Shown here one piece after another: positions 1-64,000 of a stretch of 64,000 nt of DNA. Made by a program: the position numbers and the translations under genes. Each line of letters starts with the position of its first letter. Position 1 is the stretch's first letter. Source of the stretch: a bacterium (lineage in GTDB: Archaea; Thermoplasmatota; E2; JACPAO01; JAHFTW01); contig JAZJZE010000005.1 of the NCBI GenBank assembly GCA_040390065.1, positions 160,001 through 224,000 on the forward strand, in the 5' to 3' direction. The notes beneath the pieces were generated by a model. The model searched no databases, was not told the DNA's origin, and saw nothing but the letters and a program-made list of their open reading frames with translations.

Positions 1-2
1 TG

Positions 3-1028
3 ATAGGCGTGGCTGGTCTCGATCGGGAGGCTCACCAGGGACTCGACGCCGCCGAGGCTTGCCGCGGGAGCGATGACCTTGACCTTGCGGCGGAAGCGCT
101 GCGCGGCCTTGAGGGTCCCGAGGTCCAGCGTCACGACGCCGCCGCAGCCGTCGGGCAGCACGCGCTTCGTCGTCGCCCGGTCGGGGTGGTCGGACAGGCC
201 AGGATAGTGGACGGCGCGTACGCCGGGCATCTCGCCTGCCGCTTCGGCGAGGGCTTGGGCGTTGTCGCAGTGGCGCCGCATCCGCAGCGCAAGGGTCTTC
301 ATGCCGCGCCCCAGGAGGTACGCGGCATGCGGGTCGAGGCTCGGGCCCCAGTTGCGTCGGACTCGCCACAGGGCGTCGCGGACCCCGGCCTTCTTGCGCC
401 ATGAAAGGGCGCCGGCGATGAGGTCGCTGTGGCCGCCGAGGTACTTCGTCGCACTCTGCATGACGAGGTCGGCGCCCAGTTCCAGGGGGCGCTGCAGGAT
501 GGGGCTTGCGAAGGTCGCATCCACGCACAGGCGGGCTCCGGCTTCGTGGGCGGCGGCGGCCCATTCGGGGACGTGGGCGACGCGCAGGAGCGGATTCGTG
601 ATGGATTCCATCCAGACGAGCTTCGTGCCCCGGGGGACTTTCGGTGTCGCGGCCTCGGGCAGCATGTGCATGCGGATGCCGAAGCGGTCGAGCTCCTCGC
701 GCAGGAACGCGGTGGTCCCGCCGTAGATGCCCTGCTGCACCGCAATCGTGTCGCCTGCCTGCAGGAGTCCGGTGCATGCCGTCATGATGGCGCCCATGCC
801 GGAACTGAACAACAGCGACCCTTCGGCGCCCTCGAGGGCTGCGAGCTTGGCCTCCACGGCGTCGACGCTCGGGTTCGTGTAGCGGCTGTAGATGTACTGC
901 GACTTGCCGCCGTCGGGAAGTTCCGGGTACCAGAACGTGCTCGACATGTGGACGGGCACGTTGACGGCGCCGGTGCGGGGATCGGGGACTTCGCCCGCGT
1001 GGACGGCGTTGGTGGAGGGGCCTGGCAC
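3..1028 (-). CDS. PLP-dependent trans-sulfuration enzyme (cystathionine gamma-synthase/lyase, methionine gamma-lyase family), 3' end off the window edge
   Basis: Not in the ORF track. Manual minus-strand translation from GTG 1028 gives VPGPSTNAVHAGEVPDPRTGAVNVPVHMSSTF...YIYSRYTNP. The track's plus-strand ORFs here are its antisense shadows. Confidence 0.88.
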   Translation of the reverse strand, partial: MPGPSTNAVHAGEVPDPRTGAVNVPVHMSSTFWYPELPDGGKSQYIYSRYTNPSVDAVEAKLAALEGAEGSLLFSSGMGAIMTACTGLLQAGDTIAVQQGIYGGTTAFLREELDRFGIRMHMLPEAATPKVPRGTKLVWMESITNPLLRVAHVPEWAAAAHEAGARLCVDATFASPILQRPLELGADLVMQSATKYLGGHSDLIAGALSWRKKAGVRDALWRVRRNWGPSLDPHAAYLLGRGMKTLALRMRRHCDNAQALAEAAGEMPGVRAVHYPGLSDHPDRATTKRVLPDGCGGVVTLDLGTLKAAQRFRRKVKVIAPAASLGGVESLVSLPIETSHAY

Positions 1029-1150
1029 GCAGAGCGAGACGGGTCGCCTTGGCTTAAGGAAATCTCAGGGCTGCGGTGGGGTGGGCAGGGTTGGTTTTGC
1101 CGAGGGAAAACGGGGATGACGCTTGGTGATGACTCCTCTGCGGCCATCTG

Positions 1151-2830
1151 TTACGCATTGCGATGGTTTGGGGCGCCTTCCCGGGAGCGCCGCTTGGTCG
1201 CCGCGAACAGCGTGCATACAAGGAATACGACCGGCAACGCCCCGGCGGCAGCCGTGTGGGGCGCAGCGGTAGATTCAGAGGGGTTTCCCCCAGCGATTGA
1301 GACGATGTGACCGTCTGTGCCGCCGGCGCTTCCCACGACGCTGGCTTCGCCGCCTGCCCCCCCGTTGACGCCGGCACCACCCGCGCCCCCCTTGGCATTC
1401 ACCCTAGCGGTGTCGGGTGATGGTGCGGGGCCACCCCGGGCCGGGCCGTCGCCCCCATCGCCGGCCTTCCCTCCGTACGCACGGGCGGTGCCACCTTGTC
1501 CACCAAAGGGCTCCACGCTGGCATACGGCTCAAAAGATCCACCCTGCCCCCCGACGGCGGTGGCCCAGCCGGGTGCTCCACCTAGCCCGCCGCGGCCGCC
1601 GGCAATGCGCGCGTCGCCGCCCCTTCCTCCCGCGCCGCCGCGGGCCGTGGCATTTCCTCCGGTTCCGCCGGTTCGCCCGCCACTGCCTCCGTATCCGCCT
1701 TGCGCGTTTGCCGCGCCGCCGGAGCCGCCATCGGCTGCCGTCGGCATCTCGTCATTGCTTGTGAACCGGTACGTCCTATTCTCGATGACGCCGCCGGGCC
1801 CTCCGGCCCCGGCTTCCGCGATTGCATCACCTCCAATTCCCCCCTGGTCGCCGCCGAGACCACCGTTGCCGCCAGTTGCCTGGGCTCCACCGCCCTGGGC
1901 GCCGTATGGATTCTGGTCTAGCCTCTCGACGTGGCCTCCCGGGCCGCCGCGTCCCCCACGGGCGTAGGCGCAACCTCCCTTGCCTCCAGTCAAGGCACCC
2001 TCGCCACCCATCCCACCTTGGGCCTGGGCAATCCATCCCGAGATGCCATGGTGAGAAGCGCTTGTGCCTCCATCGTGGGTCGTCGCATTGGCGTCCTGGC
2101 CGTTCGGGCTGGTGGTCGTGCCGTCGGCGCCGCGGGCAAAGGTCGTGTTTCCATCGCCAGCATCAACGCCCTCTGCGGCCGCGACGGTGCCACAACCGCC
2201 GCTTCCGGCCTTGCCTCCCTTGACAACGACCCCGTGGTCCCGCACGTGACCGTGCAAGTGAAGCATTCCTGACCGGCCGCCGTCGCCTCCGCGCGCGACA
2301 GCGCTAAGGCATCCTGGGAACGCAAAAATGGTTTGCCCCTGGCCATCCTGACCATCGCCAAGCACAATAGTTCCGCTCAACACGATTTGCGGTGAGAAGA
2401 TGTCGATGTCACCCGCCGCCATGCCATCTCGGCCAAGGGCCGCAACGGAACTCCGAGTCTGGCACTCGGTCCGACCGGCGGCCATGGCGGCCCCCGGGCC
2501 AGACGATTGCAGGACCGCGCGGCGCGTCATCGTGAAGGCGGGGGCGTGAATCTCCATGCCTCGCGGGCCTGTCCCACATGAGGGGGCCAGTAGGCCGTCG
2601 AGCGTCAAAGGCTCCTCCGACCACATTACGAATGTGTTCCCCTGGCATTGCTCTCCTGCGGATCTCGCGTCCGCAACGGGCGTTCCCGAACCCACTGGCG
2701 TTAGGCTAAGCAGGACTATCGCCGCTGCCATGACGTGCGTCGCCATTGCCCAGCGCCGCCGCGAAGCCTGCGCGGACACAGCAGCCAAACGCCCAGTGTA
2801 CGAGACCGATGTATTATTCGGCATCATCAT
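1151..2830 (-). CDS. Glycine-rich (GGxGG) secreted/surface protein with C-terminal membrane anchor; start uncertain (2830 or 2746)
   Basis: Hydrophobic signal-like segment VMAAAIVLLSL, many GGxGGxG repeats, C-terminal ALPVVFLVCTLFAATKRR (TM plus basic tail). Confidence 0.75.
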   Translation of the reverse strand: MMMPNNTSVSYTGRLAAVSAQASRRRWAMATHVMAAAIVLLSLTPVGSGTPVADARSAGEQCQGNTFVMWSEEPLTLDGLLAPSCGTGPRGMEIHAPAFTMTRRAVLQSSGPGAAMAAGRTECQTRSSVAALGRDGMAAGDIDIFSPQIVLSGTIVLGDGQDGQGQTIFAFPGCLSAVARGGDGGRSGMLHLHGHVRDHGVVVKGGKAGSGGCGTVAAAEGVDAGDGNTTFARGADGTTTSPNGQDANATTHDGGTSASHHGISGWIAQAQGGMGGEGALTGGKGGCAYARGGRGGPGGHVERLDQNPYGAQGGGAQATGGNGGLGGDQGGIGGDAIAEAGAGGPGGVIENRTYRFTSNDEMPTAADGGSGGAANAQGGYGGSGGRTGGTGGNATARGGAGGRGGDARIAGGRGGLGGAPGWATAVGGQGGSFEPYASVEPFGGQGGTARAYGGKAGDGGDGPARGGPAPSPDTARVNAKGGAGGAGVNGGAGGEASVVGSAGGTDGHIVSIAGGNPSESTAAPHTAAAGALPVVFLVCTLFAATKRRSREGAPNHRNA

Positions 2831-5351
2831 ATTCCGTCCATTGGCCAGGATTGCCCGGCGGCTGTTGTTGGGGATCCGGCGCCTCCCCGGCTGTAGCGCC
2901 GCCGGGGTTGGCCGAACAGTTCGACGCGATACCTGGTTGGCCCCCGGTTGGCACCGCATCGCCGGCCCTGCCCGGCCAGCCGTTCGTGCCGGCGGCTCCC
3001 GGGTCGCCATGGTCGTCGGCTGTGTCAGGCTCGCCATTGCGGGTACCTTTTCCTCCCGTTCCCCCCTGGCCGCCGTAGCCGGCGCGCCCCTTGTTTGCAG
3101 TTGCATGCCCGCCGTCACCTGGACACGATAGGAGCGAGTCGCCACCCTTACCGCCCTCAGAGGTGGCCAATTGGCCGTTGCCGCCGTGTCCTCCCGGGCC
3201 TCCCTTGCCCCCGTGGCCCCACTCGTCCATTGGGTCGCACGGTGCCCCGGCACCGTAGCATTGGCCGTTGTCACCGTCGTAGAGCGCCCCATTGCCGCCA
3301 GTCTGACCGATCGCGCCGTTTCCGCCCCGGCCGCCGGTGGCGTTTGCAGAGCCGCCTGCCCCTCCCTTTTGCAGGGAGTTGCCGCCGTCTCCGCCCTGCG
3401 CGTCAGCCGCTCCGGTGGCGTTTAGGCCATTTTCGTACTCGGAATGTGCCGCGTCGAAGCCATGGATTGTGGCGGGGGAATACTCTGTGCCATTGGTGGC
3501 TTGTTTGGGATTTCGGAAGCCATCCGGGCCTTGTGACGTTCCGTGCTGCTGCCCGCCCGGGTCGGTCTGGCCGCTGGCGATGCAGACGGTCGGGTCGGGT
3601 GCATTTATTGTGCATTCGAACAGGATTTCAACGGTCGCGGGACAGTCCTTGGCGACCGGCTCGCAGCCGGGGGACGTCTTGGCGTCGCCGCCCTTGCCGC
3701 CATTTCCGTTCGAAATCAGGAGTCCCGCATTCGTCAGGATTGGGCTGCCCGCGGCGTTCGTGATGAATCCCGATGCGCCGCCGCTCCCACCTCGCGACGT
3801 GGGGAACGAAACGAGGACGGAGAAGAAGTTCATGGCGGCGCCGCCGTGGCCGCCGTTGCCGATGTCGAATCTGGCAGCATGAGGGGAGAGGGAGATGGAT
3901 GTCAACACGACACTGCCCCCATGGCCACCCGAACCGCCGGCGGCACTGGATGCACCGGATTCAGCTTCTGAGCCTCCGGCGCCTCCGCTGCCCGTCGTGA
4001 GGCTGCCGCCCAATGAAAGAGTGGGCGCGGCAATCTTGATTGGTGCACCGTTTCCGGCGGTCGACGGCGATACGGGGCCCATGGGCACACCAGAGCGCAG
4101 GACGGAGCCTGCATCGCCCCCGGACCCACTGGAGATGGCGCCAGCACTGGTGACCAGCTGGCCAGCCAAACTGACGGCTCCAGCGTCGCCGCCCCCGGCC
4201 GAGTGGAATGTTGGCGGCGACATCGCAGGGACAAGCTCCGCGACCAGGTTTCCTCCACGACCGCCAGCCCCTGAAACAAGGGCGCCCGTGTTGGTCAATG
4301 AGCTTGCCGTGGCGGCCAAGGCGCCGCCCAACCCTCCTGACCCAGCGGAAAGCACAGTTGCTGGCAGGCTTGGATTCGTGGTGCTGAAGTCGACCATCAG
4401 GCTTCCGCCGTTGCCCCCCTGCCCGGCCACAATCGAGCCGGCGAGAGACATGGCCGGCGCAGACATGACAATCGGCCCGCCGGCTCCGCCAACCCCGCTG
4501 ATTAGAGGCAGGGTTGGCAGAGGTGGATTGTTACCAACTGGGCCGATTTCTTGGTAGCATGGAAAAGCTCCTTGCAATGGGCCCGGCAGCGGCAAGGGAC
4601 TAAGAGAAGTAATGTTCCCGACAATGAGGCACGGGGTGGTGGCATTTGCAGCAGACCCGTCGGGCCCAAACCATGCCCTGCCGGCCAAGACGCCCGGCAC
4701 TCCCGCCCAGGCGCCGCCGGCGGCCTGAATCTCGTACCGGACGTCTGTGCCCGGGCTGCCCTTGCCTGTGGCAATGCAGCTGCCGACATCCGCCGTTACC
4801 GTCGTGGCCTTGAGGGTAATGGGGCCACCAGCTGCGGACTGTGCAAGCGTCGCATCAATGGACGCCCAAGCCAAGGCTTGGGGCGTTTGATCCTGGTGTA
4901 CCAATACCCGGATGGACATGCGGCCGGACGGCGTGGCAATCGTCCCGGTGGACGTGACGTGAATGCTTGGAGCAATGATCGAGATGGGGCCACCGTCTCG
5001 GTTCCCGGACGTAGCCGTCGGGGGCACCGTAATCAACAAGCCATCAATGGTCAACGGCACCGACGAGACCACAGTGAGACCACCGCGAGCGAAACCTTGG
5101 AAGTGATCGGGCGACGGGAGCAGGGCAGATCCCAAGGAAGCAGGATAGGTGACCACGCTTGGCAACTCAGTGAGACTTGCCGTCGACGCCCCGTCCGAAG
5201 GACCGCAGGTCCCGGCCGTGGCCGAAACAATCGGCGCCTGCACGACGACTAGGGCGCCGATAACGAAGATTCCAGCCAGGGCCACAGCATTCCTTTTCCC
5301 TCTGCGAACGGGCCTTGATTGATTGATTGATGGGGGACTCTTGACCTGCAT
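2814..5351 (-). CDS. Glycine-rich (GGxGG) secreted protein, paralog of the downstream gene
   Basis: 845 aa; basic n-region plus hydrophobic signal (RRGKRNAVALAGIFVIGALVVV); repeated GxGGxGG; shares a PLT[IL]DGLL...IxAP N-terminal motif with its neighbour. Confidence 0.8.
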   Translation of the reverse strand: MQVKSPPSINQSRPVRRGKRNAVALAGIFVIGALVVVQAPIVSATAGTCGPSDGASTASLTELPSVVTYPASLGSALLPSPDHFQGFARGGLTVVSSVPLTIDGLLITVPPTATSGNRDGGPISIIAPSIHVTSTGTIATPSGRMSIRVLVHQDQTPQALAWASIDATLAQSAAGGPITLKATTVTADVGSCIATGKGSPGTDVRYEIQAAGGAWAGVPGVLAGRAWFGPDGSAANATTPCLIVGNITSLSPLPLPGPLQGAFPCYQEIGPVGNNPPLPTLPLISGVGGAGGPIVMSAPAMSLAGSIVAGQGGNGGSLMVDFSTTNPSLPATVLSAGSGGLGGALAATASSLTNTGALVSGAGGRGGNLVAELVPAMSPPTFHSAGGGDAGAVSLAGQLVTSAGAISSGSGGDAGSVLRSGVPMGPVSPSTAGNGAPIKIAAPTLSLGGSLTTGSGGAGGSEAESGASSAAGGSGGHGGSVVLTSISLSPHAARFDIGNGGHGGAAMNFFSVLVSFPTSRGGSGGASGFITNAAGSPILTNAGLLISNGNGGKGGDAKTSPGCEPVAKDCPATVEILFECTINAPDPTVCIASGQTDPGGQQHGTSQGPDGFRNPKQATNGTEYSPATIHGFDAAHSEYENGLNATGAADAQGGDGGNSLQKGGAGGSANATGGRGGNGAIGQTGGNGALYDGDNGQCYGAGAPCDPMDEWGHGGKGGPGGHGGNGQLATSEGGKGGDSLLSCPGDGGHATANKGRAGYGGQGGTGGKGTRNGEPDTADDHGDPGAAGTNGWPGRAGDAVPTGGQPGIASNCSANPGGATAGEAPDPQQQPPGNPGQWTEYDDAE

Positions 5352-5528
5352 GACAACCTACCCATCTGGAAGGAAGAACGCCTAGGCGATAAGGCCTGTC
5401 GTGCCACGTCGTTCGCGGCCGTTCAGGCCTCGGAAGCCGGAGCCGAGCATGGCGAGGCCGTTTCGTCGTTTCACTCACCCCCCGGCCTGACCTATAGCCC
5501 TCAAATGCCGTGGACAGCCTCCATGGAC

Positions 5529-6713
5529 ATGATGAGCCTGGTCGAATCGGAGTTGGGCGGGCCGACGGTCTTCCGGGACTTGTCGAAGCTCGACTTCGAC
5601 TACGTGCCCCCCGACCTGCCTGGCCGCGAGGCGTCCCTCAAGTGGCTCTCCGGCGTCTACCGCCCGATGACGATGGGCGCCCAACGCGAGCACGCTTTCC
5701 TCTGGGGCCCCGTCGGCACCGGCAAGACGGCGCTCGCCAAGCGCTTCGGCTACGACTTCAAGGCCGCGTTGTCGAAGCAAGGCCGCACCCTCGAGGTCGT
5801 GCACGTCAACTGCCGCAAGCGCAAGACCGCCGGCCTTGCCATGCTCGGCGTCCTCAACCACTTCGACGCGAACTATCCGGAACGCGGCTTCTCCGTCGGC
5901 GAGATGCTGCGCGATCTCCGGAAGCACCTGGAGCGCAAGCAGGCGCACCTGCTCGTCATCCTCGACGAAGTGGACGCTCTTCTGCGCAGCGACGGCTCCA
6001 ACCTTGTCTACGACTTGACGCGCTTCAACGACGAGTCCGGCCCGTCCTGGACCGGCGTCAGCCTCATCCTCGTCAGCCAGGAGAACGTCCTTGGCGGCCT
6101 CGATCCCGCCGCACTCTCCACCTTCAAGGCCACGAACGTCCACCACATCGAACCGTACGGTGTGGCGGAACTCGAGAAGATCGTGCAGCAGCGCGTCCAG
6201 CTCGCCTTCCAGTCCGGCGCCGTCGCCGAAGAGGTCGTGACGCTGGTCGCGGACATCGCATCGCAGGAAGGCAACGCCAGACTTGCCATCGAGATCCTGC
6301 AGAAGGCCGGCCAGAACGCCGACGACGAGCAGCGCAAGGAGGTCCTGGCCGAGGACGTGCGCACCGCTAAGGCCGACTCGTTCTCCTACATCACGACGAG
6401 CAAACTCTCGGCCCTGCCCCGCCACCCGCTGCTGGTCCTGCTCGCCATCGCGCGTCGCCTCCGCAAGGACGGCGCCTACGCCACGACAGGCTCCGTCGAG
6501 AAGGCCTACGCCCTCGTCTGCGAGGAGTTCAGCGAGGAGCCGCGCGCCCACACGCAGTTCTGGAAGTACCTCAACCAACTCAAGGACGGCGGCTTCATCC
6601 TCAGCCGGTTGTCCGGAAAAGGCCAGGCGGGCACGACGCAGCTTCTCTCCATCCCGGACGCCCCGGCGCATGCCGTCGAGGCAAAACTCCTGGAGCTTCT
6701 GCAGAAGCCCTAA
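5529..6713 (+). CDS. cdc6: ORC1/Cdc6 replication initiation protein
   Basis: LDFDYVPPDLPGRE N-terminus, Walker A GPVGTGKT, VNC, Walker B ILDEVD, sensor II GNARLAI, C-terminal wHTH. Start chosen at MMSLVE. Confidence 0.95.
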   Translation: MMSLVESELGGPTVFRDLSKLDFDYVPPDLPGREASLKWLSGVYRPMTMGAQREHAFLWGPVGTGKTALAKRFGYDFKAALSKQGRTLEVVHVNCRKRKTAGLAMLGVLNHFDANYPERGFSVGEMLRDLRKHLERKQAHLLVILDEVDALLRSDGSNLVYDLTRFNDESGPSWTGVSLILVSQENVLGGLDPAALSTFKATNVHHIEPYGVAELEKIVQQRVQLAFQSGAVAEEVVTLVADIASQEGNARLAIEILQKAGQNADDEQRKEVLAEDVRTAKADSFSYITTSKLSALPRHPLLVLLAIARRLRKDGAYATTGSVEKAYALVCEEFSEEPRAHTQFWKYLNQLKDGGFILSRLSGKGQAGTTQLLSIPDAPAHAVEAKLLELLQKP

Positions 6714-6772
6714 AAACCGCTCCCTTCCAGGTGGGCCGTTCCTTTTACAAACCTTTTCAGGGGGTGCACGAC

Positions 6773-7471
6773 ATGGTAGGAGCAATGCAGGAGCCGCCCA
6801 AGGAACGCCTCCAGGAACGCGAGGCGATGCTTGCCGAACTCGAGTCGGGCGGTTACCTCAACGATCCACGGCTCGAGGAGGCGATGCTGGCCGTGCCGCG
6901 GCACCTGTTCGTCCCAAAGGAACTGCGCGAGGCCGCGTACGAGGACCGGCCGCTGCCAATCGGCTTCGGCCAGACGGTCTCGGCGCCGCACATGGTCGCC
7001 ATGATGACCACGGCGCTGCAACTCGAAGAGGGGCAGCGCGTGCTCGAGGTCGGAACGGGTGTCGGCTACCATGCGGCCATCGTCAAAGCCATCGTCGGCG
7101 ATGCCGGCTCCGTCGATTCCGTCGAGTTCCTCCCCGAACTTGTCGAACTTGCGCGAAAGAACCTGAAGACCGCACACATCGCCGTGGACGTCCACGAGGG
7201 CGACGGCGCGGAAGGGTGGCCGACCAAGGCCCCATACGACGCCGTCTACGTGACGTGCGCCATCCCGGACATCCCAGACGCCATCGTCGACCAGCTCAAG
7301 GAAGGCGGCCATTTCATCGCCCCGATCGGCGTGACGCGCTGCCAACTTCTCGCCGGTCGCAAGGTCGATGGCGAACTCGACCTCGAGGACCTCGGGCCTT
7401 GCCTGTTCGTCAACGCACAGGGCGCGCTCGGCCAGTCGGAAGGCGACGGCGATGCGCCGTCGGCGGAATGA
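6773..7471 (+). CDS. pcm: Protein-L-isoaspartate O-methyltransferase
   Basis: VPRHLFVP, AYEDRPLPIGFGQTVSAPHMVA, VLEVGTGVGYHAA, GDGAEGWP..APYD, QLKEGG. Confidence 0.95.
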   Translation: MVGAMQEPPKERLQEREAMLAELESGGYLNDPRLEEAMLAVPRHLFVPKELREAAYEDRPLPIGFGQTVSAPHMVAMMTTALQLEEGQRVLEVGTGVGYHAAIVKAIVGDAGSVDSVEFLPELVELARKNLKTAHIAVDVHEGDGAEGWPTKAPYDAVYVTCAIPDIPDAIVDQLKEGGHFIAPIGVTRCQLLAGRKVDGELDLEDLGPCLFVNAQGALGQSEGDGDAPSAE

Positions 7472-7532
7472 CGGAACCCCTTCACTGACCCCGGGCGAAC
7501 AACGTTAAGCCCATCGGGGGCCTCGGCGCCGC

Positions 7533-10500
7533 GTGGCTGCCCTGCTGAACCTGTCCAACAGCCACCTCTTCTGGCAGGGACGGGAGCCGGAACCCATCGA
7601 GCCCCTGCACCGCCCGTCGTTCCTTGCATTTCCGCAGGACCCTCGCGAGCCCATCCACAAGGCCCACGCGCGGCTTGCCGGCCTCATCGCCGGAGCGCAG
7701 GGGCAAAGCAGCGAGGAGAACGCCCTTGCCAAGGCCCTGGAGGTCCGCGAGCCGGTGCGCTACAAGTCGTTCTGGAACCACGGCCAATCCCGCGAGGTCA
7801 TCCCCGTCGTCGCCAAGCGTAGCTACTGGGTCCCCGACATCTCCGACGAGCTGTTCTTCCGCCACGGCTTCTACACGATGGAGCACGACATCCCGTACAC
7901 GGAGCGCGCCGCCGCAGACCTGTCCGCGGAGAAGGGATGGTGGCTTCTCGACACGCAGGGCCATCCGAACAAGCTGAACGTCCTGACCTACGACATCGAG
8001 ACGACGCAGTACGGCAAGGGGCCGGCCATGACGGACCCGATGCAAGGCGAAGCGTCGGCCGTCACAGCGCCGGGCGGACGCACGCGGGGGGCGGCCGGGT
8101 CGGCCCCCTCGCTGCCCATCGACATCATCGGATACGCTGAATTCGACGTCGAGTATTCGGCGCAGAAAGACCTCGACACGGAGCAGTTCGACTTCCAGTT
8201 CCGCCACATCCCCGGCGACTGGGCGAAGCGGGAGGTGCACCAACTCGTCGCCCGCAACGTCGACGAGGAGATGGACAACCTGATGCAGTTCACGCAGCAT
8301 GCGGTCTCCAAGGACGTCATCGCAGGCCACAACATCCTGGGCTTCGACAACAAGCAGGTGCACGACCGGATCCTCGACCTGCTGGCCCGCGACCAGCGGC
8401 GCCAGACGATGTCGCCGCGCATGCGCGAGTGGTTCCAGCGCTACACGTCGGTGTTCTCGCGGCCCGACAAGTCGTTCCACTGGGGCGAACGCCAGGATAC
8501 GGCGGTGCTCCATCCCATCAGCCTGGACACGTTCCACGCGGCGCGCAAGTTCTACTTCTTCCACGACGACTTCACCCTCAAGGGTCTGGCGCCGTGGCTG
8601 GGCATCGACGTGCCCGACCGCGTCTACCTCGACCCGCATGAGATGGGCCTCGACCCCAAGACGCTCCTCTACAACAAACACGACATCCAGGAGCAGGTCG
8701 GCATCACGCAGATGCTCATCGCACAAGCCCTTCCGCTCTGCTTCACCGTCAACCTGCCGTTGGATGACCTGCTGACGGGTGGCAACACGAAGATGTGGGA
8801 CCACATGGCGTTCCTGCGGGCGCGACGCAACCGGAAGATGATGCCGGCCACGGCGCGGGCGCAAGGCATCGCGCGCAGCATCCAACGGTTCGTGTCGAAG
8901 CCGTTCCCGACGCGCGACGAGATTGCCGCCGCCGTGCGGGATTGGCCGCCGGAGGAACGCGCCGCCGCGGCGAACAAGGAATTCATCCGCGTCGCCAAGC
9001 AAGGCCCCGAGATGCCGTTCTGGTGCGAGCACCCGTCCGTCATCGTCAAAGCCGACGCGAGTGCAAGCGGCGACCCCGACGACCCAAACGGTTACGCCAT
9101 CCCCGGCGGCATGACACTGAAGCCGGATTCCGAACTGAAATCGCACTTCGTCCCGTGGTACCACGTCGTGGCCGCCGACGTCGGGGCGATGTACCCGACC
9201 ATCCTGAAAGCGCGCAATCTCACGGCGGACACGGTCGTGCCAGCCCGGAAGGGCGAGACGCCGGACGACTGGATCTGGCTGTTCGAGCTCGACGCCGACT
9301 TCATCGCGTCCGACAAGTACGTCGTCAAGAAGGCCGACCCGGCCGACACGCTCACGAAAGGCAAGGGTTGGCTCATCGGTGTCAAGCACAACCCGGAGCC
9401 CGGCATGGTGAACCTCGCCATGACGGGCATCCTGTCGACCATCCAGAAGGTGAAGACGAATCGTGCCCGGGCCAAGAAGGACAACCGCGGCAAGGACGAG
9501 ATCCGCATCCTCGACATGACGTACGCGAGCCTCAAGGCCGCACGCAATGCCGGCACGCACGGCATCCTCGTTGCCGTGAACGTCTCCTGCCGCCAGTTCA
9601 ACGTCTGGGGCGGCGCCAACATCACGACCATCGGCCAGCGCATCCTGCAGGAGTCGCTCGACGACTTCCAGGCCAAAGGGATGCGGGTCGTCTACGGCGA
9701 TACGGACGGCATCTACATCGGCTGCAGCAAGTCCGCCGGCAACTTGCCGCATTTCGCCGCCGCACTGGATGCCGACGTCGAGCCCGAGACGGACAAATGG
9801 ATCACCATGCCAGCGGACGCCTTGACCGCCATCGCGGCAGCGAACCGCAAGTGGCGCGACGCCCTCAACTACGAGGGCTTCGAGTTGGAAGCCGAAACGC
9901 ACGACGCCATGGTGTTCGTCGTGCACAAGAACTACCTCATCTTCGACACGGACCCCAAGGGTGGCGTGCGCCTCGAGACGAAAGGCAACAACTTCAAGGC
10001 GAGCGACAAGGCGCCGCTGACGCAACAGGTCCTGCGCGACATCATGGCCAAGGCCCTCAAGGACGTCGCGTCGTGGACGAAGGAGGAGGATGCCCGCGAG
10101 GCGATGAAGGTGGCAATCAAGAAGGCCACGAAGGAGGTCATGGCGTCGGTGCAGGTCGCGAAGACCGACTGGGCCGACTTGATCCTGCGGCAATCCGTCT
10201 CGCCCATCAAGTCCTACGAACCCAACCCGGACGGGACCCTGCGCAGTCAAGCGGTACGCACCGCGGCCCTCGAGGACCTTCTCGGCGAGGCCATCACGGC
10301 GACGCGCAAGTTCAAGTTCATCGTCTGCCGCGACCCGCTGCCGCTCTACAAGGAGAAGGAGCGCCAGGAGCGCAAGGTGCACGAACTCAAGCGCAGCGGC
10401 CACCAGCTCATCGTCAAGGAGCCGAAGAACCGCGGCCTCAAGCCTATCGAGTACATGTGGCCCGTGGAGAAGGTCACGCCGGGGCAGGTCGATTGGGCCT

Positions 10501-10595
10501 GGTACAAGTCGATGGTCGAGGACTACGTCAAGGGGGCCTTCGGCTTCGATTCCCTTGAGTTGGCGACACAGCGGGACCTGTCGAGCTGGTTCTAG
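7533..10595 (+). CDS. Divergent family B DNA polymerase with 3'-5' exonuclease and PIP box
   Basis: ExoI YDIET, ExoII GHNILGFD, ExoIII YNKHD, motif A DVGAMYPT, motif B KAARNAGTHG, motif C YGDTDG, KNY, TKG, C-terminal QRDLSSWF. Confidence 0.92.
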   Translation: MAALLNLSNSHLFWQGREPEPIEPLHRPSFLAFPQDPREPIHKAHARLAGLIAGAQGQSSEENALAKALEVREPVRYKSFWNHGQSREVIPVVAKRSYWVPDISDELFFRHGFYTMEHDIPYTERAAADLSAEKGWWLLDTQGHPNKLNVLTYDIETTQYGKGPAMTDPMQGEASAVTAPGGRTRGAAGSAPSLPIDIIGYAEFDVEYSAQKDLDTEQFDFQFRHIPGDWAKREVHQLVARNVDEEMDNLMQFTQHAVSKDVIAGHNILGFDNKQVHDRILDLLARDQRRQTMSPRMREWFQRYTSVFSRPDKSFHWGERQDTAVLHPISLDTFHAARKFYFFHDDFTLKGLAPWLGIDVPDRVYLDPHEMGLDPKTLLYNKHDIQEQVGITQMLIAQALPLCFTVNLPLDDLLTGGNTKMWDHMAFLRARRNRKMMPATARAQGIARSIQRFVSKPFPTRDEIAAAVRDWPPEERAAAANKEFIRVAKQGPEMPFWCEHPSVIVKADASASGDPDDPNGYAIPGGMTLKPDSELKSHFVPWYHVVAADVGAMYPTILKARNLTADTVVPARKGETPDDWIWLFELDADFIASDKYVVKKADPADTLTKGKGWLIGVKHNPEPGMVNLAMTGILSTIQKVKTNRARAKKDNRGKDEIRILDMTYASLKAARNAGTHGILVAVNVSCRQFNVWGGANITTIGQRILQESLDDFQAKGMRVVYGDTDGIYIGCSKSAGNLPHFAAALDADVEPETDKWITMPADALTAIAAANRKWRDALNYEGFELEAETHDAMVFVVHKNYLIFDTDPKGGVRLETKGNNFKASDKAPLTQQVLRDIMAKALKDVASWTKEEDAREAMKVAIKKATKEVMASVQVAKTDWADLILRQSVSPIKSYEPNPDGTLRSQAVRTAALEDLLGEAITATRKFKFIVCRDPLPLYKEKERQERKVHELKRSGHQLIVKEPKNRGLKPIEYMWPVEKVTPGQVDWAWYKSMVEDYVKGAFGFDSLELATQRDLSSWF

Positions 10596-10711
10596 CCCTG
10601 TGGGCCCGTCCGCATCCGACGGTCGCCCGCCGTTCGGCAATTCGCCTCCGTCCCGCCATTCTTATCGCCGAGCAGGCATGCCGTGGCGGTCCCTCCGACC
10701 ACGTGAACCCC

Positions 10712-11134
10712 ATGCGCCTTACCCTGCTTGCCGCCGCCGTCCTTGCCCTCGCCGCCGTCCCGACGCTGCCCGCCTCGTCCGCCGGCCTGCCTGACCATGT
10801 CTGCATCCCGCCTGGCACGCTCAACCAGGCATGCGTCGGCGACTACGGCAACGGCGACCTGTGCGCCTGGCCCAACGGACCTTCCAGCTTCGGACCCGTT
10901 TGCGTCGGCATCCAGACGACGCCGCTCCTTCCGGTCTGCTTCCCGCCTGCCTCGGACAACCACTCCTGCATCGGCCTGCGCAACGACGGCGCCGCTTGCG
11001 TCTGGATCTATGGCGGCCCGTTGTACCACTACGCGTGCGTCACGCCGACCGGCAAGATCGAATCGTGCTCCACGAACCTTTACTCGGCCATCTACGGCCC
11101 CGGCTGGCACTGCCTCGGCGAGCCGTTACCGTAG
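10712..11134 (+). CDS. Secreted Cys-rich hypothetical protein
   Basis: Signal peptide MRLTLLAAAVLALAAV; 10 regularly spaced Cys; coding-like high-GC3 codons. Confidence 0.75.
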   Translation: MRLTLLAAAVLALAAVPTLPASSAGLPDHVCIPPGTLNQACVGDYGNGDLCAWPNGPSSFGPVCVGIQTTPLLPVCFPPASDNHSCIGLRNDGAACVWIYGGPLYHYACVTPTGKIESCSTNLYSAIYGPGWHCLGEPLP

Positions 11135-11192
11135 AAAGGACGCGGTCTGCGCATTGCGGAAGACTCAATGCCACCAAGTCGGTGGCTTGCGC

Positions 11193-11513
11193 ATGACGCG
11201 CTGGCCGTCCAAACTCCTGACCATCATCGGATTCGTTCTCATGGCCGCCGGCCTGTACGAGGCCGGCATCGCCAAGGACGCGACGTTCCTGCTGGCCATA
11301 TTCCTGCCCGGCACCCTCATGGTCACGGCCGGCCTCCTCGCCCTCCAGTTTGCATCGTCGGGATGGGGCTGCGGCTACTACTGCGATGACGACGAGGGAT
11401 GCGGCTGCGGCCACTGCGACGGCTGCAAGGGCGGCGAATGCTGCGGCCACTGCGGCTGCGACAACGAAGTCGCCCACGAGCACGGCGAAGGCCACGAAGG
11501 CCATTCGCACTGA
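11193..11513 (+). CDS. Small two-TM protein with Cys/His-rich (metallothionein-like) tail
   Basis: Start MTRWPSK within track ORF 10728..11513; two hydrophobic helices, then 10 Cys and 7 His in the last ~50 aa. Confidence 0.75.
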   Translation: MTRWPSKLLTIIGFVLMAAGLYEAGIAKDATFLLAIFLPGTLMVTAGLLALQFASSGWGCGYYCDDDEGCGCGHCDGCKGGECCGHCGCDNEVAHEHGEGHEGHSH

Positions 11514-11516
11514 GCC

Positions 11517-12335
11517 CTATCGGCCGGTGACGCTGGACTTGTAGATGCGGTAGTTGAGCAACCCGAAGAGGACTGCGGCGATGGCGGCAGCACCCATCAC
11601 GACGCCAATTTTGTCCCACGGATAGTTCTCGACCATGGCGCCGTGCCCGTTGTTGACGCCGATCATGAGTTGCCGCAAGACCTGCACCAAGTAGTCGACG
11701 GGGTTGAAGTCGATGATGTGCTGCAGCGTCTTGTTCGTGATGGCTTCCTTGGCGTTGAAGGCCGTGCTCAGGAACATGGCCACGAAGAACAACGGGAACG
11801 CCGACTGCGTCGCCTGGTCGGACTTGGTCTTCATGGCAAGCGCCATGACGCCCATCCCTGCAACGCATGCGGAGAAGACCGTCGCGATGAGGATCATGAA
11901 GATGGCGCCCAGGAAGCCGGACTTGACAGAGGCGCCGATGCTGATGGCGATCAGCAGCACGAGCGTTCCTTGCAAGGCCACGCGAGTCATCTCGGCGAAC
12001 ATGCGGGCGACGAAGACCTGCCAGGGGCGGGCCGGCGTCGTGCGCAGCTTGTCGAAGTAGCCCGTGCGCAGATCCACGATAAGGGCTGCACTCGAGTTCG
12101 CCATGCCCACGAAGATCGTGAACAAGAGCACGGCGGGGACGATGTACGATTGGTAGTCGACGCCGGGATAGCCCGTCTTGTATGCCGGAAGTTCCGTCAC
12201 GCCAGAAAACAGGTTCCCGAACAGGAGGAGTTGGATGACGGGCATCACGATGCCGAAGACCAGGACAATCGGGATGCGCGGGAACTGCCGCATGTTGCGC
12301 ATGTACATGAGCCCGAAGTTTCGCAGCTCGCCCAT
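11517..12335 (-). CDS. ABC-2 type exporter permease (DrrB-like)
   Basis: Six TM segments, DYQSYIVPA, GYFDKLRTTP, FNPVDY; directly follows the ATPase gene. Confidence 0.9.
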   Translation of the reverse strand: MGELRNFGLMYMRNMRQFPRIPIVLVFGIVMPVIQLLLFGNLFSGVTELPAYKTGYPGVDYQSYIVPAVLLFTIFVGMANSSAALIVDLRTGYFDKLRTTPARPWQVFVARMFAEMTRVALQGTLVLLIAISIGASVKSGFLGAIFMILIATVFSACVAGMGVMALAMKTKSDQATQSAFPLFFVAMFLSTAFNAKEAITNKTLQHIIDFNPVDYLVQVLRQLMIGVNNGHGAMVENYPWDKIGVVMGAAAIAAVLFGLLNYRIYKSSVTGR

Positions 12336-13361
12336 CTAGGCACCGCCGCGCGCCTTGCCGTCGGGTTTGCCACGAGGTCCGGGGCCCTTCGCGCCGGGGG
12401 CCGCCTCGGCGTCTTCGACGTCCAGCCGCGTGCCGGTGTAGTGCAGGTACGCGTCCTGGAGCGTCGGCGACAGGACCTTCGTCTCGCGCACCTGGATGCC
12501 GGCGTCGCCGATGATGCGCAGGGCCGGCAGGAGCGCGCGGCCGCCGTCGGTCACGCGCAGGTTGATGGCGCCGTCGACGCGGTGGGCGTTGGCGGGGCCG
12601 AAGGCGCGCTGGACCGTCGCCCACTGCGCCGGTGTTGGCTCGCTCGAAAGGACCACCTTGAGCGTGTCGGAGCCGACCGACCGCTTCAGGCGTTCCGGCG
12701 TGTCGATCGCGGCGATCACGCCCTTCGAGATGATGGCGATGCGGTCGCACAGCACGTCGGCTTCCTCCATGTAGTGCGTCGACATGAGGACGGTGATGCC
12801 GTGGTCCTTGCGAAGGCGGCGAAGAACGGCCCAAAGTTGCGCGCGGCTCTTGGGGTCCAGACCGGTGCTGGGCTCATCGAGGAACAGCACGTCTGGCGTG
12901 TGCACGAGGGAGACGGCAAGGTCGAGGCGGCGCTGCATGCCACCGGAGAAACGCACGACGCGGCGGTTGGCGTGTTCCACGAGGTCGAAGGTCTTGAGGA
13001 GTTCGTCTGCTCGGGCTTTGGCTTCCCGGGAGCCCATGCCGTAGAGCTTGGCGTGCAGGATGAGCATCTCGCGGCCGGTGGCAAGGTCGTCCATGCCGAC
13101 CTCCTGCATGGCGAAGCCTATCTTGCTCTTGATCTGCTTGGCCTGCTTGGCCACGTCGAAGCCCAGGACAGACGCGGAGCCGCCGGAGCCGTCCAGCAGC
13201 GTACCCAGGATGCGCATCGAGGTCGTCTTGCCGGCACCGTTCGGACCTAGAAAGCCGAAGATCTCGCCCTTGCGGACTTGGAACGAGATGCCCTTCACGG
13301 CGGCGGTGCCGTCGGGATACGTCTTCGTGAGGTTGCGCACGTCGATGACCGCGTTGTCCAC
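12336..13361 (-). CDS. ABC exporter ATP-binding protein (DrrA-like)
   Basis: GPNGAGKTT, FSGGMQRR, LFLDEPSTGLDP, STHYMEEA. Confidence 0.95.
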   Translation of the reverse strand: MDNAVIDVRNLTKTYPDGTAAVKGISFQVRKGEIFGFLGPNGAGKTTSMRILGTLLDGSGGSASVLGFDVAKQAKQIKSKIGFAMQEVGMDDLATGREMLILHAKLYGMGSREAKARADELLKTFDLVEHANRRVVRFSGGMQRRLDLAVSLVHTPDVLFLDEPSTGLDPKSRAQLWAVLRRLRKDHGITVLMSTHYMEEADVLCDRIAIISKGVIAAIDTPERLKRSVGSDTLKVVLSSEPTPAQWATVQRAFGPANAHRVDGAINLRVTDGGRALLPALRIIGDAGIQVRETKVLSPTLQDAYLHYTGTRLDVEDAEAAPGAKGPGPRGKPDGKARGGA

Positions 13362-13468
13362 GCCGGCGCGAAGCGGGAGACCCGTTTAGGCTTGATGACG
13401 TGGGGGCCGCATGTCAACCCGTCATAGGACGGGCCAATTCCTATCCCTTTTCGCTGCACTGGCCTGCT

Positions 13469-14833
13469 GTGGGCTTCGACCTGCGTCGCATCCGCGCCGA
13501 CTTCCCCATCCTGCAGCGCCGCATCGCGACGGCCGATGGCAAACGCATGCCTTTGGTCTACATGGACCACGGCTCCAGCACGCACGCGCCCACACCCGTG
13601 CTGCAGGCCGTCCAGAAACTTTGCAGCGAGAGCTACGCCAACGTGCACCGCGGCAACCACACGCTATCGCAGGAATCAAGCCAACTCTTCGAGGACGCCG
13701 TGGAGACATTGGGCCGCTTCGTCGGCGCCAACCCCGAGACCCAGCCCGTCGTGCTCGGCTCGAACACGACCAGTTCCCTCGACCTCGCGGCGCATCTCGT
13801 CGACCACAAACGCGGCCGCACGCTCACCACCCTGTCGGAACATCATTCGAACGACCTCCCGCACCGCCGCCGCGGGGACGTACTGCACGCGGAGGTCGAC
13901 GAAGACGGCCACATCCTCCTCGACGACGTCGAAGCCAAGCTGCACAAGCGCTTCGCGCGAAAACCGGTCAAGCTCCTGGCCGTGACGGGCGCCAGCAACG
14001 TGACGGGCATCATGCCGCCTGTGCACAAGCTCGCCCGCCTCGCGCACGACCACGGCGCCCGCATCCTTGTCGACGCGGCACAACTCTACGCTCACGCGCC
14101 CATCGACGTCAAGTCCGCAGACCATCCCGAACACATCGACTTCCTCGCCGCCGCAGGCCACAAGTCCTACGCCCCGTTCGGCGCGTCCTTCCTCGTGGCC
14201 CCGCGCGACGTGCTCGACGCCGCGCCGCCGTACATGCCGGGTGGCGGCACCGTGCAGTGGGTGACGCAGGACAGCGTGCTCTTCTCCAAGGGGCCGGACC
14301 GCCATCAAGGCGGCACGCCCAACATCGTCGGCACGGTCGCATTTGCTGCAGCGACGCGATATCTTGCCGCGGCGGGGATGGAGAACGTGCGCGACCACGA
14401 AGAGAAGCTCGTCTACCAAGCGCTCCGCCGCTTCGCCGAACTCGAGGAGACCCACGGCGTGCACCTCCTCGGCCCACGCGACTCCGGCGCGGCAGGCGAG
14501 AAAGTCGGCGTCTTTGCCTTCCTCATCCCCGGCCGGACGCACGGCGAATCGTCGCGCCTCCTCGACCGCCAGTACGGCATCGCCACCCGGAACGGCTGCT
14601 TCTGCGCCCACCCCCTCCTGCACCGCCTCCTGAAACTCGGTGACACGCCGCAGTGGACGGACAAGATCACGCGCGGCGAACCCGTGGAACTCCCAGGCGC
14701 CACACGGGCGACGTTCGGCATCTACAACACGGAAGCCGAGGTGGACTTTCTCGCCAAGGCAGTCGCGGCAATCGCGCACGGCGACATGGCGCACTCGGCG
14801 CCCCACGCGGCCATGGTGGCAGAGGTTTCGTAG
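13469..14833 (+). CDS. Class V PLP aminotransferase, cysteine desulfurase (SufS)-like
   Basis: IRADFPIL, YANVHRG, EHHSN, ASNVTG, VDAAQ, GHKSYAP (PLP Lys), RNGCFCAHP (catalytic Cys), RATFGIYN. Start at GTG 13469. Confidence 0.92.
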   Translation: MGFDLRRIRADFPILQRRIATADGKRMPLVYMDHGSSTHAPTPVLQAVQKLCSESYANVHRGNHTLSQESSQLFEDAVETLGRFVGANPETQPVVLGSNTTSSLDLAAHLVDHKRGRTLTTLSEHHSNDLPHRRRGDVLHAEVDEDGHILLDDVEAKLHKRFARKPVKLLAVTGASNVTGIMPPVHKLARLAHDHGARILVDAAQLYAHAPIDVKSADHPEHIDFLAAAGHKSYAPFGASFLVAPRDVLDAAPPYMPGGGTVQWVTQDSVLFSKGPDRHQGGTPNIVGTVAFAAATRYLAAAGMENVRDHEEKLVYQALRRFAELEETHGVHLLGPRDSGAAGEKVGVFAFLIPGRTHGESSRLLDRQYGIATRNGCFCAHPLLHRLLKLGDTPQWTDKITRGEPVELPGATRATFGIYNTEAEVDFLAKAVAAIAHGDMAHSAPHAAMVAEVS

Positions 14834-14839
14834 GAGATT

Positions 14840-14961
14840 GCGCGGCAAAACCGCGCATCGCCGCGCGTAAAGAACAGGCTTCGCCCAACACCCAAAGGCT
14901 CGCGCGGCAAAGCCACGCATCGCCGCGCGTAAAGAACGGGCTTCGCCTTCGTTCTTTACGC
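14840..14961. repeat. Two 46-bp direct repeats (period 62); second copy extends into a 12-bp-stem hairpin
   Basis: 14840-14885 vs 14902-14947, 3 mismatches; GCGTAAAGAACG (14927) pairs with CGTTCTTTACGC (ends 14961); lies between convergent genes. Confidence 0.85.
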
Positions 14962-15105
14962 TGTCATGAACCACTGCGGGTCAAGCCACAGCTCGAAGGT
15001 CGCCTTGCACTCGGGGCACGATACTGGATAGTCCGTCCGGCCCGCCTGGCGCGCTGGGACGTCGTGCGTGGTGACCACGTTGCACTTCGGGCAATCGACG
15101 TCCAT
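14956..15105 (-). CDS. Small zinc-ribbon protein (49 aa)
   Basis: Below track cutoff. Manual translation MDVDCPKCNVVTTHDVPARQAGRTDYPVSCPECKATFELWLDPQWFMTA has two CPxC knuckles. Confidence 0.75.
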   Translation of the reverse strand: MDVDCPKCNVVTTHDVPARQAGRTDYPVSCPECKATFELWLDPQWFMTA

Positions 15106-15133
15106 GTACACAAGGCGGTTTCAGACTGCCGTG

Positions 15134-16036
15134 CTATTTTGGGCTTGGGGTGCGAGACTGGACCCACAGGTACGCCGTGACGCTGACGAGCACGAGGCCC
15201 AAGCCGCCGACCTGCGCCGCGGTGAACGGCTCTGCAAACAGCAGGGCTGCGAAGAGCGCCGTGAAGCCCAACTCGGCGCCGACGAGCAGATTGACGAGGC
15301 TGGCTGGCGCCCGCTGCAACGCCGCATTGAACAGGATGAAACTCGCAAGCGTCGGGACCGCCACGTACACGGCCATCCAGCCCCACGACGCGGCCGTCTG
15401 GTGCAGAAGGGCGGGCGGACCTTCCAACACCAAGGCAGGCACGCCGTACCACGCGGCCCCGAAGATGAATGACGCGCCCATCAGGGGGGCCAAGGGCACC
15501 TGATCGGCAAACCGTCGCAGCGCCACGGAATAGAAGGCCCACACGAGTCCCGACGACACGGCGAGGGCCATGCCCCAGGCACCGACGGCCTGTGGCGCCT
15601 GCAGCCCGAAGAGCGCGACGTAGCCGCCCAGAAGCAACCCGGCAGCCGCGGGTGCGAACCATGGCCCGACCCGTTCGCCCAGGGTGACGTGCGCCAGAGC
15701 CGCCGTCCAAAGCGGCGCCGTGTAGAAGCCGAGTGTGGCGTAGGTGGCGTGCGGCAGCGCCGCCAGACTGTAGAGAAAAAGCGTCAAACTCGCGTTGGCA
15801 AGGACGTTGACCCAGAGCACGTCGCGACGCAGAAGCAGCCGCATGGACTCGCGCTGCACCGAGGGCTTGAGGCACGCGATGAACAAGACGGCGGCAAGGG
15901 CGAAGCGCACGGCGTTCAGGCCAAACGGCAAGTACGCCCCGGTGGCGAGGAAGTGCTTGCCGACGGGAGACAGCAGCCCCCAACTCGCGTAGGCGAGGAA
16001 CGCGAGCGCGATGCCGAACCTTGCCTTGGATGCCAA
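15134..16036 (-). CDS. DMT/EamA family transporter
   Basis: About 10 TM helices in two EamA repeats; FYTAPLWTAALA..LGER; LLFAEPF..QVGG. Confidence 0.9.
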   Translation of the reverse strand: MASKARFGIALAFLAYASWGLLSPVGKHFLATGAYLPFGLNAVRFALAAVLFIACLKPSVQRESMRLLLRRDVLWVNVLANASLTLFLYSLAALPHATYATLGFYTAPLWTAALAHVTLGERVGPWFAPAAAGLLLGGYVALFGLQAPQAVGAWGMALAVSSGLVWAFYSVALRRFADQVPLAPLMGASFIFGAAWYGVPALVLEGPPALLHQTAASWGWMAVYVAVPTLASFILFNAALQRAPASLVNLLVGAELGFTALFAALLFAEPFTAAQVGGLGLVLVSVTAYLWVQSRTPSPK

Positions 16037-16072
16037 CGCAGGGCAGACCGCACGCGCCCGGAAAAGGCCCGC

Positions 16073-16456
16073 CTACGGCGCTGAGCGAACGACGCGACCG
16101 ACGTCGCGCCGGCTCAGGCCCAACCGCTTCGCCAGGCGGGAAAGATGCGACGTCTCGCTCCAGCTCAGCATCCGGTCGTCGCCGGCCACGACGCAGGCGA
16201 CGCGCAGGGCAGTGACGCGGGCCGAGTGGCCAGAGAGAGCCGCAAGCGCCTGGGTGAGCACGTCTTCCTCGCCGCGTTGCGCCACGTCCTCTTGCCCGGC
16301 CGCGACGAGGCGCCGCACCTGGGCGTCCGTCATGCCCTCGAAGGCATGCGGCACGCGATGCCACGGGGACGGCCCCTGGCCTGATGCCGGTGGGCGGCCG
16401 GCTCGCATGGTGAGGGCGACGATGCGCGCCAGCGCTTCCTCCTGCGTGAAGCCCAT
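16073..16456 (-). CDS. TerB-like helical domain protein
   Basis: Start MGFTQEE; C-terminal ACVVAGDDRMLSWSE..L..LAKRLGL resembles TerB; paralog of the next gene. Confidence 0.65.
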   Translation of the reverse strand: MGFTQEEALARIVALTMRAGRPPASGQGPSPWHRVPHAFEGMTDAQVRRLVAAGQEDVAQRGEEDVLTQALAALSGHSARVTALRVACVVAGDDRMLSWSETSHLSRLAKRLGLSRRDVGRVVRSAP

Positions 16457-16482
16457 ACGCGCCGATGGCACCGCCCAGCGGT

Positions 16483-16896
16483 TCAAGGTTTGCGTGGCGG
16501 CCGCGGCGGCCAATAGGTGTGCAGCACTTGTGTGACGTCGGAGCGCGACAGGCCCAATGCGTCGGCGAATTCGAGGACCTGCCGCGACTCCTGCCACGCG
16601 AGCTTGCGGTCCGCGATGGCCACTTGGCAAGCAACGTGCAGACCTTCCACTGCTCCGGCGCGGTCCCCAAGGCCGGCGCGCACACGGGCCAACACATCGC
16701 CCTGCGGCTTGGTGTTGACATCCGCAAGCGCCTCGCCCACGATGCGCTCGACGTCCGGGCGCGGCACGCGCGCAAGGCGCTTCTTGAGGGCCGCCGAGGC
16801 GCTGGCTTTCTCGATGGCGGTCTCCACGCCATCGGCGCGGGCGACGAGCATCGCCAGGCGAAGCAGGGCCGCCTCGGCTTCAAGGGGCTGGGGCAC
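16483..16896 (-). CDS. TerB family protein
   Basis: MLVARADGVETAIE and VAIADRKLAWQE...ADALGL, the duplicated ADG..E TerB motif. GTG start. Confidence 0.75.
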   Translation of the reverse strand: MPQPLEAEAALLRLAMLVARADGVETAIEKASASAALKKRLARVPRPDVERIVGEALADVNTKPQGDVLARVRAGLGDRAGAVEGLHVACQVAIADRKLAWQESRQVLEFADALGLSRSDVTQVLHTYWPPRPPRKP

Positions 16897-16944
16897 GCCG
16901 GCGCATGCAGCGAGGCGGCCCTTCAAGGTTTGCAAGCAAACCCG

Positions 16945-17517
16945 CTACAGGAAGGTCGAGGAGCGGGGCAGGTGCTCATAGAGCACCTCGATGTCAGACA
17001 AGCGGTGCAGGCCCTGCAGGTCGAGGCGGACCTCGGATTGCCGGGCCGTCAGCTTGGGCTCGATGCGCAGACGCAGCGCGGGGCGGCGAAGATGGGGCGT
17101 TGCAGGAGGCTTCTCGAATGGTACATGCAGGTCCGCGACGGCGCGGTCGACCTTCCAGTCGATGGCCGCCCGGCCTGTCTTGGCGTAGATGAAATGCACG
17201 CGCTGGATGTCACGGTACGCGAGCTTGCGGTCGATGCCGAACATGGTGCCGATCACGATGCCGGTGCCGTCGACGACGATGCACAGTGCGACCCAGCGCC
17301 AGACGGCAACGCCGGCCAGCACGAGGAGCCCGAACGTCCCCGCCAGCCAAGTGATGGAACGCAGCGAGAGGGCAGCGCAGAGGGTTGCGCCTGCCAGGAG
17401 GAGATTGGCCATGAGAAGGGTCCCTTGCCCCATGTGGATGACGGCGCGCCGCTTTGGCACGGACACGGGAGACGGCAAGGAGTGGGCAAACGAGCCATCG
17501 AGGACGGCCGGCGGCAT
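16945..17517 (-). CDS. Membrane protein with bacterial PH-like domain; start uncertain
   Basis: Two TM segments followed by IVVDGTGIVIGTMFG...LAYRDIQRV. Confidence 0.55.
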   Translation of the reverse strand: MPPAVLDGSFAHSLPSPVSVPKRRAVIHMGQGTLLMANLLLAGATLCAALSLRSITWLAGTFGLLVLAGVAVWRWVALCIVVDGTGIVIGTMFGIDRKLAYRDIQRVHFIYAKTGRAAIDWKVDRAVADLHVPFEKPPATPHLRRPALRLRIEPKLTARQSEVRLDLQGLHRLSDIEVLYEHLPRSSTFL

Positions 17518-17580
17518 GGCCCTCTTGATTGCGGCCGCTGGGCCTTCAAGATTCCTGCGCGGTCCTGCAATAGCGAACCG

Positions 17581-19980
17581 CTACGAGGGCTGAAGCTTGT
17601 GCATCTCGCGCAACTCGCTGGCCATGCCCGTGAGGCCGTCCGGAATCGGGGCAGCGGTCTCCGGAATCGGGGCTCCAAGGCTGAGGCCCTTCTCCTGCTT
17701 GGCCTTCCACACGAGCGAGTTGAACGCGACGATCTGCGTCGTCGCCTCGGGGTCATGAGGATGGCCGCCCGGCTGGGGGAACAAGCCGCGGTGGACGTCG
17801 GCGCCGTGGATGCCGTGCGCGTAGTAGTGGCTGGCAAACGGCGTGATGGGAGCAAGCAGATGCAGGACCGCGCCGAGGACATGGTGTAGGGTCCAGCAAG
17901 CGGCCGGGTCGCCGGCGTACGCGCGGCCCTTGACCATCTCCACGTAGTGCGGCGCAAAGACGTTCCAGACGAAGGAGCGCACATTGTTGGCTGGCGTGAA
18001 GAAATCGAGGGTGTCGTAGCCTGCCCGGGCGGATGCGATGACCGCGTCGAGTTCGCCCAAGATCCAGGCGTCCGCCGGGCGCAGGTGCGCGGGCCTCGCT
18101 GCCTGCGGGAACTTGCCGACGAAGGACGCTACGTTGGCGAGTTTCTGCATGAACTTGCCCGCACCCGCGATCTTCTCCTCGTTGATGCGGAAGTCGTCGC
18201 CCACGAGGGATTCGCCTGCGATCCACAGGCGGAAGGCGTCGCTGCCGACTTTCTGGATGATGAGGTCCGGGTCGATGACGTTGCCCAGCGACTTCGACAT
18301 CTTGCGGCCCTGTTTGTCCATCCCGAGGCCGGTGATCCAGGCATGGTCGAAGGCGGCCTCGCCGCGCAGCAGCCACGTCTTCAGGACCGTGTAGTAGAGC
18401 CAAGTGCGCACGATATCGCGGCCCTGCGGACGGACCGAGCAGACGTGGTCTTTGCCCCACGACGTGCCACGGAAGCCCTTGAGGATGTACAGGTTCGAGA
18501 CGGAGGAGTCCATCCAGGTGTCGAACACCTTGGTCTCGCCGTGGATGTGGGACTTGTGCTCGCGGATGAACGTCTCGAGAGGTCCGAGGTCCTTGCGGGT
18601 GGCGCGGTGCAGCACGCGGCATCCGGCCGGCGGCTCGTGTCGCCACGGCTGGTGATAGGCGCCTTTCGGGGGGACGACCACGAAATCGGTCTCCTCGTCC
18701 TGCGGGCCGCGTAGGAACCACAACGGAATCTCAGTGTGGTACCAGCGGCGGCGTGAGATGGGCCAGTCGATGGTGACGGTGTCGATCCAGTCGAGCAGGA
18801 GCTGGCGGTGCTTGGCCGGGTGGAACTCAATCCTGTCGGAGACCGCGCGCAACTCGTCGCCGACGTGCGTCTGCTTGACGTACCACTCCTTGAGGAGGAT
18901 GATCTCGACGGCGGCGTTGCTGCGTTCCGAGATGGGGAACTTCTGGTCGACGACCTGGTGGCCTTCCATGAGTCCGGCAGCCTCGAGGTGCTCGATGGCT
19001 TTCTTGCGGGCCTCCTCGACCTTGAGGCCGGCGAACGGGCCGGCGACGTCGGTGAGCTTGCCGTCAAGGCCGATGGCGGCAATCGGTTCCAGTTTCAGTT
19101 CGCGAAACAGGTTGACGTCGGCTTGGTCGCCGTAGCTGCACACCATCATGATGCCGGAGCCGAAGTCCACTTTCACGTACGGGTGGGCCAGAATCTTGAC
19201 CTCCCGGCCATAGACGGGCAGGATTGCGGTCTTTCCGATGAGATGCTTCGTCGCCTCGTTGTCGGGATGGACGAGCACCGCGCGGCAGGCGCAGATGAGT
19301 TCCGGCCTGGTCGTGGAGATGAGAACCGTCTCGCCCGTCTCCATGACCTGCCACTTGACGTGGTTGAGCCGCGTCTTGCGCTCCTCGTAGAAGATTTCGG
19401 CATCGGCGATGGCGGTCCCGAGCTTTGGGTCATACGCGTTCGGGCGCAGGTCCTCGACGATGAGGCCTTTCTCGAAGAGTTCCAGGAAGCAAGCTTGCGA
19501 GAAGGCGCGGTATTCCGGGGAGTCCGTGGCGTAGCTCAGGGGACCCGTGTACGCGGCGCTCAGGCCGACGCGTTGGGCGATGCGCACCATGTCGTCCGAG
19601 TAGACGGCGATCTCCTTGGCGCACGCCTCGTTGAACGCGGCGCGCCCGCCGGGCCAGTCCTGCATGCGCTTGCCAACCTTCTTCTCGAGGGCCAGTTCGA
19701 TGTTGATGCCGTTGCGGTCGACGCCCCACGGGAACAGCACGTCGTACCCGAGCATGCGTCGGCTGCGGGCGATGACGTCGATGAGCGAGTAGCCGGCGAC
19801 CGCACCGATGTGCCATTTTCCTGAGGGATATGGGGGCGGCGTGTCGATGGACCAGACCGGCTTGTTGCCGTCGCCCTTGAACTCGATGGGATGCGCAGCG
19901 AGGTCGGCGGCGATGCGGGCCTCGAGTTCCACGGTCCACTTCTCAAGGGCCGGGCTGGAGGGGGCCGTCTCGTCGGACAT
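17581..19980 (-). CDS. valS: Valine--tRNA ligase
   Basis: SIDTPPPYPSG, HIGA (HIGH variant), TTRPEL, DWPISRRR, DTWMDSS, RPQGRDIVRTW, KMSKS. Confidence 0.95.
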   Translation of the reverse strand: MSDETAPSSPALEKWTVELEARIAADLAAHPIEFKGDGNKPVWSIDTPPPYPSGKWHIGAVAGYSLIDVIARSRRMLGYDVLFPWGVDRNGINIELALEKKVGKRMQDWPGGRAAFNEACAKEIAVYSDDMVRIAQRVGLSAAYTGPLSYATDSPEYRAFSQACFLELFEKGLIVEDLRPNAYDPKLGTAIADAEIFYEERKTRLNHVKWQVMETGETVLISTTRPELICACRAVLVHPDNEATKHLIGKTAILPVYGREVKILAHPYVKVDFGSGIMMVCSYGDQADVNLFRELKLEPIAAIGLDGKLTDVAGPFAGLKVEEARKKAIEHLEAAGLMEGHQVVDQKFPISERSNAAVEIILLKEWYVKQTHVGDELRAVSDRIEFHPAKHRQLLLDWIDTVTIDWPISRRRWYHTEIPLWFLRGPQDEETDFVVVPPKGAYHQPWRHEPPAGCRVLHRATRKDLGPLETFIREHKSHIHGETKVFDTWMDSSVSNLYILKGFRGTSWGKDHVCSVRPQGRDIVRTWLYYTVLKTWLLRGEAAFDHAWITGLGMDKQGRKMSKSLGNVIDPDLIIQKVGSDAFRLWIAGESLVGDDFRINEEKIAGAGKFMQKLANVASFVGKFPQAARPAHLRPADAWILGELDAVIASARAGYDTLDFFTPANNVRSFVWNVFAPHYVEMVKGRAYAGDPAACWTLHHVLGAVLHLLAPITPFASHYYAHGIHGADVHRGLFPQPGGHPHDPEATTQIVAFNSLVWKAKQEKGLSLGAPIPETAAPIPDGLTGMASELREMHKLQPS

Positions 19981-20040
19981 GTCGGTGTCGCGACGAAGAT
20001 ATGGTTTTTAAGGGCCGGGTCTCCGTGGGTCGTGAAGCCC

Positions 20041-20910
20041 ATGCGCGTCGCCATGCTTGCCATCCTCATCCTGTCCCTCGCTCTCGCCGGCTGCGGCGGA
20101 TCCTCCGACGACTCGTCGACGACCACCGGCGGCTGCTCCGACACCGCGAGCGACGGCTCGCCCTCGTGCACCACGACGAACGGCAACACGACGCCGCCGA
20201 CGCCGAACGTGCCTCCCGTGCTCGTCTACACCATCAAGGTCGCGGGCGTTGCGGGCAACGTCTCGAACCCCGGCACGAACGTGACGATCGAGGCCACCGG
20301 CTCCGTCGACAACGATGGCGACGGGCTCGACGTCATCGCGGTGGCGGCGAAGGACTCCAACCGCACCTACCCGTCGCAACTGCTCTACTTCAACGGCGAT
20401 TTCGCCGTCGCGAAGTTCAAGTTCGACCTGCCGGGCGTCGTGAACGTCACGATCGCGGCGGCGGACAAGCGCGGCGACACGACCGTCAAGACCGCGAAGA
20501 TCTTCGTGGACGAGAAGACCACGGTGTCCAACAGCGCGGCCATGACGCTCGCCGTACCGACGGCCCAGACGACGGTCACACCGACGTCCTGCAAGGCCCC
20601 CAGCGGCCAATCTTCGGACACCCCGATTGACAGTGCCTCCGCGTTCAAGGGGACCTTCCGTGTTCTCGCAGGCACCCAGTATGTCGTTGCCAAGGTCGCC
20701 GCGGGCATGGCCAACATCGCCCTCTGCGATTCGACCGGCACGAAGATCTCCACTGCGTCCACCGACACCGTGACGAGCACGAAGGGAACGGTCTTCATCG
20801 TCCCCGCAGGAACGGCGAGCTACTACGTGGAAGCGTACAGCACGGCCCCCAACCAGGCGGTCGGCGTCATCAAGATCGACGTGACCGTGCACTACGAAGC
20901 CCAGCCGTAG
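20041..20910 (+). CDS. Lipoprotein with PKD/Ig-like domain
   Basis: Lipobox LAGC after hydrophobic stretch, Ser/Thr linker, NVPPV..ATGSVDNDGD. Confidence 0.8.
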   Translation: MRVAMLAILILSLALAGCGGSSDDSSTTTGGCSDTASDGSPSCTTTNGNTTPPTPNVPPVLVYTIKVAGVAGNVSNPGTNVTIEATGSVDNDGDGLDVIAVAAKDSNRTYPSQLLYFNGDFAVAKFKFDLPGVVNVTIAAADKRGDTTVKTAKIFVDEKTTVSNSAAMTLAVPTAQTTVTPTSCKAPSGQSSDTPIDSASAFKGTFRVLAGTQYVVAKVAAGMANIALCDSTGTKISTASTDTVTSTKGTVFIVPAGTASYYVEAYSTAPNQAVGVIKIDVTVHYEAQP

Positions 20911-20948
20911 CCGGGAAACGCGGGAAACCCCGGAAAACGGGAAAACCC
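20911..20948 (+). repeat. Four short CGG(G)AAA(A)C tandem units
   Basis: ccgggaaacgcgggaaaccccggaaaacgggaaaaccc, immediately after the lipoprotein stop and upstream of korA. Confidence 0.55.
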
Positions 20949-21081
20949 ATGGCAGAGCGCCCGCGACGTCCGCCCAGCGCCAGGAACGCATCGCCTCAGC
21001 CGTCCAGGGCAACTTTCTCCTGTCGCCTCCTGCCAACCTTTTCATAGCGGTGGTCATGGCCGGATTCACTTAGGTGACCCT

Positions 21082-22953
21082 ATGGGACGCGTCTCTGCAA
21101 TGATTGGCGGCGAGGCCGGCTTCGGCATCATGTCTTCGGGCGAGCTTCTGGCCAAGTGCCTGACGCACGGCGGCCTCTGGGTCTACACCAACATCGAGTA
21201 CCCGTCCTTGATCCGCGGCGGCCACAACGCAATCCACGTCACGGCCTCCGACGAGCCCATCGTCTCCTACTACCCCGAGCTGCAGGTGCTGATTGCGCTC
21301 AACAAGGAGACCATCGACATGCACATCAAGGACGTCGTGAAGGGCGGCGTCATCGTCTTCGACGCCGAGGACCCAGCCTTCGCTGGCGCTGGCGCAGAAG
21401 TCGCCTCGACCTACGCCGACCACGTCAAGCGGGGCGTCTTCTTCCTCAACGTGCCCCTGAAGAAGCTGTCCGAAGCTGCGGGCGGCGTCATCACGAAGAA
21501 CACGGTGGCCGTCGGCGCGATGCTGGCCTTCATCGGCTACCCGTTCCACTTCATCGCCGAGGGCCTGGAGGACATCTTCGGCAAGAAGGGCGGCGACATC
21601 ATCACGATGAACGTGACGGCCGCCAAGTCCGGGTACGAGACGGTGACGGCGAACTTCGCCGACAAGATCGTGAAGCTCGTCAACGTCCACAAGGAAGCGC
21701 CCAAGCGCATGCTCATCACGGGCAACCAGAGCACGGCCATCGGCTTCATCCAGGGCGGCCTCAAGTGGTATTCGGCGTACCCGATGACGCCGGCCACGGC
21801 CATCCTGCAGACACTCATCCAGTACGGCGAGCCCTACGGGGTCATCGCCAAGCAGACCGAAGACGAACTCGCCGCCGGCCTCATGGCCATCGGCGCGAAC
21901 TACCAGGGCCTGCGGGCGGCCTGCGGCACCTCCGGCGGCGGTTTCTCGCTCATGGTGGAAGGCCTCGGCCTCGCCGCCATCGCGGAAGTCCCCATGGTCT
22001 ACGTCGACGTGCAGCGCGCCGGCCCCGCGACGGGGCTTCCGACGTGGAGCGGCCAGGGCGACCTGCGCTTCGTCCTGCACGCGAGCCAAGACGAGTTCCC
22101 GCGCTTCGTCATCGCGCCCGGCGACACCGAGGAGTGCTTCCGCGCCGCCTTCGATGCGCTCAACCTCGCAGAGATGTTCCAGGTCCCCGTCATCGTCATG
22201 ACGGACAAGAACCTCGCCGAGCACCACCAGACGTGGGAGCCGTACAACACGAAGGGCCTCGTCATCAACCGCGGCAAGCTCCTCAAGCACGGCGAAGCCC
22301 AGGTCGACCCGACGTACCGCAAGTTCGCGCGCCTCGAGTTCACGGCCGACGGCGTCTCGCCCCGCGTCGTTCCCGGCCAGCCCGGCGGCGTCCACACGAT
22401 GGCGTCCGACGAGCAGGACCGCTTCGGCGACATCACGGAGGACCCGACCAACCGGACGAAGCGCCACCTCAAGCGCTTCGCCAAGATGGAAGGGATGGCC
22501 GCCGTGTGCCCGCCGCCCAAGTTCTACACGTGGGCCAACGGCAACGTCGTCGAGGACAAGCACCCCGAAAGCGCGGACATCACGATGATCTGCTGGGGCG
22601 GCACGAAAGGCCCGGCCATCGAGTCCCTCAAACTCCTGCACGCCGCCGGCATCAAGGCCAACGTCCTGCACGTCATCTACATCTGGCCGTTCCCCAAGGT
22701 CGCGCTGGAGGAGATGCTGGAGAAGTGCAAGCACACCATCATGGTGGAGGCCAACTACCTCGGGCAACTCGAGGGCCTCATGCGCGAACACCTGCTGCGC
22801 GGCTGCGACGCGCGCATCCACAAGATCGACGGCCGGCCGTTCAACCCGATCCAGTTGTACCGCGATGTCGTCAAGATCGCGAAGCAGAACTTCACCGAGG
22901 TCACGTCCATCGCGACGGACTCGTACGCCACCCTCGAGGAGATGAAGGCATGA
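21082..22953 (+). CDS. korA: 2-oxoacid:ferredoxin oxidoreductase subunit alpha (fused gamma)
   Basis: GGEAGFGI, YPSLIRGGHN, AYPMTPAT, QTEDE, TSGGGFSLMVE, QRAGPATGLPT. Substrate not determinable. Confidence 0.93.
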   Translation: MGRVSAMIGGEAGFGIMSSGELLAKCLTHGGLWVYTNIEYPSLIRGGHNAIHVTASDEPIVSYYPELQVLIALNKETIDMHIKDVVKGGVIVFDAEDPAFAGAGAEVASTYADHVKRGVFFLNVPLKKLSEAAGGVITKNTVAVGAMLAFIGYPFHFIAEGLEDIFGKKGGDIITMNVTAAKSGYETVTANFADKIVKLVNVHKEAPKRMLITGNQSTAIGFIQGGLKWYSAYPMTPATAILQTLIQYGEPYGVIAKQTEDELAAGLMAIGANYQGLRAACGTSGGGFSLMVEGLGLAAIAEVPMVYVDVQRAGPATGLPTWSGQGDLRFVLHASQDEFPRFVIAPGDTEECFRAAFDALNLAEMFQVPVIVMTDKNLAEHHQTWEPYNTKGLVINRGKLLKHGEAQVDPTYRKFARLEFTADGVSPRVVPGQPGGVHTMASDEQDRFGDITEDPTNRTKRHLKRFAKMEGMAAVCPPPKFYTWANGNVVEDKHPESADITMICWGGTKGPAIESLKLLHAAGIKANVLHVIYIWPFPKVALEEMLEKCKHTIMVEANYLGQLEGLMREHLLRGCDARIHKIDGRPFNPIQLYRDVVKIAKQNFTEVTSIATDSYATLEEMKA

Positions 22954-23855
22954 ACCCCGACCCCGCCCCGGCCGGCGCGCCGCAGACCCTCAAGCTCACG
23001 ACGAAGGACTTCACGACGGAGAACAAGCCAGACTGGTGCCCAGGCTGCGGCGACTTCGGCATCCTGAACGCGCTGAAGAAGGTCCTCGTCGACCTACAGA
23101 AGCAGCCGCACGAGGTCACGGTCGTGGCCGGCATCGGCTGCTCGAGCAAGCTGCCGCACTGGCTCAACACCTACGGCTTCCACACGCTGCACGGACGCGC
23201 GCTGCCCATCGCCACGGCCGTCCGCCTGGCCAACACGAAGAACGACGTCATCGTCATCAGCGGCGACGGCGACGGCTACGGCATCGGTGTCGGGCACCTG
23301 GTCCACGCGGCCCGGCGCAACGTCAACATCACCATGCTGGCGCACAACAACCAGATCTACGGCCTCACCACCGGGCAAGCCTCGCCTACGACGGACCTCG
23401 GCCACAAGACGAAGACGACGCCGAAGGGGAACTTCGAGGCGCCCGTCAACCCGCTGGGCCTCGCGATTGCATGCGGCGCCGGATTCGTCGCGCGCAGCAG
23501 CGCCGGCGACCCGAAGCACCTTGCCGAGACCATCAAGGCCGGCATGGAGTACAAGGGGTTCGCGCTCATCGACATCCTGCAACCGTGTGTCACGTTCAAC
23601 AAGGTGAACACGTACGCCTGGTACAAGGAGCAGAGCCGCAAACTGCCCGCCGACTACGACGTCACGAACAAGGCGAAGGCCTTCGAGACGAGCCTCAACT
23701 GGGGCCACAACGACATCGAACTCGGCACCCTCTACCGCAACGACAAGCTGCCCACGTTGGAGGACTTCTACCCGCAAGCGACCGGCGCGACGCCGTTGTA
23801 CATGCAGGACATCAGGAATATTGACACAACGCCGACCTTGAACAAATTCGTTTAG
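22950..23855 (+). CDS. korB: 2-oxoacid:ferredoxin oxidoreductase subunit beta
   Basis: ATGA overlap with alpha; WCPGCGDF, GIGCSS, HGRALP, GDGD, NNQIYGLTTGQASPT, QPCVTFN. Confidence 0.93.
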   Translation: MNPDPAPAGAPQTLKLTTKDFTTENKPDWCPGCGDFGILNALKKVLVDLQKQPHEVTVVAGIGCSSKLPHWLNTYGFHTLHGRALPIATAVRLANTKNDVIVISGDGDGYGIGVGHLVHAARRNVNITMLAHNNQIYGLTTGQASPTTDLGHKTKTTPKGNFEAPVNPLGLAIACGAGFVARSSAGDPKHLAETIKAGMEYKGFALIDILQPCVTFNKVNTYAWYKEQSRKLPADYDVTNKAKAFETSLNWGHNDIELGTLYRNDKLPTLEDFYPQATGATPLYMQDIRNIDTTPTLNKFV

Positions 23856-23862
23856 GTGTAGC

Positions 23863-24087
23863 ATGGGCTGGGACGAGATCGGGGCTATTGCTACGGTCGT
23901 TGGCGTTGTGCTCGCAACGCTCGGCGCAATCGGGACGGTTTTCGCCTTCACCTGGCGCCGGATTGACAAGGTTGAGGAGCGCCTCCGAAATATCGAAGAT
24001 GACAAGAACTATCTCACAGGCGTAGAACATAGTCGCGCCCAAGCCTTGGAGAAAACCAAAGAGATTGCGAGAAGGAAGGGACGATGA
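23863..24087 (+). CDS. Small single-TM hypothetical protein
   Basis: N-terminal TM then charged coiled segment; lower GC than neighbours; ATGA overlap with next ORF. Confidence 0.6.
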   Translation: MGWDEIGAIATVVGVVLATLGAIGTVFAFTWRRIDKVEERLRNIEDDKNYLTGVEHSRAQALEKTKEIARRKGR

Positions 24088-24287
24088 GTCTAACGCCATG
24101 GGAAAGAGAGCGGCTTGCAGAATTGGTCGGCCGTCAGAATATGTGGGGACTCAGCCCTGGCGAGGAGCAGGAACTTCGCGCCCTCATGGCCAAGGAGTTT
24201 CCAAACGAGGCGCAAACCCTCGCCATCGGTGCCCTGGCTGCGATCGCGCTTGGATTCCTGGCTTACTGGCTTCTGCGGGAAAAGTGA
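24084..24287 (+). CDS. Small C-terminally anchored hypothetical protein
   Basis: LTPWERERL and LSPGEEQEL internal repeat, C-terminal TM. Confidence 0.6.
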   Translation: MSLTPWERERLAELVGRQNMWGLSPGEEQELRALMAKEFPNEAQTLAIGALAAIALGFLAYWLLREK

Positions 24288-24367
24288 CCCGGGAAGGTCG
24301 CCCCCGTTGCAAGTGTTGGCGAGGCAAGCATCGACAAGACCACGGCGGGCGTGGCGTCGGTCGGCCT

Positions 24368-24569
24368 GGGCGGCCGCTCGTGAGCGAAGCGAGCAGGCGC
24401 TCCGCGGCGCGCTGCGGGAGGCGCGCCGGAGCGCGGGAACACGCGCGGCGACGAGCCGCGCGGTGTGAGCGGCCGCCCTTTCCTTCCGGGGGTGCGGGGG
24501 GCGAAGCTCCCCGCGAGGGGCGCGCTATCGACCGGCGAAAGGGGTGAGCGAAGCGAACCCGTTTCGCCG
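24368..24569. repeat. Palindrome-rich REP/MITE-like intergenic element
   Basis: 12-bp perfect IR 24368-24379/24467-24478 encloses inner hairpins; further hairpins 24494-24514 and 24533-24569; GAGCGAAGCGA occurs twice. Confidence 0.7.
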
Positions 24570-24615
24570 TCCGATTTCACCAACCTCTAAGTAGGTATAA
24601 TCACCATCATTAGCC

Positions 24616-24885
24616 ATGCGCAAGATCGTGCTCCAGGCCAAGGCGCTGAAGTGGGGGAACTCGTACGGCTTCCGTATCACGAAGGCGGACTTCGAGCGGG
24701 CCGGGCTGCACATCGGCCAGGAGGTCCAAGTGGACGTTGTCGGCCGCCCCGGCAAGTTCGACCTCAGCCAGGTCCCGTCCTTCCGCCTGGGCTCACTGAC
24801 CCGTGAAGACCGGGACGCGGCCGCGGAGGCGCGCTGGGCTGAGAAACAGGCCCGATCCCGCGGTCCAGGCCGGGAGAAGGAATGA
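24616..24885 (+). CDS. AbrB/MazE-type antitoxin
   Basis: KWGNSYGFRITK..ERAGLHIGQEV AbrB signature; ATGA overlap with PIN gene. Confidence 0.85.
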   Translation: MRKIVLQAKALKWGNSYGFRITKADFERAGLHIGQEVQVDVVGRPGKFDLSQVPSFRLGSLTREDRDAAAEARWAEKQARSRGPGREKE

Positions 24886-25253
24886 AGGCCGTCGACACGA
24901 GCTGGCTCTTCGCGTTCTTGTCAAGCACAGACGAATTCCACACCCAAGCGCGGCGGCAAGCGGCGGAGCCGGACACCATCCTGGTCAACTCAATCGTCCT
25001 TGTGGAGACCTTGGACCTGGTGCGCGGCCGCAGCGACCGCGCCACGTCGCTGCACGCTCTCAAGACCGTGGCCAGCCTCCAGAATGTCCGCCTCACGAAT
25101 TCGCCGACGGCCGCGAACATGGCGCGCCTCATGGAGAGACACGGCGGCATCTCGTGGCACGACGCTGCTGCGATCTGCACGGCCCTCGACGAAGGCGCGG
25201 GGCTGCGTACGTTTGACCAAGCCCAAGCAAGGGCGTTCAAGGCCATGCTCTAA
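24882..25253 (+). CDS. vapC: PIN-domain toxin (VapC family)
   Basis: AVDTSWLFA, VLVET, ISWHDAA, LRTFD acidic PIN tetrad. Confidence 0.88.
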   Translation: MKAVDTSWLFAFLSSTDEFHTQARRQAAEPDTILVNSIVLVETLDLVRGRSDRATSLHALKTVASLQNVRLTNSPTAANMARLMERHGGISWHDAAAICTALDEGAGLRTFDQAQARAFKAML

Positions 25254-25305
25254 CGTCGCCGGGCTCAAGCGAAAGGCTCCAAACGCCCCTTCGGGTTCCC
25301 GCCGC

Positions 25306-25725
25306 ATGGCCATACCCCCGCTCCCCTGGGGCCCACTGCGCTTCCTCTACGTCGGCACCAAGGACACGTCGGCTGGCGTCAAGTTCTGGACCGAGAAAGG
25401 TGCGCGCAAGGTCTGGCACTTCAAGGCGTTCGGCGCCGAGGTCGCGGCCCTCGAGATTGGGCCCGGCCCGCTCTTGCTTCTGGCGGACCATCGGCCGGCC
25501 GGGCACGTCCTGCCCATCTACGAGGTTCCGGACATGGAGAAAGCCCGAAAGTCGCTCGTGGCGGCGGGCTGGAAACCGGAAGGCCCGACGTTCGAGGTGC
25601 CGCATGGGCCGGTGCTGATGCTCAAGGATCCCTCGGGCATCGAGGTGGCAATCCTGGAGGACCGTCGGCCTGGCGCGATGGAGTCGTCGTACTCCGCCGA
25701 GAACCCGAACGCGCAACTCGACTAG
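25306..25725 (+). CDS. VOC/glyoxalase family protein
   Basis: IYEVPDMEKARKSL..AGW, FEVPHG...KDPSGIEVAIL. Confidence 0.8.
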   Translation: MAIPPLPWGPLRFLYVGTKDTSAGVKFWTEKGARKVWHFKAFGAEVAALEIGPGPLLLLADHRPAGHVLPIYEVPDMEKARKSLVAAGWKPEGPTFEVPHGPVLMLKDPSGIEVAILEDRRPGAMESSYSAENPNAQLD

Positions 25726-26138
25726 CGGCGCGTGACCTTCGTCAACTTCGGCTTCTTCGTGGGCGGCGCGATGCGCGGGGCGGCGATACCGAGTTCGCCC
25801 TCGCCGACCGGCTCGGAGCCCGTGAACAGGCGGTTCCATTCAGGGCGTTCCTGGTTGAGCTGTGCGAAGACTGGCTTTTCGTTCCGCAGGAGGTCGATGT
25901 ACCACGGGTAGTACTCGGCGGGCACGAAGCTTGCCGCCCAGTCCTCGCGGGGGTCGTAGAAGTTCTCGACGGACTGCGAGTCCGGGTGGAGGAAGTAGAC
26001 CGTGTAGCGCTCGCCCTTGGCGCCTTGGCAGATGATGTAGCCGTGAAAATGCGCGACGTCGCCGACGCCGCTGTGCATGTTCATCTTGCGGCCCAGGAAC
26101 ACCTGGTAGCTCTTCACTTCGAACGCCTTGGTTGCCAT
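25722..26138 (-). CDS. Hypothetical protein
   Basis: Start MATKAFEVKSY; globular composition, YIDLLRNEKPV...TGSEPVGEGE. Confidence 0.75.
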   Translation of the reverse strand: MATKAFEVKSYQVFLGRKMNMHSGVGDVAHFHGYIICQGAKGERYTVYFLHPDSQSVENFYDPREDWAASFVPAEYYPWYIDLLRNEKPVFAQLNQERPEWNRLFTGSEPVGEGELGIAAPRIAPPTKKPKLTKVTRR

Positions 26139-26212
26139 GGACCTACCTCGGACTCGCGATGGCCCCATTCCGGCTTTAAGGTTCACCTTTGCAGGGCAAT
26201 CCCCGAGCTGGG

Positions 26213-26977
26213 TCAGGCCGCAACGAATTCGCGTTCGCGGCCAGCCATGAGGATGAGGACGAGTGCCGTGGCGGCCAGAAGGGGGCCGATGATGACCAGG
26301 CCCATCGACAGGGCGGCCACCCCCGCGGCGACGAAGCCGGTCCACGGCTTGCGCAAGTGGTAGATCTGCCAGGAAGCGTAGGCGCACCAGCCGCCTGCTG
26401 CCAAGTCGAAGAGGCCCTCGACGACGGCGGCGCCCTGCCCGAGGATGGCGCTGTACGCGCCGGCGAGGATCAGCGAACCCTGGAGGACGGCAAGGACTCC
26501 GGCTACGAGGAGGAACAGACTCGCGGCCAGCGCCTTGTCCGGCCACTCGTGCTTCTGGAACCCTTTGCGGGTTCCTGTCATGTCTTCGCCTTCGCGGTGC
26601 GCTTGGACGAGGAATCCGACAGCAATCAGGGACAGGATGGGCACGAGCCCGACGAAACCGAGCGAGCCGATACCGGTCAGGCAGCCAACGTAGGCGAAAC
26701 GCTTCTGCCGCGCCCGCAGGCTCACGACGCCGAGCACGAGGGTCGCAAGGGAGAGGACCAACTGCAGGAGCTGCGTCTGCGTCGTGAGGAATGCTGGCAG
26801 TTCATGAACGGTGCAGGGCGGTGCCGTGCCGCCCGCGGGCGCCGGAGGGCAGGACGGAAAACTGACGACGCCCTCGATGCCGGCAAACAAGGTGCCCATC
26901 GTCCCGGCGAGGATGAGCATGATGGAGGCGAACATCGCCTTGTCCGGCCAATGGGGATGGTGTCCTTCGGCTGCCAT
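26213..26977 (-). CDS. Membrane protein with internal duplication
   Basis: Two repeats each beginning H.WPDKA and ending ..REGE/REF; about 8 hydrophobic segments. Confidence 0.75.
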   Translation of the reverse strand: MAAEGHHPHWPDKAMFASIMLILAGTMGTLFAGIEGVVSFPSCPPAPAGGTAPPCTVHELPAFLTTQTQLLQLVLSLATLVLGVVSLRARQKRFAYVGCLTGIGSLGFVGLVPILSLIAVGFLVQAHREGEDMTGTRKGFQKHEWPDKALAASLFLLVAGVLAVLQGSLILAGAYSAILGQGAAVVEGLFDLAAGGWCAYASWQIYHLRKPWTGFVAAGVAALSMGLVIIGPLLAATALVLILMAGREREFVAA

Positions 26978-27072
26978 GGCACGCCAAGCCGGCTCCAAGG
27001 ACTTAGACGTTGCCTCTGGCGTCCCGCCCCAAGGCCCAAAACGATTCACGGACTCGATGGAATTCGGCCGAC

Positions 27073-28251
27073 CTAGCGGACCTGGACCTTTGCCGCGAGC
27101 CGTTTGGCCTTGTTGCGGGCCTCATCCGTGGTCTTCCCGCCGACCACGACGACGCCCATGCGCCGCTTGGGATGGGCCGTCGGCTTGCCGAAGATGCGCA
27201 GGATGGCGCCGGGTTCCGCCAGCGCGGCCTCGACACCCGTGTACGACGGAGGGGTTGCCTCGATGGTCGAGAGGATGACGGCGCTGGCGGTCGGCCCCGT
27301 GTGCCCGACGTCTGGAATCGGCAGGCCCGTGATGGCCCGGACGTGCAAGGCGAACTCGGAGAGTTGCTGCGAACCGAGCGTCACGAGGCCGGTGTCGTGC
27401 GGGCGCGGGCTGACTTCGGAGAACCACACATCGTCGCCCTTCACGAACAATTCCACGCCGAAGATGCCGCGGCCTCCGAGGGCGTCCGTGACCTTGCGTG
27501 CCATCTCTTGGCTGCGCGCCAACGCCTTCGCACTCATGGCCATGGGCTGCCACGATTCGCGATAATCGCCGTCAATCTGGACGTGGCCGATGGGCGGGCA
27601 GAACGTCGTCCCAGCAGCGTGCCGGACCGTCAGCAAGGTGATTTCATATTCAAAGTCGATGAAACTCTCGACGATGACGCGGCCGGTCTTGACTCGGCCC
27701 TTCATGGCATGATCCCACGCCTTTGCGACGTCGGCGGCGGTGCGCACGACGCTCTGGCCCTTGCCGCTGGAGGACATGGTTGGCTTGATCACGCAGGGCA
27801 TGCCGATGGCCGCGACGGCAGCCTCGAACTCGGCCTGCGATCCTGCGAAACGGTACTTGCTCGTCGGCAAGGCAAGTTCCTCTGCCGCAAGCTGGCGGAT
27901 CCCCTCGCGGTCCATGGTGAGGCGGGCGGCCCGTGCAGTCGGGATGACGGTGAAGCCCTCCTTTTCCAGTCTTTCCAGTTCCGCCGTAGCGATGGCCTCG
28001 ATTTCCGGGACCACCCAGTCCGGGTCCTCCTCCTCGATGACCCTGCGAAGCGCCGCGGCGTCGGTCATGTCGATGACATGGCTGCGGTGGGCCACCTGCA
28101 TGGCCGGCGCATTGGCGTAACGGTCGACGGCAATCGTCTCGATGCCGAGCCGCTGGGCCTCGATGACGACTTCCTTGCCGAGCTCTCCCGAACCCAGAAG
28201 CAGCATCCGGCGGGCATTGGGCGACAAGGGCGTGCCCCAGGCGGCGTCCAC
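27073..28251 (-). CDS. purT: Formate-dependent phosphoribosylglycinamide formyltransferase
   Basis: [58 protein letters not shown]. Confidence 0.96.
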
Positions 28252-28396
28252 GGGCGCGGCACCCCGGCCGCCATGAAGAAGGGTTTGCTCCTGGGAATTG
28301 GGTCCATCCGGGGCCGGACAAGCCATGCCGTTCCAGAAGGCGTGCACGAAAAACTCTATCTGCCACCAGGTTCCTCCTTCAGGTGGTGGCCGTCTG

Positions 28397-30121
28397 ATGA
28401 GGACCCTCGTTGCTTTCCTGTTGGTCGGGGCGACCCTGACGATTGTCCCGGGGTCCGCCGACGCCGCGACCAGTTGGTGCGGCACGCAAGGCGTCACGTT
28501 GTTCTGTGACGACTTCACAACCAACCAGGGCTGGACGAAGTCCGGCTATGGCCTGCAGCCCTGCGGCAGCGACATCGGCCAATGCTACAACCCCACGGAC
28601 TGGCTGAAGTCCACCCGCGGCTGGGACTACGGCGTGTGGACTCCCAATGGTGACAGCAACTCGTGGTTCGTGGGCGTGCAGGGCGGCGGCCAGGATCTCG
28701 GCTACCTCGCGCCGCAGCCCTTCGGTCTCTTCCTGGGCGGCATTATCGCCGGCAAGGGTGCGGCTTGGTACGACGTGCGCAACGTTCTCACCTCCCCGCT
28801 CATCGACGCCACCGGCGCACAACTCACGACCATGAGCTATGCCGTGAAGGGCAGCTCCGAAGGCAGCCTGTACGACCGCCTCGAGGTCTGGGTGCAGGTC
28901 GCGGGCGGCGGCACCACGATGCTCGGCTCCTACGCTGGCAACCAGATCCAGGGCGACATCTGCAACTGCTTCTACACGTTCCCGTTCTCGGCGGCCTGGC
29001 TGTCCGGGCAGAAGTTCCAGTTCCTGTTCATCTTCATCGAGGATGCCAACACCGACAGCGTCACACCTCCGCCATGCCTGGCCGTGTCCGTCCCGACCGG
29101 TCAGTCGCCGCCGATTCCGCCCAACGCCGGGTGCCCCGTTGGAGCAACGGTCTGCGCGCCGGCGCTCTTCAGCGGCTCCGGCTGCCTGTACGGCGGCATG
29201 GGCTTCTGGGTTGACGACGTCATCGTACGCAAACTCACGAAGGCGCCCATCGCCCAGTTCGTCTACAAGTACAAACCCGTGTGCGAAGGCGGCTTCCACG
29301 TGGACTTCACGGACGGCTCCGTCGACACCGACGGCACCGTTGCAGCCTGGAACTGGGACTTCGGCGACAAGACGACAAGCAACCAGCAGAACCCGTCGCA
29401 CGACTACCAGTCGGAAGGCACGTACAAGGTCGTGGAAGACATCCAGGACAACGAGGGAAATCCTGCCCAGTACATCTTCACGATCATCCTGAAGTACACA
29501 AAGTGCCCCGAGCCGGGAAGCACTCAGGAACCAATCCCCATGACGGTGTCCGAAGGCAACCAAGCACAGACGCGGCCACCGCATGATGGCACGGACCCCG
29601 CCGCTGCAGGCCTCGACACCGACGGCGACGGCGTGCCCGACGCGATCGACCTCTGCCCCGCGCAGGCGGACGACCAGGCGGACTCCGACGGCGATGGCAT
29701 CGGCGATGCTTGCGACGTCGACGCGGACAACGACGGCATCATCAATCCACGTGACAACTGCGCGACGGTCCCGAACCCCGGCCAGGCCAACCTCGACGGC
29801 GACGAAGAAGGCGACGCGTGCGACGCCGACATCGACGGCGACGGCGTGCCCGACGCGGCCGACAACTGCCCGAGCTTGACCAACAAGGACCAGGCGGACC
29901 TCAACGCGGACGGAGCCGGCGACGCGTGCCAAATCGTGCGCAACGCCGCGGAGGACAAGACCTCCGAAGTCGGCGCATCCGCCGGCACCCGCACCGACTC
30001 ACAGGCCGGCTTGCCCAGGACGGTGCCGGCGGGATCCCCCACGGCAGGCATTGGCGCAATCGTCCTCGGCCTCGGCCTGCTCGCCGTCGCGCTGGTCGTG
30101 GCGCTGCGCCGCCGTAGCTGA
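28397..30121 (+). CDS. Cell-surface protein with PKD domain, thrombospondin type-3 repeats and C-terminal anchor
   Basis: Signal peptide; WNWDFGD PKD; DxDGDGxxDxxDNCP repeats; [14 protein letters not shown] tail. Confidence 0.9.
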
Positions 30122-30207
30122 ACGCCGGTCAAGCGTCAACAACCCTTGAATACCGAGGGGGTTTGCCCGCGGACGCAGAAGGACATTCTGCCTCAACGGT
30201 GAACACA

Positions 30208-30507
30208 ATGGCAATCTTCGGATGGAAAAAGAAGAAGGCAGAGGCAGGCACCACGACCACGGCCGCCACGGCGAAGGCTGGAGCCGACATGAGTTGCGGC
30301 TCAGCGAAGGGCGGCGACATGTCGTGCGGCTCGGCAAAGGCCGAGGGCGGCGCGGACATGAGCTGCGGCTCGGCGAAGGGCGGCATGCCCACCGTCAAGG
30401 CGTCCGCCAAGATGACGCAGAAGGCGCCCGCCAAGAGGGCCAAGACGCCGGCAAAGACCAGCGTCAAGGCGAAGGTCGCGGCCAAGCCTGCATCGAAGAA
30501 GAAGTGA
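30208..30507 (+). CDS. Putative MNIO RiPP precursor: 3x DMSCGSAK plus Lys/Ala-rich tail
   Basis: 99 aa from ATG 30208; repeats start at 30286, 30316 and 30355; ends 6 bp upstream of the DUF692 gene. Confidence 0.85.
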   Translation: MAIFGWKKKKAEAGTTTTAATAKAGADMSCGSAKGGDMSCGSAKAEGGADMSCGSAKGGMPTVKASAKMTQKAPAKRAKTPAKTSVKAKVAAKPASKKK

Positions 30508-30513
30508 CACGGC

Positions 30514-31359
30514 ATGGGCCGCCTTTCCCCCTCCTCCCTCCCTTTCCTTGGCGCCGGCATCGGCTACCGCGGTGACCTCGCCAGGTTCTTTCGTCGGCAC
30601 GATGCCCGCATCGGCTTCTTCGAGGTCATGCCTGAGCACGTCGTCCACGGCGCTGCCGAACGGCGCGCCCGTTTGTTCGAGCACGTCGCCGGCAAGCCCG
30701 TCGTGACGCACAGCGTCAGCCTCAGCGTCGGCACGGCGACCGGGGCCGACCTGGTCTTCGCACGCAGCATGGCACGCATCAACCGCAAGCTCCGCGCGGC
30801 GTGGTGCAGCGACCACCTTTCGTTCACGCGCATCGGTGGGCAGAACATCGGCCAACTCACGCCAATCCCGTACACGGACGAGGCGCTTCGCCGCGTCGTC
30901 GCCAACGTCAAGGCAGTGCAGGCTGCGGTCGGCCTACCGTTCCTGCTGGAGAACATCTCGCAATACTTCCGGTACCCGCGCACGGACATGACGGAGCCCG
31001 AGTTCTTCCGGGAGGTGACCGCGCAAACGGGCTGCGGCATCCTCCTGGACGTCACCAACCTGCGCAACAACGCCGCCAACATCGGCGTCAAAACCAAGGC
31101 GTACCTCGAGGCCTTCCCGCTCGACCAAGTGGTGCAGCTCCACCTTGCCGGCTCCGAGTGGATTGGCGGCAAGCTCCTCGACACGCATGGGGCCGCAATC
31201 CACCGGGACGTCTGGCGCATGGCAGACGACATCGTGCAGGCGCATCCCGTGCGCGCCCTCCTCATCGAGCGCGACCAGACATTTGGGCCACTTCCGCAAC
31301 TGGCTCGCGAGATCCGCCGCGGGGCCACGACCATGCGCAACGCCATGGGGGCTGCCTGA
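30514..31359 (+). CDS. DUF692 multinuclear non-heme iron oxidative enzyme (MNIO)
   Basis: GAGIGYR, FFEVMPEH, THSVSLSVG, SDHLSF, LLENI, LLDVTN, QLHLAG, DTH, LIERD. Confidence 0.95.
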   Translation: MGRLSPSSLPFLGAGIGYRGDLARFFRRHDARIGFFEVMPEHVVHGAAERRARLFEHVAGKPVVTHSVSLSVGTATGADLVFARSMARINRKLRAAWCSDHLSFTRIGGQNIGQLTPIPYTDEALRRVVANVKAVQAAVGLPFLLENISQYFRYPRTDMTEPEFFREVTAQTGCGILLDVTNLRNNAANIGVKTKAYLEAFPLDQVVQLHLAGSEWIGGKLLDTHGAAIHRDVWRMADDIVQAHPVRALLIERDQTFGPLPQLAREIRRGATTMRNAMGAA

Positions 31360-32096
31360 TGGGACTTGCATCCGTGCAGCAGGCGGTCGCGACTCTCCTC
31401 ATGGAGGACACCGTCCGGGAGGCTTGGGTCGTGAATCGTTCCGCCTTTGCGCGCAAGTGGCGCCTGGCGGGACGCGACGCACGCCTAGTGGCCGGGTTGG
31501 ACGCACGCGACCTGACGTACTTCGCCGCGCACCGCCGCATCGACCGCATGGCGATGCTCGCGGCCGAGATGCCCCGCAGCGCAAGGACGCTGGGCGAACG
31601 CGGCCTCGGCTCGTATTTCCAGCGTCATCCATACGCCCTCGAGGCGACGGCCGCCGAGACCGCGCGCTTTGCCGCATGGGCCGCGCGCCATGCGAAGCCG
31701 GCCGTCGCGGACCTGGTCCGCTTCGAGATGGCGCAAGCGCGCTTGCGACGCGCCCGCCCCCGCGCCGCCGCCGCGTCCGTCCACCCGACGCGCGCGCCCG
31801 GGGTCGTCCTGCTGCGCCTTGCGCACAGGGTCGACGGCACGCGTCTCCGGCCGGCCAGCCCGACGTTCTATGGATTGCGGCGACTCTCGGACGAAGTCGC
31901 CTGGTTCCGGTACGGCGCCTTGGAGGAAACGCTGCTGCGGACCGCCAACGGCCGGACCGGCGAAGCGGCATGGTTGCGGCGCGCGGCGAGTGAATGTGAC
32001 ATGGCCATTTCGGCTGCGCGGGCGGCGGCGCGTGAACTGCGCACCGTCGCACTCTTGTGTCCAACCACGCACAAACGCCAAGGCCCCGCCAGATAA
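31359..32096 (+). CDS. MNIO partner protein (DUF2063/HvfC-like)
   Basis: TGATG coupling to MNIO; LASVQQAVATLL, MPRSAR.LG, F..W, VADLVRFEMA pattern typical of MNIO partners. Confidence 0.75.
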   Translation: MGLASVQQAVATLLMEDTVREAWVVNRSAFARKWRLAGRDARLVAGLDARDLTYFAAHRRIDRMAMLAAEMPRSARTLGERGLGSYFQRHPYALEATAAETARFAAWAARHAKPAVADLVRFEMAQARLRRARPRAAAASVHPTRAPGVVLLRLAHRVDGTRLRPASPTFYGLRRLSDEVAWFRYGALEETLLRTANGRTGEAAWLRRAASECDMAISAARAAARELRTVALLCPTTHKRQGPAR

Positions 32097-32142
32097 GCCT
32101 TCGCAGCCGCGCTTAAAGGAGACCACGGCCAAACCTCGGGCC

Positions 32143-33267
32143 ATGCAGACGGAACAGCTTTGCTGGTCCCCCCAGACCGGCTGGAGCCCCCGCGAAGCCG
32201 CCCTGAAGCCGAACCTTGTCCTCGTCTTTGGCAGCCCATCCGCGATGTCCCGCGACGGCGCCTTCGAGGAATTGCGCCGGCTCTACCCCGACGCCCACCT
32301 CGTCGGCTGTTCGACGGCCGGGGAGATTGCCGGCACGCATGTCATGGACGATTCGCTCGTGGCGACGGCGGTCCGCTTCAAGAAGGCCCACGTGGAAGTC
32401 GCACGCGTCAACCTGCGCGATGGCCAGTCGAACGAGGACCTCGGCGCGGCGCTTGCGACCAAGCTCCCGAAGGACGGACTGGCGCATGTCCTCGTCTTCT
32501 CCGACGGCACCCATGTCAATGGCAGCAGCCTCGTGAAAGGCATGCTTGCGAAATTGCCGGCCGGCGTGCAAGTGACTGGCGGCCTTGCCGGCGACGGCGC
32601 GCGCTTCCAGCAGACGTTCGTCATGGCCGACGCAAGGGCCGCCGACCGGAGCGTCACGGCCATCGGATTCTACGGCGCGGACTTGCACATCGGCTACGGC
32701 AGCCTCGGCGGCTGGGACTCGTTCGGCCCGATTCGCATGGTGACCAAATCCAAGGGCAACGTCCTCTACGAACTGGACGGCCAGCCGGCCCTCACGCTCT
32801 ACAAGAGATACCTGGGCGAACACGCGGCGGCGTTGCCTGCGGCAGGTCTTCTTTTCCCCCTCAACATCACCTCCAACGGCGGTCCGAGCCTGACGCGCAC
32901 CATCCTGGCGGTCGACGAGGCAGCGCAGACCATGACCTTCGCGGGGGACATCCCGCAGGGATCGCGTGCCCAACTCATGAAGGCCAACTTCGACCGCCTC
33001 GTCGACGGCGCACACGGCGCGGCGGAGCAGAGCCGTGACCTGCTCGGCGCCGGAGCGGAACTGGCGATCCTCATCAGCTGCGTCGGCCGCAAGCTCGTGC
33101 TCAAGCAGCGCGTCGAGGAGGAACTGGAAGCGGTGCAGGACGTGCTTGGCCCCAAGGCCCTCCTGGCCGGTTTCTATTCGTACGGCGAGATTTGCCCGGC
33201 AGCACCCCGGGCCAACTGCGAACTGCACAACCAGACCATGACGATCACGACCTTGCGGGAGACGTGA
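32143..33267 (+). CDS. FIST N/C domain sensor protein
   Basis: GCSTAGEI, VTGGLAGDG, GGWDSFG, LYELDGQPAL, ISCVGR, GFYSYGEI, LHNQTMT. Confidence 0.93.
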   Translation: MQTEQLCWSPQTGWSPREAALKPNLVLVFGSPSAMSRDGAFEELRRLYPDAHLVGCSTAGEIAGTHVMDDSLVATAVRFKKAHVEVARVNLRDGQSNEDLGAALATKLPKDGLAHVLVFSDGTHVNGSSLVKGMLAKLPAGVQVTGGLAGDGARFQQTFVMADARAADRSVTAIGFYGADLHIGYGSLGGWDSFGPIRMVTKSKGNVLYELDGQPALTLYKRYLGEHAAALPAAGLLFPLNITSNGGPSLTRTILAVDEAAQTMTFAGDIPQGSRAQLMKANFDRLVDGAHGAAEQSRDLLGAGAELAILISCVGRKLVLKQRVEEELEAVQDVLGPKALLAGFYSYGEICPAAPRANCELHNQTMTITTLRET

Positions 33268-33351
33268 CGGCCATGCCAGAGGTGGCGTGCGCCGGCTCGT
33301 CGCCTGGCCGCGACCTCATGCGCTTTTGGCCGGGCGACCAGTGAGGTCAAC

Positions 33352-35217
33352 GTGCACAAGCTTCTCGAGCGTCAACTCAAGAAGCACTTCGGCAGCCTGG
33401 AGGCAGTGCCGGCCGACCTTGCGCCGGTCCTCGACCAGATTGACCGCTCCTACACGGAAGCCGACGCCGACCGGCGGCTGGTCGAGCGGTCCCTCGAACT
33501 CACGTCCGGCGAACTCCTCGAGCGCAATTCCGCCCTCACGGCCGAACTGGAAAACCGGACCTACACGGAGAGCTTGCGCTCGGCCATCCTGGACTCGGCG
33601 CTCGACTGCATCATCCTCATGGACCAGCAAGGTATCGTGCGCGAATTCAACCCGGCCGCCCAGCGGACCTTCGGATTCACGAGGGAACAAGCCGTTGGCA
33701 AGCGGCTGGCCGAGCTCATCATCCCGGAGAAGTACCGCGCGGCCCATTCAGCTGGGCTGCAGAAGTACCTCGCCACCGGCGACGGACCGGTCCTGCACAA
33801 GCGCATCGAGATCGTGGGTCTGCGCGCCGACGGGAGCGAGATTCCTGTCGAGCTTGCCATCATCCCATTCAAGGCGGCTGGGCAGGCCATGTTCGCCGGA
33901 TACCTTCGCGACCTGTCCGACCGGATGAGGGCCCAGGAAGAGATCCGCCGCCGTACCGCCACCGTGCAGCTCCTGCAGCAGGTGCCGCTCTTGGCCAACG
34001 AGGCGGATTCCATGGACGAGGCGGCCCGGCTGTGCCTCGAAAAGGTCTGCGAGTACACCGGCTGGCCTGTGGGCCACGCCTACTTCGTCAACGAGGCGGA
34101 CACCGAGATGACGTCGCATGGCGTCTGGCGTTTGCCGCCGGGCCTCGAGTTCGAAGCCTTCCGTACGGTGACGGAGGCGACGACGCTTGGGCCGGGTATC
34201 GGCCTTCCGGGGCGCGTGTGGGAGAGCCGCAAGCCCGCGTGGATTCCGGACGTGATGAAGGACAACAACTTCCCGCGCGCCACGCGGGCCCAGGCCATCG
34301 GCGTGCACAGCGCCTTCGGCATCCCTGTCCTGGTGGGTCACCGCGTGCTCGTCGTCCTGGAGTTCTTCTCCGACCACATCCGCGAGCCCGACGAGGAACT
34401 CCTGACCGTCATGGCCAACGTGGGCGAACAGCTTGGCCGCGTCCTCGAGCGCCGCCGGGCGGAAGCCGAACTCAAGGCCGCCTACCAGCAGTTGCAGGAG
34501 GTGGACCGCGCACGCATCCAGTTCATCAACACCGCCGCCCATGAGTTGGGCACACCCCTGACGCCGATCAAGCTGCAAGTGGAGATGGTGAAGAACCGCC
34601 TGGACGCCCACGCCGAACCGCAGCAACGCAAGAGCGTCGAGATCCTGGAGCGAAACGTCAGCCGCCTGTCCCACCTCGTGAAGGACCTCCTTGACTCGGC
34701 CCGCCTGCAGACCGGCCAGCTCCAAGTCGTGCCGCAGACCCTGGACATCCACCAGGAAGCCGAACGCGCCGTCGAAGCCTACCGGCAGCCCGCCGCCGCA
34801 GCCGGCGTCCGCTTGACCCTTGCCCCGGGACGCCCCATGGCAATCCTGGCGGACGTGCGGCGCATCGGACAGGTCCTCGACAACCTCCTCTCCAACGCCG
34901 TGAAGTTCACTCCGCACGGCGGTGCGGTCCGCGTCGACGTGGAACGCACCGGCTCCTTCGCCCGAGTTTCGGTGCGTGATGGCGGCATTGGCCTGCGGCC
35001 CGATGCCATCGCCAAACTTTTCCAACCTTTCAGCCAGGTGCACGACACGATGCAGATCACGCAGCCTGGCACGGGCCTCGGGTTGTACATCAGCAAGGGC
35101 ATCGTCGAGGCCTTGGGTGGCGACGTCGGCTGCACCTCTCCCGGTCTCGGCAAAGGGTCGACGTTCTGGTTCACGCTGCGCCTCGCCGACCAAACCGCCG
35201 CCGCCAATCCCAAATGA
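33352..35217 (+). CDS. PAS-GAF sensor histidine kinase
   Basis: PAS FNPAAQRTFG, GAF GLPGRVW, H-box AHELGTPLT, NLLSNAVKF, DGGIG, GTGLGL. Confidence 0.95.
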   Translation: MHKLLERQLKKHFGSLEAVPADLAPVLDQIDRSYTEADADRRLVERSLELTSGELLERNSALTAELENRTYTESLRSAILDSALDCIILMDQQGIVREFNPAAQRTFGFTREQAVGKRLAELIIPEKYRAAHSAGLQKYLATGDGPVLHKRIEIVGLRADGSEIPVELAIIPFKAAGQAMFAGYLRDLSDRMRAQEEIRRRTATVQLLQQVPLLANEADSMDEAARLCLEKVCEYTGWPVGHAYFVNEADTEMTSHGVWRLPPGLEFEAFRTVTEATTLGPGIGLPGRVWESRKPAWIPDVMKDNNFPRATRAQAIGVHSAFGIPVLVGHRVLVVLEFFSDHIREPDEELLTVMANVGEQLGRVLERRRAEAELKAAYQQLQEVDRARIQFINTAAHELGTPLTPIKLQVEMVKNRLDAHAEPQQRKSVEILERNVSRLSHLVKDLLDSARLQTGQLQVVPQTLDIHQEAERAVEAYRQPAAAAGVRLTLAPGRPMAILADVRRIGQVLDNLLSNAVKFTPHGGAVRVDVERTGSFARVSVRDGGIGLRPDAIAKLFQPFSQVHDTMQITQPGTGLGLYISKGIVEALGGDVGCTSPGLGKGSTFWFTLRLADQTAAANPK

Positions 35218-35288
35218 CCCCTCATCGGCATCCTTAACCGCCGCGGCCGTCAGGGGAACCCAAGTCAGAACGGATCGCGTTCATGGCC

Positions 35289-35450
35289 GCGGAAGGGGTC
35301 GCCCCCTGGAGATCCTCCAGACGACCTTCCGCTGCGGGGTCGGGCCACAAGCCCGGCCCGCTGGTCTTGCCAACAAGGCCATTGCACCCGGAGCCGGCAA
35401 GGCCGGACCACCGAGTGGGTTCGGGCGACGACAACATTCCGCCCGGCCCA
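35289..35450 (+). promoter_or_regulatory. Structured putative 5' leader (five hairpins) of DEAD-box helicase
   Basis: Stems at 35289-35332, 35337-35359, 35362-35381, 35394-35406, 35416-35450; TATA-like CTTAA near 35233. Confidence 0.55.
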
Positions 35451-35460
35451 AGTGAACACC

Positions 35461-36735
35461 ATGCAGACATTCAACGCATTCAGCCTTAGCCCCGGCACCC
35501 TCGACGCCGTGGCCGCCATGGGCTACGAAACGCCCAGCCCCATCCAACAGCAAGCCATCCCGCCCCTCCTGCAGGGACGAGACGTGCTCGGCCAGGCCCG
35601 CACGGGCACCGGCAAGACGGCCGCCTTCGGCATCCCGATGGTGGAAAAACTGCGCACCGTCGTGAACGGCGGCATCGCCGCCCTCGTCCTCGTCCCCACG
35701 CGCGAACTCGCGCTGCAGGTCACCGAGGAGATCCTGGCCATCGCCAAGGCGTCGCCCATCCGGGTCATCCCCATCTACGGCGGCGTCGGCCTCGGCCGCC
35801 AGACCGACGAGTTGCGGCGCGCCGGCACCCAGATCGTCGTCGCGACACCGGGCCGCCTGCTCGACCACTTGCAGCAGGGCAACGCCCGCCTCGACAAGAT
35901 CAAGATCCTCATCCTCGACGAGGCAGACCGCATGCTCGACATGGGTTTCCTGCCGGACATGGAGCGCGTCCTTCGCGCCGTCCCCCCCGTGCGCCAGACG
36001 GCGCTCTTCTCGGCGACGGTCCCGGAGCCCATCCGCAAGCTGTCCGCCCGATTCCTCAAGGACCCGTTCTCGGTCAAGGTGGAAGCCGGCCCGGCCGCCA
36101 CTCCCCTGGCGGAGCAGTTCAAGATCCACTGCGAGAAGTCGCAGAAGACGCGCGCCCTGCTTGCCCTCCTGGCGAAGGAGAAGCCGGAACGCGCCATCGT
36201 CTTCTGCCGCACCAAGCACTTGGCCAAGCGCCTGGCCCGGCAACTCGCCGGCACCGGCCTCTCGGCCGTCGCCTTGCAGGGCAACATGAGCCAGAACCAG
36301 CGCGAACGCGCCATGGAGGATTTCCGGCAGGGCAAGGCAACGCTGCTCATCGCGACCGACGTGGCAAGCCGCGGCATCGACGTCCCGGAGATCAGCCACG
36401 TCGTCAACTACGACATCCCGACGGTCCCCGAGGACTACGTGCACCGCATCGGCCGCACCGGCCGCATGGGCCGCACGGGGCGAGCCTTCACGTTCATCCA
36501 GAGTGACGAGCACCACGACTTGCGCCTCATCGAACGCACGGCGGGTTCCGCCATGCAGCCTTTCGACGTCGGCGATTTGCCAGCCGAGCCGCCGATGCCG
36601 GTCGTGGCACAAGGCCAAGGAAACCATTCGCGGCGGCCGCACCACGGACGCCCCTCGGGCCCAGGGCACCACGCCAAGAAGACGCCTCAGAGCGGCGGGC
36701 GCGGGCAGTGGCGCGGACCCAGCCGTCGATTCTGA
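35461..36735 (+). CDS. DEAD-box RNA helicase (RhlE/DeaD-like)
   Basis: Q motif PSPIQ, TGTGKT, PTRELA, TPGR, DEAD, SAT, ASRGID, HRIGRTGR. Confidence 0.96.
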   Translation: MQTFNAFSLSPGTLDAVAAMGYETPSPIQQQAIPPLLQGRDVLGQARTGTGKTAAFGIPMVEKLRTVVNGGIAALVLVPTRELALQVTEEILAIAKASPIRVIPIYGGVGLGRQTDELRRAGTQIVVATPGRLLDHLQQGNARLDKIKILILDEADRMLDMGFLPDMERVLRAVPPVRQTALFSATVPEPIRKLSARFLKDPFSVKVEAGPAATPLAEQFKIHCEKSQKTRALLALLAKEKPERAIVFCRTKHLAKRLARQLAGTGLSAVALQGNMSQNQRERAMEDFRQGKATLLIATDVASRGIDVPEISHVVNYDIPTVPEDYVHRIGRTGRMGRTGRAFTFIQSDEHHDLRLIERTAGSAMQPFDVGDLPAEPPMPVVAQGQGNHSRRPHHGRPSGPGHHAKKTPQSGGRGQWRGPSRRF

Positions 36736-36827
36736 CGCCAGGGTAGAAGTTCACGTACCCTGAACAGGTTCATGCAAAGGGTTCTTGCCGCAAGGCCCCG
36801 CTTGCCTAGCCTCTGGAGTCAAGGGCG

Positions 36828-37013
36828 ATGCCACAGTTGTCCACCCATCAGCCACTGCGCGCCATCTCGTGCGCGCCCGAGTGCGGCTTTCTGATCCGCA
36901 GCCACAATGACAAGGAGGTCATGGCCGCGGCAGTCGCGCACGCAAGGACCGCCCACGGCCGCACCTTCAGCGAGGCCGACGCGCGCAAGATGATGGTGCA
37001 CGTCAATCCCTGA
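36828..37013 (+). CDS. Small metal-binding protein (DUF1059-like)
   Basis: CAPECGFLIRS..DKEV.....HARTAHG, a C2H2 pattern. Confidence 0.75.
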   Translation: MPQLSTHQPLRAISCAPECGFLIRSHNDKEVMAAAVAHARTAHGRTFSEADARKMMVHVNP

Positions 37014-37071
37014 CGGCGACCCCGGCGGGCGCCAAGTCCCTTTTCTACGCCCCGACCCTGCCGGCATCAGC

Positions 37072-37572
37072 ATGGTCGCCGCCGCGAAGAAGTCCATCCA
37101 GGTCGCCGTCGTCATGGGCAGCAAGTCCGACTGGGATTCGATGAAGAACGCAGCCGACACGCTCGCCGCCTTCGGCATCTCGTACGAGGCCCGGGTCCTC
37201 TCGGCGCACCGCGCCCCGCAGGAGTTGCACGCCTGGCTGGCCGGGCTCGCTGCCCGCGGCTGCAAGGTCGTCATCGCCGGTGCCGGCGGGGCGGCCCACC
37301 TCGCCGGCGTCTGCGCGAGCCAAGTCGTCATCCCCGTCATCGGCGTGCCGATGATGACGAAGTCCCTGGGCGGCATGGATTCCCTGTTGTCGACGGCGCA
37401 GATGCCCAAAGGCATCCCGGTGGCCACCGTGGCCATCGGCGACGCCGGCGCAGCCAACGCCGCCTTCCTTGCCGCGCAGATCCTCGCCCTCTCGGACAAG
37501 AAGCTCGCCGCAGCCCTTGCCGCCAAGCGCGCCGACGACCAGGCCAAGATTGCGGCTGAGCGCCTGGAATGA
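37072..37572 (+). CDS. purE: N5-CAIR mutase
   Basis: MGSKSD, SAHRAP, AGAGGAAHLAG, PVIGVP, QMPKGIPVATV. Confidence 0.96.
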   Translation: MVAAAKKSIQVAVVMGSKSDWDSMKNAADTLAAFGISYEARVLSAHRAPQELHAWLAGLAARGCKVVIAGAGGAAHLAGVCASQVVIPVIGVPMMTKSLGGMDSLLSTAQMPKGIPVATVAIGDAGAANAAFLAAQILALSDKKLAAALAAKRADDQAKIAAERLE

Positions 37573-37585
37573 GCGGGGCCTCACA

Positions 37586-38572
37586 ATGACTTCTGGCGTC
37601 CGCCCGCCCGACGACGCCGCCATCCTCGAGGCGGCCAAGATCTTGCGCGCCGGGGGCTTGGTCGTCTTTCCCACCGAGACGGTGTATGGCCTGGGCGCAA
37701 ACGCCCTCGACCCGAACGCAGTGCGCCGTATCTTCATGGCGAAGGGACGCCCCGCCGACAACCCTGTCATCGTGCACGTGCACGACGTGGCCGCTGCACA
37801 GCACCTCGTCCGTGCATGGCCCGCCCTCGCGCAGCGGCTGGCCGACGCATTCTGGCCTGGCCCGCTCAGCCTCATCCTGCCGCGCGCCGATGTCGTGCCG
37901 GCCAGCATCTCGGGCGGCCTCGATTCCGTCGCCATCCGAATCCCACGCCACCCCGCGGCCCAGGCCCTGCTACGCGAAGCAAACCTGCCCGTCGCCGCGC
38001 CAAGCGCCAACAAGTCGGGACGGCCAAGCCCGACGCGGGTGCAGGACGCCATGGCTGACCTCGGCGACAAGGTGCAACTCTACCTGGACGGGGGCCCGAC
38101 GGACGTCGGCGTCGAATCCACGGTGGTCTCCCTGCTGGGACCGAAACCCGTCATCCTGCGGCCGGGCGGCATCACGCGGGAGGCCATCGAAGCCGTCGTC
38201 GGACCCGTGGACGTGCCTGCGCCGCGTGGCCCCACGACCGACGTCGTCGTGTCGCCCGGAATGAAGTACCGGCACTACGCGCCCAAGGCCCACCTCATCG
38301 TCGTGGACGCTGACCGGCTGCACCGCGAATGGGACAAGCTGCGCGGCCACGCCACGAAGGCGCATGTCATCGCCAGCAAGGAGTCGCGGCTTGCCGGAGT
38401 CGACGTGACCACCCTGGCATCACGCAACGACGGTGCCGCTTGGGCCCGCGGACTGTTCTCGCTGCTTCGCGACCTCGACGCCAAGGGCGTGCAGGTCATC
38501 CTCGTCGAGGCCATCCCTGAGAAGGGACTTGGCGTGGCCGTGATGAACCGCCTGCGCAAGGCCGCCGAGTGA
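37586..38572 (+). CDS. sua5: L-threonylcarbamoyladenylate synthase (Sua5)
   Basis: FPTETVYGLGA, KGRPADNP, WPGPL, APSANKSG, PGMKYRHYAP, MNRLRKA. Confidence 0.95.
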   Translation: MTSGVRPPDDAAILEAAKILRAGGLVVFPTETVYGLGANALDPNAVRRIFMAKGRPADNPVIVHVHDVAAAQHLVRAWPALAQRLADAFWPGPLSLILPRADVVPASISGGLDSVAIRIPRHPAAQALLREANLPVAAPSANKSGRPSPTRVQDAMADLGDKVQLYLDGGPTDVGVESTVVSLLGPKPVILRPGGITREAIEAVVGPVDVPAPRGPTTDVVVSPGMKYRHYAPKAHLIVVDADRLHREWDKLRGHATKAHVIASKESRLAGVDVTTLASRNDGAAWARGLFSLLRDLDAKGVQVILVEAIPEKGLGVAVMNRLRKAAE

Positions 38573-40147
38573 TCAGAGGCCCGGCAGGCCGCGCAGCCGT
38601 TCCGCCATGACGCCCATCGCCGTCGCCGTCTCCATGCTGATCCCGCGGCCCGTCAACTCCAGGTGCGCAGGCGCGACGCGCAGCAGCGAAGCAGGCAGGC
38701 CACGCTTGCCCAAACCCATGACGAGACAGACGTGCGTCGCTCCGGCGGCGCGCGCGGCGGACGCCGCATCGGCGAGGGCCATGCCTTTCCCCGGAGCCGG
38801 CTGCGACGTCGTCGCGACGGGAAAACCGAGCCGTGTCCAGTCGGTCGGCGGTTCCTTCGTCGTGCATGGGACGAGCAGGACTCGGCCGGCGCGCACCAGG
38901 TCTTCGAGGTAGCGGCCGCCTTCGCCGATGTTGGTGTCCGCCACGGCCTGGGCGGCGACAGCGCGCACGTCGCTCGCCGGAAAGCCGAGGAGGGCGAGGT
39001 CAAGGTCGAATGCCATGCAGAGAGGGGCTGCCCGCGCAATCGCGCGCAAGTGGACATCCTTCAAGCCGCCCTCGTAGGTATCGTACAGAGCCAAGACGTG
39101 GCGCGTGACGGCGGCGGGCGCGGCGGCTGGCAGAGGCCTTTCCGTCTGCACGGTCGCGTTGGCTGGTCCCGGGCCGGAGGTCGTGGGCGCGGCCGCTTTC
39201 CCGCCAAGGCGCTGCAGGCCAGTCCTGAGGTTTGCCTCGATTGCTTGCCGCGCCTGAGGATCGGTCACATCGGGCACCAGGGCGAGACCCTCCTCCAGCC
39301 AGGACCTCGCCTGGACGGCGTCGCGCAGCCGGTCGGCACGTCCGCCTGAAGCGGCGAGAAGACGGACCCGCGTTTCCACGTCGAGGTCGGCGGCGGCCCC
39401 GGCGATGCGATGCAACGCGGCCACCGACTCGGCGGATGCGACGAGACTGCGCAAGACGTCCAAGCGCACGGCAGGGTCGTCGACGCGCCGGGCGCTCGCC
39501 AAGGAGTGCTCCAGGATGGCCGACGCATGGGACGGGTCGTGAGCGGCGACGTGGTGGTGCAAGGCGCCAAGCAGGCGGGCCCGCAACGCGGCATCCGGGA
39601 CGCCGCGCAGCACATCCACGACGGACGCGGCCGCCCCGGCGTCGGCGGCCGCCTTTGCCACGGCCTTGCCGCCGTCGAGCTCGAAACCCTGGTTGGCCAG
39701 CGCCATGTGGAGGAGGTCGGGGAGACGCTCGACGGGACAACTGTCGGCGACGTCCTGGATGGCCGAGGCAAGCGACTGCCCCGGCGGCATGGCCATGGCC
39801 AGGTCCACGATTCCGTCCAGGAAGCGGGTGCGAGCTGGCGCGGCGGACGGCCCCTCCCGCCACTTGGCGCCCCGCTTGGCCAGATGCCCCAAGAGTTCGG
39901 CCTTGCGAAATCCCCGGTCGACCTTTGCCGCGCGCTTGAGGATGTCATCCAGGATCAGCGCCGCCTTGTCGCCGCTCAGGCGCCGGTCCATGCTGAGCGC
40001 CATCAGGGCCTCGGCGGCAAAGGACGGGTCGGCGATGGTTCCCGCCTCTTCCAGCAATTCGCGCAGGGGTCGGCCGCGACCGGACTTGGCTTCCTGGATG
40101 AGGGCCCGCGCTTGGCTCGGGGGGTGCGGTCGCGGGGGGGAGGCCAT
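38573..40147 (-). CDS. DUF531 (SPOUT-like) domain protein with long N-terminal alpha-helical repeat region
   Basis: C-terminal LYDTY...HLRAIARAAP...TNIGEGG...GLGKRGLP...LTGRGISMETATAMG. Confidence 0.8.
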   Translation of the reverse strand: MASPPRPHPPSQARALIQEAKSGRGRPLRELLEEAGTIADPSFAAEALMALSMDRRLSGDKAALILDDILKRAAKVDRGFRKAELLGHLAKRGAKWREGPSAAPARTRFLDGIVDLAMAMPPGQSLASAIQDVADSCPVERLPDLLHMALANQGFELDGGKAVAKAAADAGAAASVVDVLRGVPDAALRARLLGALHHHVAAHDPSHASAILEHSLASARRVDDPAVRLDVLRSLVASAESVAALHRIAGAAADLDVETRVRLLAASGGRADRLRDAVQARSWLEEGLALVPDVTDPQARQAIEANLRTGLQRLGGKAAAPTTSGPGPANATVQTERPLPAAAPAAVTRHVLALYDTYEGGLKDVHLRAIARAAPLCMAFDLDLALLGFPASDVRAVAAQAVADTNIGEGGRYLEDLVRAGRVLLVPCTTKEPPTDWTRLGFPVATTSQPAPGKGMALADAASAARAAGATHVCLVMGLGKRGLPASLLRVAPAHLELTGRGISMETATAMGVMAERLRGLPGL

Positions 40148-40307
40148 GGAGTTTGCAGCCGCCACCCGGTGAAAAGCTCGCAGGCGGCCGTCCTGGCGTC
40201 AAGCCCGCGAAAGCACGCACCTTCGCCATGGTTGTCCGCGGCTTTGGCCGGCCCGACCGTTGCGCATGTGCCAAACCTTTTTTGCTCGCCGAGTGGACGT
40301 AGGGCTC

Positions 40308-40556
40308 ATGCCCCTGCGAAAGCGGGTCAATACGGGCCTCGACGCGGTCCTCGCGCCGGAGGCCCCGTTCGTCTACCTGCATCGGCCAGCGCCACATCCC
40401 TCTCCCGCGGAGCCGCCGCCCCAGCCGCCCGCGCCCCAGGAGGCGATTCCCCTTGCGACGTTCGAGACCATCATCGACTGCCTCCCCGAGGAGCCCGATG
40501 GGCCAACACCGGAGGCCGTTGCGGCATCCGCCCTGGAGACGTCGGGCCCTCCGTGA
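40308..40556 (+). CDS. Small Pro-rich hypothetical protein
   Basis: ORF from MPLRKRV fills the gap between divergent genes; no recognisable motif. Confidence 0.4.
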   Translation: MPLRKRVNTGLDAVLAPEAPFVYLHRPAPHPSPAEPPPQPPAPQEAIPLATFETIIDCLPEEPDGPTPEAVAASALETSGPP

Positions 40557-40669
40557 TACCCGGCCGCGCGTGTTGCCACCCGGCTTCGGCCGACCTGCGT
40601 TGAAATCCTTGCCTGCCCCTCCTCTTATACGTCCACATGCATAGAATAGGGCTGTTGAAGCCCCACGTG

Positions 40670-41593
40670 ATGGAACAGACCGTGCCTGAAGCCGCGGACG
40701 CAATCCGCACCATGCGTGTGCGCGGCGCCGCTGCCATCGCGTGCCTTGGCGCCACGACGCTTGGGCACCACGTAGCCGGCTTGGCCGGGGGCCTGCCCGC
40801 CGTGCATGCGGGCGCCCGCCGCGCAGCCGGCATCCTGTTTGCGACGCGGCCGACCGCCGTGAGTCTGCGCAACGGCCTGGGCGCGGTCCTTGCACCGGTT
40901 CTTGCGGCGACGGACGCGGACGCGGCGCGGGCTGAGGCCCCGGTCGCGGCCAACGCGTTCGTTGCGGCCGTGGACGCTAGTGGGCAAGCCATCGCCGAAC
41001 ATGGCTCGAGCCTCCTCGCCGCGGGCGGGGCCGTCCTCACGCATTGCCACTCCACGACGGTCATCGACGTGCTGAGGCGGGCCCAGGCACGCGGTGCGGA
41101 CCTGCACGTCTACGCGACCGAGACGCGCCCGTTTCGCCAGGGCCTCGTGACCGTTCGCGCCCTGCACGACGGCGGTGTGCCGTGCACGCTCATCGTCGAC
41201 TCCGCGGTGTCGCACGTGCTCGAGACGAAGGCCATCCGGTGGGTCCTCGTCGGCGCGGACACGGTCGCGGCGGACGGCACGCTGTTCAACAAGGTGGGGA
41301 CGGCGGGGGTCTGCGCGCTGGCGCAGCGTCGCGGGGTGCCCGTCCACAGTGCAGCTGGATTCTACAAGTTCACGCGCCAACCGCCCGGGGCAATCCCGAT
41401 TGAGGAACGCGCCCCGTCGGAGGTCGTCCCGGATTCCGATGTCCCTCCTGGCGTGGCCGTCTTCAACCCCGTCTTTGACCGGACGGCACCCGGCCTGCTG
41501 ACCTCGTACATCACGGAGGCCGGCCCACGCACTCCCGGCGAAGCCGTGCGGCAAGCGCTTGGCCGCCTCCCTGCATCGGAGGCACTCGCATGA
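40670..41593 (+). CDS. Ribose-1,5-bisphosphate isomerase (eIF2B-like family)
   Basis: VRGAAAIA, TRPTAVSL, LTHCHS, ETRPFRQG, VGADTV, NKVGT, NPVFDRT; ATGA overlap with RuBisCO. Confidence 0.92.
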   Translation: MEQTVPEAADAIRTMRVRGAAAIACLGATTLGHHVAGLAGGLPAVHAGARRAAGILFATRPTAVSLRNGLGAVLAPVLAATDADAARAEAPVAANAFVAAVDASGQAIAEHGSSLLAAGGAVLTHCHSTTVIDVLRRAQARGADLHVYATETRPFRQGLVTVRALHDGGVPCTLIVDSAVSHVLETKAIRWVLVGADTVAADGTLFNKVGTAGVCALAQRRGVPVHSAAGFYKFTRQPPGAIPIEERAPSEVVPDSDVPPGVAVFNPVFDRTAPGLLTSYITEAGPRTPGEAVRQALGRLPASEALA

Positions 41594-42795
41594 AGGACGC
41601 CGTCATCGCGACGTACGAACTTGCCGGGGAATTCCCGCTGGAGGACTGCGCCCGCGTCGTCGCCATGGAGCAGTCGACCGGGACCTGGACGCCCTTGGCC
41701 GAGCGCCGCGCCTCCATCGAAGACCGCGTCTCGGCGTGGGTCGTGGACACCGACTCCGCCGCCGGTCTTGCACGCATCGCCTTCCCGTTGGAAATCTTCG
41801 AGACCGCCAACGTCCCCGGCGTCCTTTCCGTCATCGCCGGCAACCTGTTCGGTCTCGGTTCGTTGCGCCAGGCCCGCCTGACGGATGTCGAATTTCCCGC
41901 CGCCTTCTCACGCGCATACCCAGGTCCCGCCTTCGGCATCGCCGGCATCCGCAAGGCCGTGGGCACCGCCTCGTCCGGTCGACCGCACGGGGGCACCATC
42001 GTCAAGCCCAAAGTCGGCCTCGACCCCAAGCAGACGGCCGCCGTCGCCAAAGAAGCCGCCCTCGGCGGCCTGGACCTCATCAAGGACGACGAGACGCTGA
42101 CCGACCAAGCGTTCTGCCCCCTCGACGAACGTGCGCGCCTCGTGCTCGAAGCCCTCGACCAAGCGAAGTCGCAGACCGGCAAGGCCTGCCTGTACGCGGT
42201 CAACGTCACGGCGGGCGCCGATACGATCGCTGAGCGTTGGGACCGCATCAAGCCCTACGGGCCGAACTGCGCAATGGTCGACGTCCTCACCGCCGGCTAC
42301 GACGCGCTGATGGCCCTGCGGCGCACCTGCAACGTCCCCATCCACGTCCACCGCGCGATGCACGGCGCCATGACCCGCTCCGCCGACTTCGGCATCGACA
42401 TGCGCGTCATCGGCCGCCTCGTGCGCCTCTGCGGCGGCGACCAATTGCACATCGGTTCCGCCACGGGCAAGATGGACCACCCGCGGGACCTTGCCGACCT
42501 CGTCGGCGCGCTCAAGGGACCCTGGACCAACCACAAGGCGGTCTTCCCCGTCTCGAGCGGCGGATTGCACCCGGCCCTCGTACCCGCCGAAGTCGCCGCC
42601 TTCGGCAGCGACGTCGTCCTGCAAGCCGGCGGCGGCATCCACGGCCACCCCGACGGCACCCGCGCCGGAGCCAAAGCCCTCATGCAGGCCATCGAGGCCG
42701 TGCACGCAGGCCGTCCGCTCGACAAAGAGCGCGAACCCGAACTGCAAGCCGCCCTGCGGAGGTGGAAGGACGAATCCTATGGCTACGGCACCTGA
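41590..42795 (+). CDS. rbcL: Ribulose-1,5-bisphosphate carboxylase large subunit, form III-type
   Basis: EQSTGTWT, GNLFG, VKPKVG, IKDDE, HRAMH, QLHIG, loop-6 Lys GKM, SSGG, GGGIHGHP; flanked by AMP pathway genes. Confidence 0.92.
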   Translation: MKDAVIATYELAGEFPLEDCARVVAMEQSTGTWTPLAERRASIEDRVSAWVVDTDSAAGLARIAFPLEIFETANVPGVLSVIAGNLFGLGSLRQARLTDVEFPAAFSRAYPGPAFGIAGIRKAVGTASSGRPHGGTIVKPKVGLDPKQTAAVAKEAALGGLDLIKDDETLTDQAFCPLDERARLVLEALDQAKSQTGKACLYAVNVTAGADTIAERWDRIKPYGPNCAMVDVLTAGYDALMALRRTCNVPIHVHRAMHGAMTRSADFGIDMRVIGRLVRLCGGDQLHIGSATGKMDHPRDLADLVGALKGPWTNHKAVFPVSSGGLHPALVPAEVAAFGSDVVLQAGGGIHGHPDGTRAGAKALMQAIEAVHAGRPLDKEREPELQAALRRWKDESYGYGT

Positions 42796-44290
42796 AGAAC
42801 CAAGCCTCTGGACCGTGCACGCCCTCGACATCCACGGCGGCGCCCCCGAAGCCTTCCTGCACGCCCGCGACGCCGACTTGCTCGGCCTGCACCCACTCGA
42901 CCGCGTGCACATCTTCGCCAGCTCCCCGGGCCGCTCGGCAACCGCCATCGTAAGCATCGCGGGCGGATTTGCCCAACCAGGCCACGTCGGCGCTTCGGCT
43001 GAACTGTGGACCACCTTGCGCCTCGAACCCGGCCAACGCGTCCGCCTCGAGCCAGCCCCGCGCCCCAAGAGCGTGCACGCCATCCGCCGCAAACTCGACG
43101 GCGCGCGCCTCGACGCCGCCGACATCCAACTCATCATCCAAGACATCGGACGCGCCAGCCTCAGCCCCGTCGAGATCACAGCCTGGGCCTGCGCCGTCCA
43201 AGTCCACGGTATGGACCCCGACGAAACCGCCGCCTGCATCCAAGCCATGGTCGAAGGCGGCGACCGCATCCACTTCCGCAAAGGCCCCGTCCTCGACGTC
43301 CACTCCATCGGCGGCGTCCCAGGCAACAAATACGCCCCCATCACCGTCTCTATCGCTGCGGCAAACGGCGTCATCATCCCCAAGACCTCCAGCCGCGCCG
43401 TCAGCTCCGCCTGCGGCACCGCCGACTTCATGGAAGTCCTCACCCCCGTTGCACTCTCCGCCGGCCGAGTCCGCGACATCACGGAACGCATCGGCGCAAC
43501 CCTGTGCTGGGGCGGCGCCGTCAACCTCGCCCCCGCCGACGACGCCATCATCCGCGTCGAATACCCACTCCTCCTCGACCCACCATCCCAGATCATCGCC
43601 TCCGTCCTCGCCAAGAAACTCGCCGTCGGCACCGCCAAAGTCCTCATCGACCTGCCCGCAGGACGCGGCGCCAAAGTCTCCAACGACGACGCCACCGCCC
43701 TCGCCCGCCAATTCACCGACGTCGGCCAACGCGTCGGCCTCGAAGTCCAATGCGTCATCACCGACGGAAGCCAACCCATCGGACGAGCCATCGGCCCCAC
43801 CCTCGAAGCCCGCGAAGCCCTACAAGTCCTCGAAGGCGCAACCCAACCCGTCGCACTCGTCGACAAAGCCTGCATGCTCGCCGGCCGCCTCCTCGAAATG
43901 GCCAACAAGACACCACCCGGAACAGGCACCGCCCTCGCCCGCACCACCCTAGCCAATGGCCAAGCCCTCAACAAGTTCCGCGAAATCATCACAGCGCAAG
44001 GCGGCAACGGCGCAATCACAGCCAACGAACTCCAAGCCGGCCCCTACACCGTCGAATACCTCTCCCCAGCCACCGGCACAATCCTACGCATCGACAACAA
44101 AGACCTCTCACAAGTCGCCCGCATCGCCGGCTCACCCCACGACCACGGCGCCGGCCTCCTCCTCACCGCCCAAGTCAACGACCACGTCACCGAAGGCGAA
44201 CCCCTCATGACCATCCACTCCGGCAACGCACGCCACCTCGCCGACGCATTAGTCACGGCGACACAAGAGAAGCCATTCACGATTGGATGA
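42779..44290 (+). CDS. deoA: AMP phosphorylase (thymidine phosphorylase family)
   Basis: N-terminal extension, HSIGGVPGNK, PKTSSRAVSSACGTAD, LAPADD, QPIGRAIGP.LEA. Confidence 0.93.
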   Translation: MATAPEEPSLWTVHALDIHGGAPEAFLHARDADLLGLHPLDRVHIFASSPGRSATAIVSIAGGFAQPGHVGASAELWTTLRLEPGQRVRLEPAPRPKSVHAIRRKLDGARLDAADIQLIIQDIGRASLSPVEITAWACAVQVHGMDPDETAACIQAMVEGGDRIHFRKGPVLDVHSIGGVPGNKYAPITVSIAAANGVIIPKTSSRAVSSACGTADFMEVLTPVALSAGRVRDITERIGATLCWGGAVNLAPADDAIIRVEYPLLLDPPSQIIASVLAKKLAVGTAKVLIDLPAGRGAKVSNDDATALARQFTDVGQRVGLEVQCVITDGSQPIGRAIGPTLEAREALQVLEGATQPVALVDKACMLAGRLLEMANKTPPGTGTALARTTLANGQALNKFREIITAQGGNGAITANELQAGPYTVEYLSPATGTILRIDNKDLSQVARIAGSPHDHGAGLLLTAQVNDHVTEGEPLMTIHSGNARHLADALVTATQEKPFTIG

Positions 44291-44510
44291 ACGCCGACGA
44301 GGAGTGGGGTGCGGGCGAAGGGGCAGGCTGGAATGGAGAATAGCGGGGAAACCCCATACCGAACCAAATCTTAGCGGGTTTGGCGCCTTCTTTGGGCTAT
44401 TCTTGGCTATGCGAGAGAGTAACGTGAGGCTTTCGGAACGACCCTGGCCGAGGGCCGCAACCTGGGCATCCGACCGGCCGCGCGCACGACAATGGCGCCC
44501 GGCCCGCCAT

Positions 44511-44867
44511 TCATTGGACAAGAATGAGAAGGATGCCTGACGGGTCCCAGACGTGCAGGACCCTCGAATCTCCCACGGCCTCGGGTGGCTGAATGCGGGC
44601 AGGGCCGAAATCGCCCTCCGCGAGGACCTGGCCGGCCTTCGTGTACCAGGCGTCGACGTCATGGACGCCCATCATTATCATGAAATTCTGGGCCCACTCC
44701 TTAACGTAGTAGTTCTGGAGACGGAACTGGTTGCCATCGAGCTCGAAGTCGCAGGTCTTGCCCCATCCCGGAGTCATGCGAAATCCGAGCGCCAGGTAGA
44801 ACCGCTTGGACATTTCGAAGTCACGCGCAGGCACGTAGGCCTTGAGGTCCTTGATGGCTGGCCCCAC
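44511..44867 (-). CDS. VOC/glyoxalase family protein
   Basis: YVPARDFEMSKRFY..LGF, DVDAWY, VWDPSGIL. Confidence 0.85.
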   Translation of the reverse strand: MGPAIKDLKAYVPARDFEMSKRFYLALGFRMTPGWGKTCDFELDGNQFRLQNYYVKEWAQNFMIMMGVHDVDAWYTKAGQVLAEGDFGPARIQPPEAVGDSRVLHVWDPSGILLILVQ

Positions 44868-45033
44868 GGACGACCCGAGTCCCCGCTAACCGATGAGGAT
44901 TTCCGCTACATGGATTGGCCGATTTTCTCCCCGCTACTCGCAAGCAGTGCTAAAGACGCGCAACTGGACTAATTACGCGCAATCCAACAGTGAAGGGTTC
45001 GTTCCGGTTCCAAAACGGCAGGGAGTCGCGGTC

Positions 45034-45405
45034 TCATCTCCGGGGGCCGCCAGCGGCTCCTCGTGAAACCTGCACGTCGTAGGCCAACACGAATTGGTTG
45101 CGCTGGTTGAAGGCCTCCAGGCTTGCAGAGTCATCAGGGTTGAATCCGTCCTCGATCAACGGCGCCAGCTTCCTCAGAAATTCGGCTACCTTGGGATCTG
45201 TCCCAGCAAGCTCGACCAGCGACGTCGGCCGGCTACCGTCCGGGAATTCCAAGACGCGCACCATGCGGCCATGGCCCAAGAACAGAGTATTGCGCGTAGC
45301 ACCCATTCCAAGGGCGACCGCGCGACCGCCGTCCGCATTGTTGAGCAACCGCTCGAATTCTGCCTCAGACCCAAGCCGCGCCCTGAAAGAGAAGCATACA
45401 AGCAC
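45034..45405 (-). CDS. Small hypothetical protein, SchA/CurD- or ABM-like ferredoxin fold
   Basis: From GTG 45405: FSFRARLGSEAEFERLL...NTLFLGHGRMVRVLEF. Confidence 0.55.
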   Translation of the reverse strand: MLVCFSFRARLGSEAEFERLLNNADGGRAVALGMGATRNTLFLGHGRMVRVLEFPDGSRPTSLVELAGTDPKVAEFLRKLAPLIEDGFNPDDSASLEAFNQRNQFVLAYDVQVSRGAAGGPRR

Positions 45406-45687
45406 AACCGGGCAAGGGCCTCCGCCGAGATAATTCCGCTGCCGCGGCCGCGGTTTGAAACGCCGGGCGGCCAACACAGACGACCAGGTCCTGGGAATCG
45501 GCCACCGGGCCGTCGGACTAGAGGCTCTCGCGCTGAAGGCAGAGGCCGTTGCCGCCGGCCCTTCGGCGTCAGCATGGGGTCTGCTTGGAAAGCCTCGCCC
45601 TCCACCCGTCGCCTCGGGGTTCGGCATCGAAGCGGCCGCCGCAGCCTCGTCGCGTGGCCTTGATACGCCCGCCGTGCTTCCGCCAAC

Positions 45688-46617
45688 GTGAACCTCGACC
45701 CAGTCGATTGGCGCCTCGTCCGCGAACTCTATGGGTGGGAGTCCAGCTACCCCAAGGGGGCCGACCGGGTCTCCTTCGCCGAATTGGGCACAAAAGCCGG
45801 ACTGCACCCAAAGTCGGTCAAGCAGCGCGTCAAGAAACTACGCGGCGCGGGCGTCATTGACGGCCCATACTTCGAGCCGTGGCCGTCAGCACTTGGCCTG
45901 CACGCGTCGGCCTACGGCTTCGACTCAGGCACTCCACGCGATGCAGCCGCCCTTGAGCGCGGCCTAGCGAGCGTCCCCGAGGTGCAACTGTGCGTCTTCT
46001 CGCGCTCCATCACGTACGTCATCTTCTGGCACGATGGCAAAGATGCTGGACCCACGCTGCGGCGCATTGAGAAATCCGCCGGGCTTGCAAAGCCATGGAA
46101 ATCGTTCTCGACCGCCGACTTCCCGTCCGCTCCGGCGGTCAACCGGTCGCCGCTGGATTGGCGAATCGCCTTGGCCCTACGCCGGACGCCGGCCCGTTCG
46201 CTGGCCGCCGTGGCGCGAGAACTGGGTGTCACAGTGCGAACCGTCGAGCGACGCGCCCGACAACTCATCGAGACGCGGACGGGTGCGATGCAGATCCGTT
46301 TCCGGCCATCCAAGATTGAGGGCTCAATCTACGCGGCCATCGTCGTGCGGGACGGCGACGACCGGGCGCCCGGCAGCCTGGCCGCCGCATTCCCCGACCG
46401 GGTCATCGGACCGTTTGGGGGGCCCGTGAGGCCAAACGTCGGCGTGCCGGTTGCCAACCTGGACGAAGCTGAGCGGCGCGCCAGCGAGGCCGAACTCCTA
46501 CCGGGCATCAAGCGCGTCTCCATGTACCTCGTACGCGATTGGATCTACCCCGTCGCCTTCGATGAGTGGCTGGCCGAACGTGTCGCAAATTGGACGCACG
46601 GCGTGCACCAGCCCTAA
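45688..46617 (+). CDS. Tandem wHTH Lrp/AsnC-like transcriptional regulator
   Basis: Two Lrp-type starts LDPVDWRLV and SPLDWRIA, each followed by an HTH. Confidence 0.8.
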   Translation: MNLDPVDWRLVRELYGWESSYPKGADRVSFAELGTKAGLHPKSVKQRVKKLRGAGVIDGPYFEPWPSALGLHASAYGFDSGTPRDAAALERGLASVPEVQLCVFSRSITYVIFWHDGKDAGPTLRRIEKSAGLAKPWKSFSTADFPSAPAVNRSPLDWRIALALRRTPARSLAAVARELGVTVRTVERRARQLIETRTGAMQIRFRPSKIEGSIYAAIVVRDGDDRAPGSLAAAFPDRVIGPFGGPVRPNVGVPVANLDEAERRASEAELLPGIKRVSMYLVRDWIYPVAFDEWLAERVANWTHGVHQP

Positions 46618-46642
46618 GTCGCAAGGCCGGCCATGTGGGGAC

Positions 46643-47170
46643 ATGGACCGCCCCACCCTACTCACCGGCCCCAAGACCTACGCCTTCGCCGGCGTCGCCG
46701 CCGCCACCGCCCTCTTCGCTACCACCTTCGCCCTGTTCATGGCCGCACCCAAGAGCCCAGCTCTCCCAATCGCGGGTGCCTTGGCTCATGTCGCCCTGTT
46801 CCCCGTCGTCGCCGCCCTACGCGCCCCCCGAGACGCCAAGGCGGCTGGGTACGGTTGGCTCACCGTAGACATCGTCGCAAACATCATGGCGCTCAACGGC
46901 GCCGACACCAACCTAACTTCCGCCATCCGTCTCGGAGGCCACGTCGCAGCCGCAATCTGGATCATCGGAGTGACCATGGAAACCCGGCGGCTGCCCTTGC
47001 TGGGCTACCCCTTGGCGGCGTGGTTGGGAATCTATTCCTTCATCGCGCCCTGGGTGCCCACGACCGCCTTCTACCCGGCATTCATCCTGCTCTTGGCCTG
47101 GCTTGCAGGAATGAGCGTCCTGGTCGGCCGATTCGACGCAGCGCCACGATTGTCTAGGGCCACAGCCTAG
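46643..47170 (+). CDS. Hypothetical membrane protein
   Basis: About 6 hydrophobic segments from MDRPTLL. Confidence 0.7.
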   Translation: MDRPTLLTGPKTYAFAGVAAATALFATTFALFMAAPKSPALPIAGALAHVALFPVVAALRAPRDAKAAGYGWLTVDIVANIMALNGADTNLTSAIRLGGHVAAAIWIIGVTMETRRLPLLGYPLAAWLGIYSFIAPWVPTTAFYPAFILLLAWLAGMSVLVGRFDAAPRLSRATA

Positions 47171-47662
47171 GTGCGCCCGATGACCCAGCCCTGGGCGGAG
47201 ACCTCCCGCTGGTTGTTCGTCGCCATGGGCGCCGTGTGGCTCCTCATTGGGGCACTGACTCCCGTGATGATGGGTTCGTCCAGCTACCGGAACTTGTTGT
47301 TCCTGTCCCCGCGGACCGACCGCGAACTCTACGGACAGGAACCCAGCGACGCCCTGCAAAACACGACGTTACGGGGCGTCCGCGACACCGTAGTCCTGGC
47401 ATTGGCGGGAACGTTGGTGGCCGCGGGCCTGTTGGCCGTGGCCATGGCATGGTTCGGGTTGGGTGATGGGGCCGCGTGGGCGTTCTGGTCACTTGCCGCC
47501 GCCGGGGCGGTGGTTCTGCCTTACTGGATCATGGTTCTGCGGCCGTACTGGGGCGCCGGCGTATGGACCGGCTTGGGGGACTTGCCTCCCTTCATGTGGG
47601 TGACGACCTTGCTGTGGTTGGCCGCTACCACCACGGGCCTTATTGCGCGGGGCGGCGCCTGA
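47171..47662 (+). CDS. Hypothetical membrane protein
   Basis: Four TM segments; abuts upstream stop codon. Confidence 0.7.
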   Translation: MRPMTQPWAETSRWLFVAMGAVWLLIGALTPVMMGSSSYRNLLFLSPRTDRELYGQEPSDALQNTTLRGVRDTVVLALAGTLVAAGLLAVAMAWFGLGDGAAWAFWSLAAAGAVVLPYWIMVLRPYWGAGVWTGLGDLPPFMWVTTLLWLAATTTGLIARGGA

Positions 47663-47726
47663 CGGCGGTCCAGGTTCGCCGAGCCGGCACACATGGATTG
47701 CGTCGCTGCAGTGCTCTGCAGTAGGG

Positions 47727-50494
<2,768 letters not shown>

Positions 50495-51382
50495 ATGGCA
50501 GCACTCTTCGCACCTGTCTCGGAGAAGGACATCACGCGCGCCCTGGTGGGCGAATGGCACCGCAAGTTCCAGGAGCACACGGAGTGCGACGTCGTCGTCG
50601 TCGGTGCTGGCCCTTCCGGCCTCATCGCAGCTACCGACCTGGCAAAGGCGGGCGCCAAGGTCATGGTCGTGGAGACGAACAACTACCTCGGTGGCGGCTT
50701 CTGGGTCGGGGGCTTCATGATGGCGCCCCTGACCATCCGGGCTCCCGCGCAAAAGGTGCTCGACGACCTCGGCTGCTCCTACAAGCAAGCCGACGGAGTC
50801 CCCGGCCTCTACCTATCCACCGGCCCCGAGGCCTGCAGCAAGGCCATCGCCGCCGCCTGCGACGCCGGAGTCTTCTTCCAGAACGTCACCAACCTCGAGG
50901 ACATCGTCCTGCGCGATGGCCCCAACGGCAAACCCCGCGTGGCCGGCGCCGTCATCAACTGGAGCCCTGTCGCCTCCCTTCCCAGGCAAATCACCTGCCT
51001 CGACCCCGTCGCGGTGGAATGCAAGATCCTCATTGATGCCACCGGCCACGACGCCGCCGCACTCGGCAAGCTGCGCGACATGGGCCTGGCCGAGATTCCC
51101 GGCCACGGCAGCATGTGGATCGAGAAATCCGAAGACCTCGTCGTCGAGAACACCGGTGTAGTCTACCCCGGCCTCATTGTCTGCGGCATGAGCGTTACCA
51201 CGGCCTATGGCCTGCCCCGCATGGGCCCCACGTTCGGCGCCATGCTCCTCTCCGGCAAGAAGGCCGCCAAGGTCGCCCTCGAGGAACTCGCCCGCCAGGA
51301 ATGGAAACCCAACAAGACGAACGGCAAGCCCATGGTTACCTCCAAGGCCAAGCCGTCCAAGACCGCCACGGTCCTCAACTGA
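50495..51382 (+). CDS. thi4: Thiazole synthase Thi4 (Cys-type)
   Basis: VGAGPSG, LGGGFWVGG, ITCLDP, DATGHD, PRMGPTFGAMLLSG. Confidence 0.95.
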   Translation: MAALFAPVSEKDITRALVGEWHRKFQEHTECDVVVVGAGPSGLIAATDLAKAGAKVMVVETNNYLGGGFWVGGFMMAPLTIRAPAQKVLDDLGCSYKQADGVPGLYLSTGPEACSKAIAAACDAGVFFQNVTNLEDIVLRDGPNGKPRVAGAVINWSPVASLPRQITCLDPVAVECKILIDATGHDAAALGKLRDMGLAEIPGHGSMWIEKSEDLVVENTGVVYPGLIVCGMSVTTAYGLPRMGPTFGAMLLSGKKAAKVALEELARQEWKPNKTNGKPMVTSKAKPSKTATVLN

Positions 51383-51390
51383 GGTGCTGC

Positions 51391-51663
51391 ATGGCCATCA
51401 CCAGCTCGAAGCGGGGACGCACCGTCACGAAGCATTACGCATGGAACTGGGATGAGGTCCCGTCCGCCAAAGCGGCAGCGTGGTCGGAAGAATGGACATA
51501 CGCCTCCGACGGTGCACTCCTCTCCCGCCGCCGCATCCAGCAAGGCAAGAAGCCGACCACGCACACCATCAGTACGGACCCACGGGCCGGCGCCATCATG
51601 CGCGAGGATCTCGGACTCGCCCACCGTCACGGCACTCCCATGGCGGGGCCCCATCACCACTGA
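51391..51663 (+). CDS. Small hypothetical protein co-oriented with thi4
   Basis: GAGGTG RBS-like sequence overlapping thi4 stop; 90 aa from MAITSSK. Confidence 0.55.
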   Translation: MAITSSKRGRTVTKHYAWNWDEVPSAKAAAWSEEWTYASDGALLSRRRIQQGKKPTTHTISTDPRAGAIMREDLGLAHRHGTPMAGPHHH

Positions 51664-51710
51664 AGTTCCGATTATTCACGGCTTATAATGAGGGCCGCCG
51701 TGCGGCCATC

Positions 51711-52559
51711 GTGCCCCTACCCCCCTGCTTCCACCTGGCCGACGACATCTTCCCCAGAGTCCGGGCGGAGGCCGCTCGCCAACTCGTTGCAAAGGGCTGG
51801 AGCCAGATGCGGACCGCCAAGGCGATCGGCATCAGCCAAGGCCTCGTCTCGAAGCACGTGGCCGCCAAACCCCTCGCGGCGGAACCCCTCATCACGAGGC
51901 TCACAGCGGAGCTCCTGCTAGACCTGGAGGCCGGGACTCCGACCAGCGCATCGGCTTGGTGCACGACCCTCACAATCACCGACGCAACGCCGGGCGGCGA
52001 CCAGGCTGTGGCGGACGTGCTGGCCGCCGAAGCGATGCTAAGCTCAGCCATGCCGCTACGGCTCATGCCCCAGATTGGCCTGAACATCGCCCGGGCACTA
52101 CCCGACTCCCAGACGCCACAGGACGTTCTTAGCTACCCCGGGCGCCTCGTCGATGCGGGCGGCAACCTCGTCGCACCAGCTCCGCCCGCCTTCGGCGCCT
52201 CCGGACACCTCGCGCGGTGCCTGCTCCACTTGCGAGGCAGGGACCCGTCGTTGATGGCCTTGGCCAACGTGCGTGGCGGAAGCGAGGCCATGCGTGCAGC
52301 CAAGAAACTTGGCTGGCGGGTCGTGGAGATTGCAGCCGACAGGCGCGGGGACGCGGAAGCTCCGTTCCGCCGGGCCGTGGATGGCGAGGCGAAGCCTCCC
52401 ACGGTCCTGCACGATGGGAAGGCCATCGGCATCGAACCCTGCCTCTATGTGGCTGCTGTCGACGCAACGGCGCTTGCGCGGCTCGTCGTCCAGCTTGATG
52501 GTGCCGCCATGACAACCGCCGTCAAAGCGAACGCCAAAGGAATTGGCATCACCCGTTAA
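51711..52559 (+). CDS. thiR: Thiamine regulator ThiR (HTH plus ThiN-like domain)
   Basis: PPC..IFPRVRA, GWSQ..AKAIGISQ..VSK HTH; LMPQIGLNIA, PGRL, FGASGH, GIEP; TTATAA about 28 nt upstream. Confidence 0.88.
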   Translation: MPLPPCFHLADDIFPRVRAEAARQLVAKGWSQMRTAKAIGISQGLVSKHVAAKPLAAEPLITRLTAELLLDLEAGTPTSASAWCTTLTITDATPGGDQAVADVLAAEAMLSSAMPLRLMPQIGLNIARALPDSQTPQDVLSYPGRLVDAGGNLVAPAPPAFGASGHLARCLLHLRGRDPSLMALANVRGGSEAMRAAKKLGWRVVEIAADRRGDAEAPFRRAVDGEAKPPTVLHDGKAIGIEPCLYVAAVDATALARLVVQLDGAAMTTAVKANAKGIGITR

Positions 52560-52648
52560 CGGAACGGGGGGAACGCCCTTCGGGGCCGGATTCCAGCGAC
52601 CCTTCCCATAGCGGCAAGAACCGGAGCTCGGCCACCCAAGAGCAAGAG

Positions 52649-52990
52649 GTGGCAGGACAGCAGATGCTGATTGACCGCATCCGGACGAACAAGGCCGACG
52701 CCCGCGGCGTCCTCTTGGAAGAGGAAATGCCAATCATGAAAACGATGCCAGCCGGCTTCGATCGCCTGCTCAAGGTCCGCACTGTGACCGCGGCGCCGAC
52801 GAGCCTTGCCATGAGCGACGCCGGGGCCTTCCTCCAATTCAACGACATGTCCGGCCGCATCGACTTCAACTACGCCCTCTGGGGAAACGGCCCCGGGTAC
52901 ATGGCGTGGTGCCGGCGTCTCTTCGAGCACGTCTGGGCAATCGCTCAGCCGGCGGAGTGTGCCGCGCGGCCGACGGCACAGGTTCGTTGA
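52649..52990 (+). pseudogene. Orphan C-terminal fragment resembling archaeal regulator ligand domains
   Basis: SLAMSD..AFL, WCRRLFEHVW ending; no N-terminal HTH seen. Confidence 0.35.
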
Positions 52991-53090
52991 CACCACCTCG
53001 CCGGGTGCTGCTTCGTCCCAATAGGGGCGCGCGCCAACGCCCTGCGTCCGGCCCGGCGCCTTCTTGACGTACTGCCAGCCTACTCCGAGT

Positions 53091-53525
53091 GTGTCCGTCA
53101 AGGTCGAAGGTCTCGTGCGCGCTCCGCCGGCGAAAGTGAATGCCTACCTGGCCGACCTTTCCAACTGGCCGAAATGGCAGTCCGACATGCAGAGCGTAGA
53201 ACTGGTCTCCGGCACACGGGGGAAGACCGGTGCCACGTATCACTACGTCGCGAAGGCCATGGGCAAGTCGTTCGACTCGACGGTCAAGGTCGTCACGGCT
53301 GACGCAGGGCACGTCGCCTTCGAAGGCGAATGGCAAGGAGGGATGCGCCCACGTGGAACCTTCACGACGTTTGCCGCAGAGGGCGGGACGCTTGTGACAC
53401 TGAATCCCAACCCTGAATGCCGAGGGTTCATGAAACTCATGATGCCCCTGACCAACGGCATGATTCGCAGAATCCAGAAGCGCCACCTCGACGCGCTGCG
53501 AAGGGAACTCGAAGCTCAGGCGTGA
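53091..53525 (+). CDS. SRPBCC/polyketide cyclase family protein
   Basis: VRAPPAKV.AYLADLSNWPKW, GGTLVT, LDALRRELE. Confidence 0.85.
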   Translation: MSVKVEGLVRAPPAKVNAYLADLSNWPKWQSDMQSVELVSGTRGKTGATYHYVAKAMGKSFDSTVKVVTADAGHVAFEGEWQGGMRPRGTFTTFAAEGGTLVTLNPNPECRGFMKLMMPLTNGMIRRIQKRHLDALRRELEAQA

Positions 53526-53550
53526 TGGGCATCTTTGCCTCCGATTTGCG

Positions 53551-53811
53551 TCAGACGAGGTCGGGGTGAATGACAGGCCCGGCCCCAGCCCCTGCGGAAC
53601 GCTTCAACGGGAGCTCAATCGTGACGGTGGCCCCTTGTTCGGGGCCGGGACTTTCGATGCGGATGGTTCCACCGTGCGCGTCCACGATGACTTTGGACAG
53701 GTGCAGGCCAAGTCCGCTTCCTTGTTGGCGGCCTTCGTGGACTTGCCCGAATGGCTCGAAGAGGCGATCAAGTTGTTCGCGATTCATGCCTCGTCCCGTG
53801 TCGTGGACGAC
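53551..53811 (-). pseudogene. Histidine kinase HATPase_c remnant
   Basis: VHDTGRGM..LFEPF..GSGLGL..HGG present; no H-box or N-box upstream. Confidence 0.7.
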
Positions 53812-54015
53812 CGGTTGGGCTGGATGCTGTCCCCCTGTTGCTGGCGGATTGCATCGCGAAGGGTTCGATGTCGCTCGGAGCACTTTTTCGCGCGTCGGGA
53901 AGCGTGCCGGTAGCCGTAGCCCCGCGGCCCAAGGGGATGTTGTCCGATTCCGTCAGTCAGGCCGGCGCTGGTTCGATGCTTCTGCGGGATGATGGACCTG
54001 TGGAGCAAAACCCAC

Positions 54016-54429
54016 ATGGCCACCCAAACCACGACCAACAACGCTGCTTCCGTCAAGGACCTCATCGCGGAGGCCCGCACGCATATCGACAACCTAGCCT
54101 GCCCGGCGATGGCACAGGCCCTTGAGGCACCAGACGTCCTGCTGGTCGACCTGCGGGAACCCGCCGAGCGCGCGCAGAACGGAACCATCCCCGGGGCCCT
54201 AGCTGCGCCGCGCGGGATGCTGGAATTCTACGCCGATCCCTCGATGCCATACTACAAGCCGGAATTCCAGCGCTCCCGCCGCATCCTGCTGTACTGCGCC
54301 TCGGGCGGCCGTTCCGCTCTCGCCGGCGCTAGCCTGCGTCGCCTCGGATACGACCGTGTTGCGAGCCTCGATGGCGGCTTCAAGGCCTGGGTTGAGTCCG
54401 GCCACGAGGTCGCCCCGGTCCAAGCATGA
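54016..54429 (+). CDS. Rhodanese-like sulfurtransferase
   Basis: VDLREP.E, IPGA, YCASGGRSALA, LDGGFKAW. Confidence 0.93.
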   Translation: MATQTTTNNAASVKDLIAEARTHIDNLACPAMAQALEAPDVLLVDLREPAERAQNGTIPGALAAPRGMLEFYADPSMPYYKPEFQRSRRILLYCASGGRSALAGASLRRLGYDRVASLDGGFKAWVESGHEVAPVQA

Positions 54430-54494
54430 GCCCGGCCGTGCCAGAAGCGGCTGGGCCGCGAAGGCGTTATCCCGAAGACTGTATCTGAGGCACC

Positions 54495-55475
54495 GTGGAC
54501 GCAATCGATGTCGGGATCCTGCGAGCGATGGGCGTCCGTCCCTATGAGCGGACGCCCAAGCCGCTGGATGCCCTACAGCCGGCCCGCATCGCGCGCGTGA
54601 CCGGCTCCAGCGTCAACACGGTGAAGGACCGCATCGCCCGGATGACCGAGCGTGGCGTCATCGCCGGTTACCAAGCCGTCCCCAACCTGCGCCACCTTGG
54701 CTTGCAAGGTGAAGCGTACCACCTGAAGTTCACGAGCGATGCCGCCAAGGACAAAGCGATGCCCCGGCTCCTCGCCGTCAATGGTCTCCTGGAACTGCAC
54801 GACTTTCTTGGCCAAGGCGCCTGCGCAGACTTCGCCTTCAAGGACGACGCTGAGTTGCGGCGGACCCTCGCAACCATCTCAGCAGGGTCCCAAGACGGAG
54901 CACCGCGCCACTTCTACAGCCGCGAGATGCCCGACGTCAGGCGGTCCCTCACGCCGCTCGATTGGCGCATCGTGCAAGCCCTGCGCGCCGACCCGCGCGC
55001 AACACCTGCCGACCTGGCACCCATCGTCGGTGTCAGCACGCGCACCGTGAAGCGGCACTTGACGCGCATGGCCGCCGAGGGCAGCCTCTTCCTCGTCCCG
55101 ATACTCGACCCGAGCAAGGCGGACGGGGTCTTCCTCTTCGAGCTCCTGGTCTATCTGCGCGATGGGACGGGGCCGCGACCAATGGCGGCGCTGCGCGCGG
55201 CGTTCCATGCCGAACACGTGTATGCCTACGTGCCAGCATCGGCAGAACTCGGCAACTTCGACCTCCTGTTGTTCGCCCGCACGAGCGCCGAGGTCGAGGC
55301 ATTGCGGCGGCGCGCCGAGCAAGTCGACGGGGTTGTCCGCGCCGAGGCGTGGCTGTTCCGCGCATTCCTGGGCTTCCCTGCCTGGATGGACGCCGCCATC
55401 GAGAAGGCGGCCCGTGCCGTGGAAGCACCACCAGCGGTTGTGCCGCCCAAGACCCGGCGCCCCCGGAGGTCCTGA
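54495..55475 (+). CDS. Tandem wHTH Lrp/AsnC-like transcriptional regulator
   Basis: MDAIDVGIL and LTPLDWRIV starts each followed by an HTH; paralog of 45688..46617. Confidence 0.82.
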   Translation: MDAIDVGILRAMGVRPYERTPKPLDALQPARIARVTGSSVNTVKDRIARMTERGVIAGYQAVPNLRHLGLQGEAYHLKFTSDAAKDKAMPRLLAVNGLLELHDFLGQGACADFAFKDDAELRRTLATISAGSQDGAPRHFYSREMPDVRRSLTPLDWRIVQALRADPRATPADLAPIVGVSTRTVKRHLTRMAAEGSLFLVPILDPSKADGVFLFELLVYLRDGTGPRPMAALRAAFHAEHVYAYVPASAELGNFDLLLFARTSAEVEALRRRAEQVDGVVRAEAWLFRAFLGFPAWMDAAIEKAARAVEAPPAVVPPKTRRPRRS

Positions 55476-55476
55476 A

Positions 55477-56250
55477 TTGGCTCGCGCCTTGGTCCTCGGC
55501 GCCGGATTCGGCGGCATCAGCGCCGCCCTTGAGTTGCGCCGATTGCTTGACCCCGAACACGAGGTCGTCCTCGTGGACGACTCCGCAAGCTTCCGGATGG
55601 GCGTGGGCAACCTGTGGATCCTCGATGGCCGCCGCAAGATTGGCGAAGGGGTGCGTCCCCTGGCCTTGCTTGGCGCCAAGGGCATCCAGGTGCGACGCGG
55701 GCGAGTGGACCGCATCGACGTGGCGGCCCGCAGCGCCGTAGTGGACGGCAAGGAACTGGCCTCCGATGGCATCATCATCGCATTGGGAGCCCGTTTGGCA
55801 CCGGAGGCGACGCCCGGATTCGCCTCGACGCACAACTTGTACGAGGCGTCGGGGGCGGCCTCCTTCGCGCAAGCCCTTCAGAGCTTCGCGGGCGGACGAG
55901 TCCTCATCCAGGTCTGCGGGCTGCCCTTCCGTTGCCCGCCGGCACCCTACGAAGCAGCTCTCATCGCGGCCGACGTGCTCAAGCGGCGCGGCGTCAAGGC
56001 CGAGATCCACCTTGCCACGCCGGAACCACACCCTCTGCCTGTAGCGCCGCCCGAGTTCGGAAACCGCCTCCTCCCGCATCTCCAGGCGGCAGGCATCACG
56101 TACCATCCCGGATGCAGGCCAACGGAATTCGAGGGCGGACGAGTCGCATGGGAGAATGGCGGCACGCAAGCCTTCGACCTAGCGGCGGCCGTTGCGGTCC
56201 ACCAGGCCCCAACCGTCGTCGCCACCACGGGGCTCGCAGGGCCCTCCTTC
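55477..56250 (+). pseudogene. Sulfide:quinone oxidoreductase/FCSD-like flavoprotein, truncated by insertion
   Basis: VLGAGFGG, IIALGA, FRCPPAPYE; homology-like sequence stops at GLAGPS (~258 aa); second FAD motif (xAxGD) missing. Confidence 0.75.
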
Positions 56251-57428
56251 ATCTCGCGTTCCCGGCGCGAGGGGAGCATCTTCTCCGCTTCGGGCGTAAG
56301 AGGGGCACCGCACGGCTTGCAGAAGAGAGCCTCAGCCCGATTCTCCTTTTCGCAGCGGGCGCACTTGAGCGGTCGGAGGCCCATGTCCTCGGCGCTCTTG
56401 GGAACCTTGACTCCCCACGATGCCAAGAGTCGCGTTTGGGCGTCATCGCGTGAGAGGTGGACGTACGTGGCGCTTTGCTCGCTGGTGTCGCTCCAGCCAT
56501 ACACGAGATTCATCGCTTGACCATCGAGGCCGCGCTTGGCTGCCGCGGTGGCGGAAGTATGCCTGAAAAGGTGCGGATAGACCCGCTTCTTGATGCCCGC
56601 TTCCTTGGCGACGCGCTTGACGAGGGCGTACGCAGTCTGGTAGCCCATTCGGGCGTGCATGTTCCGGTTGCTCTTCGAGTAGCACAAGGGCGCGTCGGGA
56701 TCGGTGCGCATCTGGTGGTCCTCGAGCCAATCTTTGAGGTGCTCGGCGGCCTTGAAGATGCGAAGCGGGCGCGCCCCCGTCTTCAGCCCGTCGGCGTCTT
56801 CCGGCATGCGCAGCAGGTAACCGAATGCGTCTGGCTCGACACCGCCCATGTCGACGCTCAACAGTTCCTCGGCCCGAGGGCCGGCCTCGTACAGTCCAGC
56901 GATGATGAAGCGCTCCTGGCTGTCGCGGCACTTGCGCAGCATCGCCACGAGTTCCTCGGGCGTAATGAGGTCCTCTTGCCGCAGTCGCTTCTTCGACGGG
57001 CGCGAGACCTTGAAGCGCTCGAACTCGGGTGGCGTCTCCTTCTCGTCCAACTTGTGGAGCCACCGGAAGAAGGCTCGCAAAACGATGTAGGTCTTGTAAC
57101 GGGTGCCCTCCGCCTTGTGGGAGATGCTGGCGAAGAACGCCACGACGTCTTCCCGCTTCAGGCGCCGCACCGAGCGGCTTCCGACCCACCGGCCGAACCG
57201 GCTGAACTCGTCGGCGTCCGCGCCGAGCGTGCTGCCGTCCAGTTTCTTGCCGCCCGCCTTGCGCTCGGTCAGGTAGGTCTCGAACTCCTTGCGGTTCGGC
57301 TTGTGGTTCACCAGATTTAGGTGGTCCATTGCGACGCCCCAGAGCTTGTCTGCGGGCAGTTTCGTGTAGTAACTCAACGGGGTCATCTCCTCAGATGGCC
57401 CATATGAAGGTTCCACGCCCGTTCCCAT
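55947..57428 (-). CDS. Tyrosine recombinase/integrase with C-terminal Zn ribbon; 3' end reads through the junction
   Basis: GPRAEE, LKTG, HLFRH, YGWS, TYVH; CARC..CKPC; last ~100 aa are antisense of the SQR-like gene. Confidence 0.9.
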   Translation of the reverse strand: MGTGVEPSYGPSEEMTPLSYYTKLPADKLWGVAMDHLNLVNHKPNRKEFETYLTERKAGGKKLDGSTLGADADEFSRFGRWVGSRSVRRLKREDVVAFFASISHKAEGTRYKTYIVLRAFFRWLHKLDEKETPPEFERFKVSRPSKKRLRQEDLITPEELVAMLRKCRDSQERFIIAGLYEAGPRAEELLSVDMGGVEPDAFGYLLRMPEDADGLKTGARPLRIFKAAEHLKDWLEDHQMRTDPDAPLCYSKSNRNMHARMGYQTAYALVKRVAKEAGIKKRVYPHLFRHTSATAAAKRGLDGQAMNLVYGWSDTSEQSATYVHLSRDDAQTRLLASWGVKVPKSAEDMGLRPLKCARCEKENRAEALFCKPCGAPLTPEAEKMLPSRREREMKEGPASPVVATTVGAWWTATAAARSKACVPPFSHATRPPSNSVGLHPGWYVMPAAWRCGRRRFPNSGGATGRGCGSGVARWISALTPRRLSTSAAMRAAS

Positions 57429-57513
57429 CGGGAAAAGCGATTTGATTCAGGGTTAATAGCGGGGATACGACCCCCCTCTATCACAGTCCATACCGCCCCC
57501 TTCAGGAGGCGGC

Positions 57514-57816
57514 GTGATGACCGAAGTTACCACGAAGCTCATCGGTCCCGGCTGGGTCCTCGTAGCCGCCGGGGCAGTGTTGGCGGGTTCGGCGTACTTC
57601 CGGGTTACGCCTGCATGGCCCGTCGCCATCCCGTTCGCCATGGTGCTTGTCGAAGCGGCACTTGTTCTTCCCTTCGTCCTCCGGAATGCGGCTGCCGGCT
57701 CCAAGGCACTTGAGATTCAAGTGCAGCGACTCGCCCGGCGGTCCAAATTAGACCGCCTGGTCGACCTACAGGACGCGCCAAGCGAGACGCATGAGGGAGG
57801 CGACGTCAATGAGTGA
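57514..57816 (+). CDS. Small two-TM membrane protein
   Basis: AGGAGG upstream; two hydrophobic helices; overlaps next gene. Confidence 0.65.
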   Translation: MMTEVTTKLIGPGWVLVAAGAVLAGSAYFRVTPAWPVAIPFAMVLVEAALVLPFVLRNAAAGSKALEIQVQRLARRSKLDRLVDLQDAPSETHEGGDVNE

Positions 57817-58222
57817 CCCCCCAACTTCCACCGCGGTTCCCTCGATGACAACGGACCGGTACTGGATCCAGGCCTGGGCCCCGCAGGCGGACCGGAACGG
57901 CGGCCCAAGGGTTGGCAAGTGGATTGTCACGGTGGACGAGGCAGACCTCGATGCGGCATGGCGCACGGTGAAATCAGCGCTCCAGGCGGGCACGCTTGGC
58001 CCGTCCGCCAAAGCCCGGACGTCTGTTCCTCTTCCCTTCATCCAGGCCGACGGTAAGTCGGTGATCTGCGTCTACACGCATGACTTCCAGGACGTGCGCG
58101 ATCGGGAACGCATAGGGCATGCACTTGTGCGATTGGGGTTCGGCCATCTGGGTTACAAGACGGACGAGCAAAGCCTGCGCGACTGGCAGCAGGAATGCGG
58201 CACGCGTTGGGGCTGGTGCTGA
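57809..58222 (+). CDS. DUF1917 (eIF4E-like fold) protein
   Basis: GKWIV, D.AW..V, SAKART, VICVYT.DF.D, YKTD. Confidence 0.78.
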   Translation: MSDPPTSTAVPSMTTDRYWIQAWAPQADRNGGPRVGKWIVTVDEADLDAAWRTVKSALQAGTLGPSAKARTSVPLPFIQADGKSVICVYTHDFQDVRDRERIGHALVRLGFGHLGYKTDEQSLRDWQQECGTRWGWC

Positions 58223-58223
58223 C

Positions 58224-59378
58224 ATGTCCTTCTTCAGTTGCAAGAGCCGTGACGACTGCTGGAAGTACTTCGACCGCCACCTCGAGGCCATCGAGCCAGG
58301 AAAGCGGACCAGTGCCCGCGCGTACCTGCTGGAGCGCGAAGAAAACGTGGAGCTCGGAACCATCGGCAGCTACCTGACCCACATCAAGGCCTTCGGCATC
58401 TACCTAGCGGAAAAGCCGTGGAAAGACGCGACGCGCGACGACGTCATTGGGCACATCAAGTCGGCCGCCGGCCGCCAGGGCCGCGTTGGCCGCCGTCACC
58501 CGAAGAACGGACAATCCCTGGGCCAGTACACCAAGTATCAGCGCATGGTGATGTTGCGCGAATTCTACAAGTGGCTGTACGAAACGGACGAAATGCCCCA
58601 GCAGTTCCGCCGCATGCCGTTCAGCAAGCCCAGCATGGAGGAGCAGTCGCAAGCCCGCGAGGACCGCCTTACACAGCCCGAGATCATGGACATGCTGGCG
58701 GCGACACAGGACAAGATGGAGCGGGCGTTGGTGATGCTCCTCCTGGATTCCGGCTTCCGTGCCGGTGAGGCGGCTGCCTTGGATATCCGCGACGTCACCT
58801 TCGACGACGTGGGCGCCAAGATCATGCACTCGCGAGAAGCAAAGGGCCTCAAGACCGCGCGGCGCAGGGTACCCACCAGGGTGACGCTCGCGGCGCCGTA
58901 CCTTCGCGACTGGATTGCCATCCATCCGCGCCGCCTCCACCTGGACTCCCCAATCTTTGTCAGCCGGAGCAATCGCAACCACCTGGAACGCTTGGGCTCC
59001 GCGGGCGTGTGGAGCATCATCACGGTCCTCGCCCGCAAAGCGAAGTGCCGCCACATCCACCCCCACATGTTCCGCCACACGGCGGCCAGCATGCGCGCGG
59101 GGGATGGCTGGAACGAGGAGATGTTGCGCCTCCACTTCGGATGGTCAAAGGGGAGCGACATGCCCAGTCTGTATGCACACGTCGAGCAGGACTATGACTC
59201 GTTCGCGCTGCGGCGCGCCGGCCTGCCTGTCCCAGTGAGCAAGGCGCAGTGGACCCTGCAATGCCGCAACTGCAAGGTGGACAGCCCCGGGGATGCCTAC
59301 TTCTGTGGCGGATGCGGCCGGCAACTCCACGAGGCCGACGCGCGCAAACCAACAGGCGAGCCGGCGGAGGTGGGTTGA
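58224..59378 (+). CDS. Tyrosine recombinase/integrase with C-terminal Zn ribbon
   Basis: SGFRAGE, LKTA, HMFRH, FGWS, LYAH; CRNC..CGGC. Confidence 0.92.
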   Translation: MSFFSCKSRDDCWKYFDRHLEAIEPGKRTSARAYLLEREENVELGTIGSYLTHIKAFGIYLAEKPWKDATRDDVIGHIKSAAGRQGRVGRRHPKNGQSLGQYTKYQRMVMLREFYKWLYETDEMPQQFRRMPFSKPSMEEQSQAREDRLTQPEIMDMLAATQDKMERALVMLLLDSGFRAGEAAALDIRDVTFDDVGAKIMHSREAKGLKTARRRVPTRVTLAAPYLRDWIAIHPRRLHLDSPIFVSRSNRNHLERLGSAGVWSIITVLARKAKCRHIHPHMFRHTAASMRAGDGWNEEMLRLHFGWSKGSDMPSLYAHVEQDYDSFALRRAGLPVPVSKAQWTLQCRNCKVDSPGDAYFCGGCGRQLHEADARKPTGEPAEVG

Positions 59379-60209
59379 ATGGCCTTCCGCCCTCTGAGCA
59401 CGCGTGACGCTGACGCGGTTCGCATCCTGCATGTCAGCGACCCTCACTACGACTTCCATCCCGTCGAAATCCGAGAAGCGGTGCTGTCGTCAATTGAGCG
59501 CGCAGACTTCGATGTCGTCGCTTGCACGGGCGACATCGCGAACTCAGAGAATAACTGCGCCGAATTTCTGGGCTGGTTCAGTGATGTCAAAGCACCGAAA
59601 TTCTTGACTCCTGGAAACCACGATTTGTGGTGGATTCGCAAGCCTGCCACGGCGGAACGCCACGCCGGGGAAAGGAACGCCGACGGCTTCTGGGGTCATG
59701 CTGCCCGGGCGGGATGGCTAACCCCGAATCCGGACAAGCTTTGGGACGTGGTCCAGAACGTGTTGATGTTCAACGTGTTCTACACGCCAAACCCGGCTTG
59801 GGACCACATCCCGCCCTCAAGGTACTCCCGTGGGCGGGGAGGCAACGATCCAATGTACTCCGCGGATTGCCGGCAGATGTTCGGATTTCGCGACCTCTTC
59901 AAGGACCCCGGCTCGCCCGGCAAGGAATCCCTCCCTTCCGTGGCCTGGAGCATGGGCCACTTGAGTCCTTCGGACATGATTCCCTCCTTCTTCCCCCCAC
60001 AGGTCTGCTTCGTGAACAACCGGATCGGAGAGCTCGCGAAGGCGCACGGGAGCCTCCTCCACCTGTTTGGGCACACTCATGAGGCCCGGGATGTCGAAGT
60101 GGGAAGATTGCGCTGCGTGAATCATTCATGGGTGGACGCTCAGTATGATGTGAATCTGCCCAGGGAAGGTCTCGTGGTGCGCAGTGCCGTTCGGAGGCTG
60201 GACTCTTGA
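59379..60209 (+). CDS. Calcineurin-like metallophosphoesterase
   Basis: SDPH, TGD, GNHD, GH, GHTH. Confidence 0.9.
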   Translation: MAFRPLSTRDADAVRILHVSDPHYDFHPVEIREAVLSSIERADFDVVACTGDIANSENNCAEFLGWFSDVKAPKFLTPGNHDLWWIRKPATAERHAGERNADGFWGHAARAGWLTPNPDKLWDVVQNVLMFNVFYTPNPAWDHIPPSRYSRGRGGNDPMYSADCRQMFGFRDLFKDPGSPGKESLPSVAWSMGHLSPSDMIPSFFPPQVCFVNNRIGELAKAHGSLLHLFGHTHEARDVEVGRLRCVNHSWVDAQYDVNLPREGLVVRSAVRRLDS

Positions 60210-60607
60210 GCCGTACGTCGCGGCGGGCTGGGCCAACCTGCGCATGGCACCCGGATGCCGACGTCATGGAATGCCGTGCGGACGACTGCGCGTTCCAGTA
60301 CATCTGCCTCGCAGACCAGCCTCATCACATCGACGATCCACCGCGCGTGGAACCGAAGGTCCACGACCCGGCAAGGCAGCTGCGCCTCTTCATGCGAGCG
60401 TTGGACAGGTGGTTCTCCAAGAATACCGAACTACCAAGTGGCCCCCGGTTTCGCTGCCCGGACTGCGGTCACGGAATGTTCTCCAGGTGGCGGTCCGCTG
60501 GGGATTCCGTGAAGCTCGGGTGTTACGGGTGCGGCCTCGAGACCGACGTGCCCCGTCCGCGAGGCACGGCATGGCCGGGTCCGGAGCGGAAGAAGGCCAG
60601 GCCTTGA
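60206..60607 (+). CDS. Zinc-finger hypothetical protein
   Basis: CPDC..CYGC plus N-terminal C/H cluster; TTGA overlap with upstream gene. Confidence 0.65.
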   Translation: MSRTSRRAGPTCAWHPDADVMECRADDCAFQYICLADQPHHIDDPPRVEPKVHDPARQLRLFMRALDRWFSKNTELPSGPRFRCPDCGHGMFSRWRSAGDSVKLGCYGCGLETDVPRPRGTAWPGPERKKARP

Positions 60608-60807
60608 TGCAGCCCATGAACGAGCCGGCAGCCAACCCCACTACGGTTATCGACTTCCGGCCGGTCAAGCGTGCCGCCGCGGAACGGTACCGACCAGACC
60701 ATCCGCTCCGCCGAGTCATCGAAATGGAACCGGACGTGGTACCGCGCACGGAGGCCGCCGTCCTCATTGTGGAGTTGCTGAGGCTCACCATGCGGCTGGC
60801 ACCGTGA
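60607..60807 (+). CDS. Small hypothetical protein
   Basis: TGATG coupling; 66 aa MQPMNEP...DHPLRRVIEMEPD. Confidence 0.55.
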   Translation: MQPMNEPAANPTTVIDFRPVKRAAAERYRPDHPLRRVIEMEPDVVPRTEAAVLIVELLRLTMRLAP

Positions 60808-61044
60808 GATGTGGCGTCGAACACCAACGACCGTCCGACAGTAAGAAAAACGTATCATGGACGTGGCAGGCCGATCCGACGTCTCCTTCGCCGCGCAAGG
60901 CACCGACGCAGCGAGGCTGTCATGGAACGGTTTCCGGAGCCTAATATACCCACCAGATGAGTTACCCCCCGCCGACCGGGCGTTTCCTAGGGTCGCCGAA
61001 GGCGTCTTGAAGGAGCGCTCTTGTCGGCACCCACGGTGAACGTC

Positions 61045-61194
61045 ATGGCCCCCCCGCAATACAGCGTTCCCAGCGCGGCCGAAGTGCGCCGCATCTTGCA
61101 GGAAAACCAGGCCGAGCGCGACGCCCATGCCGAGGCCCTTGAGCGCCAACTCGCTGTGTCGGAAGACACCCTTAAGCTGCGCTTCCGCCTGTAG
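61045..61194 (+). CDS. Small helical peptide upstream of peptidase
   Basis: Below track cutoff: MAPPQYSVPSAAEVRRILQENQAERDAHAEALERQLAVSEDTLKLRFRL. Confidence 0.55.
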   Translation: MAPPQYSVPSAAEVRRILQENQAERDAHAEALERQLAVSEDTLKLRFRL

Positions 61195-61217
61195 GGAGTG
61201 CACCGTGGTTGCCGGAC

Positions 61218-62753
61218 ATGTTAAGGGCCGTTCCGTTTGATCCAACCACGATTCTCGACATCGTAGCGAGCCACTACAAGGAGAAGACCGGGAAAGAAGT
61301 GCCGCACCCGCTGCGAACGCGATCGCGCTGCGCCGGGAAGCGCCAATTGGCGGCGATCATCAAGCACGTCGCGTCGCTCGACTGTCGCGTCATTGTGATT
61401 GAGGATCCGTACGTCGACCGCGATTTCCTCGAGGACTTTTCTGCCTACTACGGCAAGGCGTATCGGCACTACCCTCGGTACTGCCGCAGGCTTCACTTCT
61501 TTTCGCATCCGGTTACGGAGGCCACGTTCCAGGACTTTCTGGACAAGGACGAGCCCACCACGGCCGACGTGCTCCAGTCAGGGTACCTCGGGTTCACCGT
61601 CCTGCGTCCCTTGCCGGGCACATTCATCGGCCGCACGTGCCTCCGTCCCGGCAATGATGGCGCCAACCGTTTCCACAGCGCCTTCATGCGACCCTATGAA
61701 GTCAACCTCGCCGGGCGCCAATTTCGTGTCGATGCCCTAGCGTTCCAAGAGCAAGACCGCACCGTCGCCGCCTGCGCGACCAGCGCGGTTTGGACGGCAC
61801 TGCACAAAGCTGGCCTAACGTTTGGCGTAAAGGTGCCCACTCCCAGCGAGATTACGCACCTTGCGATGCGAGACGGACCGCGGCGCGCCCTTCCCAGCGA
61901 TGGCCTTACGGTTCCCGAAATCAGTCACGCCATCCGTCGCAGCGGCCTGGAAGTGGAGATTCGTGACCGCGTTCTCGACCTCAAGGCCTTAGCCCACGGC
62001 TACGGCCAATTCGGCATCCCCATCATCCTCGGACTTGACTTGTTCCAGGAGCATGGAAATTCCAACCGCCGCCTCGGAATGCACGCCGTCACCGTAACGG
62101 GCTTTGCCACGACGGACAAGGGACCCGCGGGCGAATCGTTTTCTGACCGCATCACAGGGTTCTACTTCCATGATGACCAGGCAGGCCCGTACTGCCATGG
62201 AGCCCTCACACTTCGCCACGAGAAGCATGCCGAAACCGGCGAGGACCTGGCGTTCTGGGTCCTCGACACCGATTTCCCCACGGCGCGGGGAAAGGTCGTA
62301 GGGGTCGTCCAGACCGTCATCATACCGGTCGACGACATGATCCGGATCCAATACGAGGACGCAGAACGCATGGCAGCCGCGTTCCGACACGTACTCCTTC
62401 CCGTCGTTCCGGCCGGGATGTTCGAATGGGAAATCCGGCTATGCAATGTAAACGAGGCCCGATCGGTAATCGGGCGCAAAATTCCTGGACCCCATCGGGC
62501 GCGTTTCCTGCAACGAAACCTGCCTCGTTTCATGTGGCGAGTGACAGCTCGCCACCAAGGCCAGCCAACCCTTGACTTGGTATTGGATGGCACAGACATC
62601 AGGCGTGCCTTCTTCGTGACCGACCTCATCATCTACGATGCGGCGCTTCGTGAAGCCGTCGCAAAGTACATTGCGGTCGCCGAAAACCGGAAGACCATCG
62701 AGGATACGAGCGAATGGGGCGCGGACTGGCTGGCGACCTTGGAGAAGGCTTAG
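61218..62753 (+). CDS. Papain-like (C39-like) cysteine peptidase domain protein
   Basis: Q..C in FQEQDRTVAACATSA, H in GMHAVTVTG, D in FHDDQAGP. Confidence 0.72.
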   Translation: MLRAVPFDPTTILDIVASHYKEKTGKEVPHPLRTRSRCAGKRQLAAIIKHVASLDCRVIVIEDPYVDRDFLEDFSAYYGKAYRHYPRYCRRLHFFSHPVTEATFQDFLDKDEPTTADVLQSGYLGFTVLRPLPGTFIGRTCLRPGNDGANRFHSAFMRPYEVNLAGRQFRVDALAFQEQDRTVAACATSAVWTALHKAGLTFGVKVPTPSEITHLAMRDGPRRALPSDGLTVPEISHAIRRSGLEVEIRDRVLDLKALAHGYGQFGIPIILGLDLFQEHGNSNRRLGMHAVTVTGFATTDKGPAGESFSDRITGFYFHDDQAGPYCHGALTLRHEKHAETGEDLAFWVLDTDFPTARGKVVGVVQTVIIPVDDMIRIQYEDAERMAAAFRHVLLPVVPAGMFEWEIRLCNVNEARSVIGRKIPGPHRARFLQRNLPRFMWRVTARHQGQPTLDLVLDGTDIRRAFFVTDLIIYDAALREAVAKYIAVAENRKTIEDTSEWGADWLATLEKA

Positions 62754-63202
62754 TCGCGCCGCGCATTGATGGCGAATTCCGGGTAAGTGGCGTATACGTG
62801 GTCCAATAAGCGAGGAAGCGGTTCGTAGCGATACCGCTCGACGACGCTGCGGACGGCTTCGCTTTCTTCGGCGAACCTCTCCGAAAGGCGCCGGGCTTCC
62901 TCCTGGCCCTTCGCCGTCAGCTCACAGGAGGCCGTTGCCATGGTTTGGCCCTTCTGCTGGTACAGATATGGGTCCCGCGCCAGAATTAGTTCCCTCTCGA
63001 GTTGATCCACCTCCCCGGAGAGGTCCTGGGAAAACGGCCCATAGAGGTACGGTTCGAAGTGGAACGTCGACGCAAGCGGCGAGACCCCGCTTTCACGTTG
63101 CACGAGGTACACCAGTTTTTGCAGCTTCGTCTTGCCACTGATTTTTCCCGCGTGAAGGGCAACCAGCAGGAGCAGGCGTTGGCGTTCGCGATGGTCGCTC
63201 AT
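62750..63202 (-). CDS. wHTH protein, SocA/Panacea (DUF4065)/YwgA-like
   Basis: GKTKLQKLVYL, FEPYLYGPFSQDL, LLDHVYATYP. Confidence 0.78.
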   Translation of the reverse strand: MSDHRERQRLLLLVALHAGKISGKTKLQKLVYLVQRESGVSPLASTFHFEPYLYGPFSQDLSGEVDQLERELILARDPYLYQQKGQTMATASCELTAKGQEEARRLSERFAEESEAVRSVVERYRYEPLPRLLDHVYATYPEFAINARRD

Positions 63203-63972
63203 GCCACCACCGGCCGTCCGGACTCCCACGCCTGATTGAAGAGCCGAGCCAAGTCGGCCGCCAGAGGTTTCTGCTGTGCATGCACGCAGGCCGGGCCGTC
63301 GCTGGCTCCTTGGACCGCCAAGTAGGCATCGCGACGATCCACGACGACGAAAGCGGAGGATAGGGATTCGGTCACGCGCACTTGGAGGCCGCTTGCGATT
63401 AGTCCGGTCGCTTCATGGCGTGCTGGCATTCCGGTGCAAAGAATCCGGACCTTTGCAACGGTGCTCTTTAGCAGATCCCCGAGCGCCGTCCCCGGCAGCA
63501 GCCACGCGACCTCGCTATCAGCCACGATTATTTCCTCCTTGGCGGACTTGAATTCGGCCAGCAACGAGGACGATTTGGCGCCCCTGCCGGCAAGGACTTG
63601 GACCAAGCCTTCGACGTCCGCGCCGGTTCCGATTTCTTGCGCGCCCTCGTAAACCTCGACGAGGCGCCCCCGAATTTCGCTGCTCAGGCGGCTCATGTCG
63701 TTGGCGCCCTTCATCAGTTGCGGCATGAAGTCCTCTGGACGCACCGCCTTGTAGCGCTTCTTGCCCAGGGCGACCTGATAGACGAGATTCTTCTTCTCGA
63801 GGCCGTCGAGGACATCGTACACCTTGCTTTTGGGAATCGAGGTCCTGGAGGCGACTTGAGGGGGGGTGCCGTCCCCTTCGAGGGCCAGGCAGGCTAGTGC
63901 CGCTCGCTCGTATTCGCCCATGCCTGAGAGTGTAAGGAACTCGAGGAACTTGTCCTTCAGCACTCGGTCCAC
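63199..63972 (-). CDS. TrmB family transcriptional regulator
   Basis: GMGEYE, IPKSKVYDVLDGLEKKNLV, YKAVRP, FVVVDR, FNQAWE. Confidence 0.9.
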   Translation of the reverse strand: MDRVLKDKFLEFLTLSGMGEYERAALACLALEGDGTPPQVASRTSIPKSKVYDVLDGLEKKNLVYQVALGKKRYKAVRPEDFMPQLMKGANDMSRLSSEIRGRLVEVYEGAQEIGTGADVEGLVQVLAGRGAKSSSLLAEFKSAKEEIIVADSEVAWLLPGTALGDLLKSTVAKVRILCTGMPARHEATGLIASGLQVRVTESLSSAFVVVDRRDAYLAVQGASDGPACVHAQQKPLAADLARLFNQAWESGRPVVA

Positions 63973-64000
63973 GAATCTCTACTACTGCGGTAGTGAATAT

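What the first reader, a model, noticed from the sequence alone, without database searches (positions are those of the whole stretch)
30208..32096. Archaeal MNIO (DUF692) RiPP cluster with a DMSCG-repeat precursor
Seen: a tightly coupled three-gene unit of a 99-aa peptide, a DUF692 enzyme with its metal-ligand motifs intact, and a DUF2063-like partner (TGATG overlap). The peptide carries three DMSCGSAK units whose first Ser is encoded AGT, TCG and AGC, so the repeat is conserved at protein level rather than by recent duplication. Known: bacterial MNIO/partner pairs modify Cys in precursors (MbnBC, ChrHI; HvfBC acts on EGKCG repeats and BufBC on bufferins to give copper-binding 5-thiooxazoles). 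Inference: this is an archaeal analogue with a different motif (DMSCG), possibly a new Cu/metal-binding modified protein. I know of no characterised archaeal MNIO product.
Basis: partly seen in the sequence, partly recalled or inferred. Interest (0 to 1): 0.92.

Follow-up and report, generated by a model that had tools for sequence, protein, structure and literature searches.

The report
Archaeal MNIO cassette with KSCGS-repeat peptide
An uncultured Thermoplasmatota archaeon carries a compact three-gene unit in which an iron-dependent oxidase and its helper protein most likely convert the repeated cysteines of a small, very basic peptide into metal-binding groups, an archaeal and apparently cytoplasmic version of a bacterial copper-defence system.

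Summary
A 99-aa ORF (30208-30507) has three identical DMSCGSAK units that differ only by synonymous codons. An MNIO/DUF692 gene follows after 6 nt (30514-31359; PF05114, E 8.4e-75), and a 245-aa gene overlaps it by TGATG (31359-32096). The genome is archaeal: it has TBP and an archaeal SSU rRNA, and the named relatives are Thermoplasmatota MAGs.

The small ORF lies upstream of the MNIO in 14 of 14 loci with an MNIO at least 51% identical and enough upstream DNA. In 13 distinct peptides, every one of 78 Cys sits in [K/M]-S-C-[G/S/A]-[S/T], repeated 3 to 15 times. This follows a short M-G-x-F-G-x-K-K-K type leader. There is no hydrophobic signal segment, and pI is 9.5-10.2. The conserved core is therefore KSC[GS][ST], not DMSCG.

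The MNIO keeps all nine MbnB-type iron ligand positions. It scores nearest BufB and HvfB but below both curated cut-offs, and it forms its own long-stem clade. The partner has no Pfam signature, but its model (pLDDT 90.9) matches TglI and DUF2063/NGO1945_C folds, so it is a "PME-type 2" partner.

This is a new archaeal variant of a known kind. The chemistry (probably 5-thiooxazole) and the copper-binding role are inferred, not shown.

The parts
30145..30153 (+). A/T-rich box CTTGAATAC, a candidate archaeal TATA-like promoter element. It ends 21 nt before the palindrome.
   Evidence: The same or a similar box (CTTGAATAC, CTGAAATAC, CTGATATAC, CTTTCATAC, CTTATG..) stands at the equivalent place upstream of the precursor in the related loci. 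Its promoter role is inferred, not tested.
30175..30191 (.). Inverted repeat GCAGAAGGACATTCTGC, 33 nt before the precursor ATG. A candidate operator near the expected transcription start.
   Evidence: 8 of 13 upstream regions long enough to judge match the strict pattern (window, L016-L022). Three more (L025, L026, L031) have near variants with the GAACG/CGTTC core. L023 and L027, which have the same sequence, carry a different inverted repeat. L024 has only 5 nt upstream. In the window's own genome the GCAGA-N6-TTCTGC form occurs only here.
30208..30507 (+). Precursor peptide gene, 99 aa. Leader MAIFGWKKKK, three DMSCGSAK units, then a Lys/Ala/Pro-rich tail. No signal peptide.
   Evidence: Homologous small ORFs lie upstream of the MNIO in 14 of 14 loci. 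The two Ser positions of the motif are encoded by both Ser codon families (AGY 25 against TCN 52, and 29 against 34), which indicates selection on this reading frame. Highest 15-residue Kyte-Doolittle mean is 0.31 and pI is 10.2. No Pfam or NCBIfam family matched.
30286..30378 (+). Core region holding the three Cys-bearing repeats (30286-30309, 30316-30339, 30355-30378). These are the presumed modification sites.
   Evidence: All 78 Cys in 13 distinct precursors sit in the [K/M]-S-C-[G/S/A]-[S/T] context.
30514..31359 (+). MNIO (DUF692, MbnB_TglH_ChrH family) oxidase, 281 aa.
   Evidence: PF05114 at E 8.4e-75. BufB 215.6 and HvfB 180.1 bits, both below cut-off. PDB matches: 3bww at 1.6e-32, TglH at 4.2e-22, MbnB at 1.5e-12. 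H66, H101, E146, D179, N182, H210, D223, H225, E252 and D254 are invariant in 24 clade members. It is the only MNIO in the genome.
31359..32096 (+). Partner protein, 245 aa. N-terminal helical domain (about 1-130) and C-terminal winged-helix RRE-like domain (about 150-229).
   Evidence: AF2 model with pLDDT 90.9 and pTM 0.82. Best PDB fold match is TglI 8hi7_A (E 1.7e-6, TM 0.60/0.56), followed by weak (E 0.2-5) RRE-domain matches such as PqqD, TbiB1 and PbtF. hhalign to a DUF2063-bearing protein gives probability 96.9%. ESM Atlas structural neighbours are DUF2063/NGO1945_C clusters, TM 0.76/0.67. Present after the MNIO in every KSC-type locus that extends beyond the MNIO's 3' end.

Best explanation
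This is a self-contained three-gene RiPP-type cassette of aerobic Thermoplasmatota.

Proposed mechanism:
1. The small basic peptide is the substrate.
2. Its short conserved N-terminal leader (M-G/A-[ILF]-F-G-x-K-K-K, or M-G-x-x-K-K-W-F-G-K-K in another family) is bound by the winged-helix RRE domain of the partner.
3. The partner forms a heterodimer with the MNIO, as TglI does with TglH and HvfC with HvfB.
4. Using O2 and its di-/tri-iron site, the MNIO then oxidises each Cys of the [K/M]-S-C-[G/S]-[S/T] repeats in turn. The most likely reaction is a four-electron oxidation to a 5-thiooxazole, as in bufferins, oxazolin and fontiphorin.
5. The product would be a chain of 3 to 15 soft-metal (most likely Cu(I)) ligands on one polypeptide.
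6. The peptide has no signal sequence, and no protease or transporter belongs to the cassette. The product therefore most likely stays in the cytoplasm as a metal buffer.
7. Expression is probably controlled by a repressor at the conserved palindrome between the TATA-like box and the start codon.

Shown here: the gene order and its conservation, the enzyme family and intact ligand set, the partner fold, the motif, and the lack of a hydrophobic N-terminus.

Inferred: binding of the leader, the type of modification, metal binding, cytoplasmic location and regulation.
For: - Cassette conserved. The precursor lies upstream of the MNIO in 14 of 14 loci with an MNIO at least 51% identical and upstream DNA available: the window, L016-L023, L024-L027 and L031 (L023 and L027 carry the same sequence). 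The partner follows the MNIO in the window and L016-L023.
- Nothing else conserved. Flanking genes differ between lineages, and none of the 10 neighbouring ORFs scanned was a transporter or a copper gene. One had a sub-threshold Matrixin (metalloprotease) hit: 21.1 bits against a cut-off of 24.
- Enzyme intact. Nine residues aligned with the MbnB ligands H54, H90, E133, D163, N166, H192, D208, H210 and E239 are invariant (ligand list from passages of PMC9060507). The Asp of the E-R-D motif (D254) is also invariant; matching it to FonB-Asp249, the proposed catalytic base (PMC13097082 section 14), is my inference.
- Nearest curated models are the 5-thiooxazole-forming BufB and HvfB. The best solved relative is 3bww, which PMC13097082 section 7 places in a MNIO-PME1 RiPP locus.
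- Every Cys is in one motif, with a small residue after Cys (G 44, S 31, A 3 of 78). FonB prefers a Cys-Gly dyad and a small residue there (PMC13097082 section 13).
- Partner fold is TglI-like and DUF2063/NGO1945_C-like, with an RRE.
- Precursors without signal peptides going with partners that lack the DUF2063 signature is the correlation reported in PMC12452194 section 19.
- The genome has a haem-copper oxidase (COX1, 547.5 bits). O2 use and a copper economy are therefore plausible.
- The peptide frame is under selection.
Against: - No experiment, and no RNA run holds this DNA, so expression is unknown.
- The MNIO is below the BufB and HvfB equivalog cut-offs and sits on its own long stem (length 0.99, SH-aLRT 100). 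It need not share their function.
- The residue after the putative catalytic Asp is Gln (at least 90% conserved). 3bww has Phe at this position; PMC13097082 reports Phe in Lys-Cys MNIOs and Asp in Cys-Lys MNIOs.
- The partner's best solved match is TglI, and TglH carries out a different reaction.
- Ser at -1 (77 of 78) and Ser/Thr at +2 (77 of 78) are conserved more strictly than a simple 5-thiooxazole site seems to need. This hints at extra recognition or extra chemistry.
- No copper gene is linked to the cassette.
- An unmodified Cys-rich peptide could bind metals by itself.
- Export by a route that needs no signal peptide is not excluded.
Confidence: 0.55

Rival explanations
1. Same cassette and same substrate, but a different MNIO reaction at the S-C-[G/S]-[S/T] sites. 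This could be beta-carbon excision as by TglH, an oxazolone-thioamide pair as by MbnB, or a new reaction that also involves the invariant neighbouring Ser/Thr.
For: - The partner's only strong solved match is TglI, and TglH is the second-best solved relative of the enzyme (4.2e-22).
- The MNIO clade is separate from the BufB-type rows and has a long stem.
- A specificity position next to the putative base is Gln, unlike either described captophorin group.
- Ser at -1 and Ser/Thr at +2 are each conserved in 77 of 78 sites.
- From recall only, not from any call: the modified cysteines of methanobactin precursors are followed by small residues such as Gly-Ser.
Against: - The MbnB and ChrH models score far lower (52.5 and 39.6 bits) than BufB and HvfB.
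- TglH acts on a C-terminal Cys (table in PMC12452194), whereas here all Cys are internal and repeated.
- According to the abstract of PMC13097082, MNIOs of the large BufB/HvfB group that were re-examined all install 5-thiooxazoles.
Confidence: 0.2
2. A multi-core precursor. After modification the chain is cut at the flanking Lys residues into many small modified peptides of about 6-7 residues. These leave the cell as a secreted metallophore or signal.
For: - Repeat number varies from 3 to 15 between relatives, and the units are bounded by Lys on both sides (K at -2 in 72 of 78 sites, K at +4 in 56 of 78).
- The leader and the C-terminal tail are dispensable-looking and variable.
Against: - No transporter gene is conserved with the cassette, and none was found among the 10 neighbouring ORFs scanned. 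The only protease-like hit was one sub-threshold Matrixin match in L021.
- Repeat-rich bacterial counterparts (the EGKCG proteins) are described as whole modified proteins (PMC12452194 section 15 passages).
Confidence: 0.1
3. The small ORF is not the MNIO's substrate. Either it is an unmodified metallothionein-like or nucleic-acid-binding basic peptide that merely shares an operon, or the real gene is the 143-aa antisense ORF at 30129-30560.
For: - The wobble-aligned antisense frame is open across the peptide gene in 13 of 13 loci, and the window's antisense ORF has GC3 of 0.78.
- The Lys/Ala/Pro tail resembles basic nucleic-acid-binding tails (my reading of the sequence, not tested).
- Gene callers have almost never annotated the peptide: only one relative (P0122) is in the 5.8-billion-protein collection.
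Against: - The antisense peptide opposite the motif takes 38 different 5-mer forms, while the sense motif is nearly invariant.
- Ser is kept through switches between AGY and TCN codons, which are radical changes on the other strand.
- The start codon, leader and stop are conserved on the + strand.
- The peptide gene ends 6 nt before the MNIO start here and is always immediately upstream.
- Cys-rich small ORFs at this position are the rule for MNIO substrates (PMC12452194).
Confidence: 0.05

Closest known systems
Captophorins: bufferins (BufABC), oxazolin (HvfABC), fontiphorin (FonABC). MNIO plus PME1 partner installing 5-thiooxazoles on Cys-rich precursors, for copper detoxification (PMC13097082; PMC12452194).
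   Same: - Gene order is precursor, MNIO, partner.
- The MNIO's nearest curated models are BufB and HvfB.
- All iron ligand positions and the E-R-D Asp are kept.
- The precursor is Cys-rich and repeat-built, with a small residue after Cys, like the EGKCG repeats.
- The partner has the DUF2063/NGO1945_C-like two-domain fold.
   Different: - The host is archaeal.
- MNIO scores are below both equivalog cut-offs, and the clade is separate.
- The partner lacks the DUF2063 Pfam signature.
- The precursor has no Sec signal peptide.
- The motif is K-S-C-[G/S]-[S/T], with Lys at -2 rather than -1.
- Gln replaces Phe or Asp next to the putative base.
- No DoxX or DUF2282 genes were seen nearby.
TglHI/TglA (pearlin, 3-thiaglutamate) of Pseudomonas syringae, PDB 8hi7 and 8hci.
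   Same: - The partner model's best solved match is TglI over its full length (E 1.7e-6, TM 0.60/0.56).
- TglH is the second-best solved relative of the MNIO.
- The precursor has no signal peptide and the partner is of the non-DUF2063-signature type ('PME-type 2', PMC12452194 section 18).
   Different: - TglH acts on a single C-terminal Cys (table in PMC12452194), whereas here there are 3 to 15 internal Cys in repeats.
- Sequence identity of the partner to TglI is 15%.
MbnBC/MbnA (methanobactin).
   Same: - MNIO with a partner that binds the leader through a winged-helix beta-sheet (PMC9060507 passages).
- The same nine ligand positions.
- Several Cys modified on one peptide.
   Different: - The MbnB model scores only 52.5 bits against a cut-off of 325.
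- There is no MbnC-type partner signature.
- No export or uptake genes are present.
- The peptide is far longer and repeat-built.
Signal-peptide-less 'adjamnio-1/-2' precursors with PME-type 2 partners (PMC12452194 sections 17 and 19).
   Same: The combination of a precursor without a signal peptide and a partner without the DUF2063 signature.
   Different: - Those families are bacterial (Massilia, Hahella) and are drawn with folded AlphaFold models.

Membership tests
MNIO / DUF692 (Pfam PF05114 MbnB_TglH_ChrH) | Match to the family HMM above the gathering score. | tested here: met
   251.8 bits against a cut-off of 25, E 8.4e-75, covering positions 1-258 of 263.
MNIO / DUF692 (Pfam PF05114 MbnB_TglH_ChrH) | Iron ligand set (MbnB H54, H90, E133, D163, N166, H192, D208, H210, E239). 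| tested here: met
   H66, H101, E146, D179, N182, H210, D223, H225 and E252 align with the H / DH / EN / D..N / H / D.H / E motifs of MbnB 7dz9 and of 3bww. They are invariant in 24 clade members. The ligand list comes from PMC9060507. The mapping to OB3b numbering is by motif order and spacing, not by a direct alignment to 7tcr.
BufB bufferin maturase (NCBIfam NF050167, equivalog) | Score at or above the curated cut-off of 310 bits. | tested here: not met
   215.6 bits. A true BufB among the distant hits, P0115, scores 385.6 and lies in another clade.
HvfB maturase (NCBIfam NF003818, equivalog) | Score at or above the curated cut-off of 360 bits. | tested here: not met
   180.1 bits.
Captophorin BGC (PMC13097082) | PME1 partner, meaning one that carries the DUF2063 Pfam domain plus an RRE. 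| tested here: not met
   No PF09836 hit even at E<=10. The fold and profile are nevertheless alike: hhalign probability 96.9% to a DUF2063-bearing protein, and Atlas structural neighbours are DUF2063/NGO1945_C with TM 0.76.
Captophorin BGC (PMC13097082) | Cys-rich precursor next to the MNIO. | tested here: met
   3 to 15 Cys per peptide in 13 distinct precursors, always immediately upstream.
Captophorin BGC (PMC13097082) | 5-thiooxazole groups on the product, and copper binding. | not testable with these tools
   Needs MS, UV and NMR of the co-expressed product.
Bufferin / Buf_EGKCG-oxazolin precursors (PMC12452194) | N-terminal Sec signal peptide, and DUF2282 or EGKCG repeats. | tested here: not met
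   The highest 15-residue hydropathy mean is 0.39 or less in all 13 peptides. No EGKCG motif and no Pfam or NCBIfam match.
PME-type 2 partner (PMC12452194 section 18) | Encoded after the MNIO gene, lacks the DUF2063 signature, and is structurally related to NGO1945 (3dee) or TglI (8hi7). | tested here: met
   The gene follows the MNIO with a TGATG overlap. No signature. 8hi7_A is the top Foldseek hit, E 1.7e-6. 3dee was not among the rows shown.
Methanobactin system | MbnB equivalog score (cut-off 325). | tested here: not met
   TIGR04159 scores 52.5 bits.

The most novel reading that the evidence does not exclude
Aerobic Thermoplasmatota make a cytoplasmic, strongly cationic poly-heterocycle peptide by an MNIO reaction that is not the bacterial 5-thiooxazole reaction. 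The invariant Ser-Cys-x-Ser/Thr context, the clade-specific Gln beside the catalytic Asp and the TglI-like partner would then mark new Cys (or Cys plus Ser) chemistry. The Lys/Ala/Pro tail would tether the product to nucleic acid or to the membrane surface, giving a protective function other than periplasmic copper buffering.
Probability: 0.15. Interest if true: 0.85.

Novelty: new variant of a known kind. Interest (0 to 1): 0.6.

Why it matters
In the papers I could read, MNIO-made peptide metallophores are described as a bacterial trait, mostly of Pseudomonadota, and as exported. This cassette would extend them to archaea. It has a new substrate motif, a minimal leader of about 10 residues, no export signal, and a partner of the poorly understood non-DUF2063 type.

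It is a small, clean system to test: three genes, and 3 Cys in this genome against up to 15 in relatives. Three questions could be addressed with it:
- How does an MNIO-partner pair thread and process repeats?
- What sets Cys selectivity (Gln against Phe or Asp beside the putative base)?
- Do such peptides buffer copper inside the cell?

It also shows that these small ORFs are almost never annotated. Only one relative of the peptide is present in a 5.8-billion-protein collection.

Tried and rejected
- **Word-index protein searches.** The partner search found only itself. The peptide search found only one relative, P0122, among 44 candidates. I therefore took partners and peptides from the DNA of related loci instead.
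- **PDB sequence search.** A profile of the partner found nothing meaningful (best E 1.5). The fold search was needed.
- **Regulon search.** The strict palindrome occurs once in the window's genome, and the looser form GCAGA-N7-TCTGC occurs 3 times. No regulon could be inferred.
- **Linked regulator.** An ArsR-type HTH protein with a weak V4R match lies upstream in L022 and L021, but it has no tblastn match in the window's own genome. The FIST and histidine kinase pair is next to the cassette only in the window, L016 and L017. No regulator is therefore assigned.
- **Linked transporter, protease or copper genes.** Ten neighbouring ORFs of L019, L020 and L021 were scanned. The hits were HAD hydrolase, glycosyltransferase, GDSL lipase, BNR repeat, PEP-utilising enzyme and a weak Matrixin match. 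Nothing is conserved with the cassette.
- **Expression.** No RNA holder is listed. The only holder of the stretch is a DNA run that may be the source sample. Read laying was not used, because it could add nothing.
- **Complex prediction.** MNIO plus partner plus peptide residues 1-60 gave no verdict (score 0.02 against a mark of 0.32; controls not run). It counts neither for nor against binding.
- **Antisense ORF 30129-30560.** Rejected as a compositional shadow.
- **Alternative TTG start at 30163 (114 aa).** Rejected. Relatives begin at the conserved M-G-[ILF] codons, and the upstream sequence is conserved as DNA, not as protein.
- **Rfam and tRNA scans of the window.** Nothing found.

**Papers and what I saw of each.**
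- PMC12452194: outline and abstract, sections 17-19, and passages.
- PMC13097082: outline and abstract, and sections 7, 13 and 14.
- PMC9060507: passages only.
- 10.64898/2026.07.17.739211: outline and abstract only.
- PMC13692751: one passage, in its reference list.
- All other titles: search listings only.
Full report
**What is there**

Window 30208-32096 holds three co-directional genes:
- a 99-aa ORF (30208-30507);
- a 281-aa ORF that starts 6 nt later (30514-31359);
- a 245-aa ORF whose ATG shares its A with the preceding TGA (31359-32096).

The peptide reads as follows: MAIFGWKKKK, a Thr/Ala-rich linker, three identical DMSCGSAK units, then a Lys/Ala/Pro-rich tail. The units differ only by synonymous changes.

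In the six-frame translation of the whole 2.68-Mb genome, DMSCG occurs only at these three places. No other locus has three SC[GS]S motifs within 240 nt.

**The organism**

The window is contig C5:160001-224000 of a 50-contig genome, 89% complete with 0.3% contamination.
- The genome encodes a TATA-binding protein, a family that rang only in the four archaeal control genomes.
- Its SSU rRNA matches the archaeal model over its full length at 1451 bits.
- The related loci found in public genomes are titled Thermoplasmatota, Thermoplasmata or 'Halobacteriales' archaeon MAGs.
- The flanking PurT and DEAD-box helicase genes are 80-89% identical to those of these MAGs and lie in the same order. The contig therefore belongs to that lineage.
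- The genome also has a haem-copper oxidase subunit I at 547.5 bits. An O2-dependent enzyme and a need to manage copper are both plausible.

**The enzyme**

The middle gene is an MNIO (PF05114, E 8.4e-75), and it is the only one in the genome.

| Curated NCBIfam model | Score (bits) | Cut-off (bits) |
|---|---|---|
| BufB | 215.6 | 310 |
| HvfB | 180.1 | 360 |
| ApyH | 109.3 | 400 |
| MbnB | 52.5 | 325 |
| ChrH | 39.6 | 600 |

Among solved structures the order is 3bww (1.6e-32), TglH (4.2e-22) and MbnB (1.5e-12).

The residues that align with the iron-ligand motifs are H66, H101, E146, D179, N182, H210, D223, H225 and E252. They are invariant in 24 members of the clade. In order and spacing they correspond to MbnB H54, H90, E133, D163, N166, H192, D208, H210 and E239, whose roles are given in PMC9060507.

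The Asp of the E-R-D motif (D254) is invariant too. I infer that it corresponds to FonB-Asp249, the proposed catalytic base. The next residue is Gln, conserved in at least 90% of the clade. 3bww has Phe at that position. PMC13097082 reports Phe (Lys-Cys group) or Asp (Cys-Lys group) as a selectivity determinant there.

**Relatives of the enzyme**

A search of 5.8 billion proteins gave 341 hits.
- The first 73 full-length hits are 51-76% identical, and the next hits drop to 44% or less.
- The named members of the first group are all archaeal MAG proteins. Named members of the second group are bacterial (Thermoanaerobaculia, Caldilineaceae).
- Nine of ten second-group proteins scanned are themselves below the BufB and HvfB cut-offs. 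One, P0115, is a true BufB.

In a quick maximum-likelihood tree of 122 rows, the 73 form one side of a branch with SH-aLRT 100 and length 0.99. They are apart from a second archaeal MNIO type (L010-L014) and from the BufB-type rows. Three caveats apply: it is the quick tree only, two short rows were dropped, and the group was defined by identity rank.

Among 401 genomes sampled from the phylum, 13 have any MNIO at E<=1e-10. Eight of those have this type (G000, G048, G155, G202, G238, G088, G103, G108).

**The peptide is conserved with the enzyme**

I looked at every locus with an MNIO at least 51% identical and enough upstream DNA: the window, eight genome loci (L016-L023) and five metagenome loci (L024-L027 and L031; L027 repeats L023). 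In all 14, a small ORF of the same build lies immediately upstream.

Thirteen distinct peptides of 41-154 aa carry 3 to 15 Cys. All 78 Cys share one context:

| Position relative to Cys | Residues (count of 78) |
|---|---|
| -2 | K 72, M 6 |
| -1 | S 77, A 1 |
| +1 | G 44, S 31, A 3 |
| +2 | S 63, T 14, A 1 |

- The N-terminus is M-G/A-[ILF]-F-G-x-K-K-K in the window's genus, M-G-x-x-K-K-W-F-G-K-K in a second family, and M-G-I-F-D-K-I-F-G-S-K-K-K in a third.
- None has a hydrophobic stretch (highest 15-residue hydropathy mean 0.39 or less), none has His, and pI is 9.5-10.2.
- No Pfam or NCBIfam family matches them.

The motif that matters is therefore K-S-C-[G/S]-[S/T]. The Asp-Met of the window is a local variant, shared only in part by its closest relative L016.

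**Which strand codes**

A 143-aa antisense ORF (30129-30560) overlaps the peptide gene. The antisense frame whose wobble positions coincide with those of the peptide frame is open in 13 of 13 loci. Open frames and synonymous-change counts therefore cannot decide the strand.

What decides it is Ser. At -1 it is encoded 25 times by AGY and 52 times by TCN. At +2 the split is 29 against 34. These switches change the antisense residue radically, and the antisense 5-mer opposite the motif takes 38 forms. The start codon, leader and stop are also conserved on the + strand.

**The partner**

The third gene has no family match, even at E<=10. It diverges faster than the enzyme: 31-47% against 61-75% identity.
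- An AlphaFold2 model from eight homologues is confident (pLDDT 90.9, pTM 0.82). It shows a helical domain (about 1-130) followed by a three-strand, three-helix winged-helix domain.
- Foldseek against the PDB gives TglI (8hi7_A, 8hci_A) as the only strong matches (E 1.7e-6, TM 0.60/0.56, full length). Weak matches (E 0.2-5) to RiPP recognition elements follow: PqqD, TbiB1 and PbtF.
- A profile search of 1.84 billion representatives found 212 relatives, 20 of them at E<=1e-30.
- Of ten distant relatives scanned, one carries DUF2063, one carries NGO1945_C, one carries PqqD fused to a glycosyltransferase, and seven carry nothing.
- hhalign of the archaeal profile to the DUF2063-bearing and NGO1945_C-bearing proteins gives probabilities of 96.9% and 96.1% over 225-235 columns.
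- The ESM Atlas structural neighbours include DUF2063/NGO1945_C clusters (TM 0.76/0.67), an 'HvfC/BufC N-terminal domain' cluster (0.68/0.64) and MNIO-DUF2063 fusions.

This fits the 'PME-type 2' partners of PMC12452194 section 18. The same paper reports that such partners go with precursors lacking signal peptides (section 19).

**Surroundings**

Only the three genes travel together.
- In the window's genus the cassette sits between PurT and a DEAD-box helicase.
- A FIST protein and a PAS/GAF histidine kinase are next to it in the window and L016 (downstream) and in L017 (upstream), but not in L018-L020.
- In another family an ArsR-type HTH protein lies upstream.
- Ten other neighbours scanned include no transporter and no copper gene. 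The only protease-like hit is a sub-threshold Matrixin match.

Upstream of the peptide gene the DNA itself is conserved. There is an A/T-rich box (CTTGAATAC here, 30145-30153). An inverted repeat begins 21 nt after that box ends (GCAGAAGGACATTCTGC, 30175-30191; consensus GCAGAC-G/A-AACGTTCTGC, with a GAACG/CGTTC core in the more distant loci). It lies 33-63 nt before the ATG. This looks like a promoter with an operator at the transcription start. The site is unique in the genome, so it gives no regulon.

**How it most likely works**

- By analogy with TglHI, MbnBC and HvfBC, the partner's winged-helix domain binds the short leader and presents the repeats to the MNIO. The MNIO then oxidises each Cys.
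- The nearest curated families make 5-thiooxazoles. [quoted passage not shown] I therefore take 5-thiooxazole as the most likely product (-4 Da per Cys) and a multi-site Cu(I) ligand as the most likely function.
- The product is probably kept in the cytoplasm, because the peptide has no signal and the cassette has no protease or transporter.

The separate clade, the Gln beside the putative base, the TglI-like partner and the strict Ser and Ser/Thr positions leave real room for different chemistry.

**What is and is not known**

Four searches of the held literature found no described archaeal MNIO system or product: MNIO with archaea; multinuclear non-heme iron with archaeal and RiPP; DUF692 with Thermoplasmat; MNIO from 2025 on. 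The broad survey PMC12452194 downloaded archaeal genomes, but in the text I read it speaks of the eubacterial tree only.

**Verdict**

This is a new archaeal variant of the MNIO-partner-Cys-rich-precursor kind, not a new kind of system. Expression data were not available and the complex prediction gave no verdict. The chemistry, the metal and the cellular location need the bench.

Noticed in passing
window 30129-30560 (-): A 143-aa antisense ORF with high GC3 (0.78) lies over the peptide gene. The same wobble-aligned antisense frame is open in 13 of 13 related loci. It behaves as a compositional shadow rather than a gene, but it could mislead gene callers.
   Followed up: yes
window 32143-33267 (+) and 33352-35217 (+): A FIST_N/FIST_C protein (weak NosP-like match, 63.9 bits against a cut-off of 450) and a PAS-GAF-HisKA-HATPase histidine kinase follow the cassette. 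The pair is also next to the cassette in L016 (downstream) and L017 (upstream, with a shorter kinase), but is missing from L018-L020. It may or may not sense something for the cassette.
   Followed up: partly
window 28298-30121 (+): A 607-aa protein with a signal-like N-terminus, a PKD domain, thrombospondin type 3 repeats and a C-terminal hydrophobic anchor lies directly upstream. It is 55% identical in L016 and was not found in the other loci.
   Followed up: partly
L006 3204-3308 (same DNA as L022): A second precursor-like small ORF (MDFLKKLFGKK.. with one KSCSS and one KNCSS unit) lies just downstream of the partner gene. Some cassettes therefore carry two peptides.
   Followed up: no
L023 1-3575 (L027 carries the same peptide): A Thermoplasmatota contig has a 154-aa peptide with 15 Cys, 14 of them in K-S-C-S-T units. 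It lies between two MNIO-partner pairs: a partial MNIO plus partner upstream, and the 51%-identical MNIO plus partner downstream.
   Followed up: partly
L010-L014 (G343, G113, G143, G304, G301): A second archaeal MNIO type, 34-38% identical, forms its own clade with SH-aLRT 100. It occurs in the same genus and family. A differently built partner-like gene was seen downstream in L010 and L012-L014; none was obvious in L011. No obvious Cys-repeat peptide lies upstream. In L012 and L013 the upstream gene encodes a zinc-ribbon-like protein.
   Followed up: partly
L006 483-1208 (= L022 1332-2057); L021 5544-6263: An ArsR-family HTH protein with a weak V4R-like C-terminus lies upstream of the cassette in one family of relatives. 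tblastn found no homologue in the window's own genome.
   Followed up: partly
protein collection: The peptide family is almost unannotated. Only one relative (P0122, called with a longer N-terminus of 130 aa) is present among 5.8 billion clustered proteins, and the window's own peptide was not listed.
   Followed up: no
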